This document shows, piece by piece, positions 1-64,000 of a stretch of 64,000 nucleotides of DNA. Within the stretch, counting starts at the first letter, position 1. Each line of letters starts with the position of its first letter. The notes beneath the pieces were generated by a model. It had not been told where the DNA came from, did not search any database, and saw only the letters and a list, made by a program, of their open reading frames with translations. This DNA is from Parcubacteria group bacterium. GTDB taxonomy: Bacteria; Patescibacteriota; Minisyncoccia; Phycocordibacterales; UBA2100. The stretch lies in NCBI GenBank assembly GCA_943358385.1, contig CALRGX010000005.1:2886-66885 (forward strand), in the 5' to 3' direction. The translations under genes were made by a program, and so were the position numbers.

Positions 1-1
1 G

Positions 2-1036
2 ATGCAGTACCACACCGACCGAATGCAAGGACTTGCGCCCGATCTGCTGCAGCGTGCCGAGCGCAAAATGCACCTGCTGAACGAAGCACATGATGTGCTG
101 GGAAATCCAGAGCAGCGTGCGCAGTACGACACACTGTACGACACCTGGGAGAAACCCATCAGTCATGACGGTACTCCCATCATCGACCTCAGCGCCGAAG
201 GTTTTTCACTCTCGCGCTTGTTTGCGGGGATGGAAGGGTCTTCGGACGAGCATGATGCAAAAATGATTGAGCTGGCAGGGCAGCTGGCGCCTTTCAACGA
301 GGCCACCTACAACTTTTTCAAACATCAGGTGGAGTCCGAGGCGGGCTTGCCGCCAGGCCTCGAAAAGGCGTGGCAAGAGCAGCTGGAAGCACGTGAAGTG
401 CACCTGGCTCTGCGCGAATCTTTGATTCGCGACAGCATGGGTGTTCGTCGTAAGGACGGTGCGCCGCGCCTGTACTACGCGGAGCAGATTGAGGAAGAAG
501 TTGCCGCAGTCGTGCAGGAAGCACACGCAGCCATTGACACACAGGTGCTGCGACTTACTGCAGGCAAACCTGCTCTTTTGCCGGCGCCCGTTGGGGTGAG
601 CCCAGATGAAGGCAGCGTTGCCTTAATGGAGCACTACACGACGCGCATCAACCAGTACCTCGAGGCGAAAAAAGCGGAACTGGTTCCCTTGGTAAAAGAA
701 AGGGAAGAAATCCTCCGTCAGCGTTTCCAGCTCACGGCTCAGGTGTCGTATCATCCACTATCCACCGTCTTCACCGAACGGCTTGCCATTCAGGTGAAGA
801 CGCCAAAAAACACGACGCAATGGGTGACGGTAATCCGCACTGGCCCCACTCATGTGGAGATGAGTATGGAAGATGGTGTGAAAGAAATGGAAACGGATGC
901 GGGCGCAACGGCGTGGATTGCGAAGGGTTGGTCCATCGTTTCGTTTTTCGTGCAGCCAGGCATCGACATTCAGAGTCAGCTCTTGGAAGTGATTGAACAG
1001 CACATGAGCCAGGTGCCACACACAGAAACGGAATAG
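2..1036 (+). CDS. J-domain (DnaJ-like) protein, 5' partial
   Basis: The N-terminal segment (HLLNEAHDVLGNPEQRAQYD) matches the C-terminal half of a J domain. The ORF runs off the window start. The rest of the protein has no recognisable domain. Confidence 0.5.
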   Translation: MQYHTDRMQGLAPDLLQRAERKMHLLNEAHDVLGNPEQRAQYDTLYDTWEKPISHDGTPIIDLSAEGFSLSRLFAGMEGSSDEHDAKMIELAGQLAPFNEATYNFFKHQVESEAGLPPGLEKAWQEQLEAREVHLALRESLIRDSMGVRRKDGAPRLYYAEQIEEEVAAVVQEAHAAIDTQVLRLTAGKPALLPAPVGVSPDEGSVALMEHYTTRINQYLEAKKAELVPLVKEREEILRQRFQLTAQVSYHPLSTVFTERLAIQVKTPKNTTQWVTVIRTGPTHVEMSMEDGVKEMETDAGATAWIAKGWSIVSFFVQPGIDIQSQLLEVIEQHMSQVPHTETE

Positions 1037-1049
1037 ACGAGTGTGCGAA

Positions 1050-1080
1050 ACACACCGCCCGACAAAGTCGGGCGGTGTTC
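1050..1080 (+). terminator. GC-rich hairpin immediately after the J-domain gene stop
   Basis: ACACCGCCCGAC-aaa-GTCGGGCGGTGT forms a 12-bp stem 14 nt after the TAG. The U-tract is weak. Confidence 0.45.
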
Positions 1081-1084
1081 TGAT

Positions 1085-1172
1085 AAAAATATAAAGGTCG
1101 GTCCTTTATATTCTGAGGTGGTTCTCATGCAGACCTCCGTACTAAAAAATATAAAGGACCGACCTTTATATT
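1085..1172. promoter_or_regulatory. Pair of 28-bp near-palindromic elements bracketing an SD/ATG
   Basis: AAAAATATAAAGGTCGGTCCTTTATATT at 1085-1112 is the reverse complement of the copy at 1144-1172. Between them GAGGTGG-N5-ATG (ATG at 1127) is followed by ACCTCC, which can pair with the SD. Confidence 0.4.
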
Positions 1173-1250
1173 GCAGCTTGCGTGTGGGTGACCGCGTTCA
1201 TTTCGTGGATACAGGAGCCGACTGTGTGTGCGCAGTGCTACGATTTAGCC

Positions 1251-2282
1251 ATGTCATCAATGCGCCGGCTAGGTGCGCTTTTTGTGGGGGCCTGTGCCGC
1301 CATATGTACTTTTCCAGCAGTCGCGATGGCGCACACGCGCTGGTTTGCCGAAGGGACGCTTCAGCCCTACACCACCATGGAGCCTACTAGTTTATATTTG
1401 CTCGCCTGGGCCGTCATCACTACAGTTATTGTGAGTGTCGGCATCTATTTGGAGAGAAATACTATTCTGCGATTAGAATGGATTAAGCCGCGACTTGCGC
1501 ATTCCTTTGATAGAGCGGCGGGCACTTTTTCAATGGTGGCGGGCGCGTTTTTTGTAGTGGCAGGCACACATGAGTATCTCTTTTCGTCCAACATGGAAAA
1601 TGCTCTTGGTGTGCCCTCGTACTTCATTATTGCGCAGGTGTTTATTGGCCTCGCATTTTTGGTCGGAGCGTATGCACGTGTTGCGGCGCTCGCCTTGATT
1701 GCATTGTGGGCGCTCTCGATTGCATGGTTTGGTTGGTTGCCCATGGTTGAAAATCTGTGGGTGGTTGGGACTGGTCTTTTCATCCTGATAATGGGTAACG
1801 ATTATTTCAGCGTCCTAAATGTGCGGCTGCTCAAGAAATACACGCAGCACTATCATGCGTATGCATTGCCGCTTTTGCGCGTGTGTACTGGCGCCACATT
1901 GTTGGTGCTCGGCTTTTCGGAAAAGATTCTTCATCCCGAGTTCGGCATCAACTTTCTTGCTCAATACCACTGGAATTTTATGCAGCTGCTCGGATTTGCC
2001 GGGTACAGTGACTACCTCTTCACGCTCTCGGCCGGCTCGGTGGAAGCATTGCTCGGTATTGTATTTATTCTTGGCATCATGACCCGACTGAATGCATTGG
2101 TGGTCGCTACTTTTTTCACGATACCGCTTTTCATCCTGGGACCTATCGAGCTTGCTGGGCACCTGCCACATTTCGCGGCGGTGGTCATGCTTCTCTTGTT
2201 TGGAAGTGGTGACAAATTCGTTTTGATTCCACGGGTGCACCGCATTGCGGCCCACACGCGCCCAGGGGCGCATAGACGGTAA
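1251..2282 (+). CDS. Polytopic membrane protein with signal peptide, function unknown
   Basis: The ORF frame is 1182..2282. The start is chosen at MSSMRRLGALFVGACAAICTFPAVAMA|HTRW (signal-like) and is followed by multiple hydrophobic helices. Confidence 0.55.
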   Translation: MSSMRRLGALFVGACAAICTFPAVAMAHTRWFAEGTLQPYTTMEPTSLYLLAWAVITTVIVSVGIYLERNTILRLEWIKPRLAHSFDRAAGTFSMVAGAFFVVAGTHEYLFSSNMENALGVPSYFIIAQVFIGLAFLVGAYARVAALALIALWALSIAWFGWLPMVENLWVVGTGLFILIMGNDYFSVLNVRLLKKYTQHYHAYALPLLRVCTGATLLVLGFSEKILHPEFGINFLAQYHWNFMQLLGFAGYSDYLFTLSAGSVEALLGIVFILGIMTRLNALVVATFFTIPLFILGPIELAGHLPHFAAVVMLLLFGSGDKFVLIPRVHRIAAHTRPGAHRR

Positions 2283-2489
2283 TGATGGGTCTCGGGTACC
2301 TGGCTCGTCAGAGCTCTACACAGGTGGACGAGGTGAAGGGGGTGCGTACAATAGCCACAACACTCGTTTTATAGGCGTGTGATTAATAGCGTTACAACGC
2401 ATACATATGAAAGCAATACTAGGAATCGTGATTTTGATCGTGCTCGCAGCGGGCGGCTGGTACCTCTACGACAAAAAGAGTGCAGAAAA

Positions 2490-2957
2490 ATGGCACAAGA
2501 CGATGCGGCCATGAAAGCCGAAATGATGGCAAATGATCCAGATGGGGACGGTGACGACCACATGATGGGCACATCGACCGACGACATGATGATGGGTACA
2601 TCCAGCATGGCAACCTCGAGCTCTGCAACATCAACAGGCATGATGGATGACAAAAAGACGGAAGAAGTGGCTTCAGCGCCAGGAGCACCAGTCTTCACCA
2701 TGACCGGCAAAAATTTCGAGTTTTCCACGAAGGAGATGAAAGTAAAAAAAGGAGATAAAGTAACGGTGATTTTCGAGAGTTCGAGTGGATTCCATGATTG
2801 GGTGGTTGATGAATTTAAAGCAGCAACCAAACAGGTGAACCCTGGAACCAAGACATCGGTAACGTTTGTCGCAGATAAAACCGGCACGTTTGAGTACTAC
2901 TGCTCGGTAGGCAAGCATCGCCAGAGCGGTATGGTAGGGAAGTTGATTGTTGAGTAA
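2490..2957 (+). CDS. Cupredoxin (type-1 copper) domain protein with Met-rich linker; probably frameshifted from an upstream TM anchor ORF (2407..2511)
   Basis: The C-terminal domain has FHDW...YYCSVGKHRQSGM, matching the His/Cys/His/Met T1Cu ligand pattern. A Met/Asp/Gly-rich segment (DHMMGTSTDDMMMGTSSM) precedes it. A 34-aa TM ORF (MKAILGIVILIVLAAGGWYLYDKK...) lies in the +1 frame and overlaps at an A5 run at 2486-2490. Confidence 0.6.
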   Translation: MAQDDAAMKAEMMANDPDGDGDDHMMGTSTDDMMMGTSSMATSSSATSTGMMDDKKTEEVASAPGAPVFTMTGKNFEFSTKEMKVKKGDKVTVIFESSSGFHDWVVDEFKAATKQVNPGTKTSVTFVADKTGTFEYYCSVGKHRQSGMVGKLIVE

Positions 2958-3048
2958 AGGAGAAAACCGTTTCGGGAAAAGACAGCCGCGCCCTATGGGC
3001 GCGGCTGTCGTGTTTGTAGCAAGGCCTGGGTAGCGGTACAGTCTGGGT

Positions 3049-4194
3049 ATGCAAGGCGTCATTCATACGCGGAAAGTCGTTAGTAGTGTATTTTTCGTCG
3101 CCATCGCCATTGGCGGGTTTTTGGTCCCCGCATCGAGTGGTGCCCAAGAACTCTTGCCTGAAGTGGAGCACATATGGAAAGCTCAGGCCGTGAGTGTCTC
3201 GAGTGCGACGACAACATTCGAGGCATTTGGTGTGGAGTCGCAGTCCCAAATCCTCGAAGCTCGTATTCTGGAAGGCGAACGCTCGGGGGAAGTGGTACAG
3301 TTTCGCAACGACTACATCCTCCTTAAATCTGGAGACCGATTCTATCTGCGCCATAGCGTGCAGCCAGGAGGAGAAGATAGTTTTGCGGTGTTCGACCGAG
3401 ATCGACATCTGGTCTTGGGGGTGCTGGCTCTTTTATTTGTTGCGGCGGTTATATTCCTCGGAGGAATACAGGGTGTGCGTGCGCTGCTATCACTCATCGC
3501 CAGTTTCCTCTTGATTATGTACGTACTGGTGCCGTCACTCCTTGCGGCATATCCGCCCGTTTTGGTAAGTGTGGTGATTGCAGCGGGCATTTTGGCGCTC
3601 GCCATATTTCTGACACATGGCATCAATCGGGGGTCAGTCGTGGCGTTTGTAGGCACAGTCACTGCGGTGTTGTGTACTGGTGCACTGGCGACACTCGTCT
3701 CGTACTTTGCGGGATTTACGGGATTGGGCCCGGACGAGGCAACCTACCTTAATTTGGCAACGGGTGGAACGCTGGATTTAGCGGGTCTCCTTCTGGCGGG
3801 GATTATCATCGGTATGCTTGGTGTGTTGGACGATATTGCCATCACCCAGGTAGCGGTGGTGCGTGAGCTCTACCATGCGACACCGGATATGAGCAGGCAC
3901 GAAGTTTATACGCGTGCTATGCGTGTCGGGAAAGAACATGCCGGGGCATTGGTGAATACCTTGGTATTGGCGTACAGCGGTGCGGCGCTCCCGCTCATTA
4001 TGCTCTTCGCGCTCTCTGAAGAGAGTATGCTTTTTTTCATCAATAGAGAGATTTTTGCCGTGGAAATAGTACGAGCCCTGGTCGGCTCTATCGGCCTCAT
4101 GGTAGCGGTCCCCGTCACGACCGCGCTTGCCGCGTGGTTTTTGCGAGGACACGCGCATGGCGTCGGGCCCGTGCACGGCCATCACCACGGATAG
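3049..4194 (+). CDS. YibE/F-family-like integral membrane protein with His-rich C-terminus
   Basis: An N-terminal signal/TM is followed by a soluble domain and then about 6 hydrophobic helices. The architecture and the motifs LLKSGDRFYL and GVLDDIAITQ are reminiscent of the YibE/F family. The tail is HGHAHGVGPVHGHHHG. Confidence 0.45.
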   Translation: MQGVIHTRKVVSSVFFVAIAIGGFLVPASSGAQELLPEVEHIWKAQAVSVSSATTTFEAFGVESQSQILEARILEGERSGEVVQFRNDYILLKSGDRFYLRHSVQPGGEDSFAVFDRDRHLVLGVLALLFVAAVIFLGGIQGVRALLSLIASFLLIMYVLVPSLLAAYPPVLVSVVIAAGILALAIFLTHGINRGSVVAFVGTVTAVLCTGALATLVSYFAGFTGLGPDEATYLNLATGGTLDLAGLLLAGIIIGMLGVLDDIAITQVAVVRELYHATPDMSRHEVYTRAMRVGKEHAGALVNTLVLAYSGAALPLIMLFALSEESMLFFINREIFAVEIVRALVGSIGLMVAVPVTTALAAWFLRGHAHGVGPVHGHHHG

Positions 4195-4243
4195 GGTGCA
4201 TTTCCAAAAAAGGGTAGGGGCGCGTATACTCAGGGTACCTGCC

Positions 4244-5131
4244 ATGCTGTCACTCGTACTTTCCCCTCTGCGCATCCTGATGACGGGGCTCACCGCGCTG
4301 GCCATTGCCGTGTCATCCCTGGCGTACATGAAAAATGTAGAGCGCGTCCCTGTTCTCGTGGAGGCACCGCCGGTCTACTTTCATTGCGCACAAGGGAGGT
4401 CCTTCATTTTCACACCGCATACCGGCTCGGCAACAATTGAGCTTTCTGACGGCAGAGTGATGGAATTATATGCAAAAGAGACCGACGCGGGGGTGCGATA
4501 TTTAGACAAAGACGAGACCGGCGAATTTACCGTGCATGGTGATAGTGCTGGATTTATTTCACATGGGCTAGAAGATTTTAGCGATTGTTCGCGGGAAGAT
4601 GTGCCGAGTGTAAACACGTGCGTGCTGTCGTTGAAAAAGGCAGTGACTGCGTATGCTCGCCCGAGTACCAATGCTGCCGTGTTTGGCACCATTGCGATGG
4701 ATGAAAAGTCTCCCGTTGTAGGGCGCACCACGACGGGCTGGATTGGTGTTGAACCAGGTGTTCCTCAGGCGCCGAATATTGGTCCTTTTCGGGCTCGTTG
4801 GATTGAGCTCACCCCTGATGTGGCACTGGAAGGAGCTACCTGTAGTGTCCTTCCTATCATGCCTGCCCTTGATACACAGGCGTGTTACGTGATGGTGCAC
4901 CAAGACACTGCCGTGTATGCCCAGCCAGTTCGCGCATCAGCCACGGTGGCGACATTGTACAGCGGTGCGTATGTGCGCGCCGTATCACGCGACACGCGAG
5001 ATGCTGACTTTCTGAAGGTTAACCTTACCGACGGATCTTCTGGCATTGGGCGCACCGGAAAAACAATTGGATGGGTGCATAGCGCCGATGTGGATGTGAA
5101 TGGCGCGTGCGCGGCAGAAGATTTCTACTAG
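4244..5131 (+). CDS. Secreted/membrane-anchored hypothetical protein
   Basis: There is an internal start at MLSLVLSPLRILMTGLTALAIAVSSLA (signal/anchor) within the ORF frame 4127..5131. No recognisable domain was found. Confidence 0.45.
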   Translation: MLSLVLSPLRILMTGLTALAIAVSSLAYMKNVERVPVLVEAPPVYFHCAQGRSFIFTPHTGSATIELSDGRVMELYAKETDAGVRYLDKDETGEFTVHGDSAGFISHGLEDFSDCSREDVPSVNTCVLSLKKAVTAYARPSTNAAVFGTIAMDEKSPVVGRTTTGWIGVEPGVPQAPNIGPFRARWIELTPDVALEGATCSVLPIMPALDTQACYVMVHQDTAVYAQPVRASATVATLYSGAYVRAVSRDTRDADFLKVNLTDGSSGIGRTGKTIGWVHSADVDVNGACAAEDFY

Positions 5132-5150
5132 ACATTCCTACCATCCGCGT

Positions 5151-5864
5151 ATGTCCACCACACCGTACTCCAAAGTTGCTGCATTGTGGCATCCGTTTTT
5201 AGTGTTGGGAGGTTTTGACCGTGGCTTGCGCCACCTCATAAAACGATTGCCATACTTGCCGCCGAACGATGCACCACTCAAAGTACTCGATATAGGTTGC
5301 GGGTCTGCGGTGATGAGTTTTGCACTCCTGAAGCGCTTTCCTCAGGCTGAAGTTTTGGCCACTGATATGGACCCCATTATGGTGCGTGAGGCGGTAAAGC
5401 ACCGCGACAAGCTGGGCATCAAGAGAACACAGTGCGCTTTTGCCTGCTCGGATGCCAACTATCCCCACATGGTGCAGTACGGTTGTACGGGGGCATATCA
5501 GGAGTTGCCGCATGAAGCATTTGACCTGGTGGTTGCGGGTGCGGTCTTGGAGCATGTCGATTTAGATCGTGCCATACAATCAGTGTTTGCCTTGTTGAAG
5601 CCAGGCGGCACGTTTCTCATCATTGCGATGCGCGAAGAAGCCTTTCTTTCCAAGGTGTATGAGCGTGTCTATCATTGCATCCCGCGATCTATCGAGACAC
5701 ATCGCGAAAGTCTCATGGCCGCAGGGTTTCAAAGTGTTTTGGTGGAACGAACGCGATTGAGCGACTTCAGTGCAAACCTCACTCGCGTAGCAATTATTGC
5801 GCGCAAGGCACCTCACGTCGCTTCGTCTGAGGACCTCGCGTATACTGTGCCTATTATTGCGTAG
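5151..5864 (+). CDS. Class I SAM-dependent methyltransferase
   Basis: VLDIGCGSAVMSF...ATDMDPIMV matches SAM-binding motifs I and II. The start is chosen at MSTTPYSK. Confidence 0.6.
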   Translation: MSTTPYSKVAALWHPFLVLGGFDRGLRHLIKRLPYLPPNDAPLKVLDIGCGSAVMSFALLKRFPQAEVLATDMDPIMVREAVKHRDKLGIKRTQCAFACSDANYPHMVQYGCTGAYQELPHEAFDLVVAGAVLEHVDLDRAIQSVFALLKPGGTFLIIAMREEAFLSKVYERVYHCIPRSIETHRESLMAAGFQSVLVERTRLSDFSANLTRVAIIARKAPHVASSEDLAYTVPIIA

Positions 5865-5878
5865 TACTCAATCTCTCT

Positions 5879-6421
5879 ATGGTAAAGATGCTTACTGGTT
5901 TCGTGGTGGCTGGGGCGGTTATTCTTGGCGGGTGGTGGTACTTTGGGTCAGATACGACGGCGCCCGGTGCAGAAACTGCTCCCACAGAAAACACCGGCAC
6001 AGCTCCCACTGAGTCTGTACAAGCTGGTACGTTCAGCGGATCGTTTGATGATTTGGCAGCACGCGGCGGCGACTGGAAGTGCACCTTTACGTCAAAGACC
6101 GAAATGGGTGATGCAGTAGGTACTGTGTATGTTTCAGGAAAAAATATCCGTGGTGATTTTTCAATGATCGCGCCGGTTATTGGGAAAGTAGACAGCTACA
6201 TGATTGCTGATAGTGAATTCACGTACTCGTGGTCTTCGATGCTGCCGCAGGGTTTTAAAGCGAAGCGTGCAGATGGGGGAGTGGCTGCAGAGACTGACAC
6301 AAAAACTGCTGACACTATGGTGAACCCTAAGATGGCGATGAATTACAACTGCGAGCCGCATACGGCAGATGCGGCGCTCTTCGTCGTGCCGAGCAACGTT
6401 ACCTTCAAAGATTTGAACTAA
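5879..6421 (+). CDS. Hypothetical exported protein (N-terminal TM anchor)
   Basis: MVKMLTGFVVAGAVILGGWWYFG serves as an anchor and the remainder is a soluble domain. A terminator follows. Confidence 0.5.
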   Translation: MVKMLTGFVVAGAVILGGWWYFGSDTTAPGAETAPTENTGTAPTESVQAGTFSGSFDDLAARGGDWKCTFTSKTEMGDAVGTVYVSGKNIRGDFSMIAPVIGKVDSYMIADSEFTYSWSSMLPQGFKAKRADGGVAAETDTKTADTMVNPKMAMNYNCEPHTADAALFVVPSNVTFKDLN

Positions 6422-6448
6422 CGCTTCACGTTCAAGCAGTACAGAGTG

Positions 6449-6478
6449 AGGCGCGGCAACCTTTGGTTGCCGCGCCCT
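6449..6478 (+). terminator. Rho-independent terminator
   Basis: GAGGCGCGGCAACC-ttt-GGTTGCCGCGCCCTC is a perfect hairpin 28 nt after the stop. Confidence 0.6.
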
Positions 6479-6492
6479 CTTGCTCCCATCAC

Positions 6493-6789
6493 CTACATAC
6501 TCGGTGGTTCGTATACGCACAAAAGCTGCAGCGTGTGAGGCGAAATGCACACATGCCAACGCATATCGCGCGAAAGGCGTCGTGGGAACTCAGGCGGCAC
6601 TACTGCCGAGCGGCCGTGCTCGCTCATCATGTACAATCCGCCTGGCACCATTTCAATCCGTGATGCTGGCGCACAGTCGCCGTTGTTGCAGCAACCACTT
6701 TCATACCACGACACAACGCTACCATCGGTATTCACATGATCGTGTGCCATGGTGGATGCGGTAGTGATAAGGAGTATGAACGTCATCAT
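6493..6789 (-). CDS. Small putative exported His/Cys/Met-rich protein (low confidence)
   Basis: The internal start MMTFILLITTASTMA|HDHVNTDG... gives a signal-like N-terminus and a mature peptide beginning with His. It has the motifs WYESGCCNNGDCAP and LYMMSEHG. No SD is present, and the longer listed ORF frame 6493..7056 would overlap the next gene. Confidence 0.3.
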   Translation of the reverse strand: MMTFILLITTASTMAHDHVNTDGSVVSWYESGCCNNGDCAPASRIEMVPGGLYMMSEHGRSAVVPPEFPRRLSRDMRWHVCISPHTLQLLCVYEPPSM

Positions 6790-6959
6790 GCATACAGATA
6801 CCGCATTGTGCGGATGTCTGAGTATCATGCGATGTATCCTCCGTTTGGTGCAGTCTTTTTGCACCATACGCCGATTTATCATATGTGCAAGATTGTGATA
6901 TTCTCGAAAAAGGCAGCTCGTTGGTACAGCTGACCTCCTCGAACCAAGGAGACAGTACG

Positions 6960-7370
6960 ATGAAGAAACTGCGCTACGCAGGGGCAGCATTGCTCCTCCT
7001 GACACTGACGGCACTGACGGCCACACCTGCTGCCGCAAGCTTCTGCGGCGGCTCAACTGCCTGGAAGATGCTCACGAACGTCGCCTATGTCCAGTATGCC
7101 GACCCGGCACTACAGCAGAGGCTCTCGTTCTTCGAACGCTGGCAGGTACGCCGCGATCTCGACCTGCTCGAGACCACAACGGTCGGCCAGGCGCAGATCG
7201 ATGCGCTCGATCGTCTGATCGCAACGGCCCGTGCAAAACTTGGCCGTGATGCTGCTCGTCCCTATGCCGGCGCTGCCTACGAGCTCATCGGCAAGGTCTA
7301 CCACATCATGTCGGAGCACAATGGTGACCTCACGCTCGCCGATCGTGCCGAGGGCAATGTGGCTGGTTAA
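6960..7370 (+). CDS. Secreted hypothetical protein
   Basis: AAGGAG-N8-ATG precedes the start. The signal peptide is MKKLRYAGAALLLLTLTALTATPAAA. A strong terminator follows. Confidence 0.6.
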   Translation: MKKLRYAGAALLLLTLTALTATPAAASFCGGSTAWKMLTNVAYVQYADPALQQRLSFFERWQVRRDLDLLETTTVGQAQIDALDRLIATARAKLGRDAARPYAGAAYELIGKVYHIMSEHNGDLTLADRAEGNVAG

Positions 7371-7394
7371 GCTACGGCATTTTGATGCCTTTTG

Positions 7395-7431
7395 AAACGC
7401 CGCCTCCCCTTGAGGCGGCGTTTTCTTTTTT
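7395..7431 (+). terminator. Rho-independent terminator
   Basis: AAACGCCGCCTC-ccctt-GAGGCGGCGTTT is followed by TCTTTTTT. Confidence 0.75.
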
Positions 7432-7787
7432 GCACTCTTTTGCTGAGAGGCGTATGCTCGTGCTATGGAACTCTCTCAAGTCTGCCCCGATGTATCTAGC
7501 TGGCGTCACGACCGCCACGAGGCATTCGAATTGGGTGGGGCTGTGGTACCAGGACTTTTCCGTGATGTGTATCGCTATCGAGAAGATAGTACCGATGAGG
7601 ACTCACTTTCATGCGCATTCTACACACTCCATGATAAGCGGGTGCTTTCCGTCTGGGGTGTAGTTGGTGGCGCCGATTGCTGTCGGTACCACCAGCTGGA
7701 AGAGGGCGCGGTTCTCCCTGGTGCACCGAACATGCACGTGGACGTGAGCGAGCATTCTTTGTGGATTAACGATAAGCAATTTGCTCT

Positions 7788-8507
7788 ATGATTCAACATT
7801 TTTCTATAACCGGAATGCATTGTGGTGCGTGTGTTAAAAAAGTCGAAGCGGCCGTAGGTGCGCTTGCAGGGGTGCGAGTGGTGCGGGTCGACCTTGCGTC
7901 GCAATCAATAGTACTCGAACACGACGCGCCACTTGAGCGCGCTGTAGTGTCACATGCTATAGCCGCTGCCGGGCCATACGTTCTTGGCGACGCCCAGAAC
8001 ATAGTAAAGACACCACCTGCATCCGGTGGGGTTATACGCAGGGTTATGCCGCTCCTTCTCATGCTTGTGTTGGTAACCCTCTTTGCCCTCTTAAAGCAAA
8101 TATTTTTTGCATCGCCGGCCACATTCCATGGGCTAATGCAGGATTGGATGGCCGGATTCTTCTTGCTATTTGGAGTGCTGAAGGTTATCAATCTGAAGAA
8201 ATTTGCCCTCATGTATCAGGGGTATGATGTCGCGGCAAAGCGTTTCCCGTGGTGGGGTTACCTGTACCCATTTCTGGAAGTGGGTCTGGGTCTACTCTTC
8301 CTGTTTGGCGCTGCGCTCGTTTTTGCGAATGTGGCAACAGTCGCGCTGATGGGTTTGGGCATGATTGGCATCTACAAAAAAATCCACTCCGAAGGAGAGG
8401 TGCAGTGCGCGTGTCTGGGAGGATTTTTCAATGTGCCAGTCACCTGGTTTACGTTTGCTGAAAATGGATTGATGGTGGTGATGGCTGTGTGGATGCTTTT
8501 GCAATAG
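7788..8507 (+). CDS. HMA (heavy-metal-associated) domain fused to MauE/DoxX-family redox-associated membrane protein
   Basis: The N-terminus ITGMHCGACVKKVEAAV is an HMA ferredoxin-like metal-binding motif. The C-terminal 4-TM domain with LYPFLEVGLGLLFLFG and QCACLGGFF is clearly homologous to the ORF at 35873..36517. Confidence 0.6.
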   Translation: MIQHFSITGMHCGACVKKVEAAVGALAGVRVVRVDLASQSIVLEHDAPLERAVVSHAIAAAGPYVLGDAQNIVKTPPASGGVIRRVMPLLLMLVLVTLFALLKQIFFASPATFHGLMQDWMAGFFLLFGVLKVINLKKFALMYQGYDVAAKRFPWWGYLYPFLEVGLGLLFLFGAALVFANVATVALMGLGMIGIYKKIHSEGEVQCACLGGFFNVPVTWFTFAENGLMVVMAVWMLLQ

Positions 8508-8531
8508 AGCGCACAATAAACGACATCAGTC

Positions 8532-9617
8532 ATGAATATCGATCGCATCATTGGGCACATCGACCTTGATGCGTTTTTTGCATCGGTGGAAGAGCGCGAC
8601 AAGCCATACCTGAAAGGTATGCCGATTGCCGTAGGGTCAGACCCTCTTGGCGGGAAAGGGCGTGGCGTGGTTTCGACCGCGAGCTATGCAGCGCGTACAT
8701 ATGGAATTAGAAGCGCGCTCCCCATACAGACTGCGTGGAAATTATCACAAGCTGCCAAAGCGCGCGGTGAGCAAGAGTGCATTTTCATCGTGCCGCACCA
8801 CGACAAATACGGCACTGCATCTGCTGAAGTCTTTGCGATTATCCGAGAGATTTTTCCTATCGTTGAACAGGTGGGTGTAGATGAAGGGTACGTTGACATG
8901 ACAGAACTAGGCAGCATATCTGCCGCCGAGAAAAAAGCAGCGCTGTTGCGTACGCGCGTACGCGAAGAGCTGGGCCTGGCACTCACGGTTGGGATTGGTC
9001 CCAATAAGCTGATTGCAAAGCTGGCCTCTGAAAAAGGCAAGCCGGACGGACTGTTTGTAGTACCGAGTGAAGAAGTAGACGAGCTGCTCATGCCGCTTTC
9101 TCTACAAGAACTGCCAGGCATTGGCAAGGTTACCGCTGCGCGCCTTACTACACGTGGGCTCAAGACGGTACGCGATGCGCGCAAGCTCAGCTGGCAAGAT
9201 TTGAGGAAACTGTTTGGAAGCCACGGTTTTTCTATGTACGAACGACTGCGTGGGATAGATGAGCGCGTGGTCGAGGTGGTTGGTGAGGCGCCCAAATCAA
9301 TAGGTAAGCACCACACTTTTTTTGAGGATGTTACCGACATACGAGAGGTAGAGGTGGTCCTTGCTACACAAGTGCAGAGCATCATGCGCTCGTTGAAGCG
9401 AGAAAGCTTCAGTGCGTTTAGGACGGTCGTTTTGACGGTTCGCTTTGATGACTTCACGACAGTGAGCCGTGCACTCACGCTTTCCACACCGCGCGCGGAC
9501 GCAAAAGAGTTAGAACTGAAAGCTTTGAAATTGCTCCTCCCATTTTTTGAAAAGAAGGAAAATCCGCATAAGAGGCCGGTTAGATTGATTGGCCTACGAA
9601 TTGAGAAGCTCTCATGA
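8532..9617 (+). CDS. dinB: DNA polymerase IV (Y-family)
   Basis: IDLDAFFASVEERD...IAVG...GIGPNKLIAKLAS matches ImpB/UmuC family motifs. Confidence 0.8.
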   Translation: MNIDRIIGHIDLDAFFASVEERDKPYLKGMPIAVGSDPLGGKGRGVVSTASYAARTYGIRSALPIQTAWKLSQAAKARGEQECIFIVPHHDKYGTASAEVFAIIREIFPIVEQVGVDEGYVDMTELGSISAAEKKAALLRTRVREELGLALTVGIGPNKLIAKLASEKGKPDGLFVVPSEEVDELLMPLSLQELPGIGKVTAARLTTRGLKTVRDARKLSWQDLRKLFGSHGFSMYERLRGIDERVVEVVGEAPKSIGKHHTFFEDVTDIREVEVVLATQVQSIMRSLKRESFSAFRTVVLTVRFDDFTTVSRALTLSTPRADAKELELKALKLLLPFFEKKENPHKRPVRLIGLRIEKLS

Positions 9618-9632
9618 TAGTATCCGTGCACT

Positions 9633-10295
9633 ATGAGACGACTCGTTGAAAGGAAAGGGCGGATGGGAGACATACTGCGGTGCCTCAAAGATATGTACGG
9701 TGAGCCAAAAACGGAACTGCACTACAAAAAACCCCACGAGCTTTTGTTCGCGGTCATGCTATCAGCACAGTGCACGGATGTACGAGTGAACATGGTAACG
9801 AAGACACTCTTTAAAAAATATGCAACCTTGGCCGATTACGCGGCTGCCTCGCAGTCTGACATGCGCACCGCAATCACTTCGATAAGCTACCCAAATAATA
9901 AGGCGCAACATATCCGTGAGACTGCACAGATACTTTTGCGCGACTTCAAAGGGAAGGTGCCAGCAGTAATGGAAGATCTACTGACGCTCAAAGGAGTGGC
10001 TCGCAAGACCGCCAACGTGGTGCGTGGTGAGCTCTATGATGTCTGGGACGGTATCGCGATAGACACGCACGTAAAGCGGTTTGTGAAAAAATTTGATTTG
10101 TCTGACGCGACCACTAGTGATGGTATGGAGAAAGACCTCATGCTTCTCAATGCGCCTCACCATTGGAAGTATGTAAACAATGGATTGGTGCTGTATGGCC
10201 GCTATGTGTGCAAAGCAATTAAGCATGATTGTGATGAGCATCCACTCACCCAGTTGTGGCCGCCAGCAGAGAAAAGGTGGCCGAAGGCGAGTTAG
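9633..10295 (+). CDS. HhH-GPD DNA glycosylase (endonuclease III-like), apparently lacking a complete FeS cluster motif
   Basis: LKGVARKTANVV...DTHVKR is the HhH-GPD signature. The C-terminus has only 2 Cys. Confidence 0.6.
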   Translation: MRRLVERKGRMGDILRCLKDMYGEPKTELHYKKPHELLFAVMLSAQCTDVRVNMVTKTLFKKYATLADYAAASQSDMRTAITSISYPNNKAQHIRETAQILLRDFKGKVPAVMEDLLTLKGVARKTANVVRGELYDVWDGIAIDTHVKRFVKKFDLSDATTSDGMEKDLMLLNAPHHWKYVNNGLVLYGRYVCKAIKHDCDEHPLTQLWPPAEKRWPKAS

Positions 10296-10317
10296 CACGA
10301 GCTTCTCTATAGCAGGA

Positions 10318-10344
10318 AATGGCCGAGCTAAAAGCTCGGCCATT
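10318..10344. terminator. Bidirectional terminator between convergent genes
   Basis: AATGGCCGAGC-taaaa-GCTCGGCCATT. Confidence 0.6.
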
Positions 10345-10358
10345 CAATTCAGTGCGGG

Positions 10359-10682
10359 TCAGCAATTGCCGCCACGCACATGATCAGGGCTGATGGTGAA
10401 GCGCATACCTTTCGGCGCCGCAAGGGGAGGGAATCGATTCGCGAGTAGTTGATCGATAAACTCGGTCGCTTCCTTCGTCCGGTGGAGCGCGTTGAGCATG
10501 TCGTTGATGCTGCCGGTGTGGATAGCAATCGCAATGAATGCGTCTTGCCATGATCTGTGGCCACGCCGCGTTGCATAGTCAGCCGCCGCGCTGATGAGCC
10601 TTTCCTGTTCACTATGTGGGAGATCTGTTTGAATGCGTCCCGCAACGTATGCTCGATCTGCTTCGGTGATATTGATGGTCAT
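10359..10682 (-). CDS. Hypothetical protein
   Basis: The start MTINITEADRAY is preceded by AGAGGGTG-N5. No recognisable domain was found. Confidence 0.45.
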   Translation of the reverse strand: MTINITEADRAYVAGRIQTDLPHSEQERLISAAADYATRRGHRSWQDAFIAIAIHTGSINDMLNALHRTKEATEFIDQLLANRFPPLAAPKGMRFTISPDHVRGGNC

Positions 10683-10766
10683 GAGACACCCTCTTTCGCT
10701 GGTCCTCGTAACACCATACGCGCGTTGCATACTTCACGCAATGTTCAGCTGTGTAATGTATGAAGA

Positions 10767-10791
10767 GGGCCGCCTGTAATACAGGCGGCCC
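10767..10791 (-). terminator. Terminator hairpin downstream of the 10799..11077 gene
   Basis: GGGCCGCCTGTA-at-ACAGGCGGCCC. Confidence 0.55.
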
Positions 10792-10798
10792 CATCTAT

Positions 10799-11077
10799 TC
10801 AATCCCACCGCAGCCCCAGTACTTCGTTGCTGCGAGGGAAGAGCTCGTCCCGAAGTGCGTGACCGATCGCCTTACCCACTTCATGGCGCAGGGCGGTGAC
10901 GGCAAGAAAGTCGTCAATAGTTTGGTTGCTGGCCGTGCAGTGGCGCTCCACTGCGAGTGCGACCGCTTCTTCTGCATTCTGCAGCCCTTCCTTCTGTGCG
11001 AAGGCATCAGCCGCTTTTCGTATCGTTTTCTGTTCGTCTGCGGGGAGTGCGAATACCGCTTTCACGGATGGATGCAT
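10799..11077 (-). CDS. Hypothetical protein
   Basis: The start is MHPSVKAVF with GGAG upstream. No recognisable domain was found. Confidence 0.4.
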   Translation of the reverse strand: MHPSVKAVFALPADEQKTIRKAADAFAQKEGLQNAEEAVALAVERHCTASNQTIDDFLAVTALRHEVGKAIGHALRDELFPRSNEVLGLRWD

Positions 11078-11161
11078 GCCTTTTTCTCCGAGTGGACTTG
11101 AGGCAATGTATAACAACTACTGAGATTAGCCAAGGGACCCTAGGTTAGGTACCATGAGGCT

Positions 11162-11851
11162 ATGGAGAAGCGCAAAGTGGCGGTGTTTGATGTAGACGGT
11201 ACGATTTTCCGCTCGTCACTCTTTGTTGAATTGGTGGAGGCGCTGATGGCTAAGGGAGTGTTTCCATCGGCGGCACGCAAGCTCTATGATCGGGAGTATC
11301 GCACCTGGATCGAGCGTGAGGGCGACTATGAAGCCTACATTGCGGCGATGGTGAAAGCGTTCCGCCGAAATATCAAAGGCATTCACTACGGAGAGTTTAA
11401 AGACATTGCTCGCGAAGTGGCAAATCTAAAGTGGAAGAAATCATATCGCTACACGCGTGACCTCACCCAGGATCTTAAAAAACGAGGCTACTATCTCCTT
11501 GCCATATCGCACTCGCCAAAAACCATCATCGACTACTTTTGCCCGAAACTCGGCTTTGATAAAGCCTATGGCATGGTGTACGAGCTGGGACCACAAGACC
11601 GATTCACCGGATCAGTGATGGATGAGCATGTCATTTTGAATAAGGCCAATATTCTGAAGCGGGCTATTGAAAAAGAGAACCTCACGCTTGAAGGTTCTAT
11701 TGGTGTAGGTGACACTGAATCCGATATTCCATTTTTGGAACTCGTCGATCACCCCATCTGTTTCAATCCAAACCAAAAGCTCTATCGGCATGCAAAAATT
11801 AACGCATGGAAGGTGGTGGTAGAGCGTAAAGACGTCGTCTACGAGCTATGA
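11162..11851 (+). CDS. HAD-superfamily hydrolase (subfamily IB-like)
   Basis: VAVFDVDGTIF is HAD motif I, with GDTESD downstream. Confidence 0.6.
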   Translation: MEKRKVAVFDVDGTIFRSSLFVELVEALMAKGVFPSAARKLYDREYRTWIEREGDYEAYIAAMVKAFRRNIKGIHYGEFKDIAREVANLKWKKSYRYTRDLTQDLKKRGYYLLAISHSPKTIIDYFCPKLGFDKAYGMVYELGPQDRFTGSVMDEHVILNKANILKRAIEKENLTLEGSIGVGDTESDIPFLELVDHPICFNPNQKLYRHAKINAWKVVVERKDVVYEL

Positions 11852-12552
11852 AATGGATACTGCTTGTTTTGGCGGTGTGGGGGGTGTATGCGTATCTGCA
11901 TGTGGCACCTCGGCTGCGCGCAGCGGCAGTGACCGTCGCTCAGACGAAGCCCTACACACGTGGAGAGGCGCCAAAAGGTACGGCACTTTTGGTGGTGGGT
12001 GATAGTACTGCCTATGGTGTGGGTGCAGAAACGCCTGCCGTTTCTACGGCAAGCCGAGTAGGAGATGCGCTCGGGGCCTCAGTTGAAAACTATGCTCGCT
12101 CGGGCGGGAAAACTCGTGAAGTACTCGCCCAACTTAACAAAGCGCAGAAGGAAAAGTATGACGTGATTTTGATTCAAGTGGGCGCAAACGATATCATGCA
12201 GTTTTCCAGTAGTGTACAAACACAGGCAGAGCTCGATGTGGCGCTGCAACGAGCAAAAGAGCTCTCCAGCACCGTTGTATTGCTCACCTGTGGAGATATC
12301 GGAGCGGCGCCCCTCTGGCCATGGCCGGTAGGGTACCTGTACACGTATCGAGCACAAGTTCTACGAGAAAAGTTTATGAGCACGGCGCAAAAGTACGGTG
12401 TCCACTATGTCGATTTGCTGACCAAGCCCGACACGTACTCCACCGACCCTGCTCGGTACTATGTGCCTGATGGGTTGCATCTTTCCGGCGAAGGGTACGC
12501 GTTGTGGGCACAATATATACAGGAGATGATCAGCCATGCCGACACACCGTAG
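11848..12552 (+). CDS. SGNH/GDSL-family hydrolase
   Basis: An N-terminal TM is followed by LLVVGDSTAYG (GDS motif) and GANDI (block III). Confidence 0.6.
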   Translation: MKWILLVLAVWGVYAYLHVAPRLRAAAVTVAQTKPYTRGEAPKGTALLVVGDSTAYGVGAETPAVSTASRVGDALGASVENYARSGGKTREVLAQLNKAQKEKYDVILIQVGANDIMQFSSSVQTQAELDVALQRAKELSSTVVLLTCGDIGAAPLWPWPVGYLYTYRAQVLREKFMSTAQKYGVHYVDLLTKPDTYSTDPARYYVPDGLHLSGEGYALWAQYIQEMISHADTP

Positions 12553-13342
12553 TGTTCGCCACGCAGTGCTCGAGTATTTTAAAAAGCATGGTCGTGCGCA
12601 CCTTCCCTGGCGCAAGACCACAAAAGCCTATCGCATTCTCGTATCAGAAATTATGCTACAGCAGACGCAGGTGGATAGAGTGATGCCATTTTACAAAAAC
12701 TTTCTGAAACAATTTCCGACGCCAGCAGTGCTTTCTCAAGCACCACGTTCTGACGTCCTAAAGGCATGGAGTGGCCTTGGCTATAATCGCCGTGCAAAAT
12801 TCTTGCACGAAGCGGCAAGAGCTATGGTGATGCGGCATAGGGGAAAGGTGCCTCAAGGCTACGACGAGCTGAGAGCTCTTCCTGGCGTGGGGGAATACAC
12901 TGCAAAGGCAGTACGGGTATTTGCACACAATGAACCAGAGGTCCTCATTGAAACGAATGTGCGCACCGTAATTATCCACCACTACTTTCAGAAACAGGCG
13001 CACGTATCCGAACCGGCGCTCCTCGACATCGCGACCCATCTCGCCGCAGGGCAAGACCCTCGCACCTGGCATGGGGCGCTCATGGATTATGGAACACATC
13101 TCAAGGCAACCCATGGTAACCTGTCGCGCAAGAGTGCTCAGTACACCAAGCAAAAGCCGTTTAAGGGGTCCCTGCGCGAAGTGCGGGGCGCCGTACTAAA
13201 AGTGCTGCACCCAGGCGCTGCAACACAAAAAGCGCTGCAGAAAGCTCTGCCGCAAGAACTCCACGATCGTCTCGATGCAGCGCTTCTACAACTCCAAAAA
13301 GAAGGACTTATTACCAAGGACAAAGGGACGTTTCGCACTTAG
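12536..13342 (+). CDS. A/G-specific adenine glycosylase (MutY)-like HhH-GPD protein, short form
   Basis: HLPWRKT..YRILVSEIMLQQTQV...WSGLGYNRRAKFL is a MutY-family N-domain. At 268 aa it has no obvious FeS/NUDIX parts. Confidence 0.55.
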   Translation: MPTHRSVRHAVLEYFKKHGRAHLPWRKTTKAYRILVSEIMLQQTQVDRVMPFYKNFLKQFPTPAVLSQAPRSDVLKAWSGLGYNRRAKFLHEAARAMVMRHRGKVPQGYDELRALPGVGEYTAKAVRVFAHNEPEVLIETNVRTVIIHHYFQKQAHVSEPALLDIATHLAAGQDPRTWHGALMDYGTHLKATHGNLSRKSAQYTKQKPFKGSLREVRGAVLKVLHPGAATQKALQKALPQELHDRLDAALLQLQKEGLITKDKGTFRT

Positions 13343-14490
13343 CGAGTGTCTTTCAAAAGGAGTGTGACGGGAAGACCAATCAAGAGAATCAACGCACCCA
13401 AGAGACCAAAGAGTACGTCTATACTGGTAAAGACCAGAAGTACTCCAACGATGAGCGGCGTGATGACATACGATAGAGGAAAAAGAATACGGAAGGCGCT
13501 CACGATACCTGCATCAGCTCCTTTCATGTGTTTGAAAAAGTAGACATCGCTCATGATTTCAATACTTGCCGCACCAATACGCGTGGTAAACAAAAGAGCC
13601 GTCCAGACCCAAAAAGTGTGCACCGTGATGAAGGGAATGGCGAGCGTGGAAAGGCCCATAATAAGCAGCCCCGCAAAGAGAAATTCTTTTTCGCCAAAAC
13701 GCGTGTCGGCAAGAAAACCGAGCGGCAGTTGTATCAAGACGAAAGGAGCCATGGCAATAGAAAAAATGAGCCCCATTTCCGCAAGGCTAAATCCGAGATG
13801 AACGGTGAGGTACACCGGCATGTATACGACCATGAGGGCGCTAAACATGCGCATAACTGCCTGCACTATAAATATGTGGCGTACATCGCGTTTCTTTTTA
13901 AGCGTCTGGATGAGCGCCGGTATCGCGAGTGGGTGATAGCGGGCCTCGGGAATGTGGCGCAGGCCAAAGTGGACGATCATGAGGCACAAGAGCAGTACGA
14001 AGCTCCCAAACGCATAGAGCCCTGCGTAACCATGCAGAGTAACAAGGAGCGCGGCGAAGCCAGGGACGATGACAAATGCGAGGTTAGAGGCTGTATAGAA
14101 GACGCCACGCAAAAGTCCGGTGTCGCCTTCGTGTTTGGTCGTCTGCTCGATGAATATGTCGAGGGATGTGTACAGAATGAGGCTGCAGACGGTGTTGATC
14201 ACAAATGCGATGAGTGCACCCAGCGGTGTTGCGAGCGGGATGGCAATCAGAGAGAGTGCGGCACACGCAAGTGCGACGAAAGTGACGCGCCGGTTACCAT
14301 ACTTGTGCATGGCATACGGTGAGAGTATGAGGCCGAGGATGGTGGCGCTGTAGGCAATGATGAAGAACCAGCCGATCTCATGCTCGGTAAATCCTATTTC
14401 TACCAAAAGAGGTGTGGTGTAGAACGCGGTAATAGCGAGTACGCCGAAGAAAAGGAACTCGAACGCAAGGAGCGGGCGATGAATCTGCAT
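13339..14490 (-). CDS. MFS transporter
   Basis: It has 12 predicted hydrophobic helices and the loop motif GNRRVTF. Confidence 0.6.
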   Translation of the reverse strand: MQIHRPLLAFEFLFFGVLAITAFYTTPLLVEIGFTEHEIGWFFIIAYSATILGLILSPYAMHKYGNRRVTFVALACAALSLIAIPLATPLGALIAFVINTVCSLILYTSLDIFIEQTTKHEGDTGLLRGVFYTASNLAFVIVPGFAALLVTLHGYAGLYAFGSFVLLLCLMIVHFGLRHIPEARYHPLAIPALIQTLKKKRDVRHIFIVQAVMRMFSALMVVYMPVYLTVHLGFSLAEMGLIFSIAMAPFVLIQLPLGFLADTRFGEKEFLFAGLLIMGLSTLAIPFITVHTFWVWTALLFTTRIGAASIEIMSDVYFFKHMKGADAGIVSAFRILFPLSYVITPLIVGVLLVFTSIDVLFGLLGALILLIGLPVTLLLKDTR

Positions 14491-14517
14491 CGCCTTCAGT
14501 GTAACACCGTAGGATGC

Positions 14518-16398
14518 TTAGACGCTGACAATAACGGGGATGACAATCGGGTTTTTGTGCGTCTGTTGCAAGAGGAATCGTGCGACTGCATCCGAGAGGT
14601 CATCACGTGCGCGATCCAAGTCGCCACCTTTTGGTGGGCGCATCGATGTTTCTACACTCTTGCGCACAATGAGTCGCGTTTGATCCATCAATTCTTTGTT
14701 GTCACGCAGATACACAAAGCCACGCGAGATGATGTCGGGAGATTTGTGCAAGCGGCCGGTGCGGCGGTCAATGGTAGCCACCACCACGCAGAATCCGTCT
14801 TGCGAGAGCGCTTTGCGATCGCGCATCAACACATCAGAGAGTTCGCTGATTGATTGACCTTCCACGACGCGCAAACCAGCGGCAACTTTTTCTTTCAAGA
14901 GGACGAGTTTGTTGCCACCATCCTGGATTTCAACAATGGAGCTGTTGTCCGGAATGACAATGTGGTTGCGCGGGATTCCCGTAGCTTCCATCATCAGCTC
15001 GCCATGTGCGCGGAGCATGTAGTGGTGCCCGTGTTGTGGCATGAAGTACTTTGGTTTGATCTGCTGGTGAATCCAACGAGCTTCTTCACGGTTTCCGTGG
15101 CCTGAGGCGTGTACATCGGATGCCTGGTAAGTGATGATGCGCGCGCCTTGGCGTGCGAGCTGGTCTTTCAAGCGCTGCACTGAGCGTTCGTTTCCTGGGA
15201 TGACCGACGAAGAAAGCACGATAGTGTCCTCTGGGGTGAGGCGAATCTGTTTGTGCACTTTGTTGCCGATACGCATCAAAGAGGCGAATTCGTCTCCCTG
15301 GGCACCGGTTGCAAGGATGACGACCTTTTCCTTCGGGTATTCCTCCATATGATCGACTGATACCACCGTGTCATCTTTGTGTTTCAAGATGCCGAGCTCG
15401 CGCACGATTTCGATGTTGGTGCGCATTGAGCGACCGTCGACGATAATTTTCTTGCCACATCGCTCGGCAATCATCACGATGTTCATGAGGCGCTCGAGCT
15501 GGGAGGCAAAGGTACCAATGATGATGCGGCCGTTTGTTTCCGTAATGATTTTTTCGAGCGTGTGGTGCACGATGCGCTCGGGGATAGACCAGCCTGGTCG
15601 GTCGACGTTGGTTGAGTCCATCAACAGCATGAGCGACTTTCGATTCTTGAATGTTTCGAACTCGCGTACTTCGTTTTCTGCTACTACCGTGTTCTCGTGA
15701 TCGAGTTTGATGTCACCCGTGACGACGACGTCGCCGTAGGGTGTTTCGATGATGATACCCATGGCATCCGGAATGGTGTGCGTCACGGCAAAGAAACAGA
15801 CCTTCAAGCTGCCAATCTGTACCGTTTCGTTGCCCTCTACTTCACGGATGATGGGCGCGGGGAGGTATGAGAACTCTTCTTGGCGCTTCTTGATCATCAT
15901 GCCAGTGAGCTTGCGCGTATAAATCGGCGGGTGGCCGATGCGATCAATGATGTACGGAATACCACCGATGTGATCGAGGTGACCGTGCGAAATGATCAAT
16001 GCACGAATCTTATCTTTGTTGTCTTCGAGATATTGCGTGTTGGGAAGGATGTAGTCGACACCGGGAGTGTTTTCGTTTTCGCCGAAACCAAAACCACAGT
16101 CAACGACAATGATCTCGCCGCGGAATTCAATCGCGGTCATGTTGCGGCCGATTTCTTCCACACCACCGAGAGGAATGATACGGATAGCATCATCGGCAAG
16201 TGGCGGAATGGTGTCTTGGTGTGCACGATTCATGACACCTTCGCGCATAGGGTGCTTGTGCGGATTGCGCGGTGGGCGCAGACGGCGGCCATTGCCACCG
16301 CCACGTGGCGGACGCGAGCCTGCGCCACCACCTTTGTGTGGTGGGCGTGGGCCACGAGGGCCGCGTGCATCTCCCGCTGGTCGTTGTTGAGGGTTCAT
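14518..16398 (-). CDS. rnj: Ribonuclease J with Arg/Gly-rich N-terminal extension
   Basis: The metallo-beta-lactamase motif HGHLDHIGG and beta-CASP architecture are present. The first ~50 aa are an RG/RGG/PRG low-complexity segment. Confidence 0.75.
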   Translation of the reverse strand: MNPQQRPAGDARGPRGPRPPHKGGGAGSRPPRGGGNGRRLRPPRNPHKHPMREGVMNRAHQDTIPPLADDAIRIIPLGGVEEIGRNMTAIEFRGEIIVVDCGFGFGENENTPGVDYILPNTQYLEDNKDKIRALIISHGHLDHIGGIPYIIDRIGHPPIYTRKLTGMMIKKRQEEFSYLPAPIIREVEGNETVQIGSLKVCFFAVTHTIPDAMGIIIETPYGDVVVTGDIKLDHENTVVAENEVREFETFKNRKSLMLLMDSTNVDRPGWSIPERIVHHTLEKIITETNGRIIIGTFASQLERLMNIVMIAERCGKKIIVDGRSMRTNIEIVRELGILKHKDDTVVSVDHMEEYPKEKVVILATGAQGDEFASLMRIGNKVHKQIRLTPEDTIVLSSSVIPGNERSVQRLKDQLARQGARIITYQASDVHASGHGNREEARWIHQQIKPKYFMPQHGHHYMLRAHGELMMEATGIPRNHIVIPDNSSIVEIQDGGNKLVLLKEKVAAGLRVVEGQSISELSDVLMRDRKALSQDGFCVVVATIDRRTGRLHKSPDIISRGFVYLRDNKELMDQTRLIVRKSVETSMRPPKGGDLDRARDDLSDAVARFLLQQTHKNPIVIPVIVSV

Positions 16399-16413
16399 AG
16401 TCGTTGTTATTCG

Positions 16414-18177
16414 TTACAGTTGTTTAGAATCAGTGATAAATATATCCCACACACGTTCAGTCTCACGGTGCCACTCGTAGACATTCGCAAACCGTTCAGA
16501 AGCAGTAGTCAGAGTACCCAGGGACACACCGAAAAGGTCATCAGGGATACTATAGATGAACTCTGGTACGTAGAGGAAGATGGCAGGAACATCTTCTTCA
16601 ACTGTTGCTGCGAACTCTAGCAGCTTTTCCTTGCGAAGGGAAGGGTCGGTCTCGCGGCGGGCTTCCGTAAGGAGACGGTCAGCTTTCGCATTGGCATAGA
16701 GAGAAAGATTGAGGCCTGGGTCATTTCGCTGTGACGAGTGCCAAAAAGCATATAAATCTGCACCACGCCCCACTACCTCGCCAAAAAGGAGTGCCTCGTA
16801 CTCACGTGGGCGAATGACGGTGGTGTTTAAATCTCCCGTTGAGAACACCTTTATGGTGACCGTCGCGCCAAGAGAACGCCACGTCTGTGCCAAGGCTTCA
16901 GCAGTTTGCGACAATTCTGGCGTGTCGGCGGTGGTCAATGAAAAAGCGAGCGCAGTACCTTTTTTGTTGACGCGCACCTGCTTTGCTTCATCCATAACCC
17001 AGCCCGCTTTTTCCAGGATGGCGCGTGCTGCAACAAGACGTTCCTCGGATGTTACTGGTGTGGTAGGTGGTGCGGGTGTTGGTGCAATGTTTTTAGGCAA
17101 TGGGCCGGTTACTGCTTCGCCATAGCCAGAAAGAGAGGTGGCAATGAGGGCCTCGCGATCAACCGCCGTGTTCAGTGCTCGACGTACCTCTTTTTCAATA
17201 AGCACTGGTGATTTCGCTTCGTTTATGAAGACGGCGAAGACGCGAGGGAGCGGTGTGCGAATCACATTCGTGCCTTCAGGGAGGACCGAAGGGGTTATCG
17301 CGGCGATACTTTCGATATCGCGCTTTTCAAGTGCCTTAAGTGCGTCGTCTTCGTTTGCGTACACATGCAGAGTGATTCTTTTGATGTACGGCACCCCTAG
17401 AGTGAAGTCTTCAAAAGAGCGGAGAGAATATTCGATAGGGGCACCTGAAGAATCTTCACGCACGTCGTCAATGCGATACGGGCCGCTACCGACAGGCTTT
17501 TTATTTAGTTGGTGAAATGGGAAATCTGCAGGGCTCACGTTTTCCCACAGGTGCGCAGGGAGGATGCCGAGAGTCGTGGCTTCGAGGAATGGTGCATATG
17601 CGCGTGGCAGAGTGAATTTCACCGACACGGGATCAATTGCTTCTACGTGGACACCGTCCCACTCTGCGCGCTTCACACTTTTTATATCAGGATGCTGGGC
17701 GGCCGTAACGGTGAACACAATGTCTGCTGAAGTAACTGGCGTACCATCGTGGAAGGTTGCATCCGAGCGTAGGGTAAAGAGGTAGGTGATGCCGTCTTCT
17801 GATACTTCTACACCCTCTGCGATGTCGGGCGTGAGTGAACCGTCTGGAAGAGAACGCATCAAGCCGGAATAGACGAGCGCACTCACGTCTTTGTCGGTGT
17901 CGGATGCGGCAAGGAGTGGGTTCGCGAATCGAGAAGTTCCCACTACTCCTTCGGTAAGCGACCCACCTTGGGTAGGAATAGGATTAGTTACTTCGTAGTT
18001 TATGAGTGCAAGCATCCCAAATGCGCTCGCGGCGAGTATAAAAGAAAGTATGTAGAGCGTGAGGCGTTCGAACGGGGAGAAGGTGGGAAGGAGCGATTCG
18101 AGTTGTTGCAGAAATGCAAAACGACGCTCAGACACGAGAGGGTTAAGGATTGGTTCATGTGGTGGAGGAAAATCCAT
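16414..18177 (-). CDS. ABC transporter substrate-binding protein, family 5 (peptide/nickel-type)
   Basis: It has SBP_bac_5-like length and motifs, plus an N-terminal TM anchor. The start is chosen at MDFPPP (the ATG), because the listed ORF begins at a non-ATG codon. Confidence 0.55.
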   Translation of the reverse strand: MDFPPPHEPILNPLVSERRFAFLQQLESLLPTFSPFERLTLYILSFILAASAFGMLALINYEVTNPIPTQGGSLTEGVVGTSRFANPLLAASDTDKDVSALVYSGLMRSLPDGSLTPDIAEGVEVSEDGITYLFTLRSDATFHDGTPVTSADIVFTVTAAQHPDIKSVKRAEWDGVHVEAIDPVSVKFTLPRAYAPFLEATTLGILPAHLWENVSPADFPFHQLNKKPVGSGPYRIDDVREDSSGAPIEYSLRSFEDFTLGVPYIKRITLHVYANEDDALKALEKRDIESIAAITPSVLPEGTNVIRTPLPRVFAVFINEAKSPVLIEKEVRRALNTAVDREALIATSLSGYGEAVTGPLPKNIAPTPAPPTTPVTSEERLVAARAILEKAGWVMDEAKQVRVNKKGTALAFSLTTADTPELSQTAEALAQTWRSLGATVTIKVFSTGDLNTTVIRPREYEALLFGEVVGRGADLYAFWHSSQRNDPGLNLSLYANAKADRLLTEARRETDPSLRKEKLLEFAATVEEDVPAIFLYVPEFIYSIPDDLFGVSLGTLTTASERFANVYEWHRETERVWDIFITDSKQL

Positions 18178-18217
18178 ATGGGCGAGGCAATGCCTCTCTG
18201 TATACAAGAGAGGAAGC

Positions 18218-18448
18218 TTACACGAACAAGCTCATGAGCGCTGAAAGCGCAAAGAGGATGCCAAGCACTATGGTGCTGCGGAAAAGCGTCTTCTCGAAAC
18301 CGCGTCGGGTATGAAAACCTGACGAGAAGTTATCTGCGCCGAATGCACCACCAAGGCTGGCGCCAGTGCGTTGCATAAGAACGACGAATATAAGAAGCGC
18401 CGATAGGGTGAGCTGTATGTAGGGGAGATACCCCGCGAGTGTTGACAT
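18218..18448 (-). CDS. secG: Preprotein translocase subunit SecG
   Basis: At 76 aa it has two TM helices and LLIFVVLMQRTGASLGGAFG, which is SecG-like. Confidence 0.6.
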   Translation of the reverse strand: MSTLAGYLPYIQLTLSALLIFVVLMQRTGASLGGAFGADNFSSGFHTRRGFEKTLFRSTIVLGILFALSALMSLFV

Positions 18449-18520
18449 CGAACATAGGGTACCAAAAGCGGACTAGGAAGTCAAAAGCGGTAGGCTAGAA
18501 ATCATGTATGCATAAAGGAT

Positions 18521-18545
18521 GGCTGGAACCCTTCGGGTTCCAGCC
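18521..18545 (-). terminator. Terminator hairpin
   Basis: GGCTGGAACCC-ttc-GGGTTCCAGCC lies immediately downstream of the 18552..18800 gene. Confidence 0.6.
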
Positions 18546-18551
18546 ATGAAT

Positions 18552-18800
18552 TCACTCGACGAAGCCTGGTTGCACGGTGCGTGGCGCACTGTGTTGCCCG
18601 AGGAGTCGTTCGGGCGCCAGGCCTGAGCCCGGGCAGTGTGCGCGTAGTTCTGAGGCGTGCTCGCACATCACATACGCCTCTTCATCGGGAAGGTGTGCGG
18701 TGTTTTTGCCGTCACGATCAGGATAACCGACGAAGCGTGTGGCATGGACCGTTTTGCAAGTGACGCAGATACCCAAGACGTAGGGGAATTCGGAAGCCAT
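18552..18800 (-). CDS. Small Cys/His-containing hypothetical protein
   Basis: CVTCK...CEHASELRAHC may form a zinc-binding site. No family was recognised. Confidence 0.35.
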   Translation of the reverse strand: MASEFPYVLGICVTCKTVHATRFVGYPDRDGKNTAHLPDEEAYVMCEHASELRAHCPGSGLAPERLLGQHSAPRTVQPGFVE

Positions 18801-18868
18801 TAATTCTCTCCGCTATGTTCTGTTGCTGTGCTGAATTCAAAATACGTATCTAAAAAGATACTGTCAAG

Positions 18869-18897
18869 TTGGCAATACAGCCCGTGGTGCCTATAAT
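18869..18897 (+). promoter_or_regulatory. Sigma70-like promoter for groES-groEL
   Basis: TTGGCA-17 bp-TATAAT. A GCGTGCGC-containing palindrome lies between the promoter and the gene, and no CIRCE was seen. Confidence 0.55.
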
Positions 18898-18970
18898 TCA
18901 ACACGTTCTGCGTGCGCAGTGTCGCGTGCGCGGCAAACCATTTATTCGCTCAGTGTAAATACAATTTCAT

Positions 18971-19294
18971 ATGGCAAAGAAAGAAGCGAACAAGAGTGCG
19001 AAAGGAATAACTCCCTTAGGGGACCGCGTGCTCATAAGGCCGCTTGAGGCAGATACCAAAACGCCATCAGGCATTATTATTCCTGACTCAGCAAAGAAGA
19101 AGGAATCAAAGCAAGGGACGGTCATCGCATTGGGTGCTGGTAAGGTCTTGGAGAACGGCACGGTTCGCCCGATAGACGGTATTACCGTTGGTGACACGGT
19201 GTTGTATCGCCAAGGCTGGGACAACGAGGTTGAGATTGACGATGAAAAACATTACCTCATCTCTGAGAGCGACGTGCTTGCAGTAATCGCATAG
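18971..19294 (+). CDS. groES: Co-chaperonin GroES (with short N-terminal extension)
   Basis: PLGDRVLIRPLEADTKTPSGIIIPDSAK...GTVIALG. Confidence 0.85.
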   Translation: MAKKEANKSAKGITPLGDRVLIRPLEADTKTPSGIIIPDSAKKKESKQGTVIALGAGKVLENGTVRPIDGITVGDTVLYRQGWDNEVEIDDEKHYLISESDVLAVIA

Positions 19295-19354
19295 TGTTCC
19301 TGTGCGGGCACAAGCCCGTGCACTACCAACTACCAAAACTATCAACTACTACTT

Positions 19355-21013
19355 ATGGCAAATAAACAAGTTCTCTTTGGTCAGGATGTACGCGAAGCGC
19401 TGAAGCGTGGCGTGGATACGGTTGCAAATGCGGTGAAAGTTACCCTCGGGCCGCGAGGACGCAATGTGGCACTCGACAAGGCATTTGGTGGTCCACGCAT
19501 CACGAACGATGGTGTGTCGATCGCAAAAGAAATTTCTTTGAAGGATAAGTTTGCAAACATGGGCGTAGAAGTGGTGAAAGAAGTCGCCACAAAAACGAAC
19601 GACAAAGCAGGAGACGGTACCACCACTGCCGTTGTGTTGACCCAGGCAATCGTTTCAGAAGGCCTGAAGCGCGCAGCTATGGGCGCTAATGCGGTCATGA
19701 TTCGCCGCGGCATCGAGAAAGCGGCACGGGATGCCGTTGCCGAGTTGCGAAAAATGGCGAAGGAAGTGAAAGGAAAGAATGAAATTAAGCAGGTAGCTGC
19801 TATTTCTGCAGAATCGGAGGAACTGGGCGCCACGATTGCCGACACTATCGAAAAGGTGGGGAAGGATGGCGTGGTGACGGTAGAAGAATCGCAGTCGCTT
19901 GGAACAGAGATTGATTTGGTTGAAGGGATGGAATTTGATCGTGGATACGTCTCGGCCTACATGATCACCAACCCAGAGCGCATGGAAGCAGTGATGAAAG
20001 ATGCGTCAATACTTATCACCGACAAAAAGATCTCGTCAATTCAAGAGGTGCTGCCTTTCTTAGAGAAATTTCTACAGAGCGGCAAGAAAGAATTAGTTAT
20101 TATTGCTGATGATGTTGATGGCGAGGCACTCACCACTTTTGTGGTCAACAAGCTTCGAGGCGTCTTCACTGTCTTGGCGGTAAAAGCACCTGGGTATGGG
20201 GATCGCAAGAAAGAGCAGCTGCAGGATATTGCAACAACTATCGGCGCAACGGTCATTTCTGAAGAGGTGGGCCTGAAGTTCGATGCATTGGAGCTTTCAG
20301 TACTTGGACGCGCACAGCGTGTAGTTGCCACGAAAGACTCGACGTTGATTGTAGGCGGTAAGGGAAAGAAGCCTGAGATTGAAGCACGCATCGAGCAGTT
20401 GAAAAAGCAGATCGCTGTTACAGAATCTAAGTTCGATAAGGAGAAGCTGAACGAGCGCTTGGCAAAGCTTTCAGGCGGCGTTGCGGTCATCCGTGTGGGT
20501 GCGGCAACAGAAACCGAGATGAAGTACCTCAAGGATAAAATTGAGGACGCGGTGAATGCTACGAAAGCAGCTATTGCAGAAGGTATTGTTCCTGGTGGCG
20601 GCGCGGCACTCGTGAAGGTGGCCGACAAGCTCATGAAAAAGGTGGATGCGACTGCACACGATGAGTTTTCTATCGGCTACAAGATTCTGGTCCAAGCACT
20701 CTATGCACCGATGAAGCAGATTGCAAAAAATGCCGGATTCGATGACGCATCAGCAGTGGTGAAGATGGTGTCCGACAAGGGTGGAAACTGGGGTTTTGAT
20801 GCAAGTGCGGACAGCACCGAGCCAAAACTCGTCGATATGATTGAGCACGGCATCATCGATCCAGTGAAAGTAACCAGGAGTGGTGTGGAAAATGCCGCAT
20901 CAGCAGCAGCGGTACTTTTGACCACCGAAGCGGCGGTTGCAGACGAACCAGAAGATGAAAAGAGAGAGAATCATAACCACGGCATGAGCGACATGGGTGG
21001 GATGGATTACTGA
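19355..21013 (+). CDS. groL: Chaperonin GroEL
   Basis: AGDGTTTA is present, the length is 552 aa, and the C-terminus is GGM-like (GGMDY). Confidence 0.9.
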   Translation: MANKQVLFGQDVREALKRGVDTVANAVKVTLGPRGRNVALDKAFGGPRITNDGVSIAKEISLKDKFANMGVEVVKEVATKTNDKAGDGTTTAVVLTQAIVSEGLKRAAMGANAVMIRRGIEKAARDAVAELRKMAKEVKGKNEIKQVAAISAESEELGATIADTIEKVGKDGVVTVEESQSLGTEIDLVEGMEFDRGYVSAYMITNPERMEAVMKDASILITDKKISSIQEVLPFLEKFLQSGKKELVIIADDVDGEALTTFVVNKLRGVFTVLAVKAPGYGDRKKEQLQDIATTIGATVISEEVGLKFDALELSVLGRAQRVVATKDSTLIVGGKGKKPEIEARIEQLKKQIAVTESKFDKEKLNERLAKLSGGVAVIRVGAATETEMKYLKDKIEDAVNATKAAIAEGIVPGGGAALVKVADKLMKKVDATAHDEFSIGYKILVQALYAPMKQIAKNAGFDDASAVVKMVSDKGGNWGFDASADSTEPKLVDMIEHGIIDPVKVTRSGVENAASAAAVLLTTEAAVADEPEDEKRENHNHGMSDMGGMDY

Positions 21014-21127
21014 GGTAGGGAAAAGGGAGAAGTAAGAAGGGAGAAGGGGGAGTAGGTTGTAGGTGCGAGAAAAGAGGAGGTAGGTGGTAGGTGACAGGTT
21101 GTAGGTGTGAGAAAAAGGGAAAGAAAA

Positions 21128-21152
21128 CAGGCGCAACCGTTGGTTGCGCCTG
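21128..21152. terminator. Bidirectional terminator
   Basis: CAGGCGCAACC-gt-TGGTTGCGCCTG lies between groEL and the convergent 21207..21782 gene. Confidence 0.55.
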
Positions 21153-21206
21153 TTGGGTAAAAGGGAACGCCGGCACAGGGTGCCGGCGTTCGAGTTGGAC
21201 AGTTGC

Positions 21207-21782
21207 TTACGCGGTCGCGTTCTTCTTCGCGAAGAACGCGTCGCGCTTGGCTTGCGCTGCGGCGCCGAGGCTTGCCTTCGTTACGACGAGGCCGTGCTGA
21301 GACGCTACCTCGTCCTCGACAGAGATTGCCTTCACGGGGAAAGCAGTCTCGCCGTGGAGGAGGAGCGCGCTCACCAAATCGTCTTCGCTGCAGTAGGCGA
21401 TAACCGTGCTCCACCGCGTTTCGGCGAAGAGCATGGTCATGAGGCCGGCGTTGTCGTGCAAGGCCAGTTCGCGGCGGCGCGGTTCCGGGATTTCTCGCGG
21501 TTCCGTGCTGAACACGAACGTGAGCAGAGAATGCGGTTTGCCATCCTTGTTCTCGCGGTTTTGGACGAACACGTCCACCAGGCGGTGTCCCATGTTGGCC
21601 AGAAGTGCGGGCAAGTTGGCGAGCGTCGCGCCGTGCCGCTCGAAGGCGATATCACGTCCGGGCTTCGCGGCGCGGACAGTGCGTTCGGCAGTCGACTCCG
21701 TCGGCTTCCGCCGCACTCCCGTCGGGAAGACGGTGTTCGCTTCGAGCTTGAACTGAATCAATACGTCTTTCTTGCTGAGCAT
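21207..21782 (-). CDS. Hypothetical protein (GC-rich gene)
   Basis: The minus frame has protein-like composition. The overlapping plus-strand ORF 21144..21905 is Arg-rich and looks like a shadow ORF. Confidence 0.45.
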   Translation of the reverse strand: MLSKKDVLIQFKLEANTVFPTGVRRKPTESTAERTVRAAKPGRDIAFERHGATLANLPALLANMGHRLVDVFVQNRENKDGKPHSLLTFVFSTEPREIPEPRRRELALHDNAGLMTMLFAETRWSTVIAYCSEDDLVSALLLHGETAFPVKAISVEDEVASQHGLVVTKASLGAAAQAKRDAFFAKKNATA

Positions 21783-21909
21783 TGGATCTCTCCTGGTTTG
21801 CTCGTTGGACTGTTGTGTATTGTACTATGTTTCGAAGAATATGTCAATTACCGGCCAACGTGCATAAAGTCCTGCATTTGCAGGGAAATAGGCGTGCTAC
21901 CATAAAACT

Positions 21910-22914
21910 ATGCACATCGTATTCGACATTATGGAAGCTGAGGAGCGGGCGCTCTACGAAGCCGCCTTTGCAGGTCATCAATTAACATTTTTGGATACCG
22001 CTATTACTGAAGAAACCGTTGTTCCCGCAGACACCGAGCTCCTCTCGGTGTTCATTGCATCGAAAGTACCGGCAACACTTCTTGAAAAACTGCCTCAGCT
22101 GAAATTCATTACGACGCGGTCTATGGGGTACGATCACATAGATGTAAAGGCAGCACGTGCGCGTGGCGTGGCGGTTGCATCGGTCCCGAGCTACGGCGTG
22201 CGCACGGTCGCGGAATTTACTTTCGCGCTCATTTTGGCGCTGTCGCGTAAGGTGTATGACGCCTATGACCGACTGCGCTCGGAGGGGACCACTGATGTAA
22301 AAGATTTTGAGGGATTTGACTTGGCAGGACAAACTATCGGCATTGTGGGGACCGGCAACATCGGGCGAAATGTCGGGCGAATTGCAAAAGGCTTTGGTAT
22401 GCATGTGATGCTCTATGATCCGCATCACAATCACGCATTCGCACAGGAAGTGGGTGCGCACTACGTGGAGTTAGACGAATTAGTGATGAATAGCAGCATC
22501 GTCTCTATGCATGTGCCGTATATGCCTGCGACGCATCATTTGGTCAATGAGGCACTGCTGCAAAAATTTAAGCCGGGCGCGTATCTGATCAACACCTCGC
22601 GTGGTGGGATTGTGGACACCAAGGCATTGGTGATAGCTCTTACAGAGGGGCGCCTAGCAGGTGCGGGCCTCGATGTTGTGGAAGGCGAGCGAGAGCTGCT
22701 GGATGAAATGTCGCTCCTTTCAAACGAACACCACGACATCAATCAATTTCAGTCACTGGTTGCGGCACACGAGCTCCTCCACATGCCGAATGTGATACTC
22801 ACGCCGCACATTGCGTTTAACACCAAAAATGCGAAGCGTGAAATCGTGGATGTCACCGTGTGCAACATTAAAGACTTCCTTGACGGAAAACCACAGAATG
22901 TCATTCCTGCATGA
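21910..22914 (+). CDS. D-isomer-specific 2-hydroxyacid dehydrogenase (D-lactate dehydrogenase-like)
   Basis: GIVGTGNIGRNVGRIAKGFGMHVMLYDP is an NAD-binding motif, with catalytic R/E/H positions present. Confidence 0.75.
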   Translation: MHIVFDIMEAEERALYEAAFAGHQLTFLDTAITEETVVPADTELLSVFIASKVPATLLEKLPQLKFITTRSMGYDHIDVKAARARGVAVASVPSYGVRTVAEFTFALILALSRKVYDAYDRLRSEGTTDVKDFEGFDLAGQTIGIVGTGNIGRNVGRIAKGFGMHVMLYDPHHNHAFAQEVGAHYVELDELVMNSSIVSMHVPYMPATHHLVNEALLQKFKPGAYLINTSRGGIVDTKALVIALTEGRLAGAGLDVVEGERELLDEMSLLSNEHHDINQFQSLVAAHELLHMPNVILTPHIAFNTKNAKREIVDVTVCNIKDFLDGKPQNVIPA

Positions 22915-24176
22915 GTCGCCATATTCAAAATTTCGAAGAGCTAGCGCGCACTGGTGAGAGGCGAGATGTGCTTGCGTGCCTCGAAGCTGCCTACGATGCG
23001 ATTGATACTGAGAAAGTGATTCTCAAGAGTGTGCACCTAGAGGACGGGGTGCTCACCATTCTCGGGACGTCGTGGCAACTTAATGAGTATGAGCATGTAT
23101 ACATCATTGGGTTTGGAAAAGTGGCATGCAAAGCAGCGTCGGTCCTTGAAAATGTGTTGGGTGAGCGCGTGAAGGATGGGGCAGTGGTGGGGTCTGCGGA
23201 GTACAGCTGTGCAGTTATTTCTACATACAAGGGTACACACCCACTGCCGTCGCAGGCAAATTTTTTAGCCAGTGCGCACATTGGTCGGATTGGAGAAACA
23301 CTTACCGCTCGCGATTTGGTTCTGGTGGTAGTGGGCGGCGGCGGGAGCGCCATGCTGTGCGGCTCGGAAGAGGAGAAAGAACAAGGTGCGCGACTCTATA
23401 ATTCGTTCCTCGGGAGTGGTGGCACTATTGATGAGTTGAACGTGGTGCGCCGGCACATTTCCCCTTTGAAAGGTGGCGGCCTGGTGCAGATGCTTCACCC
23501 CGCCGAAGTTATTGGACTTATTTTCTCTGACGTGGTGGGAGGGCACCCTTCTACGGTTGCGTCGGGACCCACCTACTACGACGAAACAACTGCTGCTGAT
23601 GCGCAGCGCATCATCAACACGTACCAGCTGGGTAGCTACAAGCTGATAGAGACACCAAAAGAACGTTCCTACTTTGAAAAGGTAACCAACTTACTTTTGG
23701 TTTCAAATGAGACGGCTGTCGTTGCCATGGCAACCAAGGCGCGCGAGCTTGGCTATGCGACCATCATTCCACCGTGTAATCCATACGCCACGCCCGAAGA
23801 ATTGGTGCGCTGCCTCATGGGCGCAGCAACGCCGCATTCAATAGTGTGTGTGGGTGGCGAGCCGCGCCTGGCGGTGCCCGAGGGGACCGTGGGCCATGGA
23901 GGCCGAGCGACTGCCACTGCACTTTCAGCGCTTTCGTTTCTGCAAGAGCAGCACACATTTGTTGGCAGTGCATCAGATGGACACGATAACGGAGAGCATG
24001 CTGGTGCTATTGTTGATACGGCGAGCTTCAAAAAACTACACGAAGAAAAAATAGATATCGCGGCACATCTCGTTGCGTGCGATTCTGCTTCCGCACTGAC
24101 GCGTTCAAAGGATGTCTTGATGACCGGCACCGTTGAGGCAAATGTGTCGGACGTGTTTCTCCTACTTACCAAGTAA
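22911..24176 (+). CDS. Glycerate kinase, MOFRL family (glycerate 2-kinase-like)
   Basis: HPLP...LVLVVVGGGGSAMLC...ISPLKGGGL matches the DUF4147+MOFRL pattern. Confidence 0.6.
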   Translation: MSRHIQNFEELARTGERRDVLACLEAAYDAIDTEKVILKSVHLEDGVLTILGTSWQLNEYEHVYIIGFGKVACKAASVLENVLGERVKDGAVVGSAEYSCAVISTYKGTHPLPSQANFLASAHIGRIGETLTARDLVLVVVGGGGSAMLCGSEEEKEQGARLYNSFLGSGGTIDELNVVRRHISPLKGGGLVQMLHPAEVIGLIFSDVVGGHPSTVASGPTYYDETTAADAQRIINTYQLGSYKLIETPKERSYFEKVTNLLLVSNETAVVAMATKARELGYATIIPPCNPYATPEELVRCLMGAATPHSIVCVGGEPRLAVPEGTVGHGGRATATALSALSFLQEQHTFVGSASDGHDNGEHAGAIVDTASFKKLHEEKIDIAAHLVACDSASALTRSKDVLMTGTVEANVSDVFLLLTK

Positions 24177-24186
24177 CTATTATTGT

Positions 24187-25398
24187 ATGTCGGCATGCAT
24201 TGAAAACATTGAGGCGTTTCAGATTGAAGACTCGCGCAAGCGGCCGGCGTTGCGAGTGGTAGTGCGTGCGGGAGGGGGCGAAGGCTCTTTTGATGTACCG
24301 AGCGGTGCCTCTACGGGGAGTCGTGAGGCGCGTGAGCTGCGCGACCCTGATGGAGGTCTCACGAAAGCAATGCGCTGCATCACCGAAGAAATCGCGCCAG
24401 CTCTTTTCGGGCGAGATGCAGAAAAGCAGCGCCTGATAGATGAGACACTTCTGGCACTTGATGGGACCCCTTTGAAGGAGAGAATGGGTGGGAATAGTTT
24501 GATCGGTGTTTCTGTGGCGGTTGCGCGTGCTGCAGCAAGCGCGCGCGGAGTGCCACTCTCGACACACCTGCGCGAGCTTGCCGACATTCCTCGCTCGCGA
24601 CACGCGCCACACTTGTTCGTCAACCTCATTAACGGCGGCAAACATGCCGAGGGGGGTAGTTCTATTCAGGAGCATCAGATAGTCACGCTTGATGAAGATC
24701 CGCGTGTTGCGTTTGCGACCGCCGAGCGGGTGGAGCGTGCACTGCATGAATTGCTTACCGAAGAGGGGCGTCCTTTCACGATGGGCGATGAGGGTGGCGT
24801 GGTATTTCCGGTTACTGATGCATCCACTGCATTTGAGGTGCTGTTCCGTGCGGTGCAGAAAGCTGGTGCAGAGAAAGAGGTGGTGCTGGGGAGCGACATG
24901 GCGGCGTCGTCATTTTTCGGTAACGGCACCTACACGCTGTGCGGCTCATCGTACGATACAGCGCAACTGTCGGAGCAGTACCACCAATTAATACAGCGCT
25001 ACCCGCTCACCTTTATTGAAGATCCTTTTGATGAAAATGATGTGCCGGCCTTTGCGGCGTTTCAAGCAGCTCACCCTGGTGTGGTGGTCATTGGAGATGA
25101 TCTCACTACCACAACTGCATCTGCAATTACTGAAGCAGGTACCAAGGGGGCAATACAAGCGGTAATTATTAAACCGAATCAGGTTGGCACGTTGTCGGAA
25201 ACGCTTGCTGCGATGCAAGCTGCGCGTGTGGAAGGAGTACACTGCATCATGTCGCACAGAAGTGGGGAAACTATGGATGCTTTTATTGCTGACATGGCCT
25301 ATGCATACGGTACTCTTGGTCTGAAGGCAGGTGCGCCGAGTGCGCGCGAACGTGCGGTAAAATATCAGCGACTTATAGAGCTTTATGGAAACCACTAA
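24187..25398 (+). CDS. eno: Enolase
   Basis: SGASTGSREARELRD is present, the metal-binding region is conserved, and the length is about 400 aa. Confidence 0.8.
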   Translation: MSACIENIEAFQIEDSRKRPALRVVVRAGGGEGSFDVPSGASTGSREARELRDPDGGLTKAMRCITEEIAPALFGRDAEKQRLIDETLLALDGTPLKERMGGNSLIGVSVAVARAAASARGVPLSTHLRELADIPRSRHAPHLFVNLINGGKHAEGGSSIQEHQIVTLDEDPRVAFATAERVERALHELLTEEGRPFTMGDEGGVVFPVTDASTAFEVLFRAVQKAGAEKEVVLGSDMAASSFFGNGTYTLCGSSYDTAQLSEQYHQLIQRYPLTFIEDPFDENDVPAFAAFQAAHPGVVVIGDDLTTTTASAITEAGTKGAIQAVIIKPNQVGTLSETLAAMQAARVEGVHCIMSHRSGETMDAFIADMAYAYGTLGLKAGAPSARERAVKYQRLIELYGNH

Positions 25399-26197
25399 CA
25401 CCAGTTCACGAACCCAAATTGTTGCGACACTTGGCCCTGCATCAGAAAAGCCAGAGACGCTGCGCGCGATGATTGCAGCAGGCATGGATGTGGCGCGATT
25501 GAATTTGGCGTGGGGACCCGAAGAGGAGCACCGGCGATTCATTCGCGATGTGCGTGCGATGGCAGAGGAAGTGGGGAAAAAGGTCCCTATACTGTGTGAT
25601 TTGGCAGGGCCGCGCGTTCAAGAAGGTGGTGAACATCATTTTGGAGAAAAAGCAGGAAGCATTATTACGGTCAAAGACCGGGCCGACGTGGCGGTGGGTG
25701 TTTCTGCGTCGGTAGAATACTTTGCGCTGTCATATGTAGGCGGGGCTGCTGACATCGAAGAGCTTCGCCAGATATTAAAAGATACAGGAAGCACGGCGCG
25801 CATCATTGCAAAAATAGAGCGTCCTGAGGCAGTGGAACATATAGAAGGGATTATCCGCGCGGCAGACGGCATCATGGTTGCGCGAGGTGATTTAGGAAAT
25901 GCACTCCCGTTTGAGCAGGTACCTTTTGTGCAGCATCGCCTTACCATCCTGGCGCGGGCATTGGGAAAGCCAGTGATTGTGGCGACCGAGATGATGACAT
26001 CGATGATTGAAGGCGACCGTCCCTCGCGCGCGGATGTCACCGACGTGGCATTTGCGGTGGTGACGGGCGCTGATGCGGTGATGCTTTCAAATGAAACGAC
26101 AGCCGGGAAGGATCCGGTTGCCGTTATTGCGGCGATGGAAAAAATTGTATCCGAGGCTGAGAAACACAGTGTGCCTTTTGGGCACCGCGCTCTCTAA
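25385..26197 (+). CDS. pyk: Pyruvate kinase, minimal form (short B-domain region, no C-terminal domain)
   Basis: IVATLGPAS...NLAWG...LAGPRVQ...MVARGDLG...VATEMMTSMIE...MLSNETTAGKDPV are PK barrel motifs. The protein is only 270 aa. Confidence 0.6.
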   Translation: METTNTSSRTQIVATLGPASEKPETLRAMIAAGMDVARLNLAWGPEEEHRRFIRDVRAMAEEVGKKVPILCDLAGPRVQEGGEHHFGEKAGSIITVKDRADVAVGVSASVEYFALSYVGGAADIEELRQILKDTGSTARIIAKIERPEAVEHIEGIIRAADGIMVARGDLGNALPFEQVPFVQHRLTILARALGKPVIVATEMMTSMIEGDRPSRADVTDVAFAVVTGADAVMLSNETTAGKDPVAVIAAMEKIVSEAEKHSVPFGHRAL

Positions 26198-26255
26198 GAG
26201 AATCTCTAGGGTGTATCGAAAAGGGCGCAAGCATAGCTTGCGCCCTTGGATTCAT

Positions 26256-27437
26256 TCACACCGAACTAAACAGTGCCGCTGCGTGCACGCCGCCGATGCC
26301 TGACGACGTCTTGAGCAACAGCTTTTGCTCGCGGTGCAGCGGTTCACGCGGGAGGAAAATGTTTCCGCAGGCAGGGTCTTGTTCCGAAAGATAATTTCCA
26401 GGAACCGTTTCAGATACCATGCCTTGCAGACCGAGTACTAATTCCATCGCGCTCGCGGCACCGTTGCAGTGGCCGATAAGTGGCTTCACGGAGTACACAG
26501 GGGTGCCACGTGAGAGTAATCGCTCGAGCGCCTTGCCTTCGCCAATGTCTCCCGCAACAGTGCCCGGTGCATGCACATTCGCCACACTTATTTCCTGTGG
26601 CATCAGCCATGCGCGGTGCAATGCCGTCTCGATAGCGCGTTGTATGCCCGACCCCGAAGGATCGTTTGCATACGCAAAGCCATCGTTTACCGATGCGTAA
26701 CCGCGTACACGTGCAATAACGCGCGCGCGACGGGAATGGGCGTGATCGAACGTCTCCAAGACAAGTGCTGCTGCACCCTCACCAGGAATGGTGCCGTCGC
26801 GTGCGCGATCAAACGGCAGGCAGCGACTGGAAGGTGAGCACACGCCGAGTTGTGCGAATTGTTCGACGCACAGCTCGGTGAGGCTGGTTTCCACACCAAT
26901 GACAATCGCCTTCTGGATGTAGCCCAACTTCAGTTGATTGCACGCATCCATGAGCGCCTGCAGCGACCCTGTGCAAGCGCTGCTCACCATCTCGGTAACG
27001 CCCGTGATGCCGAAGTGTTTTGCTACCCAAAACGCAGGTGCCAGAGCGAGGCTCTGGATGAGTGCGTCACGGGGCAGAAGCCCTCCGATGTTGAGCGTGT
27101 GCTGATACGCGCTCTTGGTGTGGTCGGTGAAGCGTGAGCTGCCAACGAACACGCCCGTCTTGTCGCCGGATACTTCTACCAGGTCGGCGTCCCGAATGGC
27201 TGCATCTGAGACTGCTACTGCAGCTTGTACGCTGCGATCGAGCGTGCGAATTTTCGGGGGTAGATTGCTCGTATGAGCGGCAAAGTGGTCACCCAATTCG
27301 CATGTGCACGCCCGTATTCCCGTCGTTGATGTGCATGGCTTGTGGCGAGTGCGTTTTTTCAGAAGCGCGCGCCATGTCGCTTCGAGATGACCTGCTGCCG
27401 AGAGCAGGCTTGTGCCAGTAATCACTATGTCATGCAT
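26256..27437 (-). CDS. Beta-ketoacyl-[ACP] synthase (KAS I/II family)
   Basis: It starts MHDIVITGTS, has the active-site Cys context SSACTGS and the His motifs (HAPGT, GHCNGAAS), and ends SSGIGGVHAAALF. Confidence 0.7.
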   Translation of the reverse strand: MHDIVITGTSLLSAAGHLEATWRALLKKRTRHKPCTSTTGIRACTCELGDHFAAHTSNLPPKIRTLDRSVQAAVAVSDAAIRDADLVEVSGDKTGVFVGSSRFTDHTKSAYQHTLNIGGLLPRDALIQSLALAPAFWVAKHFGITGVTEMVSSACTGSLQALMDACNQLKLGYIQKAIVIGVETSLTELCVEQFAQLGVCSPSSRCLPFDRARDGTIPGEGAAALVLETFDHAHSRRARVIARVRGYASVNDGFAYANDPSGSGIQRAIETALHRAWLMPQEISVANVHAPGTVAGDIGEGKALERLLSRGTPVYSVKPLIGHCNGAASAMELVLGLQGMVSETVPGNYLSEQDPACGNIFLPREPLHREQKLLLKTSSGIGGVHAAALFSSV

Positions 27438-27513
27438 CGGAAAGCTCCGTGTAAGAGAACAACTGCGGGCAGCATGCATGGTGCCCGCAGTCGCGTCAAC
27501 GTGCAGTACCATT

Positions 27514-28365
27514 CTAGGTCGTCGACAAAGGGTTCTGTACGCGCAGTGCTCGCGAAAAATCTTCGCGCGGAACAGGGCACACATCCTTCTTGGTGTAGGA
27601 GAGTGGTTCGCCCACCAAGCCTACTACCTTGAGAAGTTGTGACGCATGTGCGGTAAATAGATAACTATGATGCCACAGGGGGAGTTTGCTTTCCTTCCAC
27701 ACACGGCGGAGGTGCCACAGTGGGAGCGACGTACAGTTCTCAGCAATCAAATCGTAGAAGACCGGTCGCTCGCGTAGTTCGTCCATGCGGGTGAGCATAT
27801 CAACCAGGACCGCACGTATGTATTCCTTTGGTACACGCATCTCAAAAATAGAAACGGCTTCATCGGTGCGGTCGCAGATGCGTGTGCGCAGCACATCTGC
27901 TTCGGTTGTAGCAATGTACATCAGCTCTACAGGGCGGAAAAGTATCTTCCAGCCAAAGACCACATCGGTGCGTTTGCGTATTTCAATGGAAATGGGTAAG
28001 CAGCGCCCATCTTTAAACTCGAATGAGAAAAATACATGTGCCGCGAGCGGCCCGAACACTGATTCGATAAACCACAGCCGTTCAACGTCATCTAGGTTGT
28101 AGGTGGCATCGTGGTGGCGCACATCGTATTCCTCACCATTGGTCCCAGGGTAATAGTGGGAATCGCGTACGTTGTGGATGGTGACGGTTTTCCCGGTAGC
28201 ATCAAAGGTGGCACCTTGCAGGGTCTCTTGGTCTTTGGTCCACTGACGGTGGTTTGAGGGGGAAAGAATGAAGTGTTTGTAGCGCTGCCACAAGGCAAGT
28301 AGCAAGAGCACCACCGAAGCACCCATGAGAAAGTTGCTTATGAATTGCAGAATGGCATATGGCAT
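27514..28365 (-). CDS. Membrane-anchored hypothetical protein (DUF4105-like?)
   Basis: It has an N-terminal TM and a conserved-looking core (WFIESVFGPLAAHVFFSF). The family assignment is tentative. Confidence 0.4.
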   Translation of the reverse strand: MPYAILQFISNFLMGASVVLLLLALWQRYKHFILSPSNHRQWTKDQETLQGATFDATGKTVTIHNVRDSHYYPGTNGEEYDVRHHDATYNLDDVERLWFIESVFGPLAAHVFFSFEFKDGRCLPISIEIRKRTDVVFGWKILFRPVELMYIATTEADVLRTRICDRTDEAVSIFEMRVPKEYIRAVLVDMLTRMDELRERPVFYDLIAENCTSLPLWHLRRVWKESKLPLWHHSYLFTAHASQLLKVVGLVGEPLSYTKKDVCPVPREDFSRALRVQNPLSTT

Positions 28366-28430
28366 CCAGGGGAGTGTAACACCAAAAAAGAGGGTTGCAT
28401 TTCATCAGCTGGAGGGTATAATTTTCTCAT

Positions 28431-28991
28431 ATGACACCACTATTTATTGTTCTTGGGATAGTTGCCGTACTAGTCGTTTGGTTTATTAGCGTCTACAACC
28501 GGTTTATCGCGCTTGCCAATCGTACGAAGGAAGCATCTTCGGATATCGAAGTGCAGCAGAAGCGTCGCTACGACCTCATTCCGAATTTGATTGAGACGGT
28601 GAAAGGGTATGCCGCACACGAAGCAGGAACACTGACGAAGGTGACCGAAATGCGCACACGCGCAATGAATGCAACGGCACCTGAAGAAAAAGCTGAAGCC
28701 GAGAATATGCTCTCTGGCGCATTGAAGTCACTGTTTGCCGTATCAGAAAATTACCCCACACTCCAGGCAAATGCGAACTTCATTGAGCTCCAGCGCGAAC
28801 TATCCGACACCGAAAACAAAATCCAGGCTGCGCGCCGCTTCTTTAACTCGGTGGTAAACGATTTGAACACGGCCCTCCAGACATTCCCGAGCAACATTGT
28901 GGGCGGTATGTTTGGCTTCAAAGAAGGAACACTGTTTGCACTTGATGCAACGGAGCAGGCGGCAAAGCAGCCCGTGAAAGTGAGCTTCTAG
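28431..28991 (+). CDS. lemA: LemA family protein
   Basis: An N-terminal TM is followed by YNRFIALANRTKEASSDIEVQQKRRYDLIPNL, the LemA signature. Confidence 0.7.
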   Translation: MTPLFIVLGIVAVLVVWFISVYNRFIALANRTKEASSDIEVQQKRRYDLIPNLIETVKGYAAHEAGTLTKVTEMRTRAMNATAPEEKAEAENMLSGALKSLFAVSENYPTLQANANFIELQRELSDTENKIQAARRFFNSVVNDLNTALQTFPSNIVGGMFGFKEGTLFALDATEQAAKQPVKVSF

Positions 28992-29749
28992 TCGGTATAA
29001 AAGGTGTGGTTTCCAAACTCTCCTACTGCGCGTAGTGCGCGCCACATCCTTTTTGATTTCTCTGACATTCTCGTGTCGGTAGAACCAACATGGCTCCAAT
29101 CGGTGCGCTTGTAGTAGAGCGTACCTTTGGGGAGCTTGAGCATGTGTGCCAAGAGACCGATGGCATCGGCATACTTTTTTCCGTTGATGAGCATATCTAG
29201 TAGTGCGCGCATGTTTTTCCGGTACATTTCAGGAGGTTCTTTTTCCATGAGCTGTACCTCGCGGGTCCATGAGTATTGATTCTTTTGATACACTACGCCG
29301 CAAACTGAATTCGCAAAGCGGCGGTCTTGCGATCGCGCAAGGGTGACCAGTGCGACGGCAAGTTGGCCACGGTCGGGCTCTCCACGTGCCTCGTGGTAGA
29401 TATTTTTTATGAGACAGGAAATGTCGTCGTCGGATACCTTATCGCCTCCAGAAATCTCTATATCGGGCGAGACTACATCCTGAATGAGACTTTTTAATCG
29501 GGCTTTCTCCGCCGCGGTTGGTTCAGAAGTGGTTAGTGGTACGGCGGGTGCCTGTTGAGCAAAGGCGCTTGCTGGTGCGATGCCCGCCAGCGTTGCCGCA
29601 AGTGCCATCTGGCGAGCGGTGCGTTGCAGTTCAACTCCATCAAGTGACGCTCTCTCGGGTGGTTGCGCGGCATTTTGATCATGGCTAAACCGATCAACTA
29701 ACTGTGCAATGGTCTCCCGTTTCTTTGCCTTGCCCCTGCGTTCGCTCAT
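28988..29749 (-). CDS. Cell-wall hydrolase, SleB/CwlJ (Hydrolase_2) family
   Basis: IYHEARGEP...AVALVTLAR...SVCGVVYQKNQYSW matches the family core. Confidence 0.65.
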   Translation of the reverse strand: MSERRGKAKKRETIAQLVDRFSHDQNAAQPPERASLDGVELQRTARQMALAATLAGIAPASAFAQQAPAVPLTTSEPTAAEKARLKSLIQDVVSPDIEISGGDKVSDDDISCLIKNIYHEARGEPDRGQLAVALVTLARSQDRRFANSVCGVVYQKNQYSWTREVQLMEKEPPEMYRKNMRALLDMLINGKKYADAIGLLAHMLKLPKGTLYYKRTDWSHVGSTDTRMSEKSKRMWRALRAVGEFGNHTFYTD

Positions 29750-29822
29750 GCTCGTATTCTAGCAAGCAAACATAGGTACTGTGTAGGAAAGGCCCGCATG
29801 CGCAGCATGCGGGCCCCACTCT

Positions 29823-30311
29823 CTACATCCACCCTGCCATCACGACCGCTGCTTCGCGTTCATTGAGTAATGTGCGTCGCACTTCCCAAACACGCTGCGA
29901 ACGGATTCCTTGCGAGGGGAAGCGTGCCTCCAGAATGAAGCGGCTGCAGAGCTCTTGGGCAGCAGCTTCGGCGCTCATGGCCTCACGCAGCGGCACCGCT
30001 TGGTTGTGCGGTGCGGTAAGCAGCACTCGCACTGATGCGCTGTGTCCAGTGACGGGCATCCAGTGGGTGAATGCGCTGAAACGCGGCCCCATGGCATCTT
30101 TGAGTGCCTCCATGGTGGCGAGGCAATCTTCGACCGGTATGGAGCGCACGCGCATTGAGGCGGGGAGTTCGCTGAAAAGCATGGCAATCTCCGTGATGCT
30201 TTGACTGCCGCGACGATAGCACAGAGCTTTGCGAAAATACATCCTTTTGCATGTGGAGGTTACCCAGGTATGATGTGCCCATGGCAAGCCTCTATACACA
30301 TCGTGCATCAA
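29823..30311 (-). CDS. Hypothetical protein (start uncertain)
   Basis: This is an ORF with no recognisable domain. It may start at the internal MYFRKA, which would avoid overlap with htpX. Confidence 0.3.
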   Translation of the reverse strand: MMHDVYRGLPWAHHTWVTSTCKRMYFRKALCYRRGSQSITEIAMLFSELPASMRVRSIPVEDCLATMEALKDAMGPRFSAFTHWMPVTGHSASVRVLLTAPHNQAVPLREAMSAEAAAQELCSRFILEARFPSQGIRSQRVWEVRRTLLNEREAAVVMAGWM

Positions 30312-31177
30312 ATGTCAGGAAGACGTGGGCGCTGATGAGCGTGTTTTTTGTGGCGGTTATTGGTATTGGGTGGGTGCTTTCAGAAGTGTATGGAAATCCT
30401 GGCATGCTCTATACGGCCGCCTTGTTTTCAATCGGCATGAATATTTCGGCTTTTTGGTTTTCCGACAAAGTGGCGATAGCTGCAGCACGTGCAAAACCCG
30501 CAGACGGGCCAGAGTACCTCGAGCTGAATCGTATTGTGGAGAATCTCGCCATCACTGCGGGGCTCCCTAAGCCGCGTGTGTATGTGATGGACGAACCTGC
30601 GCCAAATGCATTTGCCACCGGGCGCGATGCGAAACACGCGGCAATTGCGGTGACCACCGGCTTGATGCGCACACTCGACAAAGCAGAGTTGGAAGGCGTA
30701 ATTGCACATGAGCTTTCGCACATCGGGAATCGCGACATTTTGGTAATGACGGTTGCGGTGGTGTTGGTGGGCTTCCTCTCCATTATTGGGGACATGTTTT
30801 TCCGCATGAGCGTTTTTGGAGGGAATCGTGATAGTGATAGTAAAAACGGTGGGCTCCTAGCAATTCTTGCAGTTGTGGCGCTGGTGATTGCACCAATTGC
30901 GGCCCAGTTGATGCAGTTGGCGATTTCACGCAAGCGCGAGTTTCTGGCGGATGCTTCAGGTGCGCTTCTCACGCGCTACCCTGATGGCCTCGCGTCTGCA
31001 CTTCAAAAGATCGGCTCCTACAGCGCGCCGATGTCGAGTGCGAGCTCGGCCACAGCACATTTGTACATTTCGAATCCTTTTGGTAAAGAACAGGCCGGAA
31101 GATTTGTCGCGAAATTGTTTGCCACACATCCGCCCATGGAAGAACGCATAGCGGCACTCAACGACATGCGCCTGTAA
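30281..31177 (+). CDS. htpX: Protease HtpX (M48 family)
   Basis: HELSHIGNRD is the HExxH motif, with 4 TM segments and the start MASLYTHR. Confidence 0.8.
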   Translation: MASLYTHRASNVRKTWALMSVFFVAVIGIGWVLSEVYGNPGMLYTAALFSIGMNISAFWFSDKVAIAAARAKPADGPEYLELNRIVENLAITAGLPKPRVYVMDEPAPNAFATGRDAKHAAIAVTTGLMRTLDKAELEGVIAHELSHIGNRDILVMTVAVVLVGFLSIIGDMFFRMSVFGGNRDSDSKNGGLLAILAVVALVIAPIAAQLMQLAISRKREFLADASGALLTRYPDGLASALQKIGSYSAPMSSASSATAHLYISNPFGKEQAGRFVAKLFATHPPMEERIAALNDMRL

Positions 31178-31188
31178 AAGCGCCTAGT

Positions 31189-31767
31189 ATGAAAGAAAGC
31201 ATACCCAACCTACTCACTATTTTCCGTGTGCTGCTCACTTTGGTGGCGATTGCGCTCGTGCCTTTCTCGCCCATTCATTTCTATGAATGGCTTCTGGTGA
31301 TATTCATACTGGCCGCTGCGACGGACAATCTGGATGGCTACCTAGCACGACGTTGGCGTGTAGAATCTGATTTTGGAAAAATCTTTGACCCACTTGCTGA
31401 TAAGGTGCTGACGTTTATTTTCCTCGTGATCCTTTACAGCACAGGCACCATTCCTGCGGTCATCATCCTCCTGCTCATTGTGCGCGATTTGGTGGTGGAT
31501 AGCGTACGCGCTGTTGGTGCAGCACAAGGGAAGGTGGTGCAGGCAATCATGACGGCAAAAATTAAAACCGTGCTGCTGTTTGTGTTGATTATCGCCGCTC
31601 TCAGCTCACTCACCCTCGGTGCAGGCAATGCCGTGCAGCCGTTGGTTATGCCGCTTGCCATCGCCGCGCTCCTATTTTCGTATGTCAGCGCTGCACAGTA
31701 TGGTGTCGTTTTTTGGCAGCACTACAGAATCGTGAAAAGCAGCGAAAAGAAATCATCAGCCCAGTAG
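31189..31767 (+). CDS. pgsA: CDP-diacylglycerol--glycerol-3-phosphate 3-phosphatidyltransferase
   Basis: NLLTIFRVLL...DNLDGYLARRW...GKIFDPLADK matches the CDP-alcohol phosphatidyltransferase motif. Confidence 0.75.
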   Translation: MKESIPNLLTIFRVLLTLVAIALVPFSPIHFYEWLLVIFILAAATDNLDGYLARRWRVESDFGKIFDPLADKVLTFIFLVILYSTGTIPAVIILLLIVRDLVVDSVRAVGAAQGKVVQAIMTAKIKTVLLFVLIIAALSSLTLGAGNAVQPLVMPLAIAALLFSYVSAAQYGVVFWQHYRIVKSSEKKSSAQ

Positions 31768-32210
31768 GAGAGGGTGATGATGAGGCGGTCGCGTGGGCTC
31801 ACCAGGCGGTCCTTCAGGAGGAATGCTCGGCCGCCGATGTTGCGAGCGAACAAACCGTCGGTAAAAAATTTGTCGCCAATCACGAGGAACTGCGTGTGCT
31901 CGTCGTGCGGGATGGCGGCGAGGATGCGGGCGCTTGGCTTTCTGCGCGGCGATTCAACAAGCGGGATGCCCAACTCTTGGGCGAATCTGCGCGCGCGAGT
32001 CCGGTCGCGCGTGTTGGTGACCAAGAGTACACGGGTGAGGCTCACCAGCTGCTGCGCGCAGGCACGCGCGTGGGTGTCCATGTCATCATCACCATCTGCT
32101 GCAAGCACGCCGTCTACATCAAGCAGTACGAGGTGCTCTTTGTGGACAGCGGCGAGAATTTCTTCCCACGTCTTTCGTTCAACATGTAATTTCTTTCGGG
32201 GGGTATGCAT
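31722..32210 (-). CDS. HAD-superfamily phosphatase (YqeG/IIIA-like)
   Basis: LVLLDVDGVL matches HAD motif I, with LLVTN and FFTDG downstream. The gene overlaps the pgsA 3' end by 46 bp. Confidence 0.5.
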   Translation of the reverse strand: MHTPRKKLHVERKTWEEILAAVHKEHLVLLDVDGVLAADGDDDMDTHARACAQQLVSLTRVLLVTNTRDRTRARRFAQELGIPLVESPRRKPSARILAAIPHDEHTQFLVIGDKFFTDGLFARNIGGRAFLLKDRLVSPRDRLIITLSYWADDFFSLLFTIL

Positions 32211-32213
32211 AAG

Positions 32214-32960
32214 CTACGCAATTTCAAGCAATAGTGGGAAGTGATCGGATCCATGGAGCCCGAGCCGCTTTTGCTTGAGTACGGTGAGATGCAGTGGCAC
32301 TAGGATGTAATCGAGCTGATTCGGAACCTTCCAAAAAGTGATGGTGCGACGGAAGGGATTTTTGAGCTGGTACAAATCGAGGAGCGCATGGAGAATGTTG
32401 CGCTCGTGAATCTGGATTTCGTGCAGCTTGTAGCCAAAATATTTCCATACGAATAAATTGAGAAAGGGTTTACCAAAGGTATTAAAGTCGCCGCAGATGA
32501 TGTTCATCCGCTCGCGGCTGAGGCTCTCGACCACTTCACGAAATTGGGAGAGGCGGTGGTAGGGGCCAGCTTCACACTTGAAGTGCGTGTTGAAAATGCG
32601 AAATTTTCCCTGCGGTGCATCTACTTCAACAAACTGAGAATCTGCCTTGTAGTCGGCATAGGTGGTATCGAAGCCAGAGACATGCTCGTAGTGATACTGG
32701 TGGGGGACTATCTTCTGACTCACGATGGGAAATTTTGATGCAATCACCATGTACAGTTTTTCAGTGGCTTTTTTGGGATTGCGGAAGCGCATAATCTCCT
32801 CGTTGAGTGTGATGTGCATGCCGAGCTTTTCAAGCAGTGGTGCGTGTCGTTGGGGGAGTTCTTGGAGGCAGATAATATCCGCATCTTGTTCCTTCAGAAA
32901 ATCAATCGCCTCCGGGATGCGTTTGTTCTTGTTGTACATGTTCCAGGTGATGATTTTCAT
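32214..32960 (-). CDS. Endonuclease/exonuclease/phosphatase (EEP) family protein, Xth-like
   Basis: MKIITWNMYN...DADIICLQEL. The start is trimmed to this Met because the longer ORF would run through the ssrA gene. Confidence 0.65.
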   Translation of the reverse strand: MKIITWNMYNKNKRIPEAIDFLKEQDADIICLQELPQRHAPLLEKLGMHITLNEEIMRFRNPKKATEKLYMVIASKFPIVSQKIVPHQYHYEHVSGFDTTYADYKADSQFVEVDAPQGKFRIFNTHFKCEAGPYHRLSQFREVVESLSRERMNIICGDFNTFGKPFLNLFVWKYFGYKLHEIQIHERNILHALLDLYQLKNPFRRTITFWKVPNQLDYILVPLHLTVLKQKRLGLHGSDHFPLLLEIA

Positions 32961-33009
32961 GGTCGTGCCTACTATACCACTCTCCCTGGGTAGGTGTTTA
33001 CGCTGAATA

Positions 33010-33038
33010 TTGACGTGGAACGTACTTGAAAGTATAGT
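33010..33038 (+). promoter_or_regulatory. Strong sigma70-like promoter driving ssrA
   Basis: TTGACG (33010-15), a 17-bp spacer, then TATAGT (33033-38). Confidence 0.6.
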
Positions 33039-33044
33039 CCAAAA

Positions 33045-33107
33045 CGGTGTTAGGTGCGGTGTAACTAAGTGGATCGGACCCGGGGGCGGTACCCGGCGCC
33101 TCCACCA
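33045..33107 (+). ncRNA. ssrA: tmRNA acceptor (3') piece of a circularly permuted ssrA
   Basis: A T-arm-like hairpin CCGGG-ggcggta-CCCGG is followed by CGCCTCC-ACCA. This is the 3' acceptor strand, discriminator and CCA, and it lies upstream of the 5' GGGGGCG strand. Confidence 0.55.
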
Positions 33108-33149
33108 AAAACACATCGCTCTGTTCTTTACAGAAGGTGTGCTTTTGCT

Positions 33150-33340
33150 GGGGGCGAAATAGGATCGACGACCACCCAAAAGCTCCGCTGCTTCAACGCA
33201 AGCCGAAGCACCAACTCAAGTGCCAACCATCAGGACGGCGCTGTTCACGCCTAAGGGCTGAACGGGGTTCGGGGAGTACCTGGCAACAGAAACTCCCCAC
33301 TCATACCATGGGCCCGCTCAAAGAGAGCGGGCCCAACTCA
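33150..33340 (+). ncRNA. ssrA: tmRNA coding (5') piece of permuted ssrA
   Basis: It begins GGGGGCGAAATAGGATCGACG, which resembles the tmRNA 5' end GGGGcugauucuGGAUUCGACG. Its GGGGGCG is complementary to the upstream CGCCTCC. It contains a short reading frame ending TAA (a candidate tag ...ANHQDGAVHA) and a terminal hairpin GGGCCCGCTC-aaagag-AGCGGGCCC. Confidence 0.55.
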
Positions 33341-33420
33341 TATCTGAGTGAATTTGACACTAGTATTTTACGGTGGTACTATATAAAAGGTACAGTAGGA
33401 AACCAAAGGAGAACAGACGA

Positions 33421-34080
33421 ATGGCCAAGCATCTCAAGAGTTCGGCAACGAACATGCGCCATTCCGACACGATCAACGCCCACACCCTGTGGGCATTCAT
33501 GAACCCCGAGTACGCAGAGGACGATATCCGTGTCGAGCGCAAGCTCGAGGCATTGGAAGATGAACTGCGCGAAACATGGGAGCCGTACGAAACTTCGCAG
33601 CCGACCCACGGTTACAACGGGCATGACCCGTTCACTGAGGCAGGTGAATTCGCACGATTCCCCAAGTCCGGCATCTATTTCCGGGACATGGAGCGGATGG
33701 ATTATGACTACAGCGGATCGGACGACGAGTTCCAAGACGAAGCTGACTACGAGCCTCAGCATCACTTTTATGACGGGTCAGTGTACGAAGACTACACCCG
33801 ATCGTCGCGGCAGGCCGACATCGACGACTGGTACGACGACTATCCGCAGTACGAATTCCCGGACTACGAGTGGGAAGCGTACGAGGCGTCACTCGTCTGC
33901 GAGCCTGATCCCACGGAGTCCGAGTACCTGGAGGACCGATACTCACTCCCGTACACGCAATCCTTGCGGATGGCGGTGCGCGAACGAGTGAATGGCGACA
34001 TGGAGAGCTGCCGGTGGAATGGGCCGTATTCGCGTGGCAAACGCTGCAAGCCTTCGCACCGGCCGCGCGCTGGCCGCTGA
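33421..34080 (+). CDS. Highly acidic Tyr/Asp/Glu-rich hypothetical protein
   Basis: AAAGGAG-N9-ATG precedes the start. Low-complexity acidic segments include DYDYSGSDDEFQDEADYEPQHHFYDG and DDWYDDYPQYEFPDYEWEAYEA. A terminator follows. Confidence 0.55.
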   Translation: MAKHLKSSATNMRHSDTINAHTLWAFMNPEYAEDDIRVERKLEALEDELRETWEPYETSQPTHGYNGHDPFTEAGEFARFPKSGIYFRDMERMDYDYSGSDDEFQDEADYEPQHHFYDGSVYEDYTRSSRQADIDDWYDDYPQYEFPDYEWEAYEASLVCEPDPTESEYLEDRYSLPYTQSLRMAVRERVNGDMESCRWNGPYSRGKRCKPSHRPRAGR

Positions 34081-34110
34081 CAGTCGTCCTTGTTCGAGAT
34101 ACTAAAACAC

Positions 34111-34144
34111 ACAGCCGGAGCATTCGCTCCGGCTGTACTTTTTC
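34111..34144 (+). terminator. Rho-independent terminator
   Basis: ACAGCCGGAGC-attc-GCTCCGGCTGT is followed by ACTTTTTTC. Confidence 0.7.
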
Positions 34145-34165
34145 TATTCGTATTCGCTAAGATGT

Positions 34166-34747
34166 CTATCCGCGCATCGCTTTCAGGCCGCGTGTCCATT
34201 TAAGGAGCTGTTGAATCATGACACCTGCTTTCTCTTCATACTTTGCAAATAGTTCAGCGGGCGTGCCTTTGCCAAACAGCACAGGGAAGTAGTCGTTCCC
34301 CAAGAGGTGAACTGCCTCGCGCACCGGTGCCATTTGCAATTCGATGGCAACCAAGCGCAGGTGCTCGACGGCGCGTGCTCCGCCTACTGATCCGTAGGCG
34401 ACGAATGCTACTGGCTTGTCGTTCCATTCCTGGTACACCCAGTCCATCGCATTTTTGAGCACACCTGAAGTAGAGTGATTGTACTCGGGAGTTACGATGA
34501 CGTAGCCATCTGCCTCTGCAATCTTCTTGGTGAATCGCGCTACAGCCTCGTGAGTATAGGGCGCGGTTTTAAATGCTGGGCTCACCGGCTCATTGAAAAG
34601 CGGCATGTCGTAGTCGCGTAAATCAAGCATTTCTGCAACGACACCTTCTTGCTTTGCGAGGTGTTCGGCAACCCAGGCGGCTGCCTTATCACCAAACCTT
34701 CCTTCACGCGTGCTGCCAATAATCACTTTTATGTTGAGTGGTGCCAT
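34166..34747 (-). CDS. NAD(P)H-dependent FMN reductase (flavodoxin-like)
   Basis: MAPLNIKVIIGSTREGRFGDKAA matches the NADPH-dependent FMN reductase N-terminal motif. Confidence 0.65.
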   Translation of the reverse strand: MAPLNIKVIIGSTREGRFGDKAAAWVAEHLAKQEGVVAEMLDLRDYDMPLFNEPVSPAFKTAPYTHEAVARFTKKIAEADGYVIVTPEYNHSTSGVLKNAMDWVYQEWNDKPVAFVAYGSVGGARAVEHLRLVAIELQMAPVREAVHLLGNDYFPVLFGKGTPAELFAKYEEKAGVMIQQLLKWTRGLKAMRG

Positions 34748-34787
34748 ACATATGTTGAAAAGAGTAATACCTCTAGCGTAGCGTGCC

Positions 34788-34846
34788 ACTTTACAAAGTA
34801 AAGTGAATACAACGCTGCACGACAACTACTTTACATTGTAAAGTAG
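34788..34846. promoter_or_regulatory. Two perfect palindromes sharing the half-site ACTTTAC in the divergent FMN-reductase/hxlR intergenic region
   Basis: CACTTTAC-aaa-GTAAAGTG at 34788-34806 and CTACTTTACA-t-TGTAAAGTAG at 34826-34846. Confidence 0.5.
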
Positions 34847-34854
34847 CGATTCGT

Positions 34855-35166
34855 TTGCTATGCTCCTCGTATATGGCGGAGAGCCCCAAAGAAGTGTGCC
34901 CCATCACCAAAGTAGCCGAGCTCCTCTCGGATACCTGGACGATGCTTATTATGCGAGCCCTCACTGAAGGGTCCAAGCGATTTACCGAGCTAGAGGTATG
35001 GTTGGGTGACATATCCTCACGCACGCTCACTCTGAAGCTGGCCAAGCTGCAAGAGCAAGGCTTGGTAGAAAAAACCCAAGAAGGCACCTACCAGGCCACC
35101 AAAAAAGGGAAGGGCTTGAAAATGATTGAAAAGGCAATGGTGAAGTACAGTAAGGAGTATCTGTAG
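34855..35166 (+). CDS. HxlR-family winged-helix transcriptional regulator
   Basis: CPITKVAELLSDTWTMLIMRAL...RFTELEVWLGDISSRTLTLKLAKLQEQGLV is the HxlR-type HTH. It is divergent from an FMN reductase gene. Confidence 0.65.
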   Translation: MLCSSYMAESPKEVCPITKVAELLSDTWTMLIMRALTEGSKRFTELEVWLGDISSRTLTLKLAKLQEQGLVEKTQEGTYQATKKGKGLKMIEKAMVKYSKEYL

Positions 35167-35196
35167 TTCTTGCCTGTGCACTACGGCAAAGTTGGG

Positions 35197-35202
35197 TATA
35201 AT
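35197..35202 (+). promoter_or_regulatory. -10 box (TATAAT) for tRNA-Ser
   Basis: TATAAT lies 9 nt upstream of tRNA position 1. No clean -35 is present. Confidence 0.4.
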
Positions 35203-35211
35203 CCAACCCAC

Positions 35212-35301
35212 GGAGGGTTCGCATAGTGGTCTAGTGCACGTCCCTGGAAAGGACGAGTCTGGGAAACCGGACCGAGAGTTCGAATCTCTCACCCTCCGCC
35301 A
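35212..35301 (+). tRNA. tRNA-Ser (anticodon GGA), CCA encoded
   Basis: The acceptor GGAGGGT/ACCCTCC is followed by GCCA. The anticodon loop is CTGGAAA, and the long variable arm is GTCTGGGAAACCGGAC. Confidence 0.85.
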
Positions 35302-35322
35302 ACACAATTTAGTCTCGGAGTC

Positions 35323-35357
35323 AACTCACTTGCCTGAGCAAGTGGTGCGACTCACAT
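35323..35357. repeat. Left copy of imperfect direct repeats flanking the AT-rich islet (AACTCACTTGCCT ... GCGACTCACAT), containing palindrome CACTTGC-ctga-GCAAGTG
   Basis: ACTCACTTGCCT and GCGACTCAC recur at 37653-37667 as GCGACTCACTTGCCT. ACTCACAT recurs at 37729-37736. Confidence 0.5.
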
Positions 35358-35371
35358 ACATAAATTGCAAC

Positions 35372-35402
35372 AAAAAAACACGATAATCTCGTGTATTTTT
35401 TG
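35372..35402. terminator. Bidirectional terminator (tRNA-Ser on + and the island operon on -)
   Basis: AAAAAAACACGA-taatc-TCGTGTATTTTTTT. Confidence 0.65.
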
Positions 35403-35417
35403 TTGCAAGAGTAACTC

Positions 35418-35837
35418 TCAATAAGACTTTAGCCACTCATTCATCATTTTAATTTCAACCTCTTGAGCTTTTATTATATTCTCTGCAAAAGTCCTAATTT
35501 CAGGATTTACAGTTTTGTCTTGTAGTAACAATTTGGCCATGTCTACAGCACCTTGATGATGAGGTATCATGCCAGCAATAAATTCTTTTTCTAGAGCTTT
35601 ACCTGTTTTACCTTTCATCATCCCGACCATGTCTGTCATGGTCATATCCATCATACTGTTACCAGTATTCATCATCATTGAACCATCTGGCATTTGATGC
35701 ATATTCTGCATTGTTTTCTGTGCACCAGTTAGATTGTTTATTCGCTCTTTATCTTTCTGTACGATATCTCCGAAGTGAAATACCCATGTAGAGATGAGTG
35801 CTATTGCTAATACGATTGTAGAAATTTTGTAATTCAT
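35418..35837 (-). CDS. DUF305-family protein with Met-rich segment (copper-associated four-helix-bundle family)
   Basis: Signal peptide, the Met-rich run MQNMHQMPDGSMMMNTGNSMMDMTMTDMVGMM, and the DUF305 motif GMIPHHQGAVDMA. Confidence 0.65.
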   Translation of the reverse strand: MNYKISTIVLAIALISTWVFHFGDIVQKDKERINNLTGAQKTMQNMHQMPDGSMMMNTGNSMMDMTMTDMVGMMKGKTGKALEKEFIAGMIPHHQGAVDMAKLLLQDKTVNPEIRTFAENIIKAQEVEIKMMNEWLKSY

Positions 35838-35872
35838 AAATCTGTTTATTAATTAATAATACTTTGGGGACA

Positions 35873-36517
35873 TTACATTGCCATATGCCCCATACTTAAA
35901 GTTGTGATCACCATATAGAGAGCCATAAGTGCCATAAATAGATTCTCGAAAAGAGTTACCTTTGTCATTGGTACAGAGAAAACTGTTCCTAAGCATGCAC
36001 AAGGTATCTCATCTTTGTTTTGAAGTGCTTTCCAGACCCCTATAGTACCTATAGACATAATAATAAAGGTAAACACGTCTCTGTATATTCCACCAATGAC
36101 AAAGAAGTACAGTACTCCAAGCCCTATTTCAATAAATGGATACAGAAGTGCGTATGTGCGAGACTTCTTTGCCAAGATATCATACGTCATGTAAGCGTCT
36201 GCAAAAGCACTCAAATTGGGTAGTTTAAATAATCCAAAAACAAGAAAGAAATAGGACATCATGTACATCATTCCTGTCATAAAGCTATAATCTTGTTTGA
36301 GATACATAGAGACAATAGTCAAAATTGTAATGACTCCGATCATAGCTATTAATGGTAATAGTTTTTGGAAAGTTGATTGATGTGGAAGATTCAAGACTTT
36401 TATTGATTGTTCGGTTTTGTGGTGTTCACAAAAGTAATGAGGACTACCATTTGTGTTCTCATAATAGGTGCCAGCCATACTACACTTCTCACATTTGTTG
36501 TATTTTATTGCATGCAT
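35873..36517 (-). CDS. MauE/DoxX-family redox-associated membrane protein with N-terminal zinc-ribbon-like domain
   Basis: The N-terminus CEKC...FCEHH is followed by a 4-TM domain with LYPFIEIGLGVLYFFV and IPCACLGTVFSVPMTKVTLFEN. It is a paralogue of the C-domain of 7788..8507. Confidence 0.6.
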   Translation of the reverse strand: MHAIKYNKCEKCSMAGTYYENTNGSPHYFCEHHKTEQSIKVLNLPHQSTFQKLLPLIAMIGVITILTIVSMYLKQDYSFMTGMMYMMSYFFLVFGLFKLPNLSAFADAYMTYDILAKKSRTYALLYPFIEIGLGVLYFFVIGGIYRDVFTFIIMSIGTIGVWKALQNKDEIPCACLGTVFSVPMTKVTLFENLFMALMALYMVITTLSMGHMAM

Positions 36518-36522
36518 ACAAT

Positions 36523-36888
36523 TTAATGTTGAACGCTTTCACTTCCATGATGATCTTCACCAAGTAGTGTGTTATCCATAACATAATGAGAAAACAACAT
36601 AAAAAGTATTGCTAAAATTACCACAACTGCAAGATTTCTCTTTTCTATTTTGAATCTGTCTTTCAAGAAAAATGTTACATAGGTGATAATCATTCCAAGG
36701 CCAAGAAGTATTCCAGCGTATGACGGATTATCAAGATAATGCTGTATACCACCTGACAAAAATCCAGTTGCAAACGAAAGTCCTGTGATTATAAGAAAAT
36801 AATTTAGGTTGATTTTTTGCCCATGTTCTTTTGCTTCTTTAATATTTCCTATAATAGTGAAGATTAGACCTATACCAATTAGAACCAC
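36523..36888 (-). CDS. Small integral membrane protein, His-rich C-terminus; start may lie upstream (non-ATG)
   Basis: It has 3-4 hydrophobic helices and a C-terminus EDHHGSESVQH. The in-frame hydrophobic sequence continues upstream to 36993 without an ATG. Confidence 0.45.
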   Translation of the reverse strand: MVLIGIGLIFTIIGNIKEAKEHGQKINLNYFLIITGLSFATGFLSGGIQHYLDNPSYAGILLGLGMIITYVTFFLKDRFKIEKRNLAVVVILAILFMLFSHYVMDNTLLGEDHHGSESVQH

Positions 36889-37008
36889 ATATCTAGTAAC
36901 TCCATTTTGGAGTGTTCCGATATGAACTACTGACCCTGCGATAAGGGCAACTCCTAAATATTTGCAATATAAGTAAAAAATGCATAATGTGATTTATTTA
37001 TATCCATA

Positions 37009-37281
37009 CTATTTCCTCTTTAGCTTATAGACTTTAATAATCTCCTCTTGCATTTCCTTGATTCGACTTTTATTTGTGTCTTTTGTAAGACAGTGGGCAA
37101 GGTGGCTCTGTAGCATCTCATCTTCAAGGGAAGAGATGGCACTTTTTATAGCACTTGTTTGAGTAATGATATCAATACAGTATTTATCTGCTTGAATCAT
37201 CTTTTCAACTCCCTCCAGTTGTCCCATTATGCGTTTAATGCGACTAACTATTTTTTTGTTATCTTTGTGTACTCCGTGCAT
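37009..37281 (-). CDS. csoR: CsoR/RcnR-family metal-sensing transcriptional repressor (copper-sensing CsoR-like)
   Basis: VSRIKRIMGQLEGVEKMIQADKYCIDIITQTSAIKSAISSLEDEMLQSHLAHC carries the DUF156 pattern with conserved Cys...His...Cys ligand positions. Confidence 0.75.
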   Translation of the reverse strand: MHGVHKDNKKIVSRIKRIMGQLEGVEKMIQADKYCIDIITQTSAIKSAISSLEDEMLQSHLAHCLTKDTNKSRIKEMQEEIIKVYKLKRK

Positions 37282-37283
37282 AT

Positions 37284-37367
37284 TTATTTACAGCAATTAG
37301 AACCACAATTTGAACAAGCACACTTCTCACATTTACATGTGATACAAGAGCATTTTGTATTTTTCAT
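37284..37367 (-). CDS. 27-aa Cys-rich peptide (MKNTKCSCITCKCEKCACSNCGSNCCK), candidate metallothionein/Cu-binding peptide; first gene of csoR operon
   Basis: I translated the minus strand by hand. It gives 9 Cys in 27 aa, in CxC and CC motifs. The stop TAA lies 2 nt before the csoR ATG. The ORF is below the size cutoff of the ORF track. Confidence 0.5.
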   Translation of the reverse strand: MKNTKCSCITCKCEKCACSNCGSNCCK

Positions 37368-37421
37368 AATAATAGAGATATTGTAGTGGGTTATGGTAAT
37401 GGACTAGAATATCTTGTATAT

Positions 37422-37450
37422 ATTATATACCCTATGGGGGTATATTGCAA
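37422..37450 (-). promoter_or_regulatory. Promoter of the Cys-peptide/csoR operon with CsoR-like operator in the spacer
   Basis: On the minus strand the promoter reads TTGCAA - 17 bp - TATAAT. The spacer contains the GC-rich pseudo-palindrome ATACCCTATGGGGGTAT (37427-37443), which resembles known CsoR operators (TACCC...GGGGGTA type). Confidence 0.55.
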
Positions 37451-37652
37451 CTAGTCTATAAGCGTTAATTCTTTATCTTTATACACGATCTTGCTCCGCA
37501 GATTTGCTAATAGCTCTCGCTTCTCTGTGACCGCACCCTCTTTCAGAATGTATTTTGCATAATTTCGTATATCAGTATCAGGTGCTTATTTCTCTAGGTG
37601 TCTCATTTGTCTCATTTTCATCTAAAACCCTTTGTTTTATTACTGGGAGATA

Positions 37653-37667
37653 GCGACTCACTTGCCT
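37653..37667. repeat. Right copy of direct repeat (GCGACTCACTTGCCT) bounding the AT-rich islet
   Basis: It matches the left-flank segments at 35323-35335 and 35347-35355. Confidence 0.45.
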
Positions 37668-37827
37668 CAATGAGACACTCTAAAAAGTGCTATAATACAC
37701 TTACAAGGCCTCAAGTCGTGGGTACTTAACTCACATGGCCCGCAAAAATAAAGAGACAGAAGCGAAAGCTTCTGGCGATTATATTTTTGTAGGAAGGGTG
37801 AAAGATTCGAAGGCCGGAGGCGGGGGT

Positions 37828-37960
37828 CCCCAAAAGCTTTTGGGGCGCCGAGGCAGGGTCGTGGAATTTTCAAGTGCGACGGCACTTGAAAATATCCCTG
37901 ACCGAATCCCGGTCAAAAGTCTGCATCTACTGATACAGCTTTCGACCCTGCCTCGCGCCG
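37828..37960 (+). other. Highly structured ~130-nt element (candidate ncRNA or MITE-like repeat)
   Basis: A perfect 18-bp palindrome CCCCAAAAGCTTTTGGGG lies at 37828-37845. A 13-bp long-range stem pairs CGAGGCAGGGTCG (37849-61) with CGACCCTGCCTCG (37943-55). Inside it are the hairpins TTTTCAAGTGC-gacg-GCACTTGAAAA and GACCG-aatcc-CGGTC. Confidence 0.4.
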
Positions 37961-38381
37961 ACGCGCTCCGGCCTTGCGAAGCTGCGCACGGCTCGCTTCT
38001 CACCCCTCCGCTTTGTTCAAGAGAAAGCTTCAAGATAAAGAGAGAAGTTCGCCGCCTTCGCATGTATACTTTCAGTATGTGGATTCACCAGCGCTCGCTG
38101 CTCATCGGTGCTGCCTTCGCACTTCCATTTTTCGCTGCAAATGTGCTGGTAGCTTTGCAGGCAAAACTATTCCTTTGGCTCCTGCGCCCCCTGGGGCATA
38201 CCACGCTGGATGAAGAAATCGCCCAGCCCCCAGCCGATAAGGGCAATAAAAGCACACAGAACACCCCACGAAAGTGACATGGGGGAAGTGTAGCATCGCT
38301 GCCACAGACAGCTCGGCAGTATGTACATTGCGTTCACGTGTGTGCTAATGTAATTCGGGTTTAGCTACAGGAGAGTGCTAC

Positions 38382-38801
38382 GTGCAGCAACTTGAAGTAA
38401 CGGATCGTTCCCCGGGCGCACAAATACAGGCGGTCCTCATCCAGGTGAGTGACCAGGTGGCGCACAGCAGTGCTATGCGCTGGCTTTGCCGTGTCGTGTC
38501 TCTCGTCCCCGGAGGAATACAAACCTTCAGTGTCGTCCTCATTATCATCGCTGGCCTCGTGCCAATGGTGCTGATGGGTGTTGCGGTAGCCGTGGCAGAA
38601 AAGCTCTGCGCGCGCCGCGTAGGGTTGCTGCCCGCGCAGTATATCGGGGCGACCTGCTATCTGCTCACCCTCTTAGGGGCTGCAGTGTTCAGCAACATAG
38701 CGCTCGTACTCTTTGCACTCACCACGCTCTTTTTGATAACGGGCTGGTTCATCAGTGCGGTACCTGCAGCATCAGTGAGTAAAAAGGAAACCGCGGAATA
38801 G
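38382..38801 (+). CDS. Small hypothetical membrane protein
   Basis: It has three hydrophobic helices and no recognisable domain. A terminator follows. Confidence 0.4.
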   Translation: MQQLEVTDRSPGAQIQAVLIQVSDQVAHSSAMRWLCRVVSLVPGGIQTFSVVLIIIAGLVPMVLMGVAVAVAEKLCARRVGLLPAQYIGATCYLLTLLGAAVFSNIALVLFALTTLFLITGWFISAVPAASVSKKETAE

Positions 38802-38816
38802 TCACCGCCGTATGGC

Positions 38817-38847
38817 GAAACCACTTCAGAGAAGTGGTTTCTTCTTT
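38817..38847 (+). terminator. Rho-independent terminator
   Basis: GAAACCACTTC-aga-GAAGTGGTTTC is followed by TTCTTT. Confidence 0.7.
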
Positions 38848-38885
38848 AATGGAAATATATCTGAAGTACGTGGTATCATAAAAAT

Positions 38886-39278
38886 ATGAACGACGAGCAG
38901 TGGAAAGAAAAACTCACGGACGAGCAATTCGAGGTCATGCGCCAAAAAGGGACCGAGCTGCCTTTCACGGGAGACTACTGGGACACCAAAACGCCTGGCA
39001 AGTATCGCTGTGCTGGTTGCGGTGCTGAATTGTTTGATTCTGATACGAAATTTAATTCCGGGACTGGTTGGCCTTCCTTTGCAGAGGCCAAAGAGGGCGC
39101 TGTTCGTTTTGAAAAAGATGCCAGCCTTGGCTTGGAGCGAACGGAAGTGGTGTGTGCGCAGTGTGGTGGGCACCTTGGGCACGTTTTTGAAGACGGACCT
39201 GAAATGGTGAATGGGAAGGAAACCGCTGGCAAGCGCTATTGCATTAACTCCTGTGCCTTGAATCTTGAGGAAAAATAA
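38886..39278 (+). CDS. msrB: Peptide-methionine (R)-S-oxide reductase MsrB
   Basis: YRCAGCGAELFDSDTKFNSGTGWPSF...CAQCGGHLGHVF carries the SelR CxxC pairs and the catalytic Cys. Confidence 0.8.
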   Translation: MNDEQWKEKLTDEQFEVMRQKGTELPFTGDYWDTKTPGKYRCAGCGAELFDSDTKFNSGTGWPSFAEAKEGAVRFEKDASLGLERTEVVCAQCGGHLGHVFEDGPEMVNGKETAGKRYCINSCALNLEEK

Positions 39279-39380
39279 GTACCGCTCTCCACTGCTGAAT
39301 ACCGTGTTATGCACTACACCCGCTTGCGGGCTCTAGGTGGGGCAGGCACAATGAGGCTACTTAGCAATTTATAAAACCCT

Positions 39381-39791
39381 ATGTTTGAAGTAAATCTATT
39401 GGCAGTTCTTGTGGCAGCAGTCGTCAACATGGCGATTGGCATGGCCTGGTACAACCCGAAAGTATTTGGTACGTCGTGGATGAAGATGGTAGGCCTAACT
39501 CCTGAGCTCGGCGAGATGGGCAAGAAGAAAATGCCACTCCATGCGTTCTTTGGTTTGCTCGCAGCATTTGTGATGGCATACGTCCTTAACCACTTTGGTA
39601 TCGCATGGGGAGTGTTCGATTGGATCGGTGCTGTCGAACTTGCCTTCTGGGTCTGGCTCGGCTTCTTGGTACCAGTTCTTCTTTGGCCTGCACTCTGGGA
39701 GATGAAGCCATGGAAATTGGTGGTCATCAACGCCAGCTATTGGCTGGTTGCCTTGATTGCAACATCATCAGTGTTGATGTTTTTTGCGTAA
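39381..39791 (+). CDS. DUF1761-family membrane protein
   Basis: It has four TM helices, and MAIGMAWYNPKVFGTSWMKM is DUF1761-like. Confidence 0.5.
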   Translation: MFEVNLLAVLVAAVVNMAIGMAWYNPKVFGTSWMKMVGLTPELGEMGKKKMPLHAFFGLLAAFVMAYVLNHFGIAWGVFDWIGAVELAFWVWLGFLVPVLLWPALWEMKPWKLVVINASYWLVALIATSSVLMFFA

Positions 39792-39807
39792 CAAGACCAG
39801 TAATCAT

Positions 39808-39838
39808 GAAAACGGCCGCGCGACGCGCGGCCGTTTTC
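39808..39838 (+). terminator. Rho-independent terminator
   Basis: GAAAACGGCCGCGCG-ac-GCGCGGCCGTTTTC. Confidence 0.75.
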
Positions 39839-39866
39839 ATATACCACCGTATGCTATCCTTTCCGT

Positions 39867-40334
39867 ATGGTTTTCAATGCGCGCGCAGCAGTGTACGGCT
39901 TTATCGCACTGCTCTCTATTATCGGCATCGGCATAGCATTTTCATCCATGGGCGGATACTACGAACATGCGTCACAGACTCCCTACGAACGATTAATCAC
40001 GGTAGGCGGCACGCCATTTAAGGTGGATGTTGCCGATACGCCAGCCGAGCGAGAGCGTGGGCTTTCCAATACGCCACCGCAACCACCGCGCGCCATGTTG
40101 TTTATTTTCGATTATGACGAACAGTGGGGTATATGGATGAAGGACATGAACTATCCTATAGATGTGCTCTGGATTACCGCTGATTTGCAGGTGGTTCAGA
40201 TAGAGCCTAATATGCATCCCGCATCGTTTCCACGCGTGTATCGAGCCAGCATTCCCGTGCGCTACGTGCTAGAGCTCCCAGGAGGGACCATCGAGGCATA
40301 CAATCTTGCCGTAGGTAATCAAGTAGTGCTCTAA
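39867..40334 (+). CDS. DUF192-family protein (COG1430)
   Basis: It has a TM anchor, and RGLSNTPP...MLFIFDYDEQWGIWMKDMNYPIDVLWI...YVLELPGG matches the DUF192 core. Confidence 0.55.
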   Translation: MVFNARAAVYGFIALLSIIGIGIAFSSMGGYYEHASQTPYERLITVGGTPFKVDVADTPAERERGLSNTPPQPPRAMLFIFDYDEQWGIWMKDMNYPIDVLWITADLQVVQIEPNMHPASFPRVYRASIPVRYVLELPGGTIEAYNLAVGNQVVL

Positions 40335-40360
40335 AAGGGGCGCATGATAAACTGCGCCCG

Positions 40361-40771
40361 ATGAAGCGAGTCCTCATAACTGGCGGAGCGGGCTTTATAG
40401 GGCACCACGTCGTGGACTACCTCCTCGAGAGAACCGATTGGCAGCTGGTTTTGCTGGATCGCCTCGACACCTCGGGTGATTTGAATCGCCTCACCCATCT
40501 TCCCATCTGGCCGGCTCAGAAAGCACGCGTCACTTTCGTACATCACGATTTGAAAGCTCCATTCAACGAAGCGATATGTGCGCGCCTCGGGAGTATCGAC
40601 TACATCTTTCATTTGGCCGCATCGACGCACGTTGATCGAAGTATCAGTGACCCCATGCTTTTTGTGGGCGATAACGTCGTAGGAACGGGGCACTTGTTGG
40701 AATACGCACGCACACTACCCGCGCTTTCACTGTACTCTTTTGTGTCGCATCCGTGTATACATTTTATATAG
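40361..40771 (+). pseudogene. Truncated NAD-dependent epimerase/dehydratase (RfbB/GalE-like) N-terminal fragment
   Basis: MKRVLITGGAGFIGHHVVDYLL is the Rossmann GxxGxxG motif, and DYIFHLAASTHVDRS is present. The ORF stops after 136 aa, whereas full-length enzymes are about 310-350 aa. Confidence 0.55.
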
Positions 40772-40959
40772 GCTATCGCCTAGCGCAAAAACACAAAAGT
40801 ACTTTCTCAAAAGAGAAGATTGCATAGGTCAAAAAGTGCTGCAAATGCACTCATTTTGAGTGAACGTATTTACAGTGTCCTCTGCTTGTTTCGTGCGCAT
40901 TATCCACAGGGGACTACACCCCATGAGGAGTACAATGAATTCATTACAAGCATCAGTAC

Positions 40960-43329
40960 GTGCGCATGACCACTGCAATAAAAAACGCGGGTAAAAAATC
41001 TGCCCCTTCGGAAGCCCCGAAGGCAACTCACAAAGTTGTCGACTCGGCTGCTATCAAAGTTTACAAAAAGTATCTTCCTAAAATCCAGAAGCGTGATGGT
41101 CGCATCATGCCGTTCGAGTTTGACAAGATAGTGACTGTTATCGAGAAGGCAATGGAAGCAACCGGCGAAGGTTCATTTGAAGAGGCGGTCGTGGTTGCCC
41201 ACAAGGTGGCGAGCGAAATGATGACCATTGCGAGGAAGTACAAGAACTTCCTCCCTACGGTGGAGGGGTGCCAGGACGAAGTTGAACGCCAACTGATGCT
41301 TGCAGACTATGTCGCGCCTTCAAAGGCGTACATTCTCTATCGTGCTGATCGCGCCAAAATGCGCGCGCTCCAAGGTGATGTGCCGCCACACGTAAAAAAG
41401 CTTGCTGACGAAAGCAAGAAGTACTTTGAAGGAAATCCGCTGGGTGAATTTGTGTATTTGCGCACCTACGCACGCTGGATCGAGGCTGAACAGCGCCGCG
41501 AGACGTGGATTGAGACGGTAGAGCGCTACATCGGTTTCATGAAGGAGAACTTGGGCAACAAACTCACAGAAAAAGAGTATGCCATGGTACGTGAATCAAT
41601 CCTGAAACAAGAGGTGATGCCGAGTATGCGTGCGATGCAGTTCTCGGGCCCCGCTGCGCGTCGCTGTCATGCAGTGGTGTACAACTGCTCGTTTATTGCA
41701 CCGACGAAGCTCGAAGATTTCGCTGAAATCATGTATCTCTCGATGAGTGGCTGTGGAGTGGGATACAGTGTTGAGCACGAAAATGTTGAACAGCTTCCAC
41801 AAATTCAGAAGCAGACGGGCGCGAAATTGGCAACATACGTTGTTGAAGACTCAAAAGAAGGATGGGGCAACGCACTCACGCATGGGCTGAAAGCGTGGTA
41901 TGCAGGCAAAGACGTGGAATTCGACTTCTCTCAGTTGCGCCCACTCGGTGCTCGTCTAAAGACGATGGGCGGCAAATCCTCAGGCCCTGATCCTTTGCGT
42001 TCACTCCTTTCATTCGCGCGCGAACGATTGATGGTGCGCCAAGGAAGACGCCTACGCACGATTGATGTACACGACATGATCTGCAAGATTGGCGAATGTG
42101 TGGTTGCTGGCGGTACACGCCGCTCAGCTATGATTTCGCTTTCTGATTTGGACGACGAGCTGGTGCGTGATGCTAAAGCTGGCCAATTCTGGATGACTGA
42201 CCCACACCGAGCGATGGCAAACAACTCGGCGGTCTACGAAACAAAGCCGACCAACGAAGAATTCATGGATGAGTGGGCGTCTCTCATGAAAGCAAAGACG
42301 GGTGAGCGCGGTATTTTCAACCGCACAGCACTCGAGACCACCATGCCTAAGCGTCGTTTGGATTACCTGAAGAAAAAGAACGGTGGCCGTCTGCCTCTGA
42401 TCGGTACGAATCCTTGCGGCGAAATCACTCTCCAGAGTAAGCAGTTCTGCAACCTCTCCGAAGTGATTGCGCGCGCGAATGACACCGAAGAAACGCTGGT
42501 GCAGAAGGCAAAGGTGGCAGCACTATTGGGCACCTTCCAGTCGTCCTTGACGAAATTCAGCTACCTCTCGAAAGAGTGGACTGAAAACTGTGAAGCAGAG
42601 CGCCTTTTGGGTGTGTCGGTCACGGGCCAGTGGGATTCTCCTGCGTTCCGCAACGAGAAAACAATGCGCAAAATGCGTGATGCAGCGGTCAAAGAGAATG
42701 AAAAGTATGCAAAGCGCTTTGGTATCAATCCGTCCAAATCGGTTACCTGTGTGAAGCCTTCCGGAACGGTGTCGAAGACCTTCGACAACGCCTCAGGCAT
42801 GCATGCGCGATTTGCGCCGTACTACATCCAGCGCATTCGCATCTCATCAACGGACTCGCTCTTCAAAATGGTGCGCGATCAGGGCGTGCCGTATCACCCA
42901 GAAGTAGGGCAGCAGATGGAAACAGCGAACACCTATGTATTGGAGTTCCCGGTAAAGGCGCCAAAAAACGCAGTGTACAAGAACGACCAGACCGCGCTTG
43001 AGCAGCTTGAATACTGGAAGATGGTCAAGCTCAACTTCACTGAGCACAATCCTTCCGTCACCATTTCAGTAGGAGACAACGAATGGATTGCGGTGGCGAA
43101 CTGGCTCTACGAAAATTGGGACATCATCGGTGGACTTTCATTCCTTCCACGCTCAGACCATGCGTATCGCTTGGCACCGATGGAAGAGTGCACTAAAGAG
43201 CAGTACGAAGAGCTCTTGAAGAAAGTGGCTCACATCGACTACTCGAAAATCATTCTCTACGAAAAACGAGATGAGACTGAGCAGAAGAAGGAGTTGGCGT
43301 GTGCAGGAGGAGTATGCGAAATCGTTTAA
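40960..43329 (+). CDS. nrdJ: Ribonucleotide reductase class II (adenosylcobalamin-dependent), with N-terminal ATP-cone
   Basis: NPCGEI is the active-site thiyl Cys context. The N-terminus KRDGRIMPFEFDKIVTVIEKAM is an ATP-cone. The length is 789 aa. Confidence 0.8.
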   Translation: MRMTTAIKNAGKKSAPSEAPKATHKVVDSAAIKVYKKYLPKIQKRDGRIMPFEFDKIVTVIEKAMEATGEGSFEEAVVVAHKVASEMMTIARKYKNFLPTVEGCQDEVERQLMLADYVAPSKAYILYRADRAKMRALQGDVPPHVKKLADESKKYFEGNPLGEFVYLRTYARWIEAEQRRETWIETVERYIGFMKENLGNKLTEKEYAMVRESILKQEVMPSMRAMQFSGPAARRCHAVVYNCSFIAPTKLEDFAEIMYLSMSGCGVGYSVEHENVEQLPQIQKQTGAKLATYVVEDSKEGWGNALTHGLKAWYAGKDVEFDFSQLRPLGARLKTMGGKSSGPDPLRSLLSFARERLMVRQGRRLRTIDVHDMICKIGECVVAGGTRRSAMISLSDLDDELVRDAKAGQFWMTDPHRAMANNSAVYETKPTNEEFMDEWASLMKAKTGERGIFNRTALETTMPKRRLDYLKKKNGGRLPLIGTNPCGEITLQSKQFCNLSEVIARANDTEETLVQKAKVAALLGTFQSSLTKFSYLSKEWTENCEAERLLGVSVTGQWDSPAFRNEKTMRKMRDAAVKENEKYAKRFGINPSKSVTCVKPSGTVSKTFDNASGMHARFAPYYIQRIRISSTDSLFKMVRDQGVPYHPEVGQQMETANTYVLEFPVKAPKNAVYKNDQTALEQLEYWKMVKLNFTEHNPSVTISVGDNEWIAVANWLYENWDIIGGLSFLPRSDHAYRLAPMEECTKEQYEELLKKVAHIDYSKIILYEKRDETEQKKELACAGGVCEIV

Positions 43330-43530
43330 GGAAAGTCTTATAAACGGCGGGTTGCGTCGTTGTGGGTCCCAGTAGTTTTCTCCGCCGTACCAGGCAGTAC
43401 GTCTATGAAAATTACTATCCCACGCCTAGCACTCCATCAGTTTTTAAAACTTTTATCGAGTCGGAAAACACCTGTCGGTATCTGCAGGTGTTTTCTGCGC
43501 AGGTGTGGATAGGGATGGTGGAAAAAGTTT

Positions 43531-43555
43531 CAGGCCGGCGCTATGCGCCGGCCTG
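43531..43555 (-). terminator. Terminator hairpin for the 43584..44039 gene
   Basis: CAGGCCGGCGC-tat-GCGCCGGCCTG. Additional hairpins lie at 43462-43496 and 43560-43577. Confidence 0.5.
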
Positions 43556-43583
43556 ATGCGTGTTGGGGATGCAACACGTCGAT

Positions 43584-44039
43584 TCACTGCTTCTTCGTCA
43601 GCTCTTCGAGCATAAAATCGAGTGCGCCGTCGAGCGCGTGCTCGTAGAGCTCTTGCCGTAGGGCAGGGAAGAGTGGATCCCGCACGATGGGGGCACGGAG
43701 GTGGATGACGGTCGCGTGCGTCAAGGTGCCGGTAATGCCAACATCCTTGAACACGTAGATGACCTCGTGCGCGTTGTGCTCGGTGTCGAACACATGTCCA
43801 CTTGCCTGCACGGTGAGCGTAGGTACGCCATGCTGGCCGATAGTCACCGATATCCACTCTGTGCAATCACCAGTCAGATCGACGTTTTCAGTAGTGCACG
43901 CCTTGATAATCGGTGCCGAGGGAGCCTTTGCCTTGATGAGTTGCATCATGGTGCCGATTCTCGGATCGGCCTCAGTAGCGGCGGCAGGTGTACCCCATAT
44001 GGCGCAAAGCAGTGCTGTAGCGATGAGTATTCGTATCAC
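43584..44039 (-). CDS. Secreted hypothetical protein
   Basis: The signal peptide is MIRILIATALLCAIWGTPAAA. No recognisable domain was found. Confidence 0.5.
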   Translation of the reverse strand: MIRILIATALLCAIWGTPAAATEADPRIGTMMQLIKAKAPSAPIIKACTTENVDLTGDCTEWISVTIGQHGVPTLTVQASGHVFDTEHNAHEVIYVFKDVGITGTLTHATVIHLRAPIVRDPLFPALRQELYEHALDGALDFMLEELTKKQ

Positions 44040-44140
44040 GTGTCAATCCTCCGGATTGGTTTGTACTGGGTTGGTACTGCTAGGATTATGCAACGAAATA
44101 ATAAAATTTGCAAGCATACCAGGAGTATGAAATACTGTGT

Positions 44141-44487
44141 GGGCTGCATCGGGTAGCTGCTATCAATGGCAACATCGATAGAGGAAAGTCCGGGCTCGGG
44201 CCGATAGAAATATCGCGCAGCAGGGTAATAGGTAACGCCTATCCATCGTAAGGTGAGAGGTGCGAGCAGAAACGCCCGCGGCGAAAGCCAGAGGCCCCGC
44301 AAGGGTGACGTCTGTGGAAACACAGATATGAAACGGCTAAATCCTTACCTCCGTGCAAGGTCGTGCCTGTCGCAAGACAGGAGTGCCGCTTGAGGGTGTT
44401 GGCGACAACACTCCCAGATGAATAGTTACACAGTCCTTCGCCTGAAAAGGCTCGGGATGGACAGAACCCGGCTTACAGGTGCAGCGC
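44141..44487 (+). ncRNA. rnpB: RNase P RNA, bacterial type A
   Basis: GGAAAGTCCGGGCTC is the P4 5' strand, GGTAACGCC is present, ACAGAACCCGGCTTA is the P4 3' strand, the P3 hairpin is TATCAATG-gcaa-CATCGATA, and P1 pairs GCTGCATC with GGTGCAGC. Confidence 0.85.
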
Positions 44488-44795
44488 AGTGAGTGAAAAG
44501 AGGCCCCGAATAGGGGTCTCTTTTCCGAATAAGCAATTCTGTATGCTCCGCATACAGATGCAGCGCAGCGAATAAAGAAGAGACCCGAACAGGGTCTTTT
44601 CTTTTGAGCAAGCAAAATCTGAAAGGTTTCCTTATAGGTGCAGCGAAATGAGCGAAGAAAAACCCCGAATAGGGGTTTTTCTTCCGAATGAGCAATCCTG
44701 TATGCTTTGCATATAGGTGCAGCGAACGAGTCAAAAGAGAACGCGAAAGCGTTCTCTTTTGCGAGAGAGCCAGAACTGTATCGACCCGTGCCCGC
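44477..44795 (+). repeat. Four tandem ~80-bp units, each = copy of rnpB P1-3' strand (GGTGCAGCG / GATGCAGCG) + hairpin with GAANA pentaloop + U-tract (+ second hairpin in units 1 and 3)
   Basis: Units start at 44477, 44556, 44636 and 44716. The stems are GGCCCC/GGGGTC, AGACCC/GGGTCT, AAACCCC/GGGGTTT and AGAACGC/GCGTTCT, so they covary. Units 1 and 3 also carry TGTATGC-nnn-GCATACA. Confidence 0.6.
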
Positions 44796-44876
44796 ATGCC
44801 CCTGTGTGTATACGATATGCATAGTTTTTCTTGTGCTAGAATTATTCCAATTATAGGAATCTTAAAAGCAGTTATC

Positions 44877-47237
44877 ATGTCCACATCAATGCAAGGTTTG
44901 TCAAAAGTGCTTCAAAGTGTTGCTCTCTGGAGCGCAACACTCACTGTGGCATTACTCCCCGTATTTTTCCTCCCTGTGCAATGGGCAACTATTGCGCATG
45001 CGAAATTCTTGTTGCTTGCATTGGGCGTGGGCATCGGCGTTGCGGCTGCAGCGATAGCGAGCTTGGTGCGTGGGGACATACGCATTCCAAAGAGCATTGC
45101 GCTTTTCACCGTCTTCTTGGTCCCCTTGGCCTATATGGCCTCAGGTTTGATGCGCGGTGATGCGCATAGTTTCTATGCAGTTGAGAGAGACACGGTCTTG
45201 GCGTCGCTCCTGTGGGCAGGCGCGCTGTGGCTTGCGGTCCTCGGTTTCCAAAGTCGCGTACGAGTACTGTGGGCATATCGTGCCTTTTTGATTCTGGCCA
45301 CACTCATCACACTCTTCCAGATCGCGCGGCTCCTCATTGGGCCTGATCTCTTTACCTTTGGCGGTGCGCTCATTGGTCCCTCTGCAAGCGTCGTTGGCTC
45401 GTGGCACGACCTGGCCATCTTCTTGGGCTTTACCTTCATCCTCGCTATCTCGTTTCTGGGGAGTACTCATGCGGAAGGCACCGATCGCATCATCAGCATA
45501 GCGACAGGTATCATTGCGTTTCTAGGTCTTGCACTCATCAATATGCTTGATGTGTGGGTAGTAATTTCACTCACGACGGGTGCAATTGGTGCGTACCATG
45601 TGTACCGCTTCTACGCGCAGGATAAAAAGTGGAGTGTTGATCTGTTGAAGCATACCAGCACCGCACTCTTCCTCGGTGCGGCACTCCTGGCAGGTCTCTT
45701 TGCGATTGCAGGCACCACACTACACACCGTATTACCAACGGCGCTGCAAGTTACTCAAGTGGAAGTGCGGCCTTCATGGCAAGGGACTTTTGATGTTGCC
45801 TCGGCCGTCTATCGATCTTCGGGCGCTCTTTTCGGCTCAGGACCAAACACCTTTGTACGCGAGTGGGGAATGTACAAGCCTGCTGGCGTAAACGAAACAG
45901 CGTTCTGGAACGCGGATTTTGCGCAAGGTGTTGGTTTTATTCCAACCTCGCTCATTACGCTAGGAATTTTCGGCGCGATCGCGTGGCTCTTGTTCCTTGG
46001 CAGTTTTGCGTTTGAAGGTGTGCGTACGCTCATGCGCTCGGCGTCTGACAACAGTGTTGAGCCAATCATTGCAGGCCTCTTTGGTGGAGCGCTCTATCTC
46101 TGGGCGCTGCATGTGACTTACCCACCAGGGCCAGCCATTATGGCGTTGGCATTTTTGGTGAGTGGCCTTGCAATTTCATGGGCTGCGCACTCAGGCACTA
46201 TTCCGCTGATTCATATCTCAACACTTGCTGGCAGCCCACGATGGAAAATATTCTCGGTCACCCTCGGTTTTATTGTGCTCGGTGCCGGTATGTTTGTTAC
46301 CTCGGGGCTGTTTGTGCGCGCACTTGCAGCCGACATGCTCGTCAACAAATCAGTCGCCTCATTTAATCGCACTGGCTCGCTCGAGCAATCAGATGCGCTA
46401 CTCAAGACATCACTCGCGCTCTATCCCGGATACGATCGTGCCCACCGTGCGAGCGTTGAGCTGGGGCTTCTGCAGCTCGCCACCTTGGCAAAGGATGCAA
46501 ACGCTGAAGATCAAGCACGAGTAAAGTTGCTCCAGGACACCGTTTCAAACGCTATTGCGCACGGCCTTGCTGCCGTTGAATCCAATGCAGACGATTATCA
46601 AAACTGGCTCACGCTCGCTCGCGCATACGAGCAACTGGCAGGTGCGCAGGTAGAAGGTGCCTATGAGCGCGCCATTGACGCATATCAGGGCGCCGTTGCA
46701 AAAAACCCTACCAATCCTGCGCCACACCTCCTCTTAGCGCGCCTTGCTCTTCTGAAAGAAGATGTGGAGGGTGCCAAGAGTCAGCTCGCGCTTGCCGTTC
46801 AAAAGAAACAGAACTTCGCCGAGGCATACTTCTTGCTCTCACAGATCGCATCCTCAGCAGGTGATGTCGAAGGTGCTATTGCTGCAGCAGAGCGAGCAGT
46901 GCTCTCTGCACCACAAGAACCGGTTGCATGGTTCCAGTTGGGTGCGCTTCAGTATGGTGCACAGACCTACGACAAGGCTGTTGCGGCACTTGAGCAAGCG
47001 GTACTCCTGAACACCAACTATGCAAACGCACTCTACGTTCTCTCGCTCTCATATGCCGCACAAGGCAGATTCGAAGAAGCTGCGCGCGCGATGGAGTTGG
47101 TTTCTGCACTCAACCCAGATAGTACGGACTTGAAAAGCCTGGTGCAACAGTTGCGCACACAGGCTACAGCTACGCCTGCACCAGCTGTTCAAGACGTTCC
47201 TGCAGTAGAAGCAACGGAGCCAGCAACTGCTGAATAA
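44877..47237 (+). CDS. O-antigen ligase (Wzy_C)-like polytopic membrane protein with C-terminal TPR repeats
   Basis: Ten or more TM helices are followed by a C-terminal ~300 aa of TPR-like repeats (AYERAIDAYQGAV..., AEAYFLLSQIAS..., ALYVLSLSYAAQGRFEEA). The start is trimmed to MSTSMQG to avoid the repeat array. Confidence 0.55.
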   Translation: MSTSMQGLSKVLQSVALWSATLTVALLPVFFLPVQWATIAHAKFLLLALGVGIGVAAAAIASLVRGDIRIPKSIALFTVFLVPLAYMASGLMRGDAHSFYAVERDTVLASLLWAGALWLAVLGFQSRVRVLWAYRAFLILATLITLFQIARLLIGPDLFTFGGALIGPSASVVGSWHDLAIFLGFTFILAISFLGSTHAEGTDRIISIATGIIAFLGLALINMLDVWVVISLTTGAIGAYHVYRFYAQDKKWSVDLLKHTSTALFLGAALLAGLFAIAGTTLHTVLPTALQVTQVEVRPSWQGTFDVASAVYRSSGALFGSGPNTFVREWGMYKPAGVNETAFWNADFAQGVGFIPTSLITLGIFGAIAWLLFLGSFAFEGVRTLMRSASDNSVEPIIAGLFGGALYLWALHVTYPPGPAIMALAFLVSGLAISWAAHSGTIPLIHISTLAGSPRWKIFSVTLGFIVLGAGMFVTSGLFVRALAADMLVNKSVASFNRTGSLEQSDALLKTSLALYPGYDRAHRASVELGLLQLATLAKDANAEDQARVKLLQDTVSNAIAHGLAAVESNADDYQNWLTLARAYEQLAGAQVEGAYERAIDAYQGAVAKNPTNPAPHLLLARLALLKEDVEGAKSQLALAVQKKQNFAEAYFLLSQIASSAGDVEGAIAAAERAVLSAPQEPVAWFQLGALQYGAQTYDKAVAALEQAVLLNTNYANALYVLSLSYAAQGRFEEAARAMELVSALNPDSTDLKSLVQQLRTQATATPAPAVQDVPAVEATEPATAE

Positions 47238-47245
47238 GGCGGCAT

Positions 47246-48922
47246 ATGATTCGTGATGCCCTGCGGATGCTACGCGGCGAAGTGCGTGGGATGCACGCCG
47301 CGGCATATGTGCTCGGGCTTTCTGCGCTCGGTTCAGCGCTCCTTGCACTCGTCCGCGATAGACTTTTCGCGCACACCTTTGGGGCGAGCGAAATGCTGGA
47401 CATCTACTATGCGGCGTTTCGCGTGCCCGACCTGATCTTCGTCTTAATCGCATCACTGTTCTCAGCATATGTGTTGATTCCTGAACTGGCAAAGCGGGTA
47501 GATCGCATTGATGCGCGTCGGTATCTTGATGCAATTTTTATTGGCTATGGGGCGCTGATGCTTGCGGTGAGCGCCATTGCGTTTGTGGCGACACCATACC
47601 TGCTTGAGGCATTGTTCCCCGAACTGTATGCCGGGGCTCATCGTGAAGAGTTTTTATTGTTGGCACGTATGCTTTTGTTACAACCACTCTTTCTGGGCGC
47701 ATCAAACATATTCGCCGCGATTACCCAACATGAAAATCGATATGGGCTGTATGCGATTACGCCGCTTCTGTACAATGCATCAATCATTGTGGGGCTAGTA
47801 CTGCTGTACCCGCAATTTTCACTCCTGGGTATTGGTATCGGTGTGGTTGTGGGCGCGTTTCTTCACCTTGCGGTGCAGGTGCCGGCAGCGTTCCAGTCAG
47901 GCTTCATTAATACAGGCATTCCGCGTGCAGATTTTGCGGTGGTATGGGAAACCATGCGTGTATCACTCCCTCGCACCCTCGCGCTTTCAATGGGGCAGCT
48001 CTTGATTTTTGGACTGCTCGCTTTGGCTGGTATGTTGCGCGAAGGATCCATTGCCATATTTATTTTTGCCCTTAATTTGCAGGCGGTCCCCCTCAGTATT
48101 ATCGGGGCAAGCTACTCCGTAGCGGCATTCCCGACACTCTCGCGCATGTTTGCACAAGGTGATACACCTGCGTTTGTAGAGCAAGTGGTGGGGGCCGCAC
48201 GACACATTATCTTTTGGTCTGCTCCTGCGGTCGCGCTTTTTATTGTGTTGCGAGCACACGTGGTGCGCGTAGTCTTGGGTTCGGGTGCATTTGATTGGAC
48301 CGACACACGATTGACGGCAGCAGCACTCGCGCTCTTGGTGACTGCACTTATACCCCAATCACTCTCGCTCCTTTTGGTGCGCGGTTACTACGCCGCTGGG
48401 CGCTCGTATGTTCCGCTCATTGTCACATTGCTTTCAAGTATCGTGGCTTACATCTTTGCACTGGGTTTCTTGGGAGCGTTTTCATTCGTTGGTGTGGTGC
48501 ATTTCGTGGGCGAGCTGCTACGTGTCTCGGACGTCCCTGGCGTGGAAATGCTCGCACTCCCTGCTGCATACAGTATCGGTATGTGGCTCTCATTCCTGTT
48601 ACTCACTATGCTGTTCGAGCGCCGATTTCAAGGATTTGTGCGTGGTATTTCGCGTACAGTGTGGGAGGCGCTCACGGCTGCTGGATTAGCGGGAGCTGCA
48701 GCTTATACTTTGCTCGCGGTATTGGGGGAAATATCTCCGCTCGACAGTCTCTTTGCCGTCTTGCTACAGGCCTCTGTGGCGGGCGTGGGCGGTATTTTAG
48801 TGGGGATTATGGTGTACGCCTTTGCGGGGAGCCAAGAGCTTCTAGAGACCTACCAAACGATTGCCCGCCGTACCAAGCCAGCGGCACACCCAGGCTCGAG
48901 CGAAGAGCAGCTCACCCAATAG
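47246..48922 (+). CDS. murJ: Lipid II flippase MurJ (MviN)
   Basis: LFAHTFGASEMLDIYYAAFRVPDLIF is the MurJ N-terminal signature. It has 14 TM segments and the length is 558 aa. Confidence 0.75.
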   Translation: MIRDALRMLRGEVRGMHAAAYVLGLSALGSALLALVRDRLFAHTFGASEMLDIYYAAFRVPDLIFVLIASLFSAYVLIPELAKRVDRIDARRYLDAIFIGYGALMLAVSAIAFVATPYLLEALFPELYAGAHREEFLLLARMLLLQPLFLGASNIFAAITQHENRYGLYAITPLLYNASIIVGLVLLYPQFSLLGIGIGVVVGAFLHLAVQVPAAFQSGFINTGIPRADFAVVWETMRVSLPRTLALSMGQLLIFGLLALAGMLREGSIAIFIFALNLQAVPLSIIGASYSVAAFPTLSRMFAQGDTPAFVEQVVGAARHIIFWSAPAVALFIVLRAHVVRVVLGSGAFDWTDTRLTAAALALLVTALIPQSLSLLLVRGYYAAGRSYVPLIVTLLSSIVAYIFALGFLGAFSFVGVVHFVGELLRVSDVPGVEMLALPAAYSIGMWLSFLLLTMLFERRFQGFVRGISRTVWEALTAAGLAGAAAYTLLAVLGEISPLDSLFAVLLQASVAGVGGILVGIMVYAFAGSQELLETYQTIARRTKPAAHPGSSEEQLTQ

Positions 48923-48960
48923 TTGCTCTTATGGCAACTCCTGCGTAGAGTGTCCACACT

Positions 48961-50730
48961 ATGCCCATTCGAAACTTTTCAATTATTGCTCATATCGACC
49001 ACGGCAAGTCCACGCTTGCCGACCGCATGCTCGAAGTAACCAACACGGTGGAGAAGCGTTCTATGCGCGCACAGGTCTTGGATTCAATGGAGCTCGAGCG
49101 AGAGCGTGGGATTACCATCAAAATGCAGCCAGTGAGAATGGAATGGAAAGGGCACACGGTGAACTTGATTGATACTCCCGGACACGTCGACTTTGCATAC
49201 GAAGTATCGCGAGCATTGTCGGCCGTTGAAGGAGTGGTGCTTTTGGTTGATTCTACACAAGGCGTGCAAGCTCAGACACTCTCGGTGCTGAATTCAGCAC
49301 AGGCTCTCGGACTCGTGATCATCCCCGTGCTTTCAAAAATTGATGCGCCGCACGCACGTGTCGAGGACGTTCGTTCAGAAGTGTCGCTCCTTTTGGGTTG
49401 TGAAGAAGAAGACATACTGCTCTGTTCAGGAAAGACTGGTGAGGGTGTGCCGGAACTCCTCGACACTATTATTGATAAGGTCTCACCACCACGCGCCGCT
49501 ACGGATGGTAACCGCGCGCTCATTTTCGATTTTTCGTACTCGGATCACCGTGGCGTGATTATGTATTGCCGCGTCTTTGATGGCGCGTTCAAAAAAGGCG
49601 ATCGCATGCGCTTTGTGGCCGCAGGTGAAGAATTTATCGCCGCAGAAGTGGGGGTTATGAAGCCGGACGAAACTCCTGCGGAAGCACTCGGGCCGGGCGA
49701 CATTGGTTACATCGTGACCGGCATCAAACGGCCAGGTGTGGCATCAGTGGGTGACACCGTAACGCTCGCGAAATTACCGTCGACGTCTCTCGGGGGATAC
49801 CGCACGCCTGCGCCGGTGATTTGGGCGAGTGTGTATCCGGAAGGGCAAGACGATTTTGTGCTCTTGCGCCAAGCACTCGAGCGCCTGCGCCTCACGGATT
49901 CATCTCTTTCATACGAAGAAGAACAATCGGGCATTATGGGGCGAGGATTTCGTTGCGGTTTTTTGGGAATGCTTCACTTGGAAATTATTACAGAGCGTTT
50001 GCGTCGTGAATTCTCGCTGGAATTGGTAGTTACTCTCCCGACAACGGTCTATGAGGTCACTACAGCGAGTGAAATGCTCACCATCTATTCGCCAGCACGT
50101 TTTCCTGATGACGGCTCTATCAAAGGGGTGCGCGAGCAGTGGGCGCGCATGCACGTATACACTCCATCGAATTCTCTTGGGCCGATTGTGCAGCTTCTGC
50201 ACGAGCACGAAGCAAACACCGAAAGTACGGAAACACTTCCTGATGGCCGTATTCAGATTGTCGCCACCATGCCATTGCGTGAAATGATGCGCGGTTTTTT
50301 CGATCAGCTCAAAAACGCATCATCAGGTTTTGCGTCGCTCTCGTATGAATTGATGGGTATGCACGATGCTGAGGTGGCACGTTTGGATATTTTGGTGAAC
50401 GAAGAGGTGATGCCGGCATTTTCGCGCATCGTATCAAAGCGCCGTGTGCAAGAAGAGGGCGAGGCGATGGTTGAGCGTCTTGAAAAGCTCCTCCCGCAAC
50501 AATTGTTCGTACTGAAAATCCAGGCGAAAGCAGCGGGGCGTATTATTGCTTCTCGTCGCAAGTCGGCACGCCGAAAAGACGTAACCGGCTACCTGTATGG
50601 GGGCGACATTACCCGCAAAATGAAGCTTCTGGAGAAGCAGAAGAAAGGAAAGAAGCGTCGCGCCGAGCTCGGTGGTACGAAGGTAAACATTCCGCACGAT
50701 GTGTTTTTGAAAGTGATGAGGGAAGAATAG
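48961..50730 (+). CDS. lepA: Elongation factor 4 (LepA)
   Basis: IRNFSIIAHIDHGKSTLADR is the G1 motif, DTPGHVDF is G3, and there is a LepA-specific C-terminal domain. The length is 589 aa. Confidence 0.9.
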   Translation: MPIRNFSIIAHIDHGKSTLADRMLEVTNTVEKRSMRAQVLDSMELERERGITIKMQPVRMEWKGHTVNLIDTPGHVDFAYEVSRALSAVEGVVLLVDSTQGVQAQTLSVLNSAQALGLVIIPVLSKIDAPHARVEDVRSEVSLLLGCEEEDILLCSGKTGEGVPELLDTIIDKVSPPRAATDGNRALIFDFSYSDHRGVIMYCRVFDGAFKKGDRMRFVAAGEEFIAAEVGVMKPDETPAEALGPGDIGYIVTGIKRPGVASVGDTVTLAKLPSTSLGGYRTPAPVIWASVYPEGQDDFVLLRQALERLRLTDSSLSYEEEQSGIMGRGFRCGFLGMLHLEIITERLRREFSLELVVTLPTTVYEVTTASEMLTIYSPARFPDDGSIKGVREQWARMHVYTPSNSLGPIVQLLHEHEANTESTETLPDGRIQIVATMPLREMMRGFFDQLKNASSGFASLSYELMGMHDAEVARLDILVNEEVMPAFSRIVSKRRVQEEGEAMVERLEKLLPQQLFVLKIQAKAAGRIIASRRKSARRKDVTGYLYGGDITRKMKLLEKQKKGKKRRAELGGTKVNIPHDVFLKVMREE

Positions 50731-50776
50731 GGAGAAGCGTATAGGGAAAAGTGTGAAAAAGGGGGGGGTGTAGGAA

Positions 50777-50802
50777 GAGGCCGCTGCAGATTGCAGCGGC
50801 CT
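50777..50802. terminator. Hairpin after lepA (bidirectional)
   Basis: GAGGCCGCTGCA-ga-TTGCAGCGGCCTC. Confidence 0.5.
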
Positions 50803-50812
50803 CTGTAGGCGA

Positions 50813-51079
50813 TTAGGACGTGGGGCCGGGACCGTAGGAGTCGAAGTCCTTGACGGGCGCCTCGAGCGCTTTGAGCATGCGCACGAGGCTCTCGCGGAGC
50901 TCCTCAATGGTGTCGCCTTGGGCGGCGACAGCTTCCTCCGTAATGCTCACCGAGCCGTCGGAGCCGGTGTGCTCCTCGTGGATGGCCAGGAAATGGCCAT
51001 CCAAGCCGCCTCCATAAGGACGCCGAATTACGACGTGGCGCCATTTCGCAGGGGTCGTGGCGGTATCAGTGTCAGTCAT
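50813..51079 (-). CDS. HicB-like antitoxin-domain protein (UPF0150-type), orphan
   Basis: AAGGAGG-N6-ATG precedes the start. YGGGLDGHFLAIHEEH...AAQGDTIEELRESL resembles the HicB N-domain motif (...pdlpGc...qGdTleEa). Confidence 0.45.
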   Translation of the reverse strand: MTDTDTATTPAKWRHVVIRRPYGGGLDGHFLAIHEEHTGSDGSVSITEEAVAAQGDTIEELRESLVRMLKALEAPVKDFDSYGPGPTS

Positions 51080-51221
51080 GCAAACCTCCTTGATAACCGA
51101 ATATATAATAACACAAAAACAGGTAAACACAAGTTTTAGTCTTTCAACAACAGAAGAGCGGCAGTGACATTTGTTCTGCCTCTGAATATCCGATACGATT
51201 CAAGTAGAAAGGAGATGCTCA

Positions 51222-51545
51222 ATGCGCATACTGGTGCACGCTGATCCACAACCTCACGTGAAAGAGCCGATGTTTGTAAAAGAGGCCTACATCGGGCTCA
51301 TTCTCGATGTAGAACGTGCGTTTCTTGGGCACCGAGCTCCCGACAAATGGCCAAACGGTTTGTACATGGTGTGTCTCGCAGACGTGCTAGAAGCGATGCG
51401 GGAGGTAAGTCCTCTGGCATATGAATGGCTCCGCAACGAAGAACAGAGCGCAGACACTTACATGCGTGAACACGGTGATCCAACAGGAGTGCAGCTGCCA
51501 TTTCCAGCGGAGTGCTGCACGGAGGTACCAGAACGGTTTCATTGA
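51222..51545 (+). CDS. Hypothetical protein
   Basis: AGGAG-N6-ATG precedes the start. No recognisable domain was found. A terminator follows. Confidence 0.45.
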   Translation: MRILVHADPQPHVKEPMFVKEAYIGLILDVERAFLGHRAPDKWPNGLYMVCLADVLEAMREVSPLAYEWLRNEEQSADTYMREHGDPTGVQLPFPAECCTEVPERFH

Positions 51546-51550
51546 TGTGA

Positions 51551-51580
51551 AAGTCAGCCCACCGATGTGGGCTGACTTCT
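51551..51580 (+). terminator. Rho-independent terminator
   Basis: AAGTCAGCCCAC-cgat-GTGGGCTGACTT. Confidence 0.7.
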
Positions 51581-51725
51581 TGACTGCCTGCTAGAAGAAA
51601 ATTCCTGGAGCAAACAACGCAACCATCGAGAGAATGATCAAGACGGCGATAATCTTCCAAATCCAGGTGAGGACCTTGGTTGTTTTTTTATGAAATAGAA
51701 AACTCATACGTGGTAGAATATCAGA

Positions 51726-52094
51726 ATGAGAGAGTTCGAGCAACGCAGGCACCCCGCACGGCTTCTGGGGAAAAGGCTCATTACGGTGGTGCTTTTTATA
51801 GCGCTTTTGCTGGCAGTAAAAGGGGCGTGGGGGGTGTACGATAAAAAGCAAGAAACTGACCGATTGCGCACGGAAGCTGAAGCAAAGATGAGCGAGCTTT
51901 CGGAGCGGTCAGAAGCGCTCTCGGAGACGGTGGCCAAACTTAAGACCGAAGAGGGTATAGAAGCAGAATTGAGGCGGCAATTCGAAGTGGGGAAAGAAGG
52001 GGAGGGAGTGATTATTGTGATGGACGGAGAGCCAATAGTTGCCGAGACTCCCACGAGTACTGTATGGTGGAAGAAATTGAAAAGTTCTGAATAG
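51726..52094 (+). CDS. Septum-formation initiator (FtsB/DivIC)-like protein
   Basis: A single N-terminal TM is followed by a coiled-coil region rich in E/K/L heptads. Confidence 0.4.
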   Translation: MREFEQRRHPARLLGKRLITVVLFIALLLAVKGAWGVYDKKQETDRLRTEAEAKMSELSERSEALSETVAKLKTEEGIEAELRRQFEVGKEGEGVIIVMDGEPIVAETPTSTVWWKKLKSSE

Positions 52095-52112
52095 CGACAC
52101 TACTACGTAAGG

Positions 52113-52141
52113 GCGCGCTAGATTCATAGAATCTAGCGCGC
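52113..52141. terminator. Bidirectional terminator between convergent genes
   Basis: GCGCGCTAGATTC-ata-GAATCTAGCGCGC. Confidence 0.65.
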
Positions 52142-52162
52142 GATGGATTGAGGATGCTGACG

Positions 52163-52603
52163 CTATACGCCACGCACGCGCGACCCGCTATCGATCGCGA
52201 CCATGCGATGATGGAGCGAAACGACGTTGTCGTAAAATGCTTGGAACGTTTCGGGAAGTGCACGCAGCTGTGGATGCTCAGTACTCCACTGGTCGCTGTA
52301 CAGATCCGCGATGGCGCGCTTTGCCCTTGCCGTGCCCCATCCGTCCACCTCCTCTCCTTCGAGCTGACTTCGCTGAACGAGCGCCCAGCTCGCCAGCATG
52401 AGCATTCTGCTGGTCATCTGCATAGATGCACCAACATACGCGCCCTGAAGTGCTCGAGAGAGCTTCTTGCACTCTCGTCGTCCTTGGCCGTCAAGATACG
52501 TGGCCATTGATTCGGTAAGACTCATTGCCTCGGTGAAAAGTCCATCGAACTTGCGTTTTTTGTACTCTGCACCAAAAGAAACAACGGTGACAGGTGATGT
52601 CAT
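52163..52603 (-). CDS. Hypothetical protein
   Basis: The start MTSPVTVVSF is preceded by GAGGA-N5. A longer start would overlap the tRNA-Gly promoter. Confidence 0.45.
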   Translation of the reverse strand: MTSPVTVVSFGAEYKKRKFDGLFTEAMSLTESMATYLDGQGRRECKKLSRALQGAYVGASMQMTSRMLMLASWALVQRSQLEGEEVDGWGTARAKRAIADLYSDQWSTEHPQLRALPETFQAFYDNVVSLHHRMVAIDSGSRVRGV

Positions 52604-52688
52604 GTGGTCCTCGCTTTCTCTGTGCGCATAGTGCAACGCGTACATGCGCGAGTCAATGCACACAGCGCGAGCACAGGAGTCCGAGTCT

Positions 52689-52697
52689 TGGTATAAT
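52689..52697 (+). promoter_or_regulatory. Extended -10 promoter (TGgTATAAT) for tRNA-Gly
   Basis: TGGTATAAT ends 10 nt before tRNA position 1. Confidence 0.5.
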
Positions 52698-52707
52698 CGG
52701 CGCGTAC

Positions 52708-52778
52708 GCGGAATTAGTTCAGTGGTAGAACGAATGCTTCCCAAGCATTAGACGCGGGTTCGATTCCCGCATTCCGCA
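52708..52778 (+). tRNA. tRNA-Gly (anticodon CCC)
   Basis: The acceptor is GCGGAAT/ATTCCGC with discriminator A. The anticodon stem AATGC/GCATT carries the loop TTCCCAA. The T-arm is GCGGG-TTCGATT-CCCGC. Confidence 0.85.
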
Positions 52779-53204
52779 CAAAAAAGATGAGCTGGAAGCG
52801 TGAGCTTCCGGCGATTACTTTTTGTAGCGAAATGCGGGAATCGAAAGGCGGAGCCTGAATGAATGCCGAACTGAGTGAGGCAGAGAACAGGCGAGCCCGG
52901 GGAGGAAGCACTTAGATTTTTCTGCGTGAGCTAGAAAAAACTTAGTGACTTGACCCCGATTCCCGCATTCCGCACAAAACTCGCTGAGCGAGTGTGTGTG
53001 GAATGAGAAACATGCCTGCGCATGTTTCGTCGGGAATCGAAGCCCGGAGCGTTGTGTTTGTTTGTGTAGCAAGGCAAACACCCTGCCCGACCGGCAGGCG
53101 GGCGCGAGGGCCGGCTCGAAGAAAATTGCGTCAGCAATTTTACTGAGAGGATCCCGCATTCCGCGTTATCGTAAATATCCCTGATTGATTCCCGCATTCC
53201 GCAC
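52758..53204. repeat. Patchwork of direct and inverted copies of the tRNA-Gly 3' end
   Basis: Direct copies of GATTCCCGCATTCCGCAC(AAAA) lie at 52763-80 (in the tRNA), 52958-79 (22 bp), 53152-64 (13 bp) and 53187-204 (18 bp). Inverted partial copies ATGCGGGAATCGAA lie at 52832-45 and CGGGAATCGAA at 53031-41. The arrangement looks like two ~195-bp units, each a direct core, a hairpin and an inverted core. Confidence 0.6.
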
Positions 53205-53271
53205 TCCACTATCCACTTGCGTCCCTGTGGAGTGCCAATGCTATACTGACCCTCTAAAAGCTAGCGTGCAC

Positions 53272-53511
53272 ATGCGTATGCAATCAGTAACCATTTACAG
53301 CACTCCTACCTGCCACTTCTGTCACATGGCAAAGGAGTTTTTTACAGAGAATAAAGTTGAGTATACCGAGCATGACGTTGCGGCAGATATGGAAAAGCGC
53401 AATGAAATGATTGAGAAAAGTGGCCAGATGGGAGTACCGGTCATTATGATTGGCAGTGAATTGATCGTAGGATTTGACGAGGATACCTTGCGCGAAAAAC
53501 TGGGCTTGTAA
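53272..53511 (+). CDS. Glutaredoxin-family (NrdH/Grx-like) small redox protein, CHFC active site
   Basis: VTIYSTPTCHFCHMAKEFF...GVPVIMIGSELIVGFD has a thioredoxin-fold CxxC and the Grx GVP motif. Confidence 0.6.
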   Translation: MRMQSVTIYSTPTCHFCHMAKEFFTENKVEYTEHDVAADMEKRNEMIEKSGQMGVPVIMIGSELIVGFDEDTLREKLGL

Positions 53512-53571
53512 AAGTTTCTTCCCGTAAAGCCTGCCTCCAACGAGGTGGGCTTTGTGCTACAGTTGCTGCGA

Positions 53572-53643
53572 GCCTCCATAGTTCAATGGATAGAACAGAC
53601 CCGTCCTAAGGGTTAGATCCTGGTTCGATTCCGGGTGGGGGCA
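53572..53643 (+). tRNA. tRNA-Arg (anticodon CCT)
   Basis: The acceptor is GCCTCCA/TGGGGGC plus A. The anticodon stem GACCC/GGGTT carries the loop GTCCTAA. The T-arm is CCTGG-TTCGATT-CCGGG. Confidence 0.75.
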
Positions 53644-53665
53644 CTGAAATGGTATAATCTTTGCC

Positions 53666-53995
53666 ATGCCCCCCAACACTGAAGATCTTCTTAAGAAAAT
53701 ATACGAGCTCGAGCGTGACAATAACCGCATGCTTCACGCCATGCGTCGCAGCTCCTTCATCTCGGGGACGCTCAAGGTGATTATGTGGATTGTGGCGCTG
53801 ATCATTCCTCTGTATATCTACATTAATTACCTTGGTCCGGCCTTGAATCAAGCCATGGGGGCCTTGAATCAAGTACAGGGGCAGATGCAGCAGGTACAGG
53901 AAGCGGGAGCCAAAATATCCGTGCCTTTTTCTGAATTTTCTGGTATCTTGGAAGGGCTCAAGAAGTACGCTCCAAAGGGGAGTACCGAGCAATAA
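53666..53995 (+). CDS. Small hypothetical membrane protein
   Basis: It has one central TM helix, a Q-rich C-terminal segment and no recognisable domain. Confidence 0.4.
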   Translation: MPPNTEDLLKKIYELERDNNRMLHAMRRSSFISGTLKVIMWIVALIIPLYIYINYLGPALNQAMGALNQVQGQMQQVQEAGAKISVPFSEFSGILEGLKKYAPKGSTEQ

Positions 53996-53996
53996 T

Positions 53997-54070
53997 GCCC
54001 AGGTAGCTCAGTTGGTTAGAGCATTCGCCTGAAGAGCGAAGGGTCGCCGGTTCGAATCTGGCCCTGGGCA
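53997..54070 (+). tRNA. tRNA-Phe (anticodon GAA)
   Basis: GCCCAGGTAGCTCAGTTGGTTAGAGC...CTGAAGA...GGTTCGAATCTGGCCCTGGGCA has the canonical bacterial tRNA-Phe features. Confidence 0.85.
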
Positions 54071-54072
54071 CA

Positions 54073-55338
54073 ATGTGGGATCCATTTGCGTCTTTTTCCA
54101 AACAGACCCTAGACAATGGTCTGGCCGTTTACACATCGGAGTGGAAAGATCGTCCGTTGCAGGTGTTTCATTTTGTGGTGAACACAGGAGGCTTTCATGA
54201 TGCAGAGAATCACCACGGCACGGCGCACTTCATTGAGCACATGGTCTCCAAAAATGCGTCGTTGCCCTACCAGGAGCTACGAGATTTTTTTGAAAATATA
54301 GGCGGCTTTGTGAGGCTAGGCTCTACCAGTATGCTCTCTACGCGCTATTCGTGTGGCCTACCTCTCGATGAAAAGCATATTGCACGCGGGCTCGAAATTT
54401 TTGGGCATATGTTGCTAGGGGCGTCTCTCACACAAAATTTTGAGCGAGAAGGTACCGTCATACAGAGTGAATTCGAGCGTGAATTCCCTTTAAAGATTTC
54501 ACAAACCATGCAAGTGGATCGCTACAAGGCGCTTTTAGAGGGGCTCCCTGGAACGCATCCGTATTGGGTCATTGGAGACCCTGAAACGCGCCGCACTATG
54601 ACCACCGCCTATCTGCAGGAGGAGTATGACCGACGCTACGTGCCTGCATCGATGAAGGTCATTACAGCCGGCGGTCTGTCGCCTGAGAAGGTTGCATCCG
54701 CAATCGCCGCGAGCCCATTCGGTAACATAAAACAAGGTGCTGCTTCAGCAGCAATAGTACCTTTGCAGTCATTTAGGAATCCGCGTGAAGCGTCGAATAC
54801 CGTGCATCTTGCCGACCATATCAAAGACGTACAAAACGCTTCAAATTCATATGAAACCGCGTGTGTAGTGCCGAAAGCGCTTTTTACAGACATCGTACTT
54901 GCGCTATACCTCGACATACTCGACGAGCATACATTCAGAGTTTTCAGAGAAGAGAAAGGGTGGGCATACCACGTGGGGTCCGGATACCAAGATTTGGGTG
55001 TTGCGCACGATCTGAAAATCACGATGGACGGAATTCCTAAAGACGCGATAGCACAAGTAGAAGACCTCATGACTCAATGTATCGAAAAGTCTGCCGTTGA
55101 TGCGGTTGCCTTTGAGAAATTTAAAAAACAGCGACTGAATAGCCTAGGGCGGCACGACTTGTCAGTTCGTGCGGTCACGGATCAGGCGGCAAGCGACGTT
55201 GCTTCGTATGACCGTATCATTCCCATGCAAGAGGAAGACGAGCGCATTCTGCAAGTGACACTAGCCGATATGGCGTTGGTGGGACATGCGTTAAGCCGCA
55301 CCAAAAGGTGGAGCCGACGTGTACTCGCTTCTTCGTAA
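54073..55338 (+). CDS. M16-family (pitrilysin/insulinase-like) zinc peptidase
   Basis: HGTAHFIEHM is the inverted zinc motif HxxEH. The length is 421 aa. Confidence 0.65.
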   Translation: MWDPFASFSKQTLDNGLAVYTSEWKDRPLQVFHFVVNTGGFHDAENHHGTAHFIEHMVSKNASLPYQELRDFFENIGGFVRLGSTSMLSTRYSCGLPLDEKHIARGLEIFGHMLLGASLTQNFEREGTVIQSEFEREFPLKISQTMQVDRYKALLEGLPGTHPYWVIGDPETRRTMTTAYLQEEYDRRYVPASMKVITAGGLSPEKVASAIAASPFGNIKQGAASAAIVPLQSFRNPREASNTVHLADHIKDVQNASNSYETACVVPKALFTDIVLALYLDILDEHTFRVFREEKGWAYHVGSGYQDLGVAHDLKITMDGIPKDAIAQVEDLMTQCIEKSAVDAVAFEKFKKQRLNSLGRHDLSVRAVTDQAASDVASYDRIIPMQEEDERILQVTLADMALVGHALSRTKRWSRRVLASS

Positions 55339-55341
55339 GAT

Positions 55342-56166
55342 ATGTCATCAGGTGCACACCTCATACGGGTCGACTACCATTTCCATCCCAATCTGCCAAC
55401 CAGTAATGCGCGCGCAGCGCGCAAGGTGGCACGCCTGTACAAGCGTTTTGCACAACGTGGCATTTCGGCGGTTTTGATTACCGAGCATGTATACAAAGAT
55501 CCTGTGCGTGCTTGGCGCATGATGCAAGAACAGAAACCGGCAGACATCACCATTTTTCCTGGGCTTGAGTATCTGACGAGAGAGGGTATAGACATCTGTC
55601 TTTTTGCTGAAACCGACGCTATCTATTCGTATTCATGGATTCCTTATGCGCTCAGCTATGAGGAAGTTATCGACTTTCTCCAAACGCATCCCGACGTGCG
55701 TGGTTTTGTGACACATCCATACACGCTCGGCACCACCAGTATCATTACCAAAAAAGGCGATTCTTTCACCAGGGAGGCTATAGAGGCACTTGGCTCGGTG
55801 GAGTGCGTATACTCCGTCTTCAAGGACTTGAAGAAGCTGCTCAGTCTTCCAATTCTGCGACTCTGCACCGCTTCACTGCGCGCGCGTATAGATAAAAATG
55901 AATCCTTGCCACTCGATTTCCATCCACGAACCTTGCGCTTTTTTGCAATCGGCTCTGACGCACACCACGTGTGGGAAATCGGCCCTTGTGCAGAGGTCGC
56001 CATCAAAGAATCCGTTTTTGCATCAATAGTGGGCAACACTGCCATACAGCCGTATGGTATCGACCAGGGGAAGCTCTGGCGCTTGATACCGGCTGCTTTC
56101 ACCACCGCGCACGAATGGTTGCTTAAGCGAGTGACTGCAGCGCCTTCAAGCAACGCTACCGCGTAA
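55342..56166 (+). CDS. PHP-domain metal-dependent phosphoesterase
   Basis: VDYHFH is the N-terminal HxH, followed by ITEH and further His/Asp ligand positions. Confidence 0.5.
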   Translation: MSSGAHLIRVDYHFHPNLPTSNARAARKVARLYKRFAQRGISAVLITEHVYKDPVRAWRMMQEQKPADITIFPGLEYLTREGIDICLFAETDAIYSYSWIPYALSYEEVIDFLQTHPDVRGFVTHPYTLGTTSIITKKGDSFTREAIEALGSVECVYSVFKDLKKLLSLPILRLCTASLRARIDKNESLPLDFHPRTLRFFAIGSDAHHVWEIGPCAEVAIKESVFASIVGNTAIQPYGIDQGKLWRLIPAAFTTAHEWLLKRVTAAPSSNATA

Positions 56167-56791
56167 AAACTGTTTTCTTAATCGTTCGAAAATCAACCAG
56201 TGCCTTTATGCTTAGGGCAGTTGCACTTATTGCCGCTATCAGTGGAACGATGTTGCCGTACCCCAGTGCGAGTAAGAAAAAACCGGCATATAAAACATAC
56301 ACGAAGAAGTTGGGAAAAAATCCTGCGTACGCCTTGATGAGCCAGTCACTTTCTTTGGTCACGTTTTTCTTTATCACCATGAACGTTCGGCACAGAAGCA
56401 TTGCATACACCACTATGCCGGCCAAGAAACCCGAGACAAATCCAGCGTATGCCATACCAAGCATGAACACGGTGAACGTCACGTTATCAACCACCACGTC
56501 AGTAAATTTTCCCTTGTCAGATGCAGTGCCGCGGTAGCGAGCAATCTCACCGTCTAAATTGTCGGCAAAAAGTGCAATGAGGAGTATCACCAGAGCGGTC
56601 GTTATCTGGGTACTCATAAAGCTCACACTTAGGAAAACGAGCCCCAGCCCGATGTAGCTCATCAGGTCTGCGGAAATACCTATCGCCGAAAAAAACAGCA
56701 CCGCAGGACGCACTATTATGCCTCGCCAGGCCCGTGCCCGCACATAGAGACTCTCTTCAAAGGTGCGGACACGTGTTTCTTCAAAGGCCAT
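56156..56791 (-). CDS. CDP-alcohol phosphatidyltransferase family protein
   Basis: FADNLDGEIARYRG...GKFTD...D matches the family motif D-G-x2-A-R...G...D...D, with multiple TM segments. Confidence 0.6.
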   Translation of the reverse strand: MAFEETRVRTFEESLYVRARAWRGIIVRPAVLFFSAIGISADLMSYIGLGLVFLSVSFMSTQITTALVILLIALFADNLDGEIARYRGTASDKGKFTDVVVDNVTFTVFMLGMAYAGFVSGFLAGIVVYAMLLCRTFMVIKKNVTKESDWLIKAYAGFFPNFFVYVLYAGFFLLALGYGNIVPLIAAISATALSIKALVDFRTIKKTVFTR

Positions 56792-56872
56792 ACCTAAAGC
56801 GTATCACAGAGGCCGCAGCGTTCCTGGTTGCGAGCGCATGCGCACGAGGTCTTTCTGACCTATACTCTCTGC

Positions 56873-57460
56873 ATGAATCGCGTGTTTATTGTGCACGGCT
56901 GGGCGTCTTCGCCTGAGGATGCGTGGTTTCCGTGGCTCAAAATCGAGCTAGAGAAAAACGGTTGCTTGGTCGAGGTTCTCTCGCTACCTGAACCCAAGCG
57001 ACCTGCGCCCGATGCGTGGATTGCCGCCATACAGGATGCGGTTGGCACCGTGGATGTAGACACGTATTTCGTGTCCCACAGTTTGGGCTGCCGTGCCACT
57101 GCACTTTTTTTGCAATCGCGAGCAGAAGGTGAAGTGGCAGGTGGAGCCGTGTTTGTAGCCGGCTCATTCCTCCCACCAAAGGCACCCCACCCGCATCCTC
57201 TTGCAGAAGAAGTGCGCGCGAAGTGGAAGGAACACTCGGTAGAACCTGAAGGGCTTGCGGCTCACCTCAAACGCCTTATCGCCATATACTGCGAAGATGA
57301 TCCATGGGTGTCGTTTGAAAATGCTGCATTTTCAAAAAATATCCTCGGTGCAACATTGATTGTGGAAACAGGAAAAGGACATTTTCGAGGCAAGCACGAC
57401 GGCATCCTCGAGCTACCGTCGGCACGCGACGCAGTTGAATCTTTGATGTGCAAAGATTGA
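56873..57460 (+). CDS. Alpha/beta hydrolase, YdeN/RBBP9-like serine hydrolase
   Basis: VFIVHGWASSPEDAWFPWL...FVSHSLGC contains GxSxG-like HSLGC. Confidence 0.55.
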   Translation: MNRVFIVHGWASSPEDAWFPWLKIELEKNGCLVEVLSLPEPKRPAPDAWIAAIQDAVGTVDVDTYFVSHSLGCRATALFLQSRAEGEVAGGAVFVAGSFLPPKAPHPHPLAEEVRAKWKEHSVEPEGLAAHLKRLIAIYCEDDPWVSFENAAFSKNILGATLIVETGKGHFRGKHDGILELPSARDAVESLMCKD

Positions 57461-57500
57461 TGCCTTTTGTATTGGATGGTACGGTGCCTGCTGGAAAGCA

Positions 57501-58004
57501 ATGGAGGAATGTGACATGGAAGCAGCGTCAGGTGATGCGGGGTTTGGCACGGTCTTTTTGGCGCTCGTGTGTATCGCGATTGGATTCTACGCGTCGCGCG
57601 TCGTCAAGAACGTACACGCCGTCTCCGAGGGTGTAAGACATCTACGCGCATGGCGCTGGGTACAGCGGCCAATTATATTTGCGCCACCGCCACAGCTGCA
57701 CCAAGCGCAACAGACCATTCTGCGCAGTGATGAATACGAAGTCGCACTCACATCGAGTATGAAGCAAGGCGTTCGTCTGGCACTGCTTCAGGTGCGATTT
57801 TCTAACCGTACACTCTTCGAGTTTCAACTCTTCGATCACTTTGTGGCCGGCGTTCGGTACTATCCTCCAGGAGATAGGAAGAATGTAGCAACGCTCGGCA
57901 TGTTGATGCGTTGGTCTCATCCAGCAGAGTATGCAGCAGTGGAAAAGTTCTGCGCTACTTGTCTGGAAGAAGTTGCCCACTGGGAGAGCGGCTCGCAGCA
58001 CTGA
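57501..58004 (+). CDS. Hypothetical protein with N-terminal TM
   Basis: No recognisable domain was found. Confidence 0.35.
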   Translation: MEECDMEAASGDAGFGTVFLALVCIAIGFYASRVVKNVHAVSEGVRHLRAWRWVQRPIIFAPPPQLHQAQQTILRSDEYEVALTSSMKQGVRLALLQVRFSNRTLFEFQLFDHFVAGVRYYPPGDRKNVATLGMLMRWSHPAEYAAVEKFCATCLEEVAHWESGSQH

Positions 58005-58162
58005 TGCGTTCGTAAGCGTTTCTCGACACAGCGCCCCACTATGTGGGGCGCTGTTCTCATAGAACCCACCTACTCTAGGAATGCGGGGATTCTGGATAAG
58101 TTTGCAATACATGCATATGTGTGTTCTGATTAATATAGTCAACCAATCAATAGGAGTTTCCC

Positions 58163-58435
58163 ATGGAAACCGTGTTGCTTCTCGGAAAGTCATGGCTCGT
58201 TTTAGCGGGTGGTGTGGTCACGCTATTCATACTGCTCTACGCCTTTACTACGCATCGCACATGGGCGAGCAGCCGCATCATTTCTCCTGAGATGGCGCGG
58301 TTAAAAATGATGGCTAGTCGGTCGTGTCTTGTGCGTACCAATGGTGCACGCGACTGGTTCACCCTGGAAAACGTAGATCTGCTCATCCGTTGCCACTCAC
58401 CGATTATACGGAAGGCGTGTATGTGGGCACCATAG
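58163..58435 (+). CDS. Small hypothetical membrane protein
   Basis: AGGAG-N7-ATG precedes the start. The N-terminus is a hydrophobic helix. Confidence 0.35.
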   Translation: METVLLLGKSWLVLAGGVVTLFILLYAFTTHRTWASSRIISPEMARLKMMASRSCLVRTNGARDWFTLENVDLLIRCHSPIIRKACMWAP

Positions 58436-58653
58436 TGGTGCTTTACAAACAAGAAGCTGCCTATTGGATTTTTTCGATGGCAGGCGACGAGTGCCAGCAA
58501 ATAACCCTGGTGCACGCTGACTATCGGAAGACCAGGTTGCTCGCCCTCGACTTGCGGTCGCGCTATCCTGCAGCTGCAGATGCGCTCACTGAGCTCACTC
58601 ATCAGTGGGGGTTACTCGGGCGAACCGAGTAACGTTGAGTACCCGGGCAACAA

Positions 58654-58678
58654 GAAGCCCCGCACACTGCGGGGCTTC
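58654..58678. terminator. Bidirectional terminator (also serves hsp20 on minus strand)
   Basis: GAAGCCCCGC-acact-GCGGGGCTTC. Confidence 0.65.
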
Positions 58679-58691
58679 TCTTATTCACACC

Positions 58692-59195
58692 CTATCGGCT
58701 CTTCACTTTCAGCTTAGTCTCCTTTGCTTTGTTTATTTTTGGCAAACGAATCACGAGGACACCATGCTTTTCGGATGCTTCTGCAGCGTCAACGTCAACC
58801 TCCTCAGGCAGAAGTATGGTGCGAGAAAAAGCACCCCAATACAGTTCACGGCGGAAATAGCCGTCTTCTTGTGCTTCACGATCATCTTCGCGCACGCCTT
58901 TGATGGTTACCATGTCGCGGGTGAGCACGATGTCAACATTACCTGGCATGACCCCCGCAATGAGTGCTTTAATCACCACAAATGCAGTGGTTTGATACAT
59001 ATCGATAGGAAGCTCCTCAGAACCTTCTTGTGCATCATCTTGCCATGTTTTTGATGTAGGGCGGGCTCGCGAAGCGACACGTTCATCTCGTGGGGTTTCA
59101 GCGCGTTCAGGCTCCTGCGGTTCGTCGTAAAAAGTATCGAATTCGTCTTGGTCGCCAGCGCCGGTGAGTCGTTCGAGTAATGATGGTTTTTTCAT
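58692..59195 (-). CDS. Hsp20/alpha-crystallin family small heat-shock protein
   Basis: DMVTIKGVRE...YFRRELYWGAFSRTILLPEEVDVDAAEASEKHGVLVIRLPK matches the ACD core. The N-terminal region is acidic. Confidence 0.7.
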   Translation of the reverse strand: MKKPSLLERLTGAGDQDEFDTFYDEPQEPERAETPRDERVASRARPTSKTWQDDAQEGSEELPIDMYQTTAFVVIKALIAGVMPGNVDIVLTRDMVTIKGVREDDREAQEDGYFRRELYWGAFSRTILLPEEVDVDAAEASEKHGVLVIRLPKINKAKETKLKVKSR

Positions 59196-59211
59196 GGCGA
59201 ATGTAGAAATA

Positions 59212-59898
59212 CTAACGGTGGTGAATACGCTTCACAATCTCAATGGCCCCAAGAAGCGCAAGCACACCTACCCAGACAAGCGCAAACGTTCTGAAAATAT
59301 GCTCGCTCGGTGTGTTCAGTATAAGGAAGTTGAATAGGCTATGCAAAGATGCGGCGAGGATAACTCCGCCCACCGCAGCCATGCGGCGCACGTGCTTGGG
59401 TTTATAGAAGCTCAGCGCGAGGCACACACCGACCGCTGCGGATGAAAGAGTATGCAACAAAGTGGCGCCAATAAAACGAAGGTTGCCCGTCATCAGATTC
59501 GCCACCACACCGTCACCTGCAAGGGGGGAAACCAGAAACAGGGCATTTTCTGCAGCAGCAAAGCCAAGTGCGACCAACACCATATAAATCACCATATCAA
59601 TCGGCTCATCTACATCGCGGCGCCACAAAATAACGATACCGGCGAGTGCTGCCTTCACTATTTCCTCAATAAAGGACCACACGATAAACGTCAGTGTGGT
59701 GCCCACTACGAATGCAGCCACGCTCTTTTGTATGGGAATAACCACTGCAACGGCGATCATGCCTACCAAAAAGGCGAGTGCGATCAATTGGCGCGGCTCA
59801 GGGTGTGCACGATCTTCACGTAACCAAAACCATACCCACAGGAGTGCAGGCAGAAAACCACCACCCATGGCAACCGCAATAGAGCCAAATTCGGACAT
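59212..59898 (-). CDS. PrsW-family intramembrane protease-like protein
   Basis: It has 7 TM segments, FIEEIVK (EExxK motif), FAAAENALF and HTLSS. It is co-oriented with hsp20 16 bp downstream. Confidence 0.45.
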   Translation of the reverse strand: MSEFGSIAVAMGGGFLPALLWVWFWLREDRAHPEPRQLIALAFLVGMIAVAVVIPIQKSVAAFVVGTTLTFIVWSFIEEIVKAALAGIVILWRRDVDEPIDMVIYMVLVALGFAAAENALFLVSPLAGDGVVANLMTGNLRFIGATLLHTLSSAAVGVCLALSFYKPKHVRRMAAVGGVILAASLHSLFNFLILNTPSEHIFRTFALVWVGVLALLGAIEIVKRIHHR

Positions 59899-59929
59899 GG
59901 GGAAAGTATAGCAAGAGAATGGTATGCAG

Positions 59930-59956
59930 ATGGCGCCACCTGAAAGGTGGCGCCAT
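59930..59956 (-). terminator. valS terminator hairpin
   Basis: ATGGCGCCACC-tgaaa-GGTGGCGCCAT lies downstream of the valS stop on the minus strand. Confidence 0.5.
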
Positions 59957-60162
59957 GAAATTCAGAGCTGCTGAATAAAGAAGCAAGGAACTGCTACTTC
60001 AGTATGCAGCATGATGTCGCCGCGACGAGTCCGAGTCACGATTCTCGGTTCTTCTCCAAATAGGTAGGTAAAGCAGTGGTCGCGATGGTTCGCTCTGTGC
60101 ATGGGGTCCTCACCAGTTAAATTACCTGAGAGGATTATGCAAGAAAACAACAAAAAAACAAA

Positions 60163-62322
60163 TTACTTTTTCGACTCAGGCCAGCGGGCGACCATGAGGA
60201 AATCAGTGTCCTTACCAGGCAACTTCTGCCAAATAGTTTCCGTTACAAACGGCATGAAGGGATGGAGCATCTTGATACTGGTCGTCAATAGATGGTGCAG
60301 TGTCCAGGCGCGCGATGCCAAGGCTACTTCATCCGCGCCAGCGAGAATTGGCTTGCTCTCTTGAATAATCTTTGCTGCCAAATTGTCCCATATGTAGTGA
60401 TAAAGCTTTTCTGCTGCGAGATGGAAACGGAATCCTTCGAGGTCGCTTGTTACATCAGCCACCACAGCATCAAGTTCTTGCACCAGCGTCTCGTCTGCAG
60501 GGGTCAGTGTTGGCTTATCTTTGGGAAGCTTGCTCGAAGTACCTTCCAAAATGAAGCGGGTAATGTTCCACAGCTTGTTGGCGAATTTTTTGTATGCACC
60601 GATTTTTTGCGGATCGAGGTTGAGGTCCGTGCCAGGTGTGTTGCCTACGATGAGTCCCATACGGAGTGCGTCGGTCCCATACTCGTCACATACGGTCGCC
60701 GGGGCGATGACGTTACCCTTGCTCTTGCTCATCTTCACACCCTTAGCGTCGCGAACCAACCCGTGCAGGTACACTTTCTTGAACGGGACGTCTCCTGTGC
60801 GATATATACCGAGCATGATCATACGTGCCACCCAAAAGAAAAGAATATCTGCACCGGTTTCCATTACGGAAGTAGGGTAGTGACGCTTGAAGTCGGGGCT
60901 ATCAGGGTAGCCGAGCGTTGCAAATGGCCACTGGCCCGACGAGAACCAGGTGTCGAAAGTGTCGGGGTCTTTCACCAACTGACCTTTGCAGGTAGGGCAG
61001 GTGGTCAGCGCATCGTCTATATCCACAAATCCATCGTTGCAGCCAGTGCATAGTTTTGCTGGAATCGGAATGCCCCACACCACTTGGCGAGAAATGTTCC
61101 AGTCTTGGATGTTCTCGAGCCAATGCATAAATACTTTTTCGTGCTGCTCGGTCAGAATGTGGACGCGCTTTTCACGCACGGCATCCATCGCTTTCTCTGC
61201 AAGCGGCTGCATTTTTACGAACCACTGAGCTTTTACCTGCGGCTCAATTTCGCGGGCACATTTGTAGCAGACAGGCACTTCGTTTTGATACTTCTCATCC
61301 ATTCCTTCCACCAGTCCCTTTGCTTTGAGTTTTTCGATAATCTTTCCACGGGCTTCGGTGATAGCCATACCTGCAAATTCTCCTGCGATAGGGAGGAGCT
61401 TTCCTCGCCAATCAATTATTTGTTCAAATGGCAGGTTGTGACGCTGAGCGATTTCAAAGTCGATACCAGAGTGCCATGGTGTGATGGTCATAACACCGCT
61501 GCCGATGGTCGGGTCGCTCGCTGCATCTTTGATAACGGTTGCCGTGATAGGGCCGTTGATCCACTCGAGCTCAATCTGCTGCCCATGGGTATACGACGCA
61601 TAGCGTGCATCCTCGGGATGCATCACGACGTACTTGTCGCCAAATTTTGTCTCCGGGCGCACGGTGCCGATGGTGAATGGGCCATACTTCAGGTAGTAGA
61701 AAGGTGTTGTGCGCGTCTCGCGTTCCGTTTCCAAATTCGAGAGGGAAGTCTGATGCTTCGGGCACCAGTTCACAATGCGAGCGCCACGATACAGCAACTT
61801 ATCGTCAGAAAGTTTCTTAAAGGTGTCGTACACGGTCGTGCGTACACGATCATCCAAGGTGAAGAGTTCACGGGACCAATCGCACGATGCACCCAGCTGG
61901 CGGATTTGACCCTCCATGAATGTTTTGTTGGCGAGCGTGAAATCAAGAATTTCTTTGTACAGTTCCTCCGGTTTCATATCGAAACGCGAGCGACCTTCCT
62001 TTTCAAGTTTCTTTTCGTACACCACCTGCGTTTCAAAACCTGCATGATCAGCACCTGGGTACCACAGCGCTCGCATACCCTTCATACGGGCAAAACGAAT
62101 CATAATGTCCTGAAGTGTTACGAACAGCGCGTGCCCGGCGTGGAGGCTGCCGTTTGCATTCGGCGGAGGCATGATAATCGTGAATGCTTCCTGAGGGTTG
62201 CCAGGGAGGTGGTCTGGGTTGAAGTACCCGCTCTTTTCCCATGCAGTGTAAATGCTGCTTTCCGTAGCTTTTGGGTCGTAGGGTTTGAGGAACTCCTCGG
62301 GAATATTAAAGCGGTTGTCCAT
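60163..62322 (-). CDS. valS: Valyl-tRNA synthetase (short form lacking C-terminal coiled-coil)
   Basis: PPPNANGSLHAGHA is the HIGH region and KMSKSKGNVI is KMSKS. The editing domain region is present. At 719 aa it is shorter than typical bacterial ValS. Confidence 0.8.
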   Translation of the reverse strand: MDNRFNIPEEFLKPYDPKATESSIYTAWEKSGYFNPDHLPGNPQEAFTIIMPPPNANGSLHAGHALFVTLQDIMIRFARMKGMRALWYPGADHAGFETQVVYEKKLEKEGRSRFDMKPEELYKEILDFTLANKTFMEGQIRQLGASCDWSRELFTLDDRVRTTVYDTFKKLSDDKLLYRGARIVNWCPKHQTSLSNLETERETRTTPFYYLKYGPFTIGTVRPETKFGDKYVVMHPEDARYASYTHGQQIELEWINGPITATVIKDAASDPTIGSGVMTITPWHSGIDFEIAQRHNLPFEQIIDWRGKLLPIAGEFAGMAITEARGKIIEKLKAKGLVEGMDEKYQNEVPVCYKCAREIEPQVKAQWFVKMQPLAEKAMDAVREKRVHILTEQHEKVFMHWLENIQDWNISRQVVWGIPIPAKLCTGCNDGFVDIDDALTTCPTCKGQLVKDPDTFDTWFSSGQWPFATLGYPDSPDFKRHYPTSVMETGADILFFWVARMIMLGIYRTGDVPFKKVYLHGLVRDAKGVKMSKSKGNVIAPATVCDEYGTDALRMGLIVGNTPGTDLNLDPQKIGAYKKFANKLWNITRFILEGTSSKLPKDKPTLTPADETLVQELDAVVADVTSDLEGFRFHLAAEKLYHYIWDNLAAKIIQESKPILAGADEVALASRAWTLHHLLTTSIKMLHPFMPFVTETIWQKLPGKDTDFLMVARWPESKK

Positions 62323-62362
62323 CCAGCTATCCTACATGAGCCACCTCGTGCTGAAAAGCCTA

Positions 62363-63838
62363 TTATTTTGCGCGACAGGCAGTCGTATCTGTGGCGCTCG
62401 GCAATGAAGTGCACAGCGCGTCTATCTCTTCGTACGAAAATTGAGACAAGAGGCGGCCACGGATACCACCAAAGCAGCTCTTGCGGCCCAGTGACCCGGG
62501 AGTATACAGCGAACAAAATTCAACCATGCGGTCAAACTTCTTTTCTGGAGTGATGCCATTGTTGAAACCGGTAAGGATACCTTCCATGCAAATGGTGAGC
62601 AGTTCCTTCCTCGGTAATTTTTCACAGGTGGCGTGGATGCCCTTAATATCTAGATGGGCGATCTTGCGGCGCACTTCATCATCGATGATGCCGTACACGC
62701 CTGCGCTCTGATCTTCAATCCTGGGGAGCGTTGTCATGTATACCAAGCCTTCTTCAAACGAAAGTAGGTTGCGATTGCGCACGTACCCCGTTGCAATCTC
62801 TGTGTAGCAGACGCTTCTATATGGCGGCGATAGGGTCGAGCATACCGCTGTTGGATTGTTGTCTGAAAAACTCAGTTTATACAAATCAGAACCATACGCA
62901 ATTGAAAGAGCATTAAATATGCCCGAGCCGCAGCGCTCACGTTTGTGCTCTTCGGTCGTTAAGCGTTCGCATTCAGTAATACTTTTAGCCACCATCTTGG
63001 GTGCATCGCCCCACAGAGTGCCGTCGAGTGAATCAAAAATAGCGTGGCCCATGCCGTGATAGCAGCCAGCGCGGGCCTCGTCGGCTGCGTGTTTATTTTC
63101 GAATCTGCCCGGTTCGATCAGTGAGTCACAGTACCGGGCGCCTTCTTCGAGCCTACCTACACCGTACTCGCGCGCCATTTCTTCCACGAACCCGTGGTAA
63201 AAGCCAAAGCCGCAGTACCCCGTTTCAGGGAGTGTCACTACCGTGTCGTGGTCTTTGAATTCATGAAATGCTTCCACGCCTAATATGTGCGTCACGTCAT
63301 GGCAGTTGCGTTGAAATTCAGGATCCTCAGTGTACCAAAGGCGAAATTGGTCGAAGGCTGCAGTAAGTCCAGTATCGTCAATAATTTTTTTCAGATCAGC
63401 TTCCCAACAAACAGCTCTGATGGTGTCGGTATTGGTGCGGAGGCAGCTCTCGATGGTCTCGCCGTCATCACCTGCGACAAAAATGGTGCCATGAAATTGT
63501 GACGCCATATGATCGTGAAGGGGCCAGACACCTGGCTCCATGAAAGTAAACGACCACTCGCCACGCGGAGGAACTTCTGTCTTGGGGTCGAAGGCTGGGT
63601 AGCGTGTGTGATTCGGATGCGAGTCAGATGCTGGCCAAAAGGGAAGGTCGATGTCGGACACAAAACGCACGGTGTCACCCCTCTGTAGATAGACCTTGGT
63701 CGGCACAAAACCAGATGCAGTGCGTGTGATGGTGACCGTTTTGGGGAGCTGTTCGCGCAGTGTCCACGCGTATGCTGCAATCAAGGTGAGCACCATGATA
63801 GCAAGGACTATTGTTGGTTTCGTCCAAGCGATACGCAT
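62363..63838 (-). CDS. Secreted hypothetical protein with cupredoxin-like N-terminal region
   Basis: It has a signal/anchor. The N-terminal segment KVYLQRGDTVRFVSD...PGVWPLHDHM...GTIFV suggests a beta-sandwich with His/Met. The rest is Cys/Tyr-containing with unknown function. Confidence 0.4.
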   Translation of the reverse strand: MRIAWTKPTIVLAIMVLTLIAAYAWTLREQLPKTVTITRTASGFVPTKVYLQRGDTVRFVSDIDLPFWPASDSHPNHTRYPAFDPKTEVPPRGEWSFTFMEPGVWPLHDHMASQFHGTIFVAGDDGETIESCLRTNTDTIRAVCWEADLKKIIDDTGLTAAFDQFRLWYTEDPEFQRNCHDVTHILGVEAFHEFKDHDTVVTLPETGYCGFGFYHGFVEEMAREYGVGRLEEGARYCDSLIEPGRFENKHAADEARAGCYHGMGHAIFDSLDGTLWGDAPKMVAKSITECERLTTEEHKRERCGSGIFNALSIAYGSDLYKLSFSDNNPTAVCSTLSPPYRSVCYTEIATGYVRNRNLLSFEEGLVYMTTLPRIEDQSAGVYGIIDDEVRRKIAHLDIKGIHATCEKLPRKELLTICMEGILTGFNNGITPEKKFDRMVEFCSLYTPGSLGRKSCFGGIRGRLLSQFSYEEIDALCTSLPSATDTTACRAK

Positions 63839-64000
63839 CCGAACATTTAATCATGCGCACACGGCATGGCTTCATTGACATGCAATGTCAGAGTGGTACT
63901 GTCTAAAAAGCGGGTACGGTAAGCACACGCGATCGTCCCCCCGAAGAGCGGCCTTTGTCTGCAATCAGCACAGTCTCCACACTTTCTTTCAATGGAGATT

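What the first reader, a model, noticed from the sequence alone, without database searches (positions are those of the whole stretch)
37828..37960. Dense nested secondary structure (~130 nt) just outside the islet: candidate ncRNA or MITE-like element
There is a perfect 18-bp palindrome, CCCCAAAAGCTTTTGGGG. It is followed by a 13-bp long-range helix, 37849-61 pairing with 37943-55. That helix encloses an 11-bp hairpin, TTTTCAAGTGC-gacg-GCACTTGAAAA, and a 5-bp hairpin, GACCG-aatcc-CGGTC. A TATAAT lies at 37690. The ORF-track ORF covering it, 37735..38277, has low-complexity composition and no SD, so it is probably not coding. I could not match it to SRP RNA or 6S consensus by eye. Just upstream, at 37599-37680, are tandem TGTCTCATT x2 and the inverted pair GTGTCTCATT / AATGAGACAC.
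Basis: seen in the sequence. Interest (0 to 1): 0.5.

Follow-up and report, generated by a model that had tools for sequence, protein, structure and literature searches.

The report
Inverted pair of tRNA-targeting mini-elements
The "nested RNA structure" is two back-to-back, oppositely oriented copies of a small non-coding element that is widespread in Patescibacteria, is not catalogued in Rfam, sits right behind tRNA genes and can be present or absent inside a tRNA gene's T-loop; how it moves and what its conserved fold does are not known.

Summary
It is not one RNA with nested helices. It is two convergent copies of one element family, + copy 37792-37910 and - copy 38009-37911. The long-range "helices" are the family's conserved blocks facing each other.

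The family has no Rfam 15 match. It has a covariation-supported three-way junction: P1, P2 with hairpin A, P3 with hairpin B.

Copies lie directly 3' of tRNA genes on the same strand (89 of 131). In 34 of 81 the DNA after the core repeats the upstream tRNA from T-loop position 57 into the gene's trailer. The 5' arm pairs with that repeat, imitating the acceptor/T-stem helix.

The window holds four copies. One, after tRNA-Gly, is a clean 196-bp indel flanked by 23-bp direct repeats when compared with a ~97%-identical relative.

Best reading: miniature, recombinase-less integrative elements that target tRNA T-loops. The recombinase, and whether the fold acts as RNA or ssDNA, are unresolved. ORF 37735-38277 is a spurious chimera.

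The parts
37792..37910 (+). + copy of the family, the best copy in the window. 5' arm GGAAGGGT-GAAAG-ATTC at 37792-37808 resembles tRNA-Ser acceptor 5' strand plus T-stem 5' strand plus the complement of T-loop 57-60. J1/2 GAAG at 37809-12. P2 is GCC 37813-15 with GGC 37852-54. GGAG/CGA internal loop. Hairpin A at 37820-37848 contains the 18-bp palindrome. P3 plus hairpin B at 37857-37903 has a GACG loop at 37878-81 and a G.T wobble at 37861/37899. The 3' arm is cut down to GAATC(CC) at 37904-37910.
   Evidence: cmsearch with family model R1 gives 88 bits, E 6e-34. Alignment A2. 37795-37811 is the reverse complement, 16 of 17, of tRNA-Ser 35279-35295 (I3).
37911..38009 (-). - copy, subtype 2 and diverged. 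5' arm GGAGGGGTGA runs 38009->38000. The extra hairpin GAAGC-GAGCCGTGCGCA-GCTTC runs 37999->37978. GCAAG-GCC-GGAG runs 37977->37966. Short hairpin A' is at 37965->37956. CGAGGCAGGGTCG runs 37955->37943. A degenerate P3/hairpin B' with AGTA loop runs 37942->37916. The terminal TGACC is at 37915->37911.
   Evidence: cmsearch 21.7 bits, E 1e-6, on the minus strand at 37889-38002, with no + strand hit there. It aligns with subtype-2 members L068, L079, L143, L157 and others through GGGTGAG-hairpin-GCAAGGCCGGAGCGCG..CGCGAGGCAGGGTCG.
37899..37915 (.). Tail-to-tail junction TGACC-GAATCCC-GGTCA. The conserved end (..TGACC) of each copy faces inward across a 7-nt spacer. That spacer is the start of a tRNA 3' half (T-loop 57-60 plus the first T-stem bases).
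   Evidence: Sequence. In other members the tRNA-derived repeat starts immediately after ..GACC. Reading it as a product of recombination between inverted sites is inference.
37757..37791 (+). Upstream hairpin CAGAAGC-GAAA-GCTTCTG followed by GGCGATTATATTTTTGTAG. This motif precedes the 5' arm in several members. It looks like the terminator and trailer that the element supplies to the tRNA; on the minus strand it scores as an intrinsic terminator.
   Evidence: terminator-like site 37774-37757 on the minus strand. The same motif occurs before copy 3 (52794-52826), in L040 and in L128.
35212..35301 (+). tRNA-Ser(GGA), the tRNA gene whose 3' half the arms of both copies imitate. It is now separated from the + copy by the low-GC islet.
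   Evidence: ARAGORN and Rfam.
52784..52979 (+). Copy 3, a complete 196-bp unit inserted in the T-loop of tRNA-Gly(CCC) (gene 52708-52779). It consists of trailer plus hairpin, the 5' arm GCGAAATGCGGGAATC at 52827-52842, a diverged core, and the repeat CGATTCCCGCATTCCGCACAAAA at 52957-52979. The left repeat copy is at 52761-52783, inside and just after the tRNA. It is absent from a ~97%-identical relative.
   Evidence: cmsearch 26.5 bits, E 1e-8. Sequence. Empty-site alignment of L169 and L172 against L170.
52980..53204 (+). Copy 4, the older unit in tandem. Its core is diverged (CM hit 53014-53208). It ends in GATTCCCGCATTCCGCAC at 53187-53204, a copy of the tRNA-Gly 3' half. It is present in the relative as well.
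   Evidence: cmsearch 16.2 bits, E 2e-4. Sequence. Alignment A3.
38063..38205 (+). Right boundary of the locus: an N-terminal fragment of a 112-aa membrane-protein gene, intact in the relative (L011). It is fused near 38196 to the truncated N-terminus of an EamA gene on the minus strand. Together these make the false ORF 37735-38277.

Best explanation
Shown: 37792-38009 is a tail-to-tail inverted pair of two members of one family of small structured non-coding elements. Every long-range helix in the finding is a conserved block of the + copy facing the same block of the - copy. Only the local hairpins and the short P2/P3 helices are native structure. Shown for the family: the core is about 100-140 nt and folds into a three-way junction. 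P1 varies in sequence. J1/2 is GAAAG. P2 is GNC/GN'C with a GGAG/CGAG internal loop leading to hairpin A. P3 is GGGUCGCGGAA...UAUCYGUGACC leading to hairpin B. Copies sit immediately 3' of tRNA genes of any type, on the same strand. In the larger class, the DNA right after ..GACC repeats the upstream tRNA from T-loop position 57 through the acceptor 3' strand and into the gene's trailer. The element's 5' arm is complementary to that repeat, so P1 imitates the acceptor/T-stem 'minihelix' of that tRNA. One copy in this window is a precise 196-bp presence/absence polymorphism inside tRNA-Gly. Inferred: these are miniature integrative elements that enter a tRNA gene between C56 and R57, supply a replacement 3' half plus trailer and terminator, and displace the old 3' half. 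They accumulate in tandem and carry no recombinase, so a trans-acting enzyme would move them. Also inferred: the conserved junction, which abuts the crossover point and forms on the tRNA-sense strand, is the module that enzyme recognises, as folded ssDNA or as an RNA cofactor. The inverted pair in the finding is most simply the product of recombination between two oppositely oriented sites of this kind, in a region that also carries an islet insertion and two gene-fusion scars.
For: Inverted pair: model R1 hits 37784-37925 on + (88 bits) and 37889-38002 on - (21.7 bits, E 1e-6). The - copy aligns with subtype-2 members. The blocks GGAxGGGTGA, AAGGCCGGAG, CGAGGCAGGGTCG and TGACC occur in both copies in mirror order. 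Family: the 18-mer scan of species genomes gave 3 true homologues, all Patescibacteria (Saccharibacteria, Paceibacterota, Minisyncoccia), among 35 hits. Structure: in 62 distinct sequences 92% of cells pair, against 35-48% when the 3' partners are slid. The covariation score is 0.554 against about 0.1, and the middle P2 pair is CG21/GC19/AU14/UA3. Strand: in free helix columns G.U 35 versus A.C 8, p = 4e-5. tRNA linkage: 74 of 131 copies have a tRNA directly upstream on the same strand, 15 downstream on the same strand, and 4 on the opposite strand. Of 149 tRNA genes with enough flank in these loci, 75 are followed by a copy (the sample is biased). Repeat of the tRNA 3' half: 34 of 81 score at least 12, against 0.6% of shuffled pairings. 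Repeats reach 32 nt, include trailer sequence, and always start at position 57. Polymorphism: the 196-bp indel with 23-bp direct repeats in tRNA-Gly. No protein partner nearby: all-vs-all comparison of 374 neighbouring ORFs finds only housekeeping families. Not coding. Not in Rfam. Not on viral contigs.
Against: No recombinase has been identified, so the mechanism is inference. There is only one empty-site comparison, and that indel could be a deletion between the 23-bp repeats rather than an insertion. Class B members (for example L038, L144, L134) repeat only about 7-14 nt of discriminator plus trailer, or nothing detectable. The 5' arm has no role in a textbook integrase attP. An element carrying a fixed tRNA 3' half could not hop between different tRNA species without damaging them, yet the family is found behind at least 19 tRNA types. 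The reciprocal product of the proposed inversion is not in the window. Part of P3's invariance comes from the search pattern. Expression as RNA is untested. The model gives roughly 20-bit antisense 'ghost' hits on some true copies, so the - copy rests mainly on alignment A4.
Confidence: 0.68

Rival explanations
1. The family is primarily a cellular ncRNA gene: a 'top-half tRNA' mimic. In it the acceptor/T-stem minihelix (P1) carries a conserved three-way junction in place of the T-loop. It would be co-transcribed with or just after its cognate tRNA and matured by RNase P and 3' processing, with some role in tRNA metabolism, as a decoy, or in regulation. The tRNA-derived repeats would be part of the RNA gene rather than att sites. 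Indels would arise by homologous or direct-repeat recombination.
For: Strong covariation, conserved junction nucleotides and tandem G.A motifs typical of folded RNAs. G.U excess on the tRNA-sense strand. P1 is kept complementary even though it is target-specific. 3' ends read like T-stem plus acceptor plus discriminator plus CCA or CAA. Occupancy behind about half of the tRNA genes in the loci. No recombinase nearby.
Against: The repeats extend into gene trailers rather than ending in a post-transcriptional CCA. There are tandem arrays, a clean 196-bp indel and versions that carry cargo genes. A terminator-like hairpin plus U-tract sits directly upstream, and no consistent promoter is visible. 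Copies within one genome differ greatly in score: 88, 26, 22 and 16 bits.
Confidence: 0.22
2. The 218-nt region is one structured RNA whose nested long-range helices are its functional fold.
For: Exceptional folding energy on both strands. The outermost helix has a G.U on the minus strand where the + strand has A.C.
Against: The long-range helices are perfect Watson-Crick copies of family-conserved blocks. None of the more than 100 other copies read shows them. Each half is independently recognised as a family member on opposite strands. The conserved native pairings (P2, P3, P1 with the 3' flank) compete with the long-range ones.
Confidence: 0.04
3. The copies are inert scars (CIME-like attL/attR remnants) left by ordinary integrase-bearing islands or prophages that use tRNA T-loops. 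The apparent structure would be a by-product of palindromic protein-binding sites in attP arms.
For: Some members lie at the far end of gene-carrying islands downstream of a tRNA (L058, L070, L093; window islet). L068 has a large serine recombinase next to an inverted pair of cores. Tandem accretion at tRNA genes is known for such islands (own knowledge; Islander abstract, PMC4383910, listed).
Against: Hairpin stems change sequence freely while keeping pairing, which protein half-sites do not do. There is strand-asymmetric G.U tolerance. There are no hits in 2.9 million viral contigs. No integrase recurs among neighbours. The core is conserved across phylum-level lineages.
Confidence: 0.08
4. 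A classical MITE moved by a DDE transposase, or a protein-coding gene (ORF 37735-38277).
For: Small, multicopy and non-coding, with complementary ends (P1).
Against: The 'TIRs' are target-specific tRNA sequence, not element-specific. The direct repeats are 14-32 bp, variable, and always begin at tRNA position 57. The ORF has no homologues and is a fusion artefact.
Confidence: 0.02

Closest known systems
Genomic islands and prophages integrated in tRNA/tmRNA genes (T-loop sublocation), their integrase-less derivatives (CIMEs), and tandem accretion
   Same: Insertion within the 3' part of a tRNA gene. The gene is regenerated. The displaced 3' fragment is left as a direct repeat at the far end. 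Tandem arrays form at one tRNA. Some versions carry cargo genes.
   Different: Units are only about 130-230 bp. No integrase is seen in or near the large majority. A conserved, covarying three-way-junction fold abuts the crossover. An internal arm is complementary to the tRNA-derived repeat. At least 19 tRNA types are occupied.
MITEs, REP/BIME and PATE-type miniature repeats
   Same: Short, non-coding, highly multicopy and intergenic, able to fold, and presumably mobilised in trans.
   Different: There are no element-specific terminal inverted repeats and no fixed-length target duplication. Placement is strictly site- and orientation-specific behind tRNA genes. The core sequence is conserved across phylum-level lineages.
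Folded single-stranded recombination sites: CTX-phage attP used by host XerCD (IMEX) and integron attC
   Same: No recombinase is encoded in the element. An intramolecular stem would rebuild a duplex copy of the target site (P1 = the tRNA gene segment 57-72). Structure rather than sequence is conserved in the stems. There is strand asymmetry and there are tandem arrays.
   Different: The target is a tRNA T-loop, not dif or attI. No enzyme is known for it. The single-stranded DNA form is purely hypothetical here.
RNA-guided recombination and transposition cofactors (IS110/IS1111 bridge or seek RNAs; TnpB/IscB omega RNAs)
   Same: A conserved structured scaffold encoded at the element end, next to the crossover, joined to a variable segment complementary to the target.
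   Different: No IS110-type or TnpB-type gene was found next to any copy. The 'guide' is a 10-16-nt arm paired in cis, not loop-borne short guides.
tRNA-like RNAs built on the acceptor/T-arm minihelix (tmRNA tRNA-like domain, bacterial YrlA Y RNAs, viral 3' tRNA-like structures)
   Same: 5' and 3' ends form an acceptor-plus-T-stem helix followed by a discriminator and often CCA. An extra domain is attached.
   Different: There is no T-loop and no D-loop analogue; the extra domain replaces the T-loop. ARAGORN and Rfam tRNA, tmRNA and Y-RNA models do not match. The family is multicopy, and P1 copies whichever tRNA is adjacent.

Membership tests
Any Rfam 15 family (SRP, 6S, tmRNA, Y RNA, riboswitches, ribozymes, and others) | Covariance-model score at or near the curated threshold | tested here: not met
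   No hit over 37792-38009 at gathering threshold or at E <= 10. No hit on the best family members in L102, L051, L086 and L128 at E <= 1.
tRNA / tmRNA gene | Cloverleaf or tRNA-like domain detectable by ARAGORN, with introns allowed | tested here: not met
   ARAGORN finds nothing at default settings. It finds only implausible models at 60-80% score thresholds.
tDNA-integrating genomic island / CIME | Insertion inside the 3' part of a tRNA gene, with the gene restored | tested here: met
   Copy 3 lies between C56 and R57 of tRNA-Gly, and ARAGORN still calls an intact gene.
tDNA-integrating genomic island / CIME | Direct repeat made of the tRNA 3' end at the distal boundary | tested here: met
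   34 of 81 copies, against 0.6% of shuffled pairings; up to 32 nt. A 23-bp repeat in the window.
tDNA-integrating genomic island / CIME | Presence/absence polymorphism with a precise empty site | tested here: met
   L170 against L169 and L172, a 196-bp indel. This is one case only, and the direction of the event is unknown.
tDNA-integrating genomic island / CIME | Cognate integrase in the element, or a related autonomous element carrying the same att region | tested here: not met
   No recombinase recurs among 374 neighbouring ORFs. There is one large serine recombinase, in L068. No viral contigs carry the core.
MITE | Element-specific terminal inverted repeats and a fixed-length target-site duplication | tested here: not met
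   The complementary arms are copies of the local tRNA sequence. Repeat length varies from 7 to 32 nt.
MITE | Short, non-coding, many copies per genome | tested here: met
   4 copies in 64 kb of the window. 127 copies of at least 36 bits in 0.6 Mb of loci, with up to 5 per 12 kb.
Structured ncRNA (generic) | Helices supported by compensatory changes beyond controls | tested here: met
   25 of 35 pairs change on both sides. Covariation score 0.554 against 0.09-0.12 when slid. 0 of 500 shuffles reach the observed score.
Structured ncRNA (generic) | Transcribed as a discrete RNA | not testable with these tools
   No expression data. Only the strand preference from G.U against A.C counts.
Folded-ssDNA recombination site (CTX attP / attC type) | Recombination of the folded single strand by a host recombinase | not testable with these tools
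   Only the geometry fits: P1 rebuilds the target duplex and the conserved P3 stacks on it at the crossover.
Protein-coding gene (ORF 37735-38277) | Conserved protein homologues | tested here: not met
   Only itself and a 26%-coverage match to gene X. The ORF spans two fusion breakpoints.

The most novel reading that the evidence does not exclude
The conserved three-way junction plus its variable 5' arm is the nucleic-acid half of a programmable integration system. A scaffold (RNA, or folded ssDNA) would be recognised by a recombinase encoded elsewhere in Patescibacteria genomes. An arm complementary to the tRNA 3' half would select the T-loop target. This would resemble a bridge RNA or a folded attP, but be aimed at tRNA genes and able to carry cargo such as defence or metal-resistance genes.
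Probability: 0.15. Interest if true: 0.9.

Novelty: new variant of a known kind. Interest (0 to 1): 0.74.

Why it matters
Patescibacteria have tiny genomes, and few of their mobile elements or non-coding RNAs have been described. Here a single conserved, structured, non-coding module sits behind roughly half of the tRNA genes in the sampled loci, across at least three phylum- or class-level lineages. It is absent from Rfam and from the literature I could search.

If it is a mobile element, it is an unusually small one that uses the most conserved sequence in any genome, the tRNA T-loop, as its landing site. It does so without harming the gene and without encoding its own enzyme. That points to an unknown host or trans-acting recombination activity, and to a route by which cargo islands (restriction-modification, defence, copper resistance) enter these genomes.

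If it is instead an RNA gene, it is a new class of tRNA top-half mimic.

In practical terms, these copies generate false ORFs, contig breaks and apparent 'super-structured' regions in metagenome-assembled genomes. A covariance model for them would improve annotation.

Tried and rejected
- **Rfam.** Searched at gathering and permissive thresholds on the window region and on the best family members. Nothing matched.
- **tRNA or tmRNA with an intron.** ARAGORN with introns and lowered thresholds gave only junk models.
- **Phage or plasmid origin.** blastn against the phage and plasmid collections gave no match. Five viral-contig pattern scans gave only two chance matches, L012 and L186.
- **Cis-regulatory leader or riboswitch.** Rejected because the orientation relative to flanking protein genes is near random, and those genes are unrelated housekeeping genes.
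- **Protein coding.** Rejected.
- **tRNA-Ser match as an inverted att repeat.** I first read the reverse-complement match to the tRNA-Ser 3' end this way. It is better explained as the family's normal 5' arm, which is complementary to the tRNA 3' half.
- **RNA-level capture of mature tRNA** (which would leave CCA). Rejected because the repeats continue into gene trailers.
- **Adjacent recombinase.** All-vs-all clustering of neighbouring ORFs plus a Pfam scan found one serine recombinase in one locus only.
- **Empty site at tRNA-Ser.** All retrieved contigs carry the same arrangement.
- **Literature.** Seven searches found nothing describing the family.
- **SRP, Y RNA, group I intron P4-P6, box C/D, H/ACA and retron msr/msd.** Resemblances recalled from memory were considered. 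None was supported by any test.
Full report
**1. The observation.**

- The paired region is larger than reported. AAGGCCGGAG 37810-19 pairs with 37966-75, and GGAAGGGTGA 37792-801 pairs with 38000-09, so about 218 nt (37792-38009) are involved.
- RNAfold gives -124.6 kcal/mol on + and -129.3 on -, with z = -8.3 and -9.6. None of 200 dinucleotide shuffles folds as well.
- Rfam finds nothing there, either at gathering thresholds or at E <= 10.
- The helices are almost all perfect Watson-Crick pairs and fold equally well on both strands. That already suggested inverted DNA repeats rather than an evolved RNA.

**2. Context.**

- tRNA-Ser(GGA) lies at 35212-35301.
- It is followed by a low-GC (33-36%) islet, about 35302-37700.
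  - The islet carries DUF305, MauE-like and CsoR-family genes on the minus strand.
  - It is bracketed by a 12-nt direct repeat, ACTCACTTGCCT, at 35324-35 and 37656-67.
- The GC-rich structured region comes next.
- From 38063 the DNA is the N-terminal 143 nt of a 112-aa membrane-protein gene that is intact in a ~97%-identical relative (L011).
- Near 38196 that fragment is fused to the truncated N-terminus of an EamA gene, which is intact in relatives L004 and L005.
- ORF 37735-38277 runs across these junctions. It has no homologues except itself and that gene fragment, so it is not a gene.
- The same arrangement occurs at 99.9-100% identity in contigs from several samples.

**3. Relatives.**

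- An 18-mer from the 13-bp helix region was scanned over one genome per species. It gave 35 hits. Of these, 32 are chance matches in GC-rich genomes.
- The other three extend to real similarity. All three are Patescibacteria: Saccharibacteria L038, Paceibacterota L040 and Minisyncoccia L041.
- They share GCCGGAGGC, a hairpin, GCCGAGGCAGGGTCGTGGAA, a second hairpin, and TATCCCTGACC. The hairpin sequences differ but stay paired.
With the window, L038 and L041 this gave 131 matching copies.

**4. Family structure.**

An alignment of 63 members (A2) with RNAalifold and my added P1 gives a three-way junction:
- P1, variable in sequence.
- J1/2, GAAAG.
- P2, GNC/GN'C, with a GGAG/CGAG internal loop leading to hairpin A. 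Hairpin A usually has an AGCA or AGUA loop.
- One purine, then P3, GGGUCGCGGAA...UAUCYGUGACC, with hairpin B. Hairpin B is either short or carries a CGAG/CGAG tandem G.A motif and a GACG loop.
- P1 3' strand.

Pair counts:
- 92% of cells are paired, against 35-48% when the 3' partners are slid by 1-3 columns.
- The covariation score is 0.554 against 0.09-0.12.
- 25 of 35 pairs change on both sides.
- The middle P2 pair is CG21/GC19/AU14/UA3.

Caveat: columns 97-106 and 134-144 were fixed by the search pattern, so their invariance is ascertainment.

Outside those columns and P1, G.U outnumbers A.C by 35 to 8 (p = 4e-5). The structure therefore forms on one strand, the window's + strand for the main copy. 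That strand could be RNA or single-stranded DNA.

The best members have no Rfam match either.

**5. What the finding is.**

A covariance model built from A2 finds four copies in the window:

| Coordinates | Strand | Bits |
|---|---|---|
| 37784-37925 | + | 88 |
| 37889-38002 | - | 21.7 (E 1e-6) |
| 52818-52979 | + | 26.5 |
| 53014-53208 | + | 16.2 |

- The minus-strand copy aligns with a family subtype that has an extra hairpin between the 5' arm and P2. The match runs through GGGTGAG-hairpin-GCAAGGCCGGAGCGCG-TCGG-CGCGAGGCAGGGTCG. Its P3 is degenerate.
- Each long-range helix in the finding is therefore a conserved block of the + copy opposite the same block of the - copy: GGAxGGGTGA, AAGGCCGGAG, CGAGGCAGGGTCG and TGACC.
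- Only the local hairpins are native structure.
- None of the other copies read shows the long-range pairs.

**6. Link to tRNA genes.**

- Of 131 copies, 74 have a tRNA gene directly upstream on the same strand, 15 have one downstream on the same strand, and 4 have one on the opposite strand. Most of the remainder lie at contig edges.
- At least 19 tRNA types are involved.
- Flanking protein genes are diverse housekeeping genes with no orientation preference. The element is therefore not a 5' leader.
- With the model, 127 copies of at least 36 bits were found in 0.6 Mb of loci. Of 149 tRNA genes with enough flank, 75 are followed by a copy within 250 nt. This sample is biased, because the loci were chosen for containing a copy.
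- In L078 three of four tRNA genes have a copy of at least 36 bits, and the fourth has a weak 20-bit match.
- L123 shows tRNA-element-tRNA-element arrays.
- In L140 an eight-tRNA cluster has one copy after its last gene.

**7. The tRNA-derived repeat and P1.**

- In 34 of 81 copies with an upstream tRNA, the DNA immediately after ..GACC repeats that tRNA. The repeat starts exactly at T-loop position 57 (GAATC, GATTC or AAATC). It continues through the T-stem 3' strand, the acceptor 3' strand and the discriminator, and on into the gene's own trailer. It reaches 32 nt. Only 0.6% of shuffled tRNA/element pairings score as high.
- Because trailer sequence is repeated rather than a post-transcriptional CCA, the duplication is a DNA-level event.
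- A second class, with short P1 such as TGTG/CACA, repeats only the discriminator plus 7-14 nt of trailer, or nothing detectable.
- The element's 5' arm is complementary to the repeat, forming P1 of 5-14 bp.
  - For copy 3 the arm is GCGAAAT-GCGGG-AATC. That is tRNA-Gly's acceptor 5' strand (one mismatch), its T-stem 5' strand, and the complement of T-loop 57-60.
  - P1 is thus an acceptor/T-stem 'minihelix' whose T-loop is replaced by the conserved junction.
- In the finding, the + copy's arm GGAAGGGT-GAAAG-ATTC imitates tRNA-Ser in the same way. This explains the 16-of-17 reverse-complement match to 35279-35295.
- The + copy's own 3' arm is cut after GAATC(CC), where the minus copy begins.

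**8. Mobility.**

- Copy 3 is a clean presence/absence polymorphism.
- In the relative GCA_021733565.1 (L170), tRNA-Gly runs ...GCGGGTT|CGATTCCCGCATTCCGCACAAAA|CTCGC... straight into copy 4.
- The window-type genomes (L169, L172) have 196 extra bp bounded by the 23-bp direct repeat CGATTCCCGCATTCCGCACAAAA, at window 52761-83 and 52957-79.
- The cores of copies 3 and 4 differ in sequence, so this is not a tandem duplication of copy 4.
- The layout fits successive integrations. Each unit brings a tRNA 3' half, a trailer, a terminator-like hairpin, a 5' arm and a core. Each pushes the previous 3' half downstream.
- Whether this particular indel was an insertion or a deletion between the repeats cannot be told.
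- Some members sit at the distal end of larger gene-carrying segments behind a tRNA:
  - restriction-modification methylases in L058;
  - DUF3800 in L070;
  - an AAA_21 ATPase in L093;
  - in L068, an inverted pair of cores around a restriction-modification module next to a large serine recombinase;
  - in the window, the copper islet lies between tRNA-Ser and the + copy, although it has its own 12-nt repeats.
- No recombinase recurs near the copies.
- The core is absent from 2.9 million viral contigs.

**9. Mechanism: what is shown and what is inferred.**

Shown:
- site- and orientation-specific placement behind tRNA genes;
- a repeat of the tRNA 3' half with a constant left edge at C56/R57;
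- an internal arm complementary to that repeat;
- a conserved strand-specific fold ending exactly at the repeat's edge;
- one precise indel, tandem arrays, and no adjacent enzyme.

Inferred:
- The units are non-autonomous integrative elements moved in trans.
- The conserved junction is the recognised module. P3 stacks on P1 at the crossover, so a folded single strand would present a duplex TATCCGTGACC|GATTCCC... resembling the target GGTTC|GATTCCC...
- The junction in the finding joins two ..TGACC ends across the 7-nt GAATCCC. This is what recombination between two inverted sites with a roughly 7-bp overlap would leave. That hints at a tyrosine-recombinase-like exchange, but the reciprocal product is not in the window.

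Main rival: the module is an RNA gene, a tRNA top-half mimic processed like a tRNA, and the repeats are part of that gene. Covariation, G.A motifs and the maintenance of P1 favour an RNA. Trailer repeats, the upstream terminator-like hairpin, cargo versions and the indel favour a DNA-level mobile element. The two readings are not mutually exclusive, since the fold could be an RNA cofactor for the element's own movement.

**10. Comparison and novelty.**

- The nearest known kinds are tRNA-integrating islands and their integrase-less remnants, miniature repeats (MITE, REP), folded single-strand recombination sites (CTX attP, attC), guide-RNA-dependent recombinases, and minihelix-based tRNA-like RNAs.
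- The family meets the positional criteria of tDNA-integrating elements. It fails the integrase criterion.
- It fails the MITE criteria for terminal repeats and fixed duplications.
- It fails all Rfam, tRNA and tmRNA models.
- I found no description of it in seven literature searches. That library lacks many subscription-journal papers, so prior description cannot be excluded.
- I rate it a new variant of a known kind: a miniature, recombinase-less, tRNA T-loop-targeting element with a conserved structured core.
- The specific 218-nt 'nested structure' is a one-off rearranged pair and probably has no function of its own.

Noticed in passing
window 35302-37700: Low-GC (33-36%) islet directly after tRNA-Ser. 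It carries DUF305, MauE-like, a 121-aa membrane protein and a CsoR-family repressor on the minus strand. It is bracketed by the 12-nt direct repeat ACTCACTTGCCT (35324-35 and 37656-67). A CsoR-operator-like palindrome ATATACCCTATGGGGGTATAT lies at about 37425-46, inside a promoter-like site (TTGCAA-17-TATAAT, minus strand 37450-37422). It appears to be a copper or metal-resistance insertion, separate from the tRNA-linked elements.
   Followed up: partly
window 37598-37678: GTGTCTCATT, TGTCTCATT and the inverted AATGAGACAC sit at the right end of the islet, next to the 12-nt repeat. They may be the islet's terminal repeats or a binding site. Not explained.
   Followed up: no
window 38063-38337: Two gene-fusion scars. 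The first 143 nt of a 112-aa membrane-protein gene (intact in L011) are joined to the truncated N-terminus of an EamA transporter gene (intact in L005) at a short microhomology, CATRCCACG, near 38196-38205.
   Followed up: yes
window 40361-40771, break near 40731: The NAD-dependent epimerase gene is cut to 136 aa, against 330-337 aa in relatives L004 and L005. Similarity to those relatives ends at 40731, and a class II ribonucleotide reductase gene follows. This is another rearrangement breakpoint in the same neighbourhood.
   Followed up: no
window 33006-33345 and 44141-44491: A circularly permuted (two-piece type) tmRNA gene, tag ANHQDGAVHA by ARAGORN, and a low-scoring bacterial class A RNase P RNA (120 bits against a gathering score of 100).
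   Followed up: no
L068 23-127 (+) and 3531-3645 (-): Two near-identical family copies in inverted orientation flank a 3.4-kb segment with an N6-methylase/specificity-like 681-aa gene and a 314-aa gene. Next to them is a 434-aa large serine recombinase (Resolvase, Recombinase and zinc-ribbon domains). This could be an invertible or mobile restriction-modification module using the element as its ends.
   Followed up: partly
L059 about 1650-4081: A frameshifted reverse transcriptase with a YCDD motif lies upstream of tRNA-Ser, preceded by a four-helix-bundle protein that looks Avd-like by eye (DGR-like; neither was scanned). Two identical family copies 842 bp apart bracket an IGPS-like 183-aa ORF (Pfam IGPS).
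   Followed up: no
L053, L078, L088, L102 (upstream of copies): A roughly 230-aa protein recurs upstream of four copies. It has an N-terminal HTH (Pfam) and, by eye, a LAGLIDADG-like motif. A GIY-YIG-like protein recurs near the arrays in L062 and L128. Both may be unrelated homing endonucleases.
   Followed up: no
L059, L104, L134, L086, L122: The covariance model gives about 17-22-bit hits on the antisense strand of genuine copies, because the hairpins are near-palindromic. Weak minus-strand hits therefore need independent support.
   Followed up: partly
L091 and L131: Subtype-2 copies lie 20-30 nt upstream of a tRNA-Ser(GGA). In L091 the copy is preceded by a 17-nt fragment identical to the 5' end of the window's tRNA-Ser(GGA) gene (GGAGGGTTCGCATAGTG). 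This arrangement does not fit the T-loop insertion pattern and remains unexplained.
   Followed up: no

What the first reader, a model, noticed from the sequence alone, without database searches (positions are those of the whole stretch)
44477..44795. Four 80-bp tandem copies of the rnpB 3' end with covarying terminator-like hairpins
Directly after the RNase P RNA, the P1 3' strand plus the downstream hairpin is repeated four times with an exact 79-80 bp period, starting at 44477, 44556, 44636 and 44716. Each unit begins with (A)G[G/A]TGCAGCG, which can pair with the rnpB 5' strand GCTGCATC. The unit 2 version pairs even better than unit 1. Each has a hairpin closed by a GAANA pentaloop and followed by a U-tract. 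The four stems have different sequences but keep their base-pairing through compensatory changes. That argues for selection on RNA structure rather than recent duplication. Units 1 and 3 add a second hairpin, TGTATGC-nnn-GCATACA. I do not know of a described feature like this. It could be alternative 3' ends or terminators, small RNAs derived from rnpB, or scars of repeated insertion events at rnpB.
Basis: seen in the sequence. Interest (0 to 1): 0.65.

Follow-up and report, generated by a model that had tools for sequence, protein, structure and literature searches.

The report
Repeated RNase P gene tail modules
The RNase P RNA gene of this uncultured Patescibacteria (Kaiserbacteria-like) genome is followed by four diverged copies of its own last ten bases plus a conserved hairpin, which resembles a 1983 observation in E. 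coli but is here conserved across a whole clade and varies in copy number within one natural population.

Summary
rnpB (44141-44491) is followed by four units of 79-80 nt starting at 44477, 44556, 44636 and 44715. Each carries the P1 3' strand, AG[G/A]TGCAGCG, and a 13-bp hairpin.

The array is not an artefact and not private to this lineage:
- The exact 4-unit allele occurs in five assemblies.
- A 1-unit allele (rnpB joined directly to unit 4, an exact 238-bp difference) occurs in six contigs. Both alleles occur within one MAG.
- Arrays of 2-4 units follow rnpB in at least 9-13 of 68 related genomes.

Across 38 distinct hairpins, pairing is kept by compensatory change: 98.7% of cells are paired, against 67% in shuffles. 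The stem continues below through a G-C pair, a tandem G.A and two covarying pairs. G.U wobbles place the structure on the rnpB strand.

Orthologous downstream units are 94-100% identical between species whose four-fold sites are saturated, so they are constrained.

A precedent exists. E. coli rnpB has 113-nt repeats of its 3' end plus terminator, and tyrT/tyrV has 178-nt repeats; both were re-verified here.

Best reading: these are tandem duplicates of the rnpB 3' trailer module. They act as serial terminator or 3'-end hairpins and are reshuffled by recombination at the P1 copies. The function is inferred, not shown.

The parts
44141..44491 (+). rnpB, bacterial class A RNase P RNA. The P1 5' strand is at about 44141-44151 (GGGCUGCAUCG).
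   Evidence: Rfam RF00010, 120.4 bits, E 2.7e-36, full-length model.
44477..44555 (+). Unit 1. It holds the functional P1 3' strand AGGTGCAGCGC (44477-44487) and an extended hairpin at 44489-44530 (13-bp stem 44495-44507 / 44513-44525, loop GAATA). A small hairpin lies at 44538-44558.
   Evidence: CM R1 hit of 81.1 bits.
44556..44635 (+). Unit 2. P1 copy AGATGCAGCG (44556-44565). Extended hairpin 44568-44609 (stem 44574-44586 / 44592-44604, loop GAACA). It is orthologous to the first unit of relative L005 (72/74 nt).
   Evidence: (71.1 bits).
44636..44714 (+). Unit 3. P1 copy AGGTGCAGCG (44636-44645). Extended hairpin 44648-44689 (stem 44654-44666 / 44672-44684, loop GAATA). Small hairpin 44698-44716. 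It is orthologous to unit 3 of L010 (74/79 nt).
   Evidence: (78.6 bits).
44715..44795 (+). Unit 4; its 3' limit is fuzzy. P1 copy AGGTGCAGCG (44715-44724). Extended hairpin 44726-44766 (stem 44732-44744 / 44749-44761, loop GAAA). It is the only unit kept in the 1-unit allele and is identical over 56 nt to unit 2 of L010.
   Evidence: (64.8 bits).
44477..44714 (+). The 238-bp segment (units 1-3) that is present in the 4-unit allele and absent in the 1-unit allele of near-identical strains. The junction lies inside the shared AGGTGCAGCG.
   Evidence: Alignment A2. Allele survey.
44834..44848 (+). Extended -10-like TGCTAGAAT (44834-44842) ahead of the downstream TPR-MurJ-LepA genes, and a C/G polymorphic site at 44848 used as a linked marker.
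   Evidence: The sequence was read directly; it resembles the TGnTATAAT-type boxes upstream of rnpB in relatives. Promoter function is inferred only.
44877..47237 (+). Downstream gene: a membrane protein with C-terminal TPR repeats. It was used as the synteny anchor and is not part of the element.
   Evidence: Pfam TPR families. Synteny RNR - small ORF - rnpB - TPR - MurJ - LepA in relatives.

Best explanation
The array is a set of tandem duplicates of the rnpB 3' trailer module.

Each module contains:
- the P1 3' strand;
- about 8 nt of linker;
- a hairpin on the rnpB strand, made of a 13-bp stem extended below by a G-C pair, a tandem G.A/A.G and two more pairs;
- a spacer of about 30 nt, which often holds a small second hairpin.

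Shown:
- New units arise by duplication bounded by the P1 copies, and units are lost by recombination between P1 copies.
- A loss joins the rnpB body to a downstream unit and still leaves a complete gene.
- Modules are reshuffled between related species.
- The hairpins and spacers of downstream units are under purifying selection.

Inferred:
- The first hairpin forms or stabilises the 3' end of the RNase P RNA precursor, as the terminator 36 nt after E. coli M1 RNA does.
- The later hairpins act on transcripts that read through. They would serve as back-up terminators, as blocks to 3' exonucleases, or as processing sites. This would insulate the co-oriented TPR-MurJ-LepA genes, which have their own promoter-like box.
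- The P1 copies persist because they are the recombination substrate and because every contraction must regenerate a working P1 helix.
For: - Units and rnpB.
- Hairpin covariation: 38 distinct hairpins and 12 pairs; 98.7% of cells paired against 66.9 +/- 1.5 in shuffles; 149 cells with changes on both sides against 41; 0 of 500 shuffles reach the observed value.
- Helix extension: 88.9% paired against 75.7%; 22 cells with changes on both sides against 9.5; 0 of 500 shuffles; slid controls give 2-64%.
- Strand: 24 G.U and 7 U.G cells would be A.C mismatches on the other strand.
- Birth of units: L193 units 1 and 2 are identical 80-nt duplicates.
- Death of units: the exact 238-bp P1-to-P1 deletion allele, and a partly deleted unit in L005.
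- Recurrence: 9 of 68 rnpB loci pass a strict test, with control replicates mostly 1-3 (range 0-4). Spacings cluster at 76-85 nt. About 13 loci pass relaxed criteria.
- Constraint: orthologous non-first units are 94-100% identical, while four-fold sites of the neighbouring gene are 37% identical and rnpB's own P3 and P18 helices have changed. Near-identical hairpins are shared by genomes with only 37-45% TPR protein identity.
- Specific to rnpB: full-length CM hits in 628 kb lie immediately 3' of rnpB, with one strong exception (L033).
- Precedent: E. coli rnpB 113-nt units, each with the P1 strand and a terminator, with copy number varying among 5,426 genomes.
Against: - The hairpins are not canonical intrinsic terminators. 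The U-rich run is interrupted by C and is paired, no free U-tract follows, and the scan did not call them on the + strand.
- Conserved, covarying pairing continues 5 nt past the U-rich arm. The selected RNA must therefore run beyond the expected termination point.
- Orthologous units, including unpaired spacers (25/25 nt between window unit 2 and L005 unit 1), are more conserved than generic termination would require.
- The 1-unit allele is common in nature, so extra units are dispensable, at least in the short term.
- No transcript data were available.
Confidence: 0.55

Rival explanations
1. The units are functional RNA modules in their own right. Read-through transcripts would be processed into small RNAs, each a single-stranded P1-strand copy followed by a stable hairpin. 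These would act on the RNase P RNA 5' strand or on other targets, much as the repeat after E. coli tyrV yields the stable RttR (rtT) RNA.
For: - Sequence-level conservation of paralogue-specific units at saturated neutral divergence, including the spacers.
- The helix extension with tandem G.A requires RNA beyond the U-rich arm.
- The P1 copy is the most conserved segment within arrays, and it follows the host's own P1 sequence across genera.
- A seed followed by a hairpin is the usual sRNA layout.
- E. coli annotates RttR on the first 178-nt repeat after tyrV (10.1101/2024.07.17.603846).
Against: - No promoter-like box within units (and reading of the spacers).
- No Rfam family matches.
- No expression data.
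- The 1-unit allele lacks units 1-3 and persists.
- Distal units decay in several genomes: L005, L011, L029, L035, L061.
Confidence: 0.2
2. The units are cassettes or scars left by site-specific recombination at the rnpB 3' end. The agent would be an integrative element whose attP carries the gene's 3' end, or an integron- or HUH-like enzyme that recognises a folded single-stranded hairpin.
For: - Presence/absence dimorphism with exact boundaries at a short shared core.
- Different unit order in close relatives: 1-2-3-4 in the window, A-4-3-B in L010.
- Near-identity of units across species.
- The same window has the tRNA-Gly 3' end repeated four times downstream, a pattern typical of att sites.
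- G.T-tolerant, strand-specific hairpins would also fit a single-stranded DNA substrate.
Against: - Units are homologous over their whole length and have a fixed period of about 80 nt.
- L193 carries a perfect in-place tandem duplicate.
- The P1 copy changes with the host's own P1 sequence in each genus.
- No recombinase lies in the conserved neighbourhood, and a motif scan of the window found none.
- No true hit in viral contigs, phage records or plasmid records.
Confidence: 0.1
3. Units 2-4 are neutral by-products of replication slippage. Stem complementarity is maintained by template-switch (quasi-palindrome) mutation rather than by selection.
For: - Copy number is unstable.
- A single unit suffices in most relatives: 54 of 68 loci have one unit.
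- Some distal units are degenerate.
Against: - Orthologous non-first units are 94-100% identical where four-fold sites are 37% identical and the intergenic DNA upstream of rnpB is 59% identical.
- Unpaired spacers are conserved too.
- Covariation extends to pairs separated by an internal loop.
Confidence: 0.08
4. The array is an assembly artefact, or it encodes small peptides.
For: - The genomes are metagenome assemblies.
- A 22-codon ORF runs through unit 3.
- Public gene calls place a 161-aa ORF across the array.
Against: - The exact 4-unit sequence is recovered in five assemblies made with different assemblers.
- Units are too diverged to be collapsed or expanded at k=141.
- The period is not a multiple of 3.
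- All 5 differences between window unit 3 and L010 unit 3 are non-synonymous in that ORF, and all fall in loops or unpaired positions.
- The 161-aa ORF has no Pfam family.
Confidence: 0.02

Closest known systems
E. coli rnpB 3'-flank 113-nt tandem repeats (Reed & Altman, PNAS 1983, cited from memory; the paper is not in the library)
   Same: - The repeats lie directly after rnpB, and the first repeat starts inside the gene.
- Each unit has a copy of the P1 3' strand (GGCTTATCGGTCAGTTTCACCT) followed by a terminator hairpin.
- K-12 has about four copies.
- Copy number varies between strains: the same flank-to-flank query spans 771, 658, 545-552, 373-385 or 260-268 nt.
   Different: - No sequence similarity; the unit is 113 nt against 80 nt.
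- The first three E. coli units are 88-97% identical (the fourth has diverged, 69%); the units here have 75% mean column identity, with compensatory stem changes.
- The E. coli hairpin is a canonical terminator (GC stem followed by UUUUU). The hairpins here have paired A/U-rich bases plus a tandem G.A extension.
- The arrays here recur across a deep clade with orthologous units.
E. coli tyrT-tyrV 178-nt repeats, including RttR (rtT RNA) and tpr
   Same: - Tandem repeats downstream of a stable RNA gene.
- Three copies of a 203-nt block, spaced 178 nt and 95% identical, overlap the last 19 nt of tyrV.
- The first repeat gives a stable processed RNA (10.1101/2024.07.17.603846).
- The same window also shows repeats of the tRNA-Gly 3' end.
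   Different: - It follows a tRNA gene, not rnpB.
- The units are longer and carry an annotated small protein gene.
- No evidence exists here for a processed RNA.
Tandem intrinsic (Rho-independent) terminators after highly expressed stable RNA operons, such as rrnB T1 T2 (general knowledge)
   Same: Several stable hairpins in series after a strongly transcribed non-coding gene, on the sense strand.
   Different: - Such terminators are not copies of the gene's own 3' end.
- The hairpins here lack a free U-tract, and their conserved pairing extends past the U-rich arm.
Dispersed palindromic repeat families (REP/BIME, pneumococcal BOX elements; general knowledge)
   Same: Modular, mosaic arrays of hairpin-forming units of about 35-80 nt, with a variable number of units.
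   Different: Those families are scattered over many intergenic sites. These units are found essentially only after rnpB: 628 kb were searched, and all full-length CM hits were immediately 3' of rnpB apart from one strong exception (L033) and a few marginal hits.

Membership tests
Tandem repeats of a stable-RNA gene's 3' end (E. coli rnpB / tyrT type) | Head-to-tail direct repeats begin inside the 3' end of the RNA gene. | tested here: met
   Unit 1 starts at 44477, inside rnpB (44141-44491). Periods are 79, 80 and 79 nt.
Tandem repeats of a stable-RNA gene's 3' end (E. coli rnpB / tyrT type) | Every repeat carries a copy of the mature RNA's 3'-terminal strand. | tested here: met
   AG[G/A]TGCAGCG is present in all four units and 9 of 10 of those columns are invariant. 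The same holds with the host's own P1 sequence in L008, L010, L005, L029, L031 and L193. The E. coli equivalent was verified.
Tandem repeats of a stable-RNA gene's 3' end (E. coli rnpB / tyrT type) | Every repeat carries a terminator-like hairpin. | tested here: met
   Each unit has a 13-bp stem.
Tandem repeats of a stable-RNA gene's 3' end (E. coli rnpB / tyrT type) | Copy number differs between strains. | tested here: met
   4-unit and 1-unit alleles occur in near-identical strains. E. coli shows discrete length classes.
Tandem repeats of a stable-RNA gene's 3' end (E. coli rnpB / tyrT type) | Common descent with the E. coli repeats (sequence homology of units). | tested here: not met
   Unit lengths and sequences are unrelated. 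The resemblance is in organisation and arose independently.
Intrinsic (Rho-independent) terminator | A GC-rich stem-loop immediately followed by a run of U. | tested here: inconclusive
   The stem apex is GC-rich and the 3' arm is U-rich. However, that arm is interrupted and paired, no free U run follows, and the scan gave no + strand call.
Intrinsic (Rho-independent) terminator | RNA 3' ends map to the U-tract. | not testable with these tools
   No transcript data. Conserved pairing 5 nt beyond the arm argues that at least some RNAs run further.
Dispersed palindromic repeats (REP/BIME/BOX/MITE) | Many copies scattered in unrelated intergenic regions. | tested here: not met
   The window holds no other convincing copy (the only CM hit elsewhere in it is marginal, 38762-38861, 16 bits, E 0.059). 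The CM search of 85 sources found one lone strong copy (L033 6576-6632) and a few marginal hits.
att-site duplication by an integrative element | Direct repeats flank a multi-kb element that encodes an integrase. | tested here: not met
   Repeats are 80 nt apart with nothing between them. Neighbouring genes are RNR, TPR, MurJ and LepA. No recombinase motif in the window. No true viral, phage or plasmid match.
Known RNA family (Rfam) | A match at or near a family's gathering score. | tested here: not met
   Only chance-level matches, with E from 0.43 to 0.76 and 17-21 bits.

The most novel reading that the evidence does not exclude
The repeats are not spare terminators. They are a conserved, rnpB-linked family of structured RNA modules, and the P1-strand copies make the RNase P RNA 3' end recombinationally switchable. 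A population would keep both long and short alleles. Changing the allele would change which trailer is attached to RNase P RNA, and how much transcript (or which unit-derived small RNAs able to pair with the RNase P RNA 5' strand) is made. This would be a contingency-type locus acting on an essential ribozyme, with E. coli rnpB and tyrT/RttR as independent cases of the same principle.
Probability: 0.15. Interest if true: 0.75.

Novelty: new variant of a known kind. Interest (0 to 1): 0.5.

Why it matters
Repeats of a stable RNA gene's own 3' end have been known in E. coli rnpB and tyrT for four decades, and as far as I know they have not been satisfactorily explained.

Finding the same organisation independently in Patescibacteria adds three things:
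- orthologous units that can be followed across species;
- strong covariation;
- a natural 4-unit / 1-unit dimorphism.

This turns an anecdote into a comparative system. It suggests that essential RNA genes whose ends must pair (P1, the acceptor stem) tend to accumulate, and then retain, copies of their 3' module.

It also gives concrete hairpins, alleles and samples in which termination, processing or small-RNA production can be tested.

Practically, it explains spurious ORF calls and contig breaks at rnpB in these MAGs.

Tried and rejected
- Tandem Repeats Finder found nothing in the array because the units are too diverged.
- The literature search did not retrieve the 1983 paper or any description in CPR bacteria. 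That precedent is therefore cited from memory, and the sequence facts were re-derived from K-12.
- The single metagenome scan, with a 19-nt rnpB/P1 pattern, was mostly wasted. About 90 of 106 hits are a chance match inside a coding gene of a gut bacterium. Only L177 and L193 were useful.
- The viral-contig scan gave one chance hit inside a coding region. Phage and plasmid BLAST gave nothing.
- Coding potential was rejected: the period is not a multiple of 3, and all substitutions between orthologous units are non-synonymous.
- Are the spacers degenerate copies of the rnpB P2/P18 region, as in E. coli? Only 1 of 21 comparisons reached p of about 0.01, so this is not established.
- Do the first 4 nt of each P1 copy pair with spacer positions 11-14? 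17 of 28 units against 10.5 in permutations, p of about 0.004. The register was chosen loosely and the units are related, so this is kept only as a lead.
- A motif scan for tyrosine recombinases in the window was negative, but it is crude.
- The upstream 151-aa protein has no family and looks secreted, so it is treated as unrelated.
- No convincing final terminator lies after unit 4 (z -0.16).

Full report
**1. Observation.**
- Rfam places a full-length bacterial class A RNase P RNA at 44141-44491 on the + strand (120.4 bits).
- The last bases of the gene, AGGTGCAGCG, recur at 44556 (as AGATGCAGCG), 44636 and 44715, so the periods are 79, 80 and 79 nt.
- The four units align at 75% mean column identity. 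The P1-strand copy is the best conserved part: 9 of 10 columns are invariant, against 28 of 70 elsewhere.
- Each unit contains a 13-bp stem and folds far better than shuffled sequence, with z from -3.4 to -4.9.
- Units 1 and 3 end in a second small hairpin.
- The simple terminator scan did not call the hairpins on the + strand, and TRF misses the array.

**2. Source and context.**
- Homologues of the downstream protein are named Kaiserbacteria, Parcubacteria or Patescibacteria. The window therefore comes from an uncultured CPR bacterium.
- The gene order is class II ribonucleotide reductase, a small secreted ORF, rnpB, a membrane/TPR protein, MurJ, LepA. This order is conserved in relatives.

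**3. Anatomy of a unit.**
- RNAalifold on 27 units from many genomes predicts the 13-bp stem plus an extension below it. The extension is a G-C pair, an invariant GA opposite GA (a tandem G.A/A.G), and two further pairs that covary: AU 11 / GC 9 / GU 4, and CG 12 / UA 10.
- Counting those three pairs alone gives 88.9% paired against 75.7 +/- 2.6 in shuffles. There are 22 cells with changes on both sides against 9.5, and 0 of 500 shuffles reach this; slid controls are far lower.
- This explains the conserved 'GAG' before and 'CGA' after every stem.
- For the main stem, 38 distinct hairpins anchored at the loop give 98.7% standard pairs against 66.9 +/- 1.5. There are 149 cells with changes on both sides against 41, and all 12 pairs change on both sides. 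One caveat: the hairpins were picked by best pairing and the sequences are related.
- 24 G.U and 7 U.G cells would be mismatches on the opposite strand. The structure is therefore selected on the rnpB sense strand.

**4. Relatives.**
- A scan of species-level genomes with the TPR protein returned 80 loci, and the P4 3' motif of rnpB was found in 62 of them.
- Arrays of P1 copy plus hairpin at a spacing of 76-85 nt follow rnpB in these loci: L010 (4 units), L005 (3), L008 (3), L029, L031, L037, L013, L011, L018, L035, L061, L014 and L193.
- A strict test finds 9 of 68 loci, with control replicates mostly 1-3 (range 0-4).
- In each genome the repeated strand matches that genome's own P1 helix. 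Examples are AGCGCAGACC three times in L008, whose 5' strand is GUCUGCGU, and GGCGCAG in L029.
- A covariance model of the unit, searched over 628 kb, hits at full length almost only directly after rnpB. One strong exception is a lone copy between MurJ and LepA in L033; a few marginal hits lie elsewhere.
- The element is therefore gene-specific, not a dispersed repeat.

**5. Turnover.**
- Birth: units 1 and 2 of L193 are identical 80-nt duplicates. The second unit of L011 is identical to the first for 38 nt.
- Death: L005 has lost the front half of a unit-4-type module, and several distal units are degenerate.
- Shuffling: window unit 4 equals L010 unit 2, window unit 3 equals L010 unit 3, and window unit 2 equals L005 unit 1. 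The hairpin of L010 unit 1 equals that of L005 unit 2 but carries a different tail. The unit order is 1-2-3-4 in the window and A-4-3-B in L010.
- In a deeper clade, four hairpin types recur in orders consistent with an old array that lost units from the gene-proximal side. This is an inference.

**6. Population dimorphism.**
- Exact-protein look-ups recovered the same species from many assemblies.
- The 4-unit allele is in ERZ27280328, ERZ27280287, ERZ4201065, ERZ27280294 and GCA_943354405.1 contig 29.
- A 1-unit allele is in ERR5863119, ERZ27280264, ERR3719152, ERZ27280257, GCA_943354945.1 and GCA_943354405.1 contig 6. In it, rnpB runs straight into unit 4, an exact 238-bp difference whose junction lies inside AGGTGCAGCG.
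- Both alleles occur with either state of a SNP at 44848, and both occur within one MAG. No 2- or 3-unit allele was seen among 16 contigs.
- Since relatives carry orthologous units, the short allele is the derived one. Whether it arose once and then recombined, or arose repeatedly, cannot be told.

**7. Constraint.**
- Between the window and L010, four-fold degenerate sites of the TPR gene are only 37% identical, which is saturated. The 100 nt upstream of rnpB are 59% identical.
- rnpB itself is 90.6% identical, with many compensatory changes in P3 and P18.
- Yet the orthologous downstream units are identical at 56/56, 74/79 and 72/74 nt. The few changes fall in loops, in unpaired positions or as wobble-compatible changes in stems.
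- Genomes whose TPR proteins are only 37-45% identical share near-identical hairpins, for example 29/29 nt between L031 unit 2 and L035 unit 1.
- Neutral duplication debris is thus excluded, unless there has been recent gene flow limited to the array.

**8. What it is not.**
- There is no Rfam family and no phage or plasmid similarity.
- The single viral-contig hit is a chance match in a coding region.
- No recombinase motif is present in the window.
- It is not coding: the period is not divisible by 3, and all changes are non-synonymous.
- It is not an assembly artefact.

**9. Precedent.**
- In E. coli K-12, rnpB is followed by a 113-nt period repeat. Each unit holds the P1 3' strand GGCTTATCGGTCAGTTTCACCT and a canonical terminator. 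Successive copies are 88%, 97% and 69% identical.
- The span between fixed flanks falls into classes of 771, 658, 545-552, 373-385 and 260-268 nt among 5,426 genomes, so copy number varies.
- This matches my recollection of Reed & Altman (PNAS 1983), which I could not retrieve.
- tyrT/tyrV has three copies of a 178-nt-spaced block reaching 19 nt into tyrV. The annotated small RNA RttR lies on the first repeat (10.1101/2024.07.17.603846).

**10. Mechanism.**
- Shown: the units are duplicates of the rnpB 3' module. They are gained and lost at the P1 copies, and they carry an RNA-strand hairpin under purifying selection.
- Inferred as most likely (0.55): the first hairpin ends or stabilises the RNase P RNA precursor. 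The later hairpins act on read-through as back-up terminators, exonuclease blocks or processing sites, shielding the downstream operon, which has its own TGCTAGAAT box.
- Points against a plain terminator: there is no free U-tract; conserved pairing runs past the U-rich arm; conservation is stronger than termination needs; and the 1-unit allele is viable.
- Rivals: processed small RNAs or cis partners of the P1 5' strand (0.2); recombinase cassettes or scars (0.1); neutral slippage (0.08); artefact or peptides (0.02).

**11. Verdict.**
- This is a real, well-supported feature, and a new variant of a known but poorly understood kind.
- It is moderately interesting because it recurs independently of E. 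coli, is conserved and structured, and is polymorphic in nature.
- Its function remains untested.

Noticed in passing
window 52708-53230: The 3' end of tRNA-Gly(CCC) (52708-52779), CGATTCCCGCATTCCGCA, recurs downstream at 52957 (23/23 nt), 53148 and 53186. Inverted copies lie at 52827-52845 and 53031-53044. The region folds with z = -11. The first trailer hairpin (52789-52814) has the same AUGAG-stem-CGA flanks as the rnpB units. A second stable-RNA gene in this window therefore shows 3'-end repeats.
   Followed up: partly
window 33006-33301: A two-piece (permuted) tmRNA: Rfam alpha_tmRNA at 122.9 bits and tmRNA_permuted at 91.9 bits, in a Patescibacteria genome.
   Followed up: no
window 44337-44822 (minus strand): Public gene calls place a 161-aa ORF with no Pfam family across the 3' half of rnpB and the whole array. 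It is spurious, but it served as an exact-match probe for the 4-unit allele (8 contigs).
   Followed up: yes
window 44848; loci L001-L004, L197-L211: A C/G polymorphism about 50 nt after the array occurs with both the 4-unit and the 1-unit allele, so all four combinations exist. MAG GCA_943354405.1 has one contig ending in rnpB plus unit 4 and another starting in rnpB followed by units 1-4. This indicates strain heterogeneity that breaks assemblies at this site.
   Followed up: partly
L011 about 2146-2420: The second rnpB unit is identical to the first for 38 nt. It is then interrupted in its loop by an element of about 190 nt with terminal inverted repeats of about 40 nt (MITE-like).
   Followed up: no
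L033 6576-6632 (minus strand): A lone unit-like module (31.7 bits with the unit model) lies between MurJ and LepA, flanked by CAGTTTACAG direct repeats. It is the only strong hit not adjacent to rnpB.
   Followed up: partly
L009 (E. coli K-12 NC_000913.3 3269000-3271200): The E. coli repeat copies keep AGATGAATGACTGTCCACGAC and the P1 3' strand. However, they replace the P4 3' strand AGAACCC with GCTATACCCAAAAGAAAGC. Copy number differs among E. coli genomes.
   Followed up: partly
L090-L195 (metagenome scan): The 19-nt pattern CCGGCTTAYAGRTGCAGCG occurs by chance inside a conserved protein-coding gene of a common human-gut bacterium (about 90 contigs). A different gut organism's rnpB with the same P1 strand has a single ordinary terminator and no repeats.
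   Followed up: no

What the first reader, a model, noticed from the sequence alone, without database searches (positions are those of the whole stretch)
52758..53204. Patchwork of direct and inverted tRNA-Gly 3'-end copies downstream of tRNA-Gly(CCC)
The last ~18-22 nt of tRNA-Gly, GATTCCCGCATTCCGCAC(AAAA), recur as direct copies at 52958, 53152 and 53187. Inverted partial copies, the complement of the T-arm/acceptor strand, lie at 52832 and 53031. The copies fall into two ~195-bp units: a direct core, a local hairpin (GCTGGAAGC...GCTTCCGGC, then CTCGCT-g-AGCGAG), and an inverted core ~68 nt later. A further pair of direct copies lies 35 bp apart, just before the glutaredoxin-like gene. The intervening sequence differs between units and holds more palindromes, AAACATGC-ctgc-GCATGTTT and AAAATTGC-gtca-GCAATTTT. 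ORF-track ORFs across this region look spurious. Plausible readings are nested attL/attR scars of successive integrations and excisions at tRNA-Gly, or a structured tRNA-derived repeat family. Direct and inverted cores could pair in RNA.
Basis: seen in the sequence. Interest (0 to 1): 0.55.

Follow-up and report, generated by a model that had tools for sequence, protein, structure and literature searches.

The report
Tiny mobile cassettes stacked behind tRNA-Gly
The repeats behind this tRNA-Gly gene are a stack of gene-less, roughly 200-bp DNA cassettes that insert into the tRNA's T-loop, bring their own replacement tRNA end, and share a conserved folded structure; this small mobile element of candidate-phyla-radiation bacteria matched nothing in the databases and papers searched here.

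Summary
The tRNA-Gly(CCC) 3' end recurs exactly at 52957 and 53187, degenerately at 53152, and inverted at 52827 and 53003/53031.

Comparison with relatives shows discrete cassettes of about 150-240 bp.
- A near-identical strain lacks cassette A precisely.
- A sister species carries A behind cassette B. The cassettes are 96-100% identical there, while the flanks are about 80% identical.
- Other Paceibacterota, a Saccharibacteria MAG and one unclassified metagenome contig carry one or two cassettes after their own tRNA-Gly(CCC).
- Several relatives have empty sites.

Junctions place the crossover inside (C)GATTCC of the T-loop. They also show that the cassette carries its own tRNA 3' end.

All cassettes share a three-way-junction fold on the tRNA-sense strand. 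It is supported by compensatory changes, and its closing helix contains the crossover site. A covariance model found a further copy at 37745-37975.

No recombinase gene was found in the ORFs scanned across the window, and no parent element turned up in viral, phage or plasmid collections.

Best reading: miniature non-autonomous site-specific integrative cassettes, mobilised in trans. The enzyme, and whether the fold acts as RNA or as single-stranded DNA, are unknown.

The parts
52708..52779 (+). tRNA-Gly(CCC). Its T-loop (TT|CGATTCC) is the insertion point. From 52761 on, the sequence is shared with the downstream copies.
   Evidence: ARAGORN; Rfam; repeats.
52761..52979 (+). Cassette A: one 196-bp period plus its right-hand tRNA-end copy at 52957-52979. 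It is absent from strain L006, and in species L001 it sits behind cassette B.
   Evidence: Alignment; 96.5-100% identical to the L001 copy against about 80% for the flanks.
52780..52826 (+). Left hairpin S1 of cassette A: A-run, GCTGGAAGC-GTGA-GCTTCCGGC, T-run. It was flagged as terminator-like. The GCGNRAGC tip recurs in other cassettes with covarying stems.
   Evidence: DNA fold of 52757-52848, z = -8.7.
52827..52845 (+). Inverted copy of the tRNA 3' end in cassette A. Its conserved part is Box 1 (GGGAATCGAA), the 5' strand of helix P1.
52846..52956 (+). Helices P2 and P3 of cassette A. P2 is 52847-52897 with the GGA/GA internal loop. P3 is 52899-52957 and ends in TTGACCCC.
   Evidence: Fold (z = -6.75); covariance model hit 52835-52965, 53.8 bits.
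52957..53166 (+). Cassette B. Hairpin CTCGCT-G-AGCGAG at 52980-52992; split inverted core at 53003-53012 and 53031-53041, separated by a CTGC-loop hairpin. P2: GCCC-GGA-GCG at 53042-53051 pairs with CGC-GA-GGGC at 53103-53111. P3: 53114-53147. Degenerate right copy GATCCCGCATTCCGC at 53152-53166.
   Evidence: model hit 53031-53156, 30.4 bits; 97.6% identical to the L001 copy.
53167..53186 (+). Remnant of a third cassette's right end. GTAAATATCCCTGATT matches TTGAAATATCCCTGACC of L012 cassette 1.
   Evidence: Read directly.
53187..53204 (+). Outermost copy of the tRNA 3' end. It abuts the native downstream sequence CTATCCACTTGC, which relatives share upstream of the glutaredoxin gene.
37745..37910 (+). 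Diverged full cassette outside the tRNA-Gly locus. Box 1 and the right core read GATTCG/CGAATC instead of GAATCG/CGATTC, a compensatory change in P1.
   Evidence: Model R1 hit 37801-37911, 45.9 bits, E 1e-10; not used to build the model. Alignment to L012 cassette 1.
37911..37975 (-). Partial cassette (P2 and P3) in convergent orientation. It shares TGACCGAATCCCGGTCA with the copy at 37745-37910.
   Evidence: Model R1, 27.6-27.7 bits.

Best explanation
The region is a tandem stack of miniature, gene-less, site-specific integrative cassettes at the T-loop of tRNA-Gly(CCC).

Each cassette of about 150-240 bp has the same parts, in this order:
1. [quoted passage not shown]
2. A hairpin, S1.
3. 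An inverted copy of the T-loop and T-stem, Box 1. It starts 74-77 nt after the start of the left tRNA-end copy in 10 of 11 cassettes.
4. Two helices, P2 and P3.
5. The motif YSTGAC followed by CGATTCC.

Shown:
- Cassettes are gained and lost as whole units at the tRNA-end copies.
- Strand exchange falls inside (C)GATTCC.
- A new cassette can insert either at the tRNA itself or at a displaced copy.
- On the tRNA-sense strand, Box 1 pairs with the cassette's right-hand CGATTCCC. This closes a three-way junction whose closing helix contains the crossover site.

Inferred:
- A recombinase encoded elsewhere (tyrosine or large serine type) moves the cassettes in trans through a small circular intermediate.
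- The conserved fold is needed for the cassette's own propagation, either as single-stranded DNA or as RNA.
- The hairpin behind the replaced tRNA end may also terminate or process the tRNA transcript.
For: Polymorphism:
- Eight near-identical contigs share the window's layout, while strain L006 lacks exactly cassette A.
- Species L001 has tRNA|B|A'.
- Between the window and L001, A and B are 96.5-100% identical. The adjacent DUF1465 gene is 80.3% identical and the promoter spacer 81.5%.

Junctions in L001:
- Left junction: ...GAGAGGATCC|CGCATTCCGCACAAAAAAG.
- Right junction: ...GACCCCGATTCC|TTCAAAACAAT.
- The repeat there is therefore only GAT(T)CC, and the tRNA end travels with the cassette.

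Distribution:
- One or two cassettes follow tRNA-Gly(CCC) in L012 (Paceibacterota), L013 (Saccharibacteria), L015, L017 and L020.
- The flanking repeat matches each host's own tRNA: ATCCCGC in L017 and CCCCCGTCCCGC in L020.
- In L020 the tRNA lies on the other strand and the cassette follows it.
- Sites are empty in L019, L154-159, L022, L023 and L024-27.

Architecture: Box 1 starts at position 74-77 from the left CGATT in 10 of 11 cassettes, although the spacer sequences are unrelated.

Fold:
- The same three-way junction is predicted in A, L012u1, L015, L017 and L020. In every cassette folded the tRNA-sense strand gave the lower minimum free energy.
- On the 7-sequence alignment, 90.3% of cells are paired against 77.6% in shuffles (0/500). 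Nine pairs change on both sides (7/500). The covariation score is 0.403 against 0.166, and at most 0.09 when partners are slid.
- The result is similar on 14 model-aligned sequences.
- The model finds an independent copy at 45.9 bits. The best of 858 kb of decoy DNA scores 16.7 bits.

No ORF is conserved within the cassettes.

Precedents for tandem accretion at tRNA/tmRNA 3' ends and for mid-T-loop insertion: PMC5704250 and PMC3146451.
Against: - No recombinase was found. None of the 42 window ORFs scanned against Pfam, nor the L013 and L015 ORFs scanned, matched an integrase, recombinase or transposase family.
- No excised circle or circular junction was observed.
- The L006 deletion alone could arise by slippage or homologous recombination between the 23-nt repeats.
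- The tRNA-Gly locus lies near lepA in the window, its syntenic relatives, L013 and L015. Some sharing could therefore be vertical.
- High identity between the window and L001 could reflect homologous exchange of the whole spacer between co-occurring relatives, although the different cassette order argues against that.
- The covariation test rests on 7-14 related sequences. The structure was derived from those sequences, and the model alignment was hand-trimmed.
- A double-stranded recombination mechanism would not by itself explain selection for P2 and P3 pairing.
Confidence: 0.55

Rival explanations
1. The units are host-beneficial small RNA genes linked to tRNA-Gly. They are co-transcribed with the tRNA or processed like it. 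The three-way junction is closed by a helix that mimics the tRNA-Gly T-stem and acceptor stem. Copy-number changes come from homologous recombination or slippage between the tRNA-like ends.
For: - Compensatory changes in P1, P2 and P3, a conserved GGA/GA internal loop and a conserved G.U pair occur on the tRNA-sense strand only.
- The strand asymmetry of fold z-scores is larger with RNA than with DNA parameters. For L017, RNA gives -4.66 against -2.36 and DNA gives -2.73 against -2.38.
- The units are always co-oriented with the tRNA.
Against: - Distribution is patchy, with empty sites in close relatives.
- Arrays contain decayed copies. L012u2 scores 27 bits, L013u1 16 bits, and 53167-53186 is only a remnant.
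- The same cassette sits at different array positions with far lower divergence than the flanks.
- The L001 junctions share only GAT(T)CC.
- The 5' strand of the acceptor-like part of P1 is degenerate in L017 and L020 while the 3' copy stays identical to the tRNA. That does not look like selection for a mimic helix.
- No promoter-like site was found and no Rfam family matches.
Confidence: 0.2
2. The units are ordinary scars: attL/attR remnants (CIME-like) left after internal deletion of successive large prophages or genomic islands that integrated at tRNA-Gly.
For: - Direct repeats of a tRNA 3' end in tandem downstream of the gene are the classic signature of serial integration (PMC5704250 and PMC3146451).
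- Large serine recombinase elements exist in this group. L020 has one next to tRNA-Arg, 56% identical to the L161 recombinase.
Against: - Random deletions would not give the same 150-240-bp size, the same order of boxes, a fixed 74-77-nt spacing and a fold with compensatory changes in two phyla.
- No gene fragments are present.
- No parent was found in IMG/VR, phage or plasmid collections.
- The same small cassette A lies at two different att copies in two species.
Confidence: 0.15
3. The pattern is a by-product of palindrome-driven replication errors (template switching and slippage) around the tRNA terminator. It has no function and no dedicated mobility.
For: Long imperfect palindromes include the tRNA 3' end (DNA fold z = -8.7). 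Short direct repeats flanking palindromes are deletion-prone.
Against: - The boxes and the fold are conserved between phyla, with compensatory substitutions.
- The repeats match each host's own tRNA in lineages whose tRNA sequences differ.
- An independent copy exists at 37.8 kb.
Confidence: 0.04

Closest known systems
Tandem site-specific accretion of integrative elements at tRNA/tmRNA 3' ends. Examples: CIME plus ICE/IME arrays in streptococci, and Dehalococcoides ssrA genomic islands.
   Same: - Serial insertion at the 3' part of a small-RNA gene.
- Each unit is bounded by a direct repeat of the gene's 3' end.
[quoted passage not shown]
- Decayed units lacking an integrase persist in the array (PMC5704250).
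   Different: - Those units are kilobases long, carry genes, and are visibly derived from integrase-bearing elements.
- Here the units are 150-240 bp and carry no genes. No parent was found.
- They have a conserved internal fold that includes an inverted copy of the target.
Integron attC sites and gene-cassette arrays (including integrase-less CALIN clusters), and the folded single-stranded attP of CTX phage.
   Same: - Arrays of short units next to one fixed site.
- The recombination point lies in the 3' arm of a helix formed by imperfect inverted repeats.
- Structure rather than sequence is conserved, and the fold is strand-specific.
- In CTX, a folded single strand imitates the chromosomal target duplex (PMC3442271 and PMC4792948, listed; details of those systems are from my own knowledge).
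   Different: - The end motifs are GGGAATCG/CGATTCCC, not RYYYAAC/GTTRRRY or dif-like.
- The fixed site is a tRNA T-arm.
- The units carry no ORFs.
- No IntI or Xer link was shown, and single-strandedness is not demonstrated here.
MITEs and intergenic mosaic repeats such as REPIN, BIME and the Neisseria NIME/dRS3 arrays (from my own knowledge).
   Same: - Small, non-coding and hairpin-forming units.
- Terminal inverted repeats (the inverted and direct cores).
- Arranged in mosaics.
   Different: - They are not dispersed in high copy. Only two loci were seen in 64 kb, each next to or shortly downstream of a tRNA gene.
- There is no target-site duplication (L001 junction).
- The ends are copies of a tRNA gene segment.

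Membership tests
tRNA-gene-targeting integrative elements (islands and prophages, T-loop sublocation) | Insertion in the 3' part of a tRNA gene, with the gene restored and a direct repeat of its 3' end at the far junction. | tested here: met
   The 23-nt, 19-nt, 22-nt and 24-nt repeats start at CGATT of the T-loop in the window, L015, L017 and L020.
tRNA-gene-targeting integrative elements (islands and prophages, T-loop sublocation) | Occupied and empty sites exist among relatives. | tested here: met
   L006 lacks cassette A. L019, L154-159, L022, L023 and L024-27 are empty.
tRNA-gene-targeting integrative elements (islands and prophages, T-loop sublocation) | The element encodes its own integrase next to an att site. 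| tested here: not met
   The cassettes contain no conserved ORF. No recombinase Pfam hit was found in the window ORFs scanned or in the L013 and L015 ORFs scanned.
CIME (cis-mobilizable element) | Flanked by attL and attR and lacking integration and transfer genes. | tested here: met
CIME (cis-mobilizable element) | Derived by deletion from a recognisable ICE, IME or prophage. | tested here: not met
   No related sequence was found in IMG/VR, INPHARED phages or PLSDB plasmids. These collections hold few CPR elements, so the test is weak.
Integron cassettes / attC | Imperfect inverted repeats close a structured site, with structure conserved more than sequence, and the crossover lies in the 3' arm. 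| tested here: met
   P1 = Box 1 paired with CGATTCCC. P2 and P3 covary. The crossover lies in (C)GATTCC.
Integron cassettes / attC | R''/R' consensus RYYYAAC ... GTTRRRY, and an IntI integrase with attI. | tested here: not met
   The ends read GGGAATCG ... CGATTCCC. No tyrosine recombinase was found in the window ORFs scanned.
MITE | Terminal inverted repeats plus a target-site duplication, dispersed in many copies. | tested here: not met
   Inverted ends are present. However, the L001 junctions share only GAT(T)CC, and the tRNA end belongs to the cassette. Only two loci were found in 64 kb.
Any described RNA family (Rfam 15) | A covariance-model match. | tested here: not met
   Only the tRNA itself matched. 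All other hits had E > 0.01 and scored far below their gathering thresholds.
Large serine recombinase att sites | Recombination at a 2-bp crossover by a linked or trans-acting serine recombinase. | not testable with these tools
   Such recombinases occur in relatives (L020, L161). No link to the cassettes could be tested.

The most novel reading that the evidence does not exclude
The cassettes could be a new kind of mobile element whose active form is a folded single strand, either DNA (as for integron attC or CTX phage) or RNA. In the excised circle the single direct core pairs with the inverted core. That pairing rebuilds a duplex copy of the tRNA gene's T-arm and acceptor segment around the crossover site, flanked by the S1 hairpin on one side and the P2/P3 fork on the other. 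A host or helper recombinase would then insert this mimic into the real tRNA gene. This would be an integron-like cassette system whose docking site is a tRNA T-loop.
Probability: 0.22. Interest if true: 0.85.

Novelty: new variant of a known kind. Interest (0 to 1): 0.64.

Why it matters
If this reading is right, CPR bacteria have tiny genomes and few recognised mobile elements yet host a family of roughly 200-bp cassettes that home to one tRNA gene without damaging it.

- **A new minimal case.** It would be the smallest form of a site-specific integrative element I know of: essentially an attachment site plus a fold.
- **A new structured motif.** The fold already has compensatory-change support and can be tested directly.
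- **A lead to an enzyme.** It points to an unidentified recombinase with a compact, well-defined target, CGATTCC in a T-loop.
- **A practical issue.** The cassettes break metagenome assemblies and generate spurious ORFs in MAG annotation.

Tried and rejected
- **Alphaproteobacterial origin.** The alpha-type permuted tmRNA and the DUF1465 protein suggested it. I rejected it because the relatives are Paceibacterota/Kaiserbacteria MAGs.
- **Long target-site duplication** (casposon, CRISPR-repeat or TPRT style). Rejected by the L001 junctions.
- **Primer-binding-site-like complement of mature tRNA.** Rejected because the inverted copy continues into the gene's A-run instead of complementing CCA.
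- **Minus-strand tRNA pseudogene.** ARAGORN found none, and the anticodon-arm-like hairpin has the wrong loop size.
- **Coding potential, including TGA at the right end as a stop codon.** No reading frame or peptide is conserved.
- **IS200/IS605-type ends.** The left and right hairpins are unrelated to each other.
- **Known ribozymes, riboswitches or sRNAs.** No Rfam hit. The hammerhead and k-turn resemblances did not hold on inspection.
- **Parent phage or plasmid.** Five of the 8 allowed IMG/VR pattern scans, plus phage and plasmid BLAST, gave nothing or only chance hits in coding regions. The pattern was too loose, and I used its 120 loci only as decoys.
- **Link between the copper island's serine recombinase and the cassettes.** Homology to L161/L162 stops at window position 37450, and the window has no recombinase there.
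- **Pseudo-tRNA at 37700-37745.** Similarity to tRNA-Gly and to tRNA-Ser is equally weak, so this is left open.

Full report
**1.

ARAGORN and Rfam place tRNA-Gly(CCC) at 52708-52779.
- The last 18 nt recur exactly at 52958 and 53187. An inverted copy with 3 mismatches lies at 52825-52842. That is 4 matches against 0.08 expected by chance.
- The first two copies share 23 nt, CGATTCCCGCATTCCGCACAAAA. The periods are 196 and 191 nt. A degenerate copy, GATCCCGCATTCCGC, sits at 53152.
- The inverted copies and the named hairpins are all present.
- In the second unit the inverted copy is split by an inserted hairpin with a CTGC loop.
- Nothing in Rfam other than the tRNA matches the region.
- ORFs across the region are not conserved between units.

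**2. The organism**

Neighbouring genes are DUF1465, a DivIC-like gene, lepA, murJ, a small glutaredoxin, tRNA-Arg, tRNA-Phe and an M16 peptidase. Named homologues of the glutaredoxin come from Paceibacterota/Kaiserbacteria MAGs. The one syntenic species representative found is a Candidatus Paceibacterota MAG. The window is therefore from a CPR (Patescibacteria) bacterium.

**3. The units behave as discrete cassettes**

- Eight contigs from other samples carry the same layout as the window. Contig L006 is otherwise near-identical but lacks exactly one period, cassette A, between the two 23-nt repeats.
- Contig L001 is a sister species; its DUF1465 protein is 83% identical. It has tRNA|B|A'. 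Cassette A lies behind B, at B's degenerate right-hand copy.
- Between the window and L001, the DUF1465 gene is 80.3% identical and the promoter spacer 81.5%. Cassette B is 97.6% identical and cassette A 96.5-100%.
- Non-coding cassettes that are five to ten times less diverged than the neighbouring gene, and that sit at different positions in the array, indicate recent acquisition from a shared pool rather than inheritance in place.

**4. The junctions locate the crossover**

In L001 the left junction of A' reads ...GAGAGGATCC|CGCATTCCGCACAAAAAAG. The right junction reads ...GACCCCGATTCC|TTCAAAACAAT.
- The target there had no CGCATTCCGCAC to the right of GATCC. After insertion that segment is present at the left junction only.
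- The tRNA 3' end is therefore part of the cassette and not a target duplication.
- The exchange falls within (C)GATTCC, the 3' part of the T-loop plus the first two T-stem bases.
- In L012 the repeats between cassettes are likewise only CGATTCC.
- This is the logic of conservative site-specific integration into tRNA genes, where the element supplies a new 3' end and pushes the old one downstream.
- In the window, the outermost copy at 53187-53204 abuts CTATCCACTTGC. Relatives share that sequence upstream of the glutaredoxin gene. It is probably the original tRNA end.
- The segment 53167-53186 matches the right end of an L012 cassette and is the remnant of a third cassette.

**5. Distribution**

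A pattern requiring the tRNA end followed by the inverted T-loop at the observed distance found these loci:
- a Paceibacterota MAG (L012, two cassettes);
- a Saccharibacteria MAG (L013, two cassettes);
- a metagenome contig (L015/L016, one cassette with perfect 19-nt repeats);
- one chance hit in a coding gene (L014).

Following glutaredoxin homologues gave unbiased loci:
- L017 and L020 each carry one cassette. The flanking repeat matches their own, different tRNA sequence: ...CATCCCGCACAAA in L017 and CGATTCCCCCGTCCCGCACAAAAA in L020.
- In L020 the tRNA is on the opposite strand and the cassette follows the tRNA, not the neighbouring genes.
- L019, L154-159, L022, L023 and L024-27 are empty.
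- Occupied tRNAs all read CGATTCC in the T-loop. Three of the four empty lineages read CGATTCT. This is suggestive but not significant in the unbiased subset.
- lepA lies near the tRNA in L013 and L015 too. The locus is therefore orthologous, and context alone does not prove horizontal spread.

**6. A shared architecture**

All cassettes show the same order of parts:
1. The left tRNA-end copy.
2. A spacer, S1, that is unrelated in sequence between cassette types but nearly constant in length. Box 1 starts at position 74-77 from the left CGATT in 10 of 11 cassettes.
3. Box 1, GGGAATCGAA, the inverted T-loop and T-stem.
4. Box 2, RGSCGGAR.
5. A variable hairpin.
6. (CGCC)GAGCC, then GGGTCGWGG.
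7. A variable hairpin.
8. YSTGAC, immediately followed by CGATTCC.

Cassettes are mosaics. The left half of L015 resembles window cassette B, and its right half resembles L012 cassette 1.

**7. A conserved fold**

Independent MFE predictions give the same three-way junction on the tRNA-sense strand in A, L012u1, L015, L017 and L020.
- P1 is Box 1 paired with the right-hand CGATTCCC, extended into the acceptor part where that part is intact.
- P2 is Box 2 paired with ...GAGCC, with a conserved GGA/GA internal loop.
- P3 is GGUCG paired with UGACC, with a conserved G.U pair, continuing into a variable hairpin.
- In every cassette folded, the tRNA-sense strand gave the lower minimum free energy.

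The stems covary:
- P2 outer: GGC/GCC, GCC/GGC, AGC/GCU or GCCC/GGGC.
- P2 inner: GCCUG/CAGGC, GGCG/CGCC, AGCCCG/CGGGCU or GCG/CGC.
- The distal stem of P3 keeps the loop UGCGACGGC, while 4 of its 7 pairs are exchanged between L012u1 and L015.

Formal counts:
- On seven trimmed cores, 90.3% of cells are paired against 77.6% in shuffles (0/500). Nine pairs change on both sides (7/500). The covariation score is 0.403 against 0.166, and at most 0.09 when partners are slid.
- A covariance model built from these recovers all cassettes and finds a copy at 37801-37911 (45.9 bits) that was not used to build it.
- In 858 kb of decoy DNA preselected to contain the P3/Box 4 pattern, the best score is 16.7 bits.
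- The 14-sequence model alignment gives 88.8% paired against 75.8%, and 10 pairs with double changes.

Caveats: there are few sequences and they are related. The structure was read from these same sequences, and the variable hairpin tips were trimmed by hand for the first alignment.

**8. The second locus**

Region 37745-37975 holds one full and one convergent partial cassette.
- Box 1 and the right core both read GATTCG/CGAATC instead of GAATCG/CGATTC. This is a compensatory change in P1.
- The locus lies just beyond a 2.3-kb island of about 34% GC (csoR, MauE, DUF305). The island is flanked by exact 12-nt repeats at 35324 and 37656, and it starts 23 nt after tRNA-Ser(GGA), whose T-loop is TTCGAATC.
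- Whether this cassette once followed a tRNA cannot be settled. The sequence upstream of it resembles tRNA-Gly and tRNA-Ser equally weakly.

**9. What moves the cassettes**

This is not known.
- None of the 42 window ORFs scanned against Pfam matched a recombinase family. Neither did the L013 and L015 ORFs scanned.
- Large serine recombinases exist in the group. L020 has one convergent with tRNA-Arg. It is 56% identical to the one linked to the copper cassette in L161/L162.
- A serine recombinase is also the integrase of the mid-T-loop ssrA islands of Dehalococcoides.
- No connection between these enzymes and the cassettes could be tested.
- No relative of the cassettes exists in IMG/VR, INPHARED or PLSDB.

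**10. Interpretation**

Shown:
- Discrete cassettes with presence/absence and positional polymorphism.
- A crossover within (C)GATTCC.
- A tRNA end carried by the cassette.
- Cross-phylum conservation of layout, spacing and a fold with compensatory changes.

Inferred:
- A trans-acting site-specific recombinase and a small circular intermediate.
- That the fold serves the cassette's own propagation.

In a circle there is only one direct core. The inverted core would pair with it, giving a duplex copy of the target around the crossover. S1 would lie on one side and P2/P3 on the other. This resembles integron attC sites and the folded attP of CTX phage, but single-strandedness is not demonstrated. 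An RNA role is equally compatible with the covariation, the G.U pair and the larger strand asymmetry under RNA parameters.

The patchy distribution, the decayed copies and the arrays argue for a selfish element rather than a host RNA gene, though the two are not exclusive. Simple scars of large elements are unlikely, given the conserved size and fold and the movement of the small unit itself.

**11. Verdict**

- The finding is real and more than ordinary att scars.
- It is best filed as a new variant of tRNA-targeting site-specific integrative elements: miniature, non-coding and structured.
- There is a meaningful chance (about 0.2) that it represents a new single-strand-based cassette system.

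Noticed in passing
window 37745-37975: A second cassette locus found by the covariance model. It holds a full cassette (+) and a convergent partial one (-) that share TGACCGAATCCCGGTCA. Its T-loop variant is CGAATC. A 180-aa ORF (37735-38277) runs through both and is probably spurious.
   Followed up: partly
window 35336-37655: A foreign island of about 34% GC in a 52% GC genome. It carries csoR-type repressor, MauE and DUF305 genes and is flanked by exact 12-nt direct repeats ACTCACTTGCCT (35324 and 37656), 23 nt after tRNA-Ser(GGA). The same gene set, 73-83% identical in DNA, sits next to a 439-aa large serine recombinase in two different contexts in L161 and L162.
   Followed up: partly
window 33006-33345: A permuted (two-piece) tmRNA that matches the alphaproteobacterial tmRNA model (122.9 bits) in what is otherwise a CPR/Paceibacterota genome.
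   Followed up: no
window 52163-52612 (-): A DUF1465 (RcdA-like adaptor) protein diverges from tRNA-Gly. Only two close relatives turned up in a word-index-limited search of a 5.8-billion-protein collection. The next hit is a 35%-identical Mesorhizobium protein.
   Followed up: no
L020 3470-5007: A large serine recombinase gene lies convergent with tRNA-Arg(CCT). The 145-nt spacer holds a direct T-arm-like piece (GCGGTTCGACTCC) and an inverted one (GGAAATCGAAC). This may be a similar arrangement at another tRNA.
   Followed up: no
L019, L154-159, L022, L024-27 versus window, L001, L012, L013, L015, L017, L020: All occupied tRNA-Gly genes read CGATTCC at the T-loop/T-stem junction. Three of the four empty lineages read CGATTCT. 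L023 reads CGATTCC and is empty.
   Followed up: partly
L011, L018, L160 (contig ends): Several metagenome contigs begin inside a cassette or at a tRNA-end copy, so these repeats break short-read assemblies.
   Followed up: no
L023 3877-4224: A gene with bAvd / 23S_rRNA_IVP domains, an accessory protein of diversity-generating retroelements, lies near the empty tRNA-Gly locus of a Kaiserbacteria MAG.
   Followed up: no
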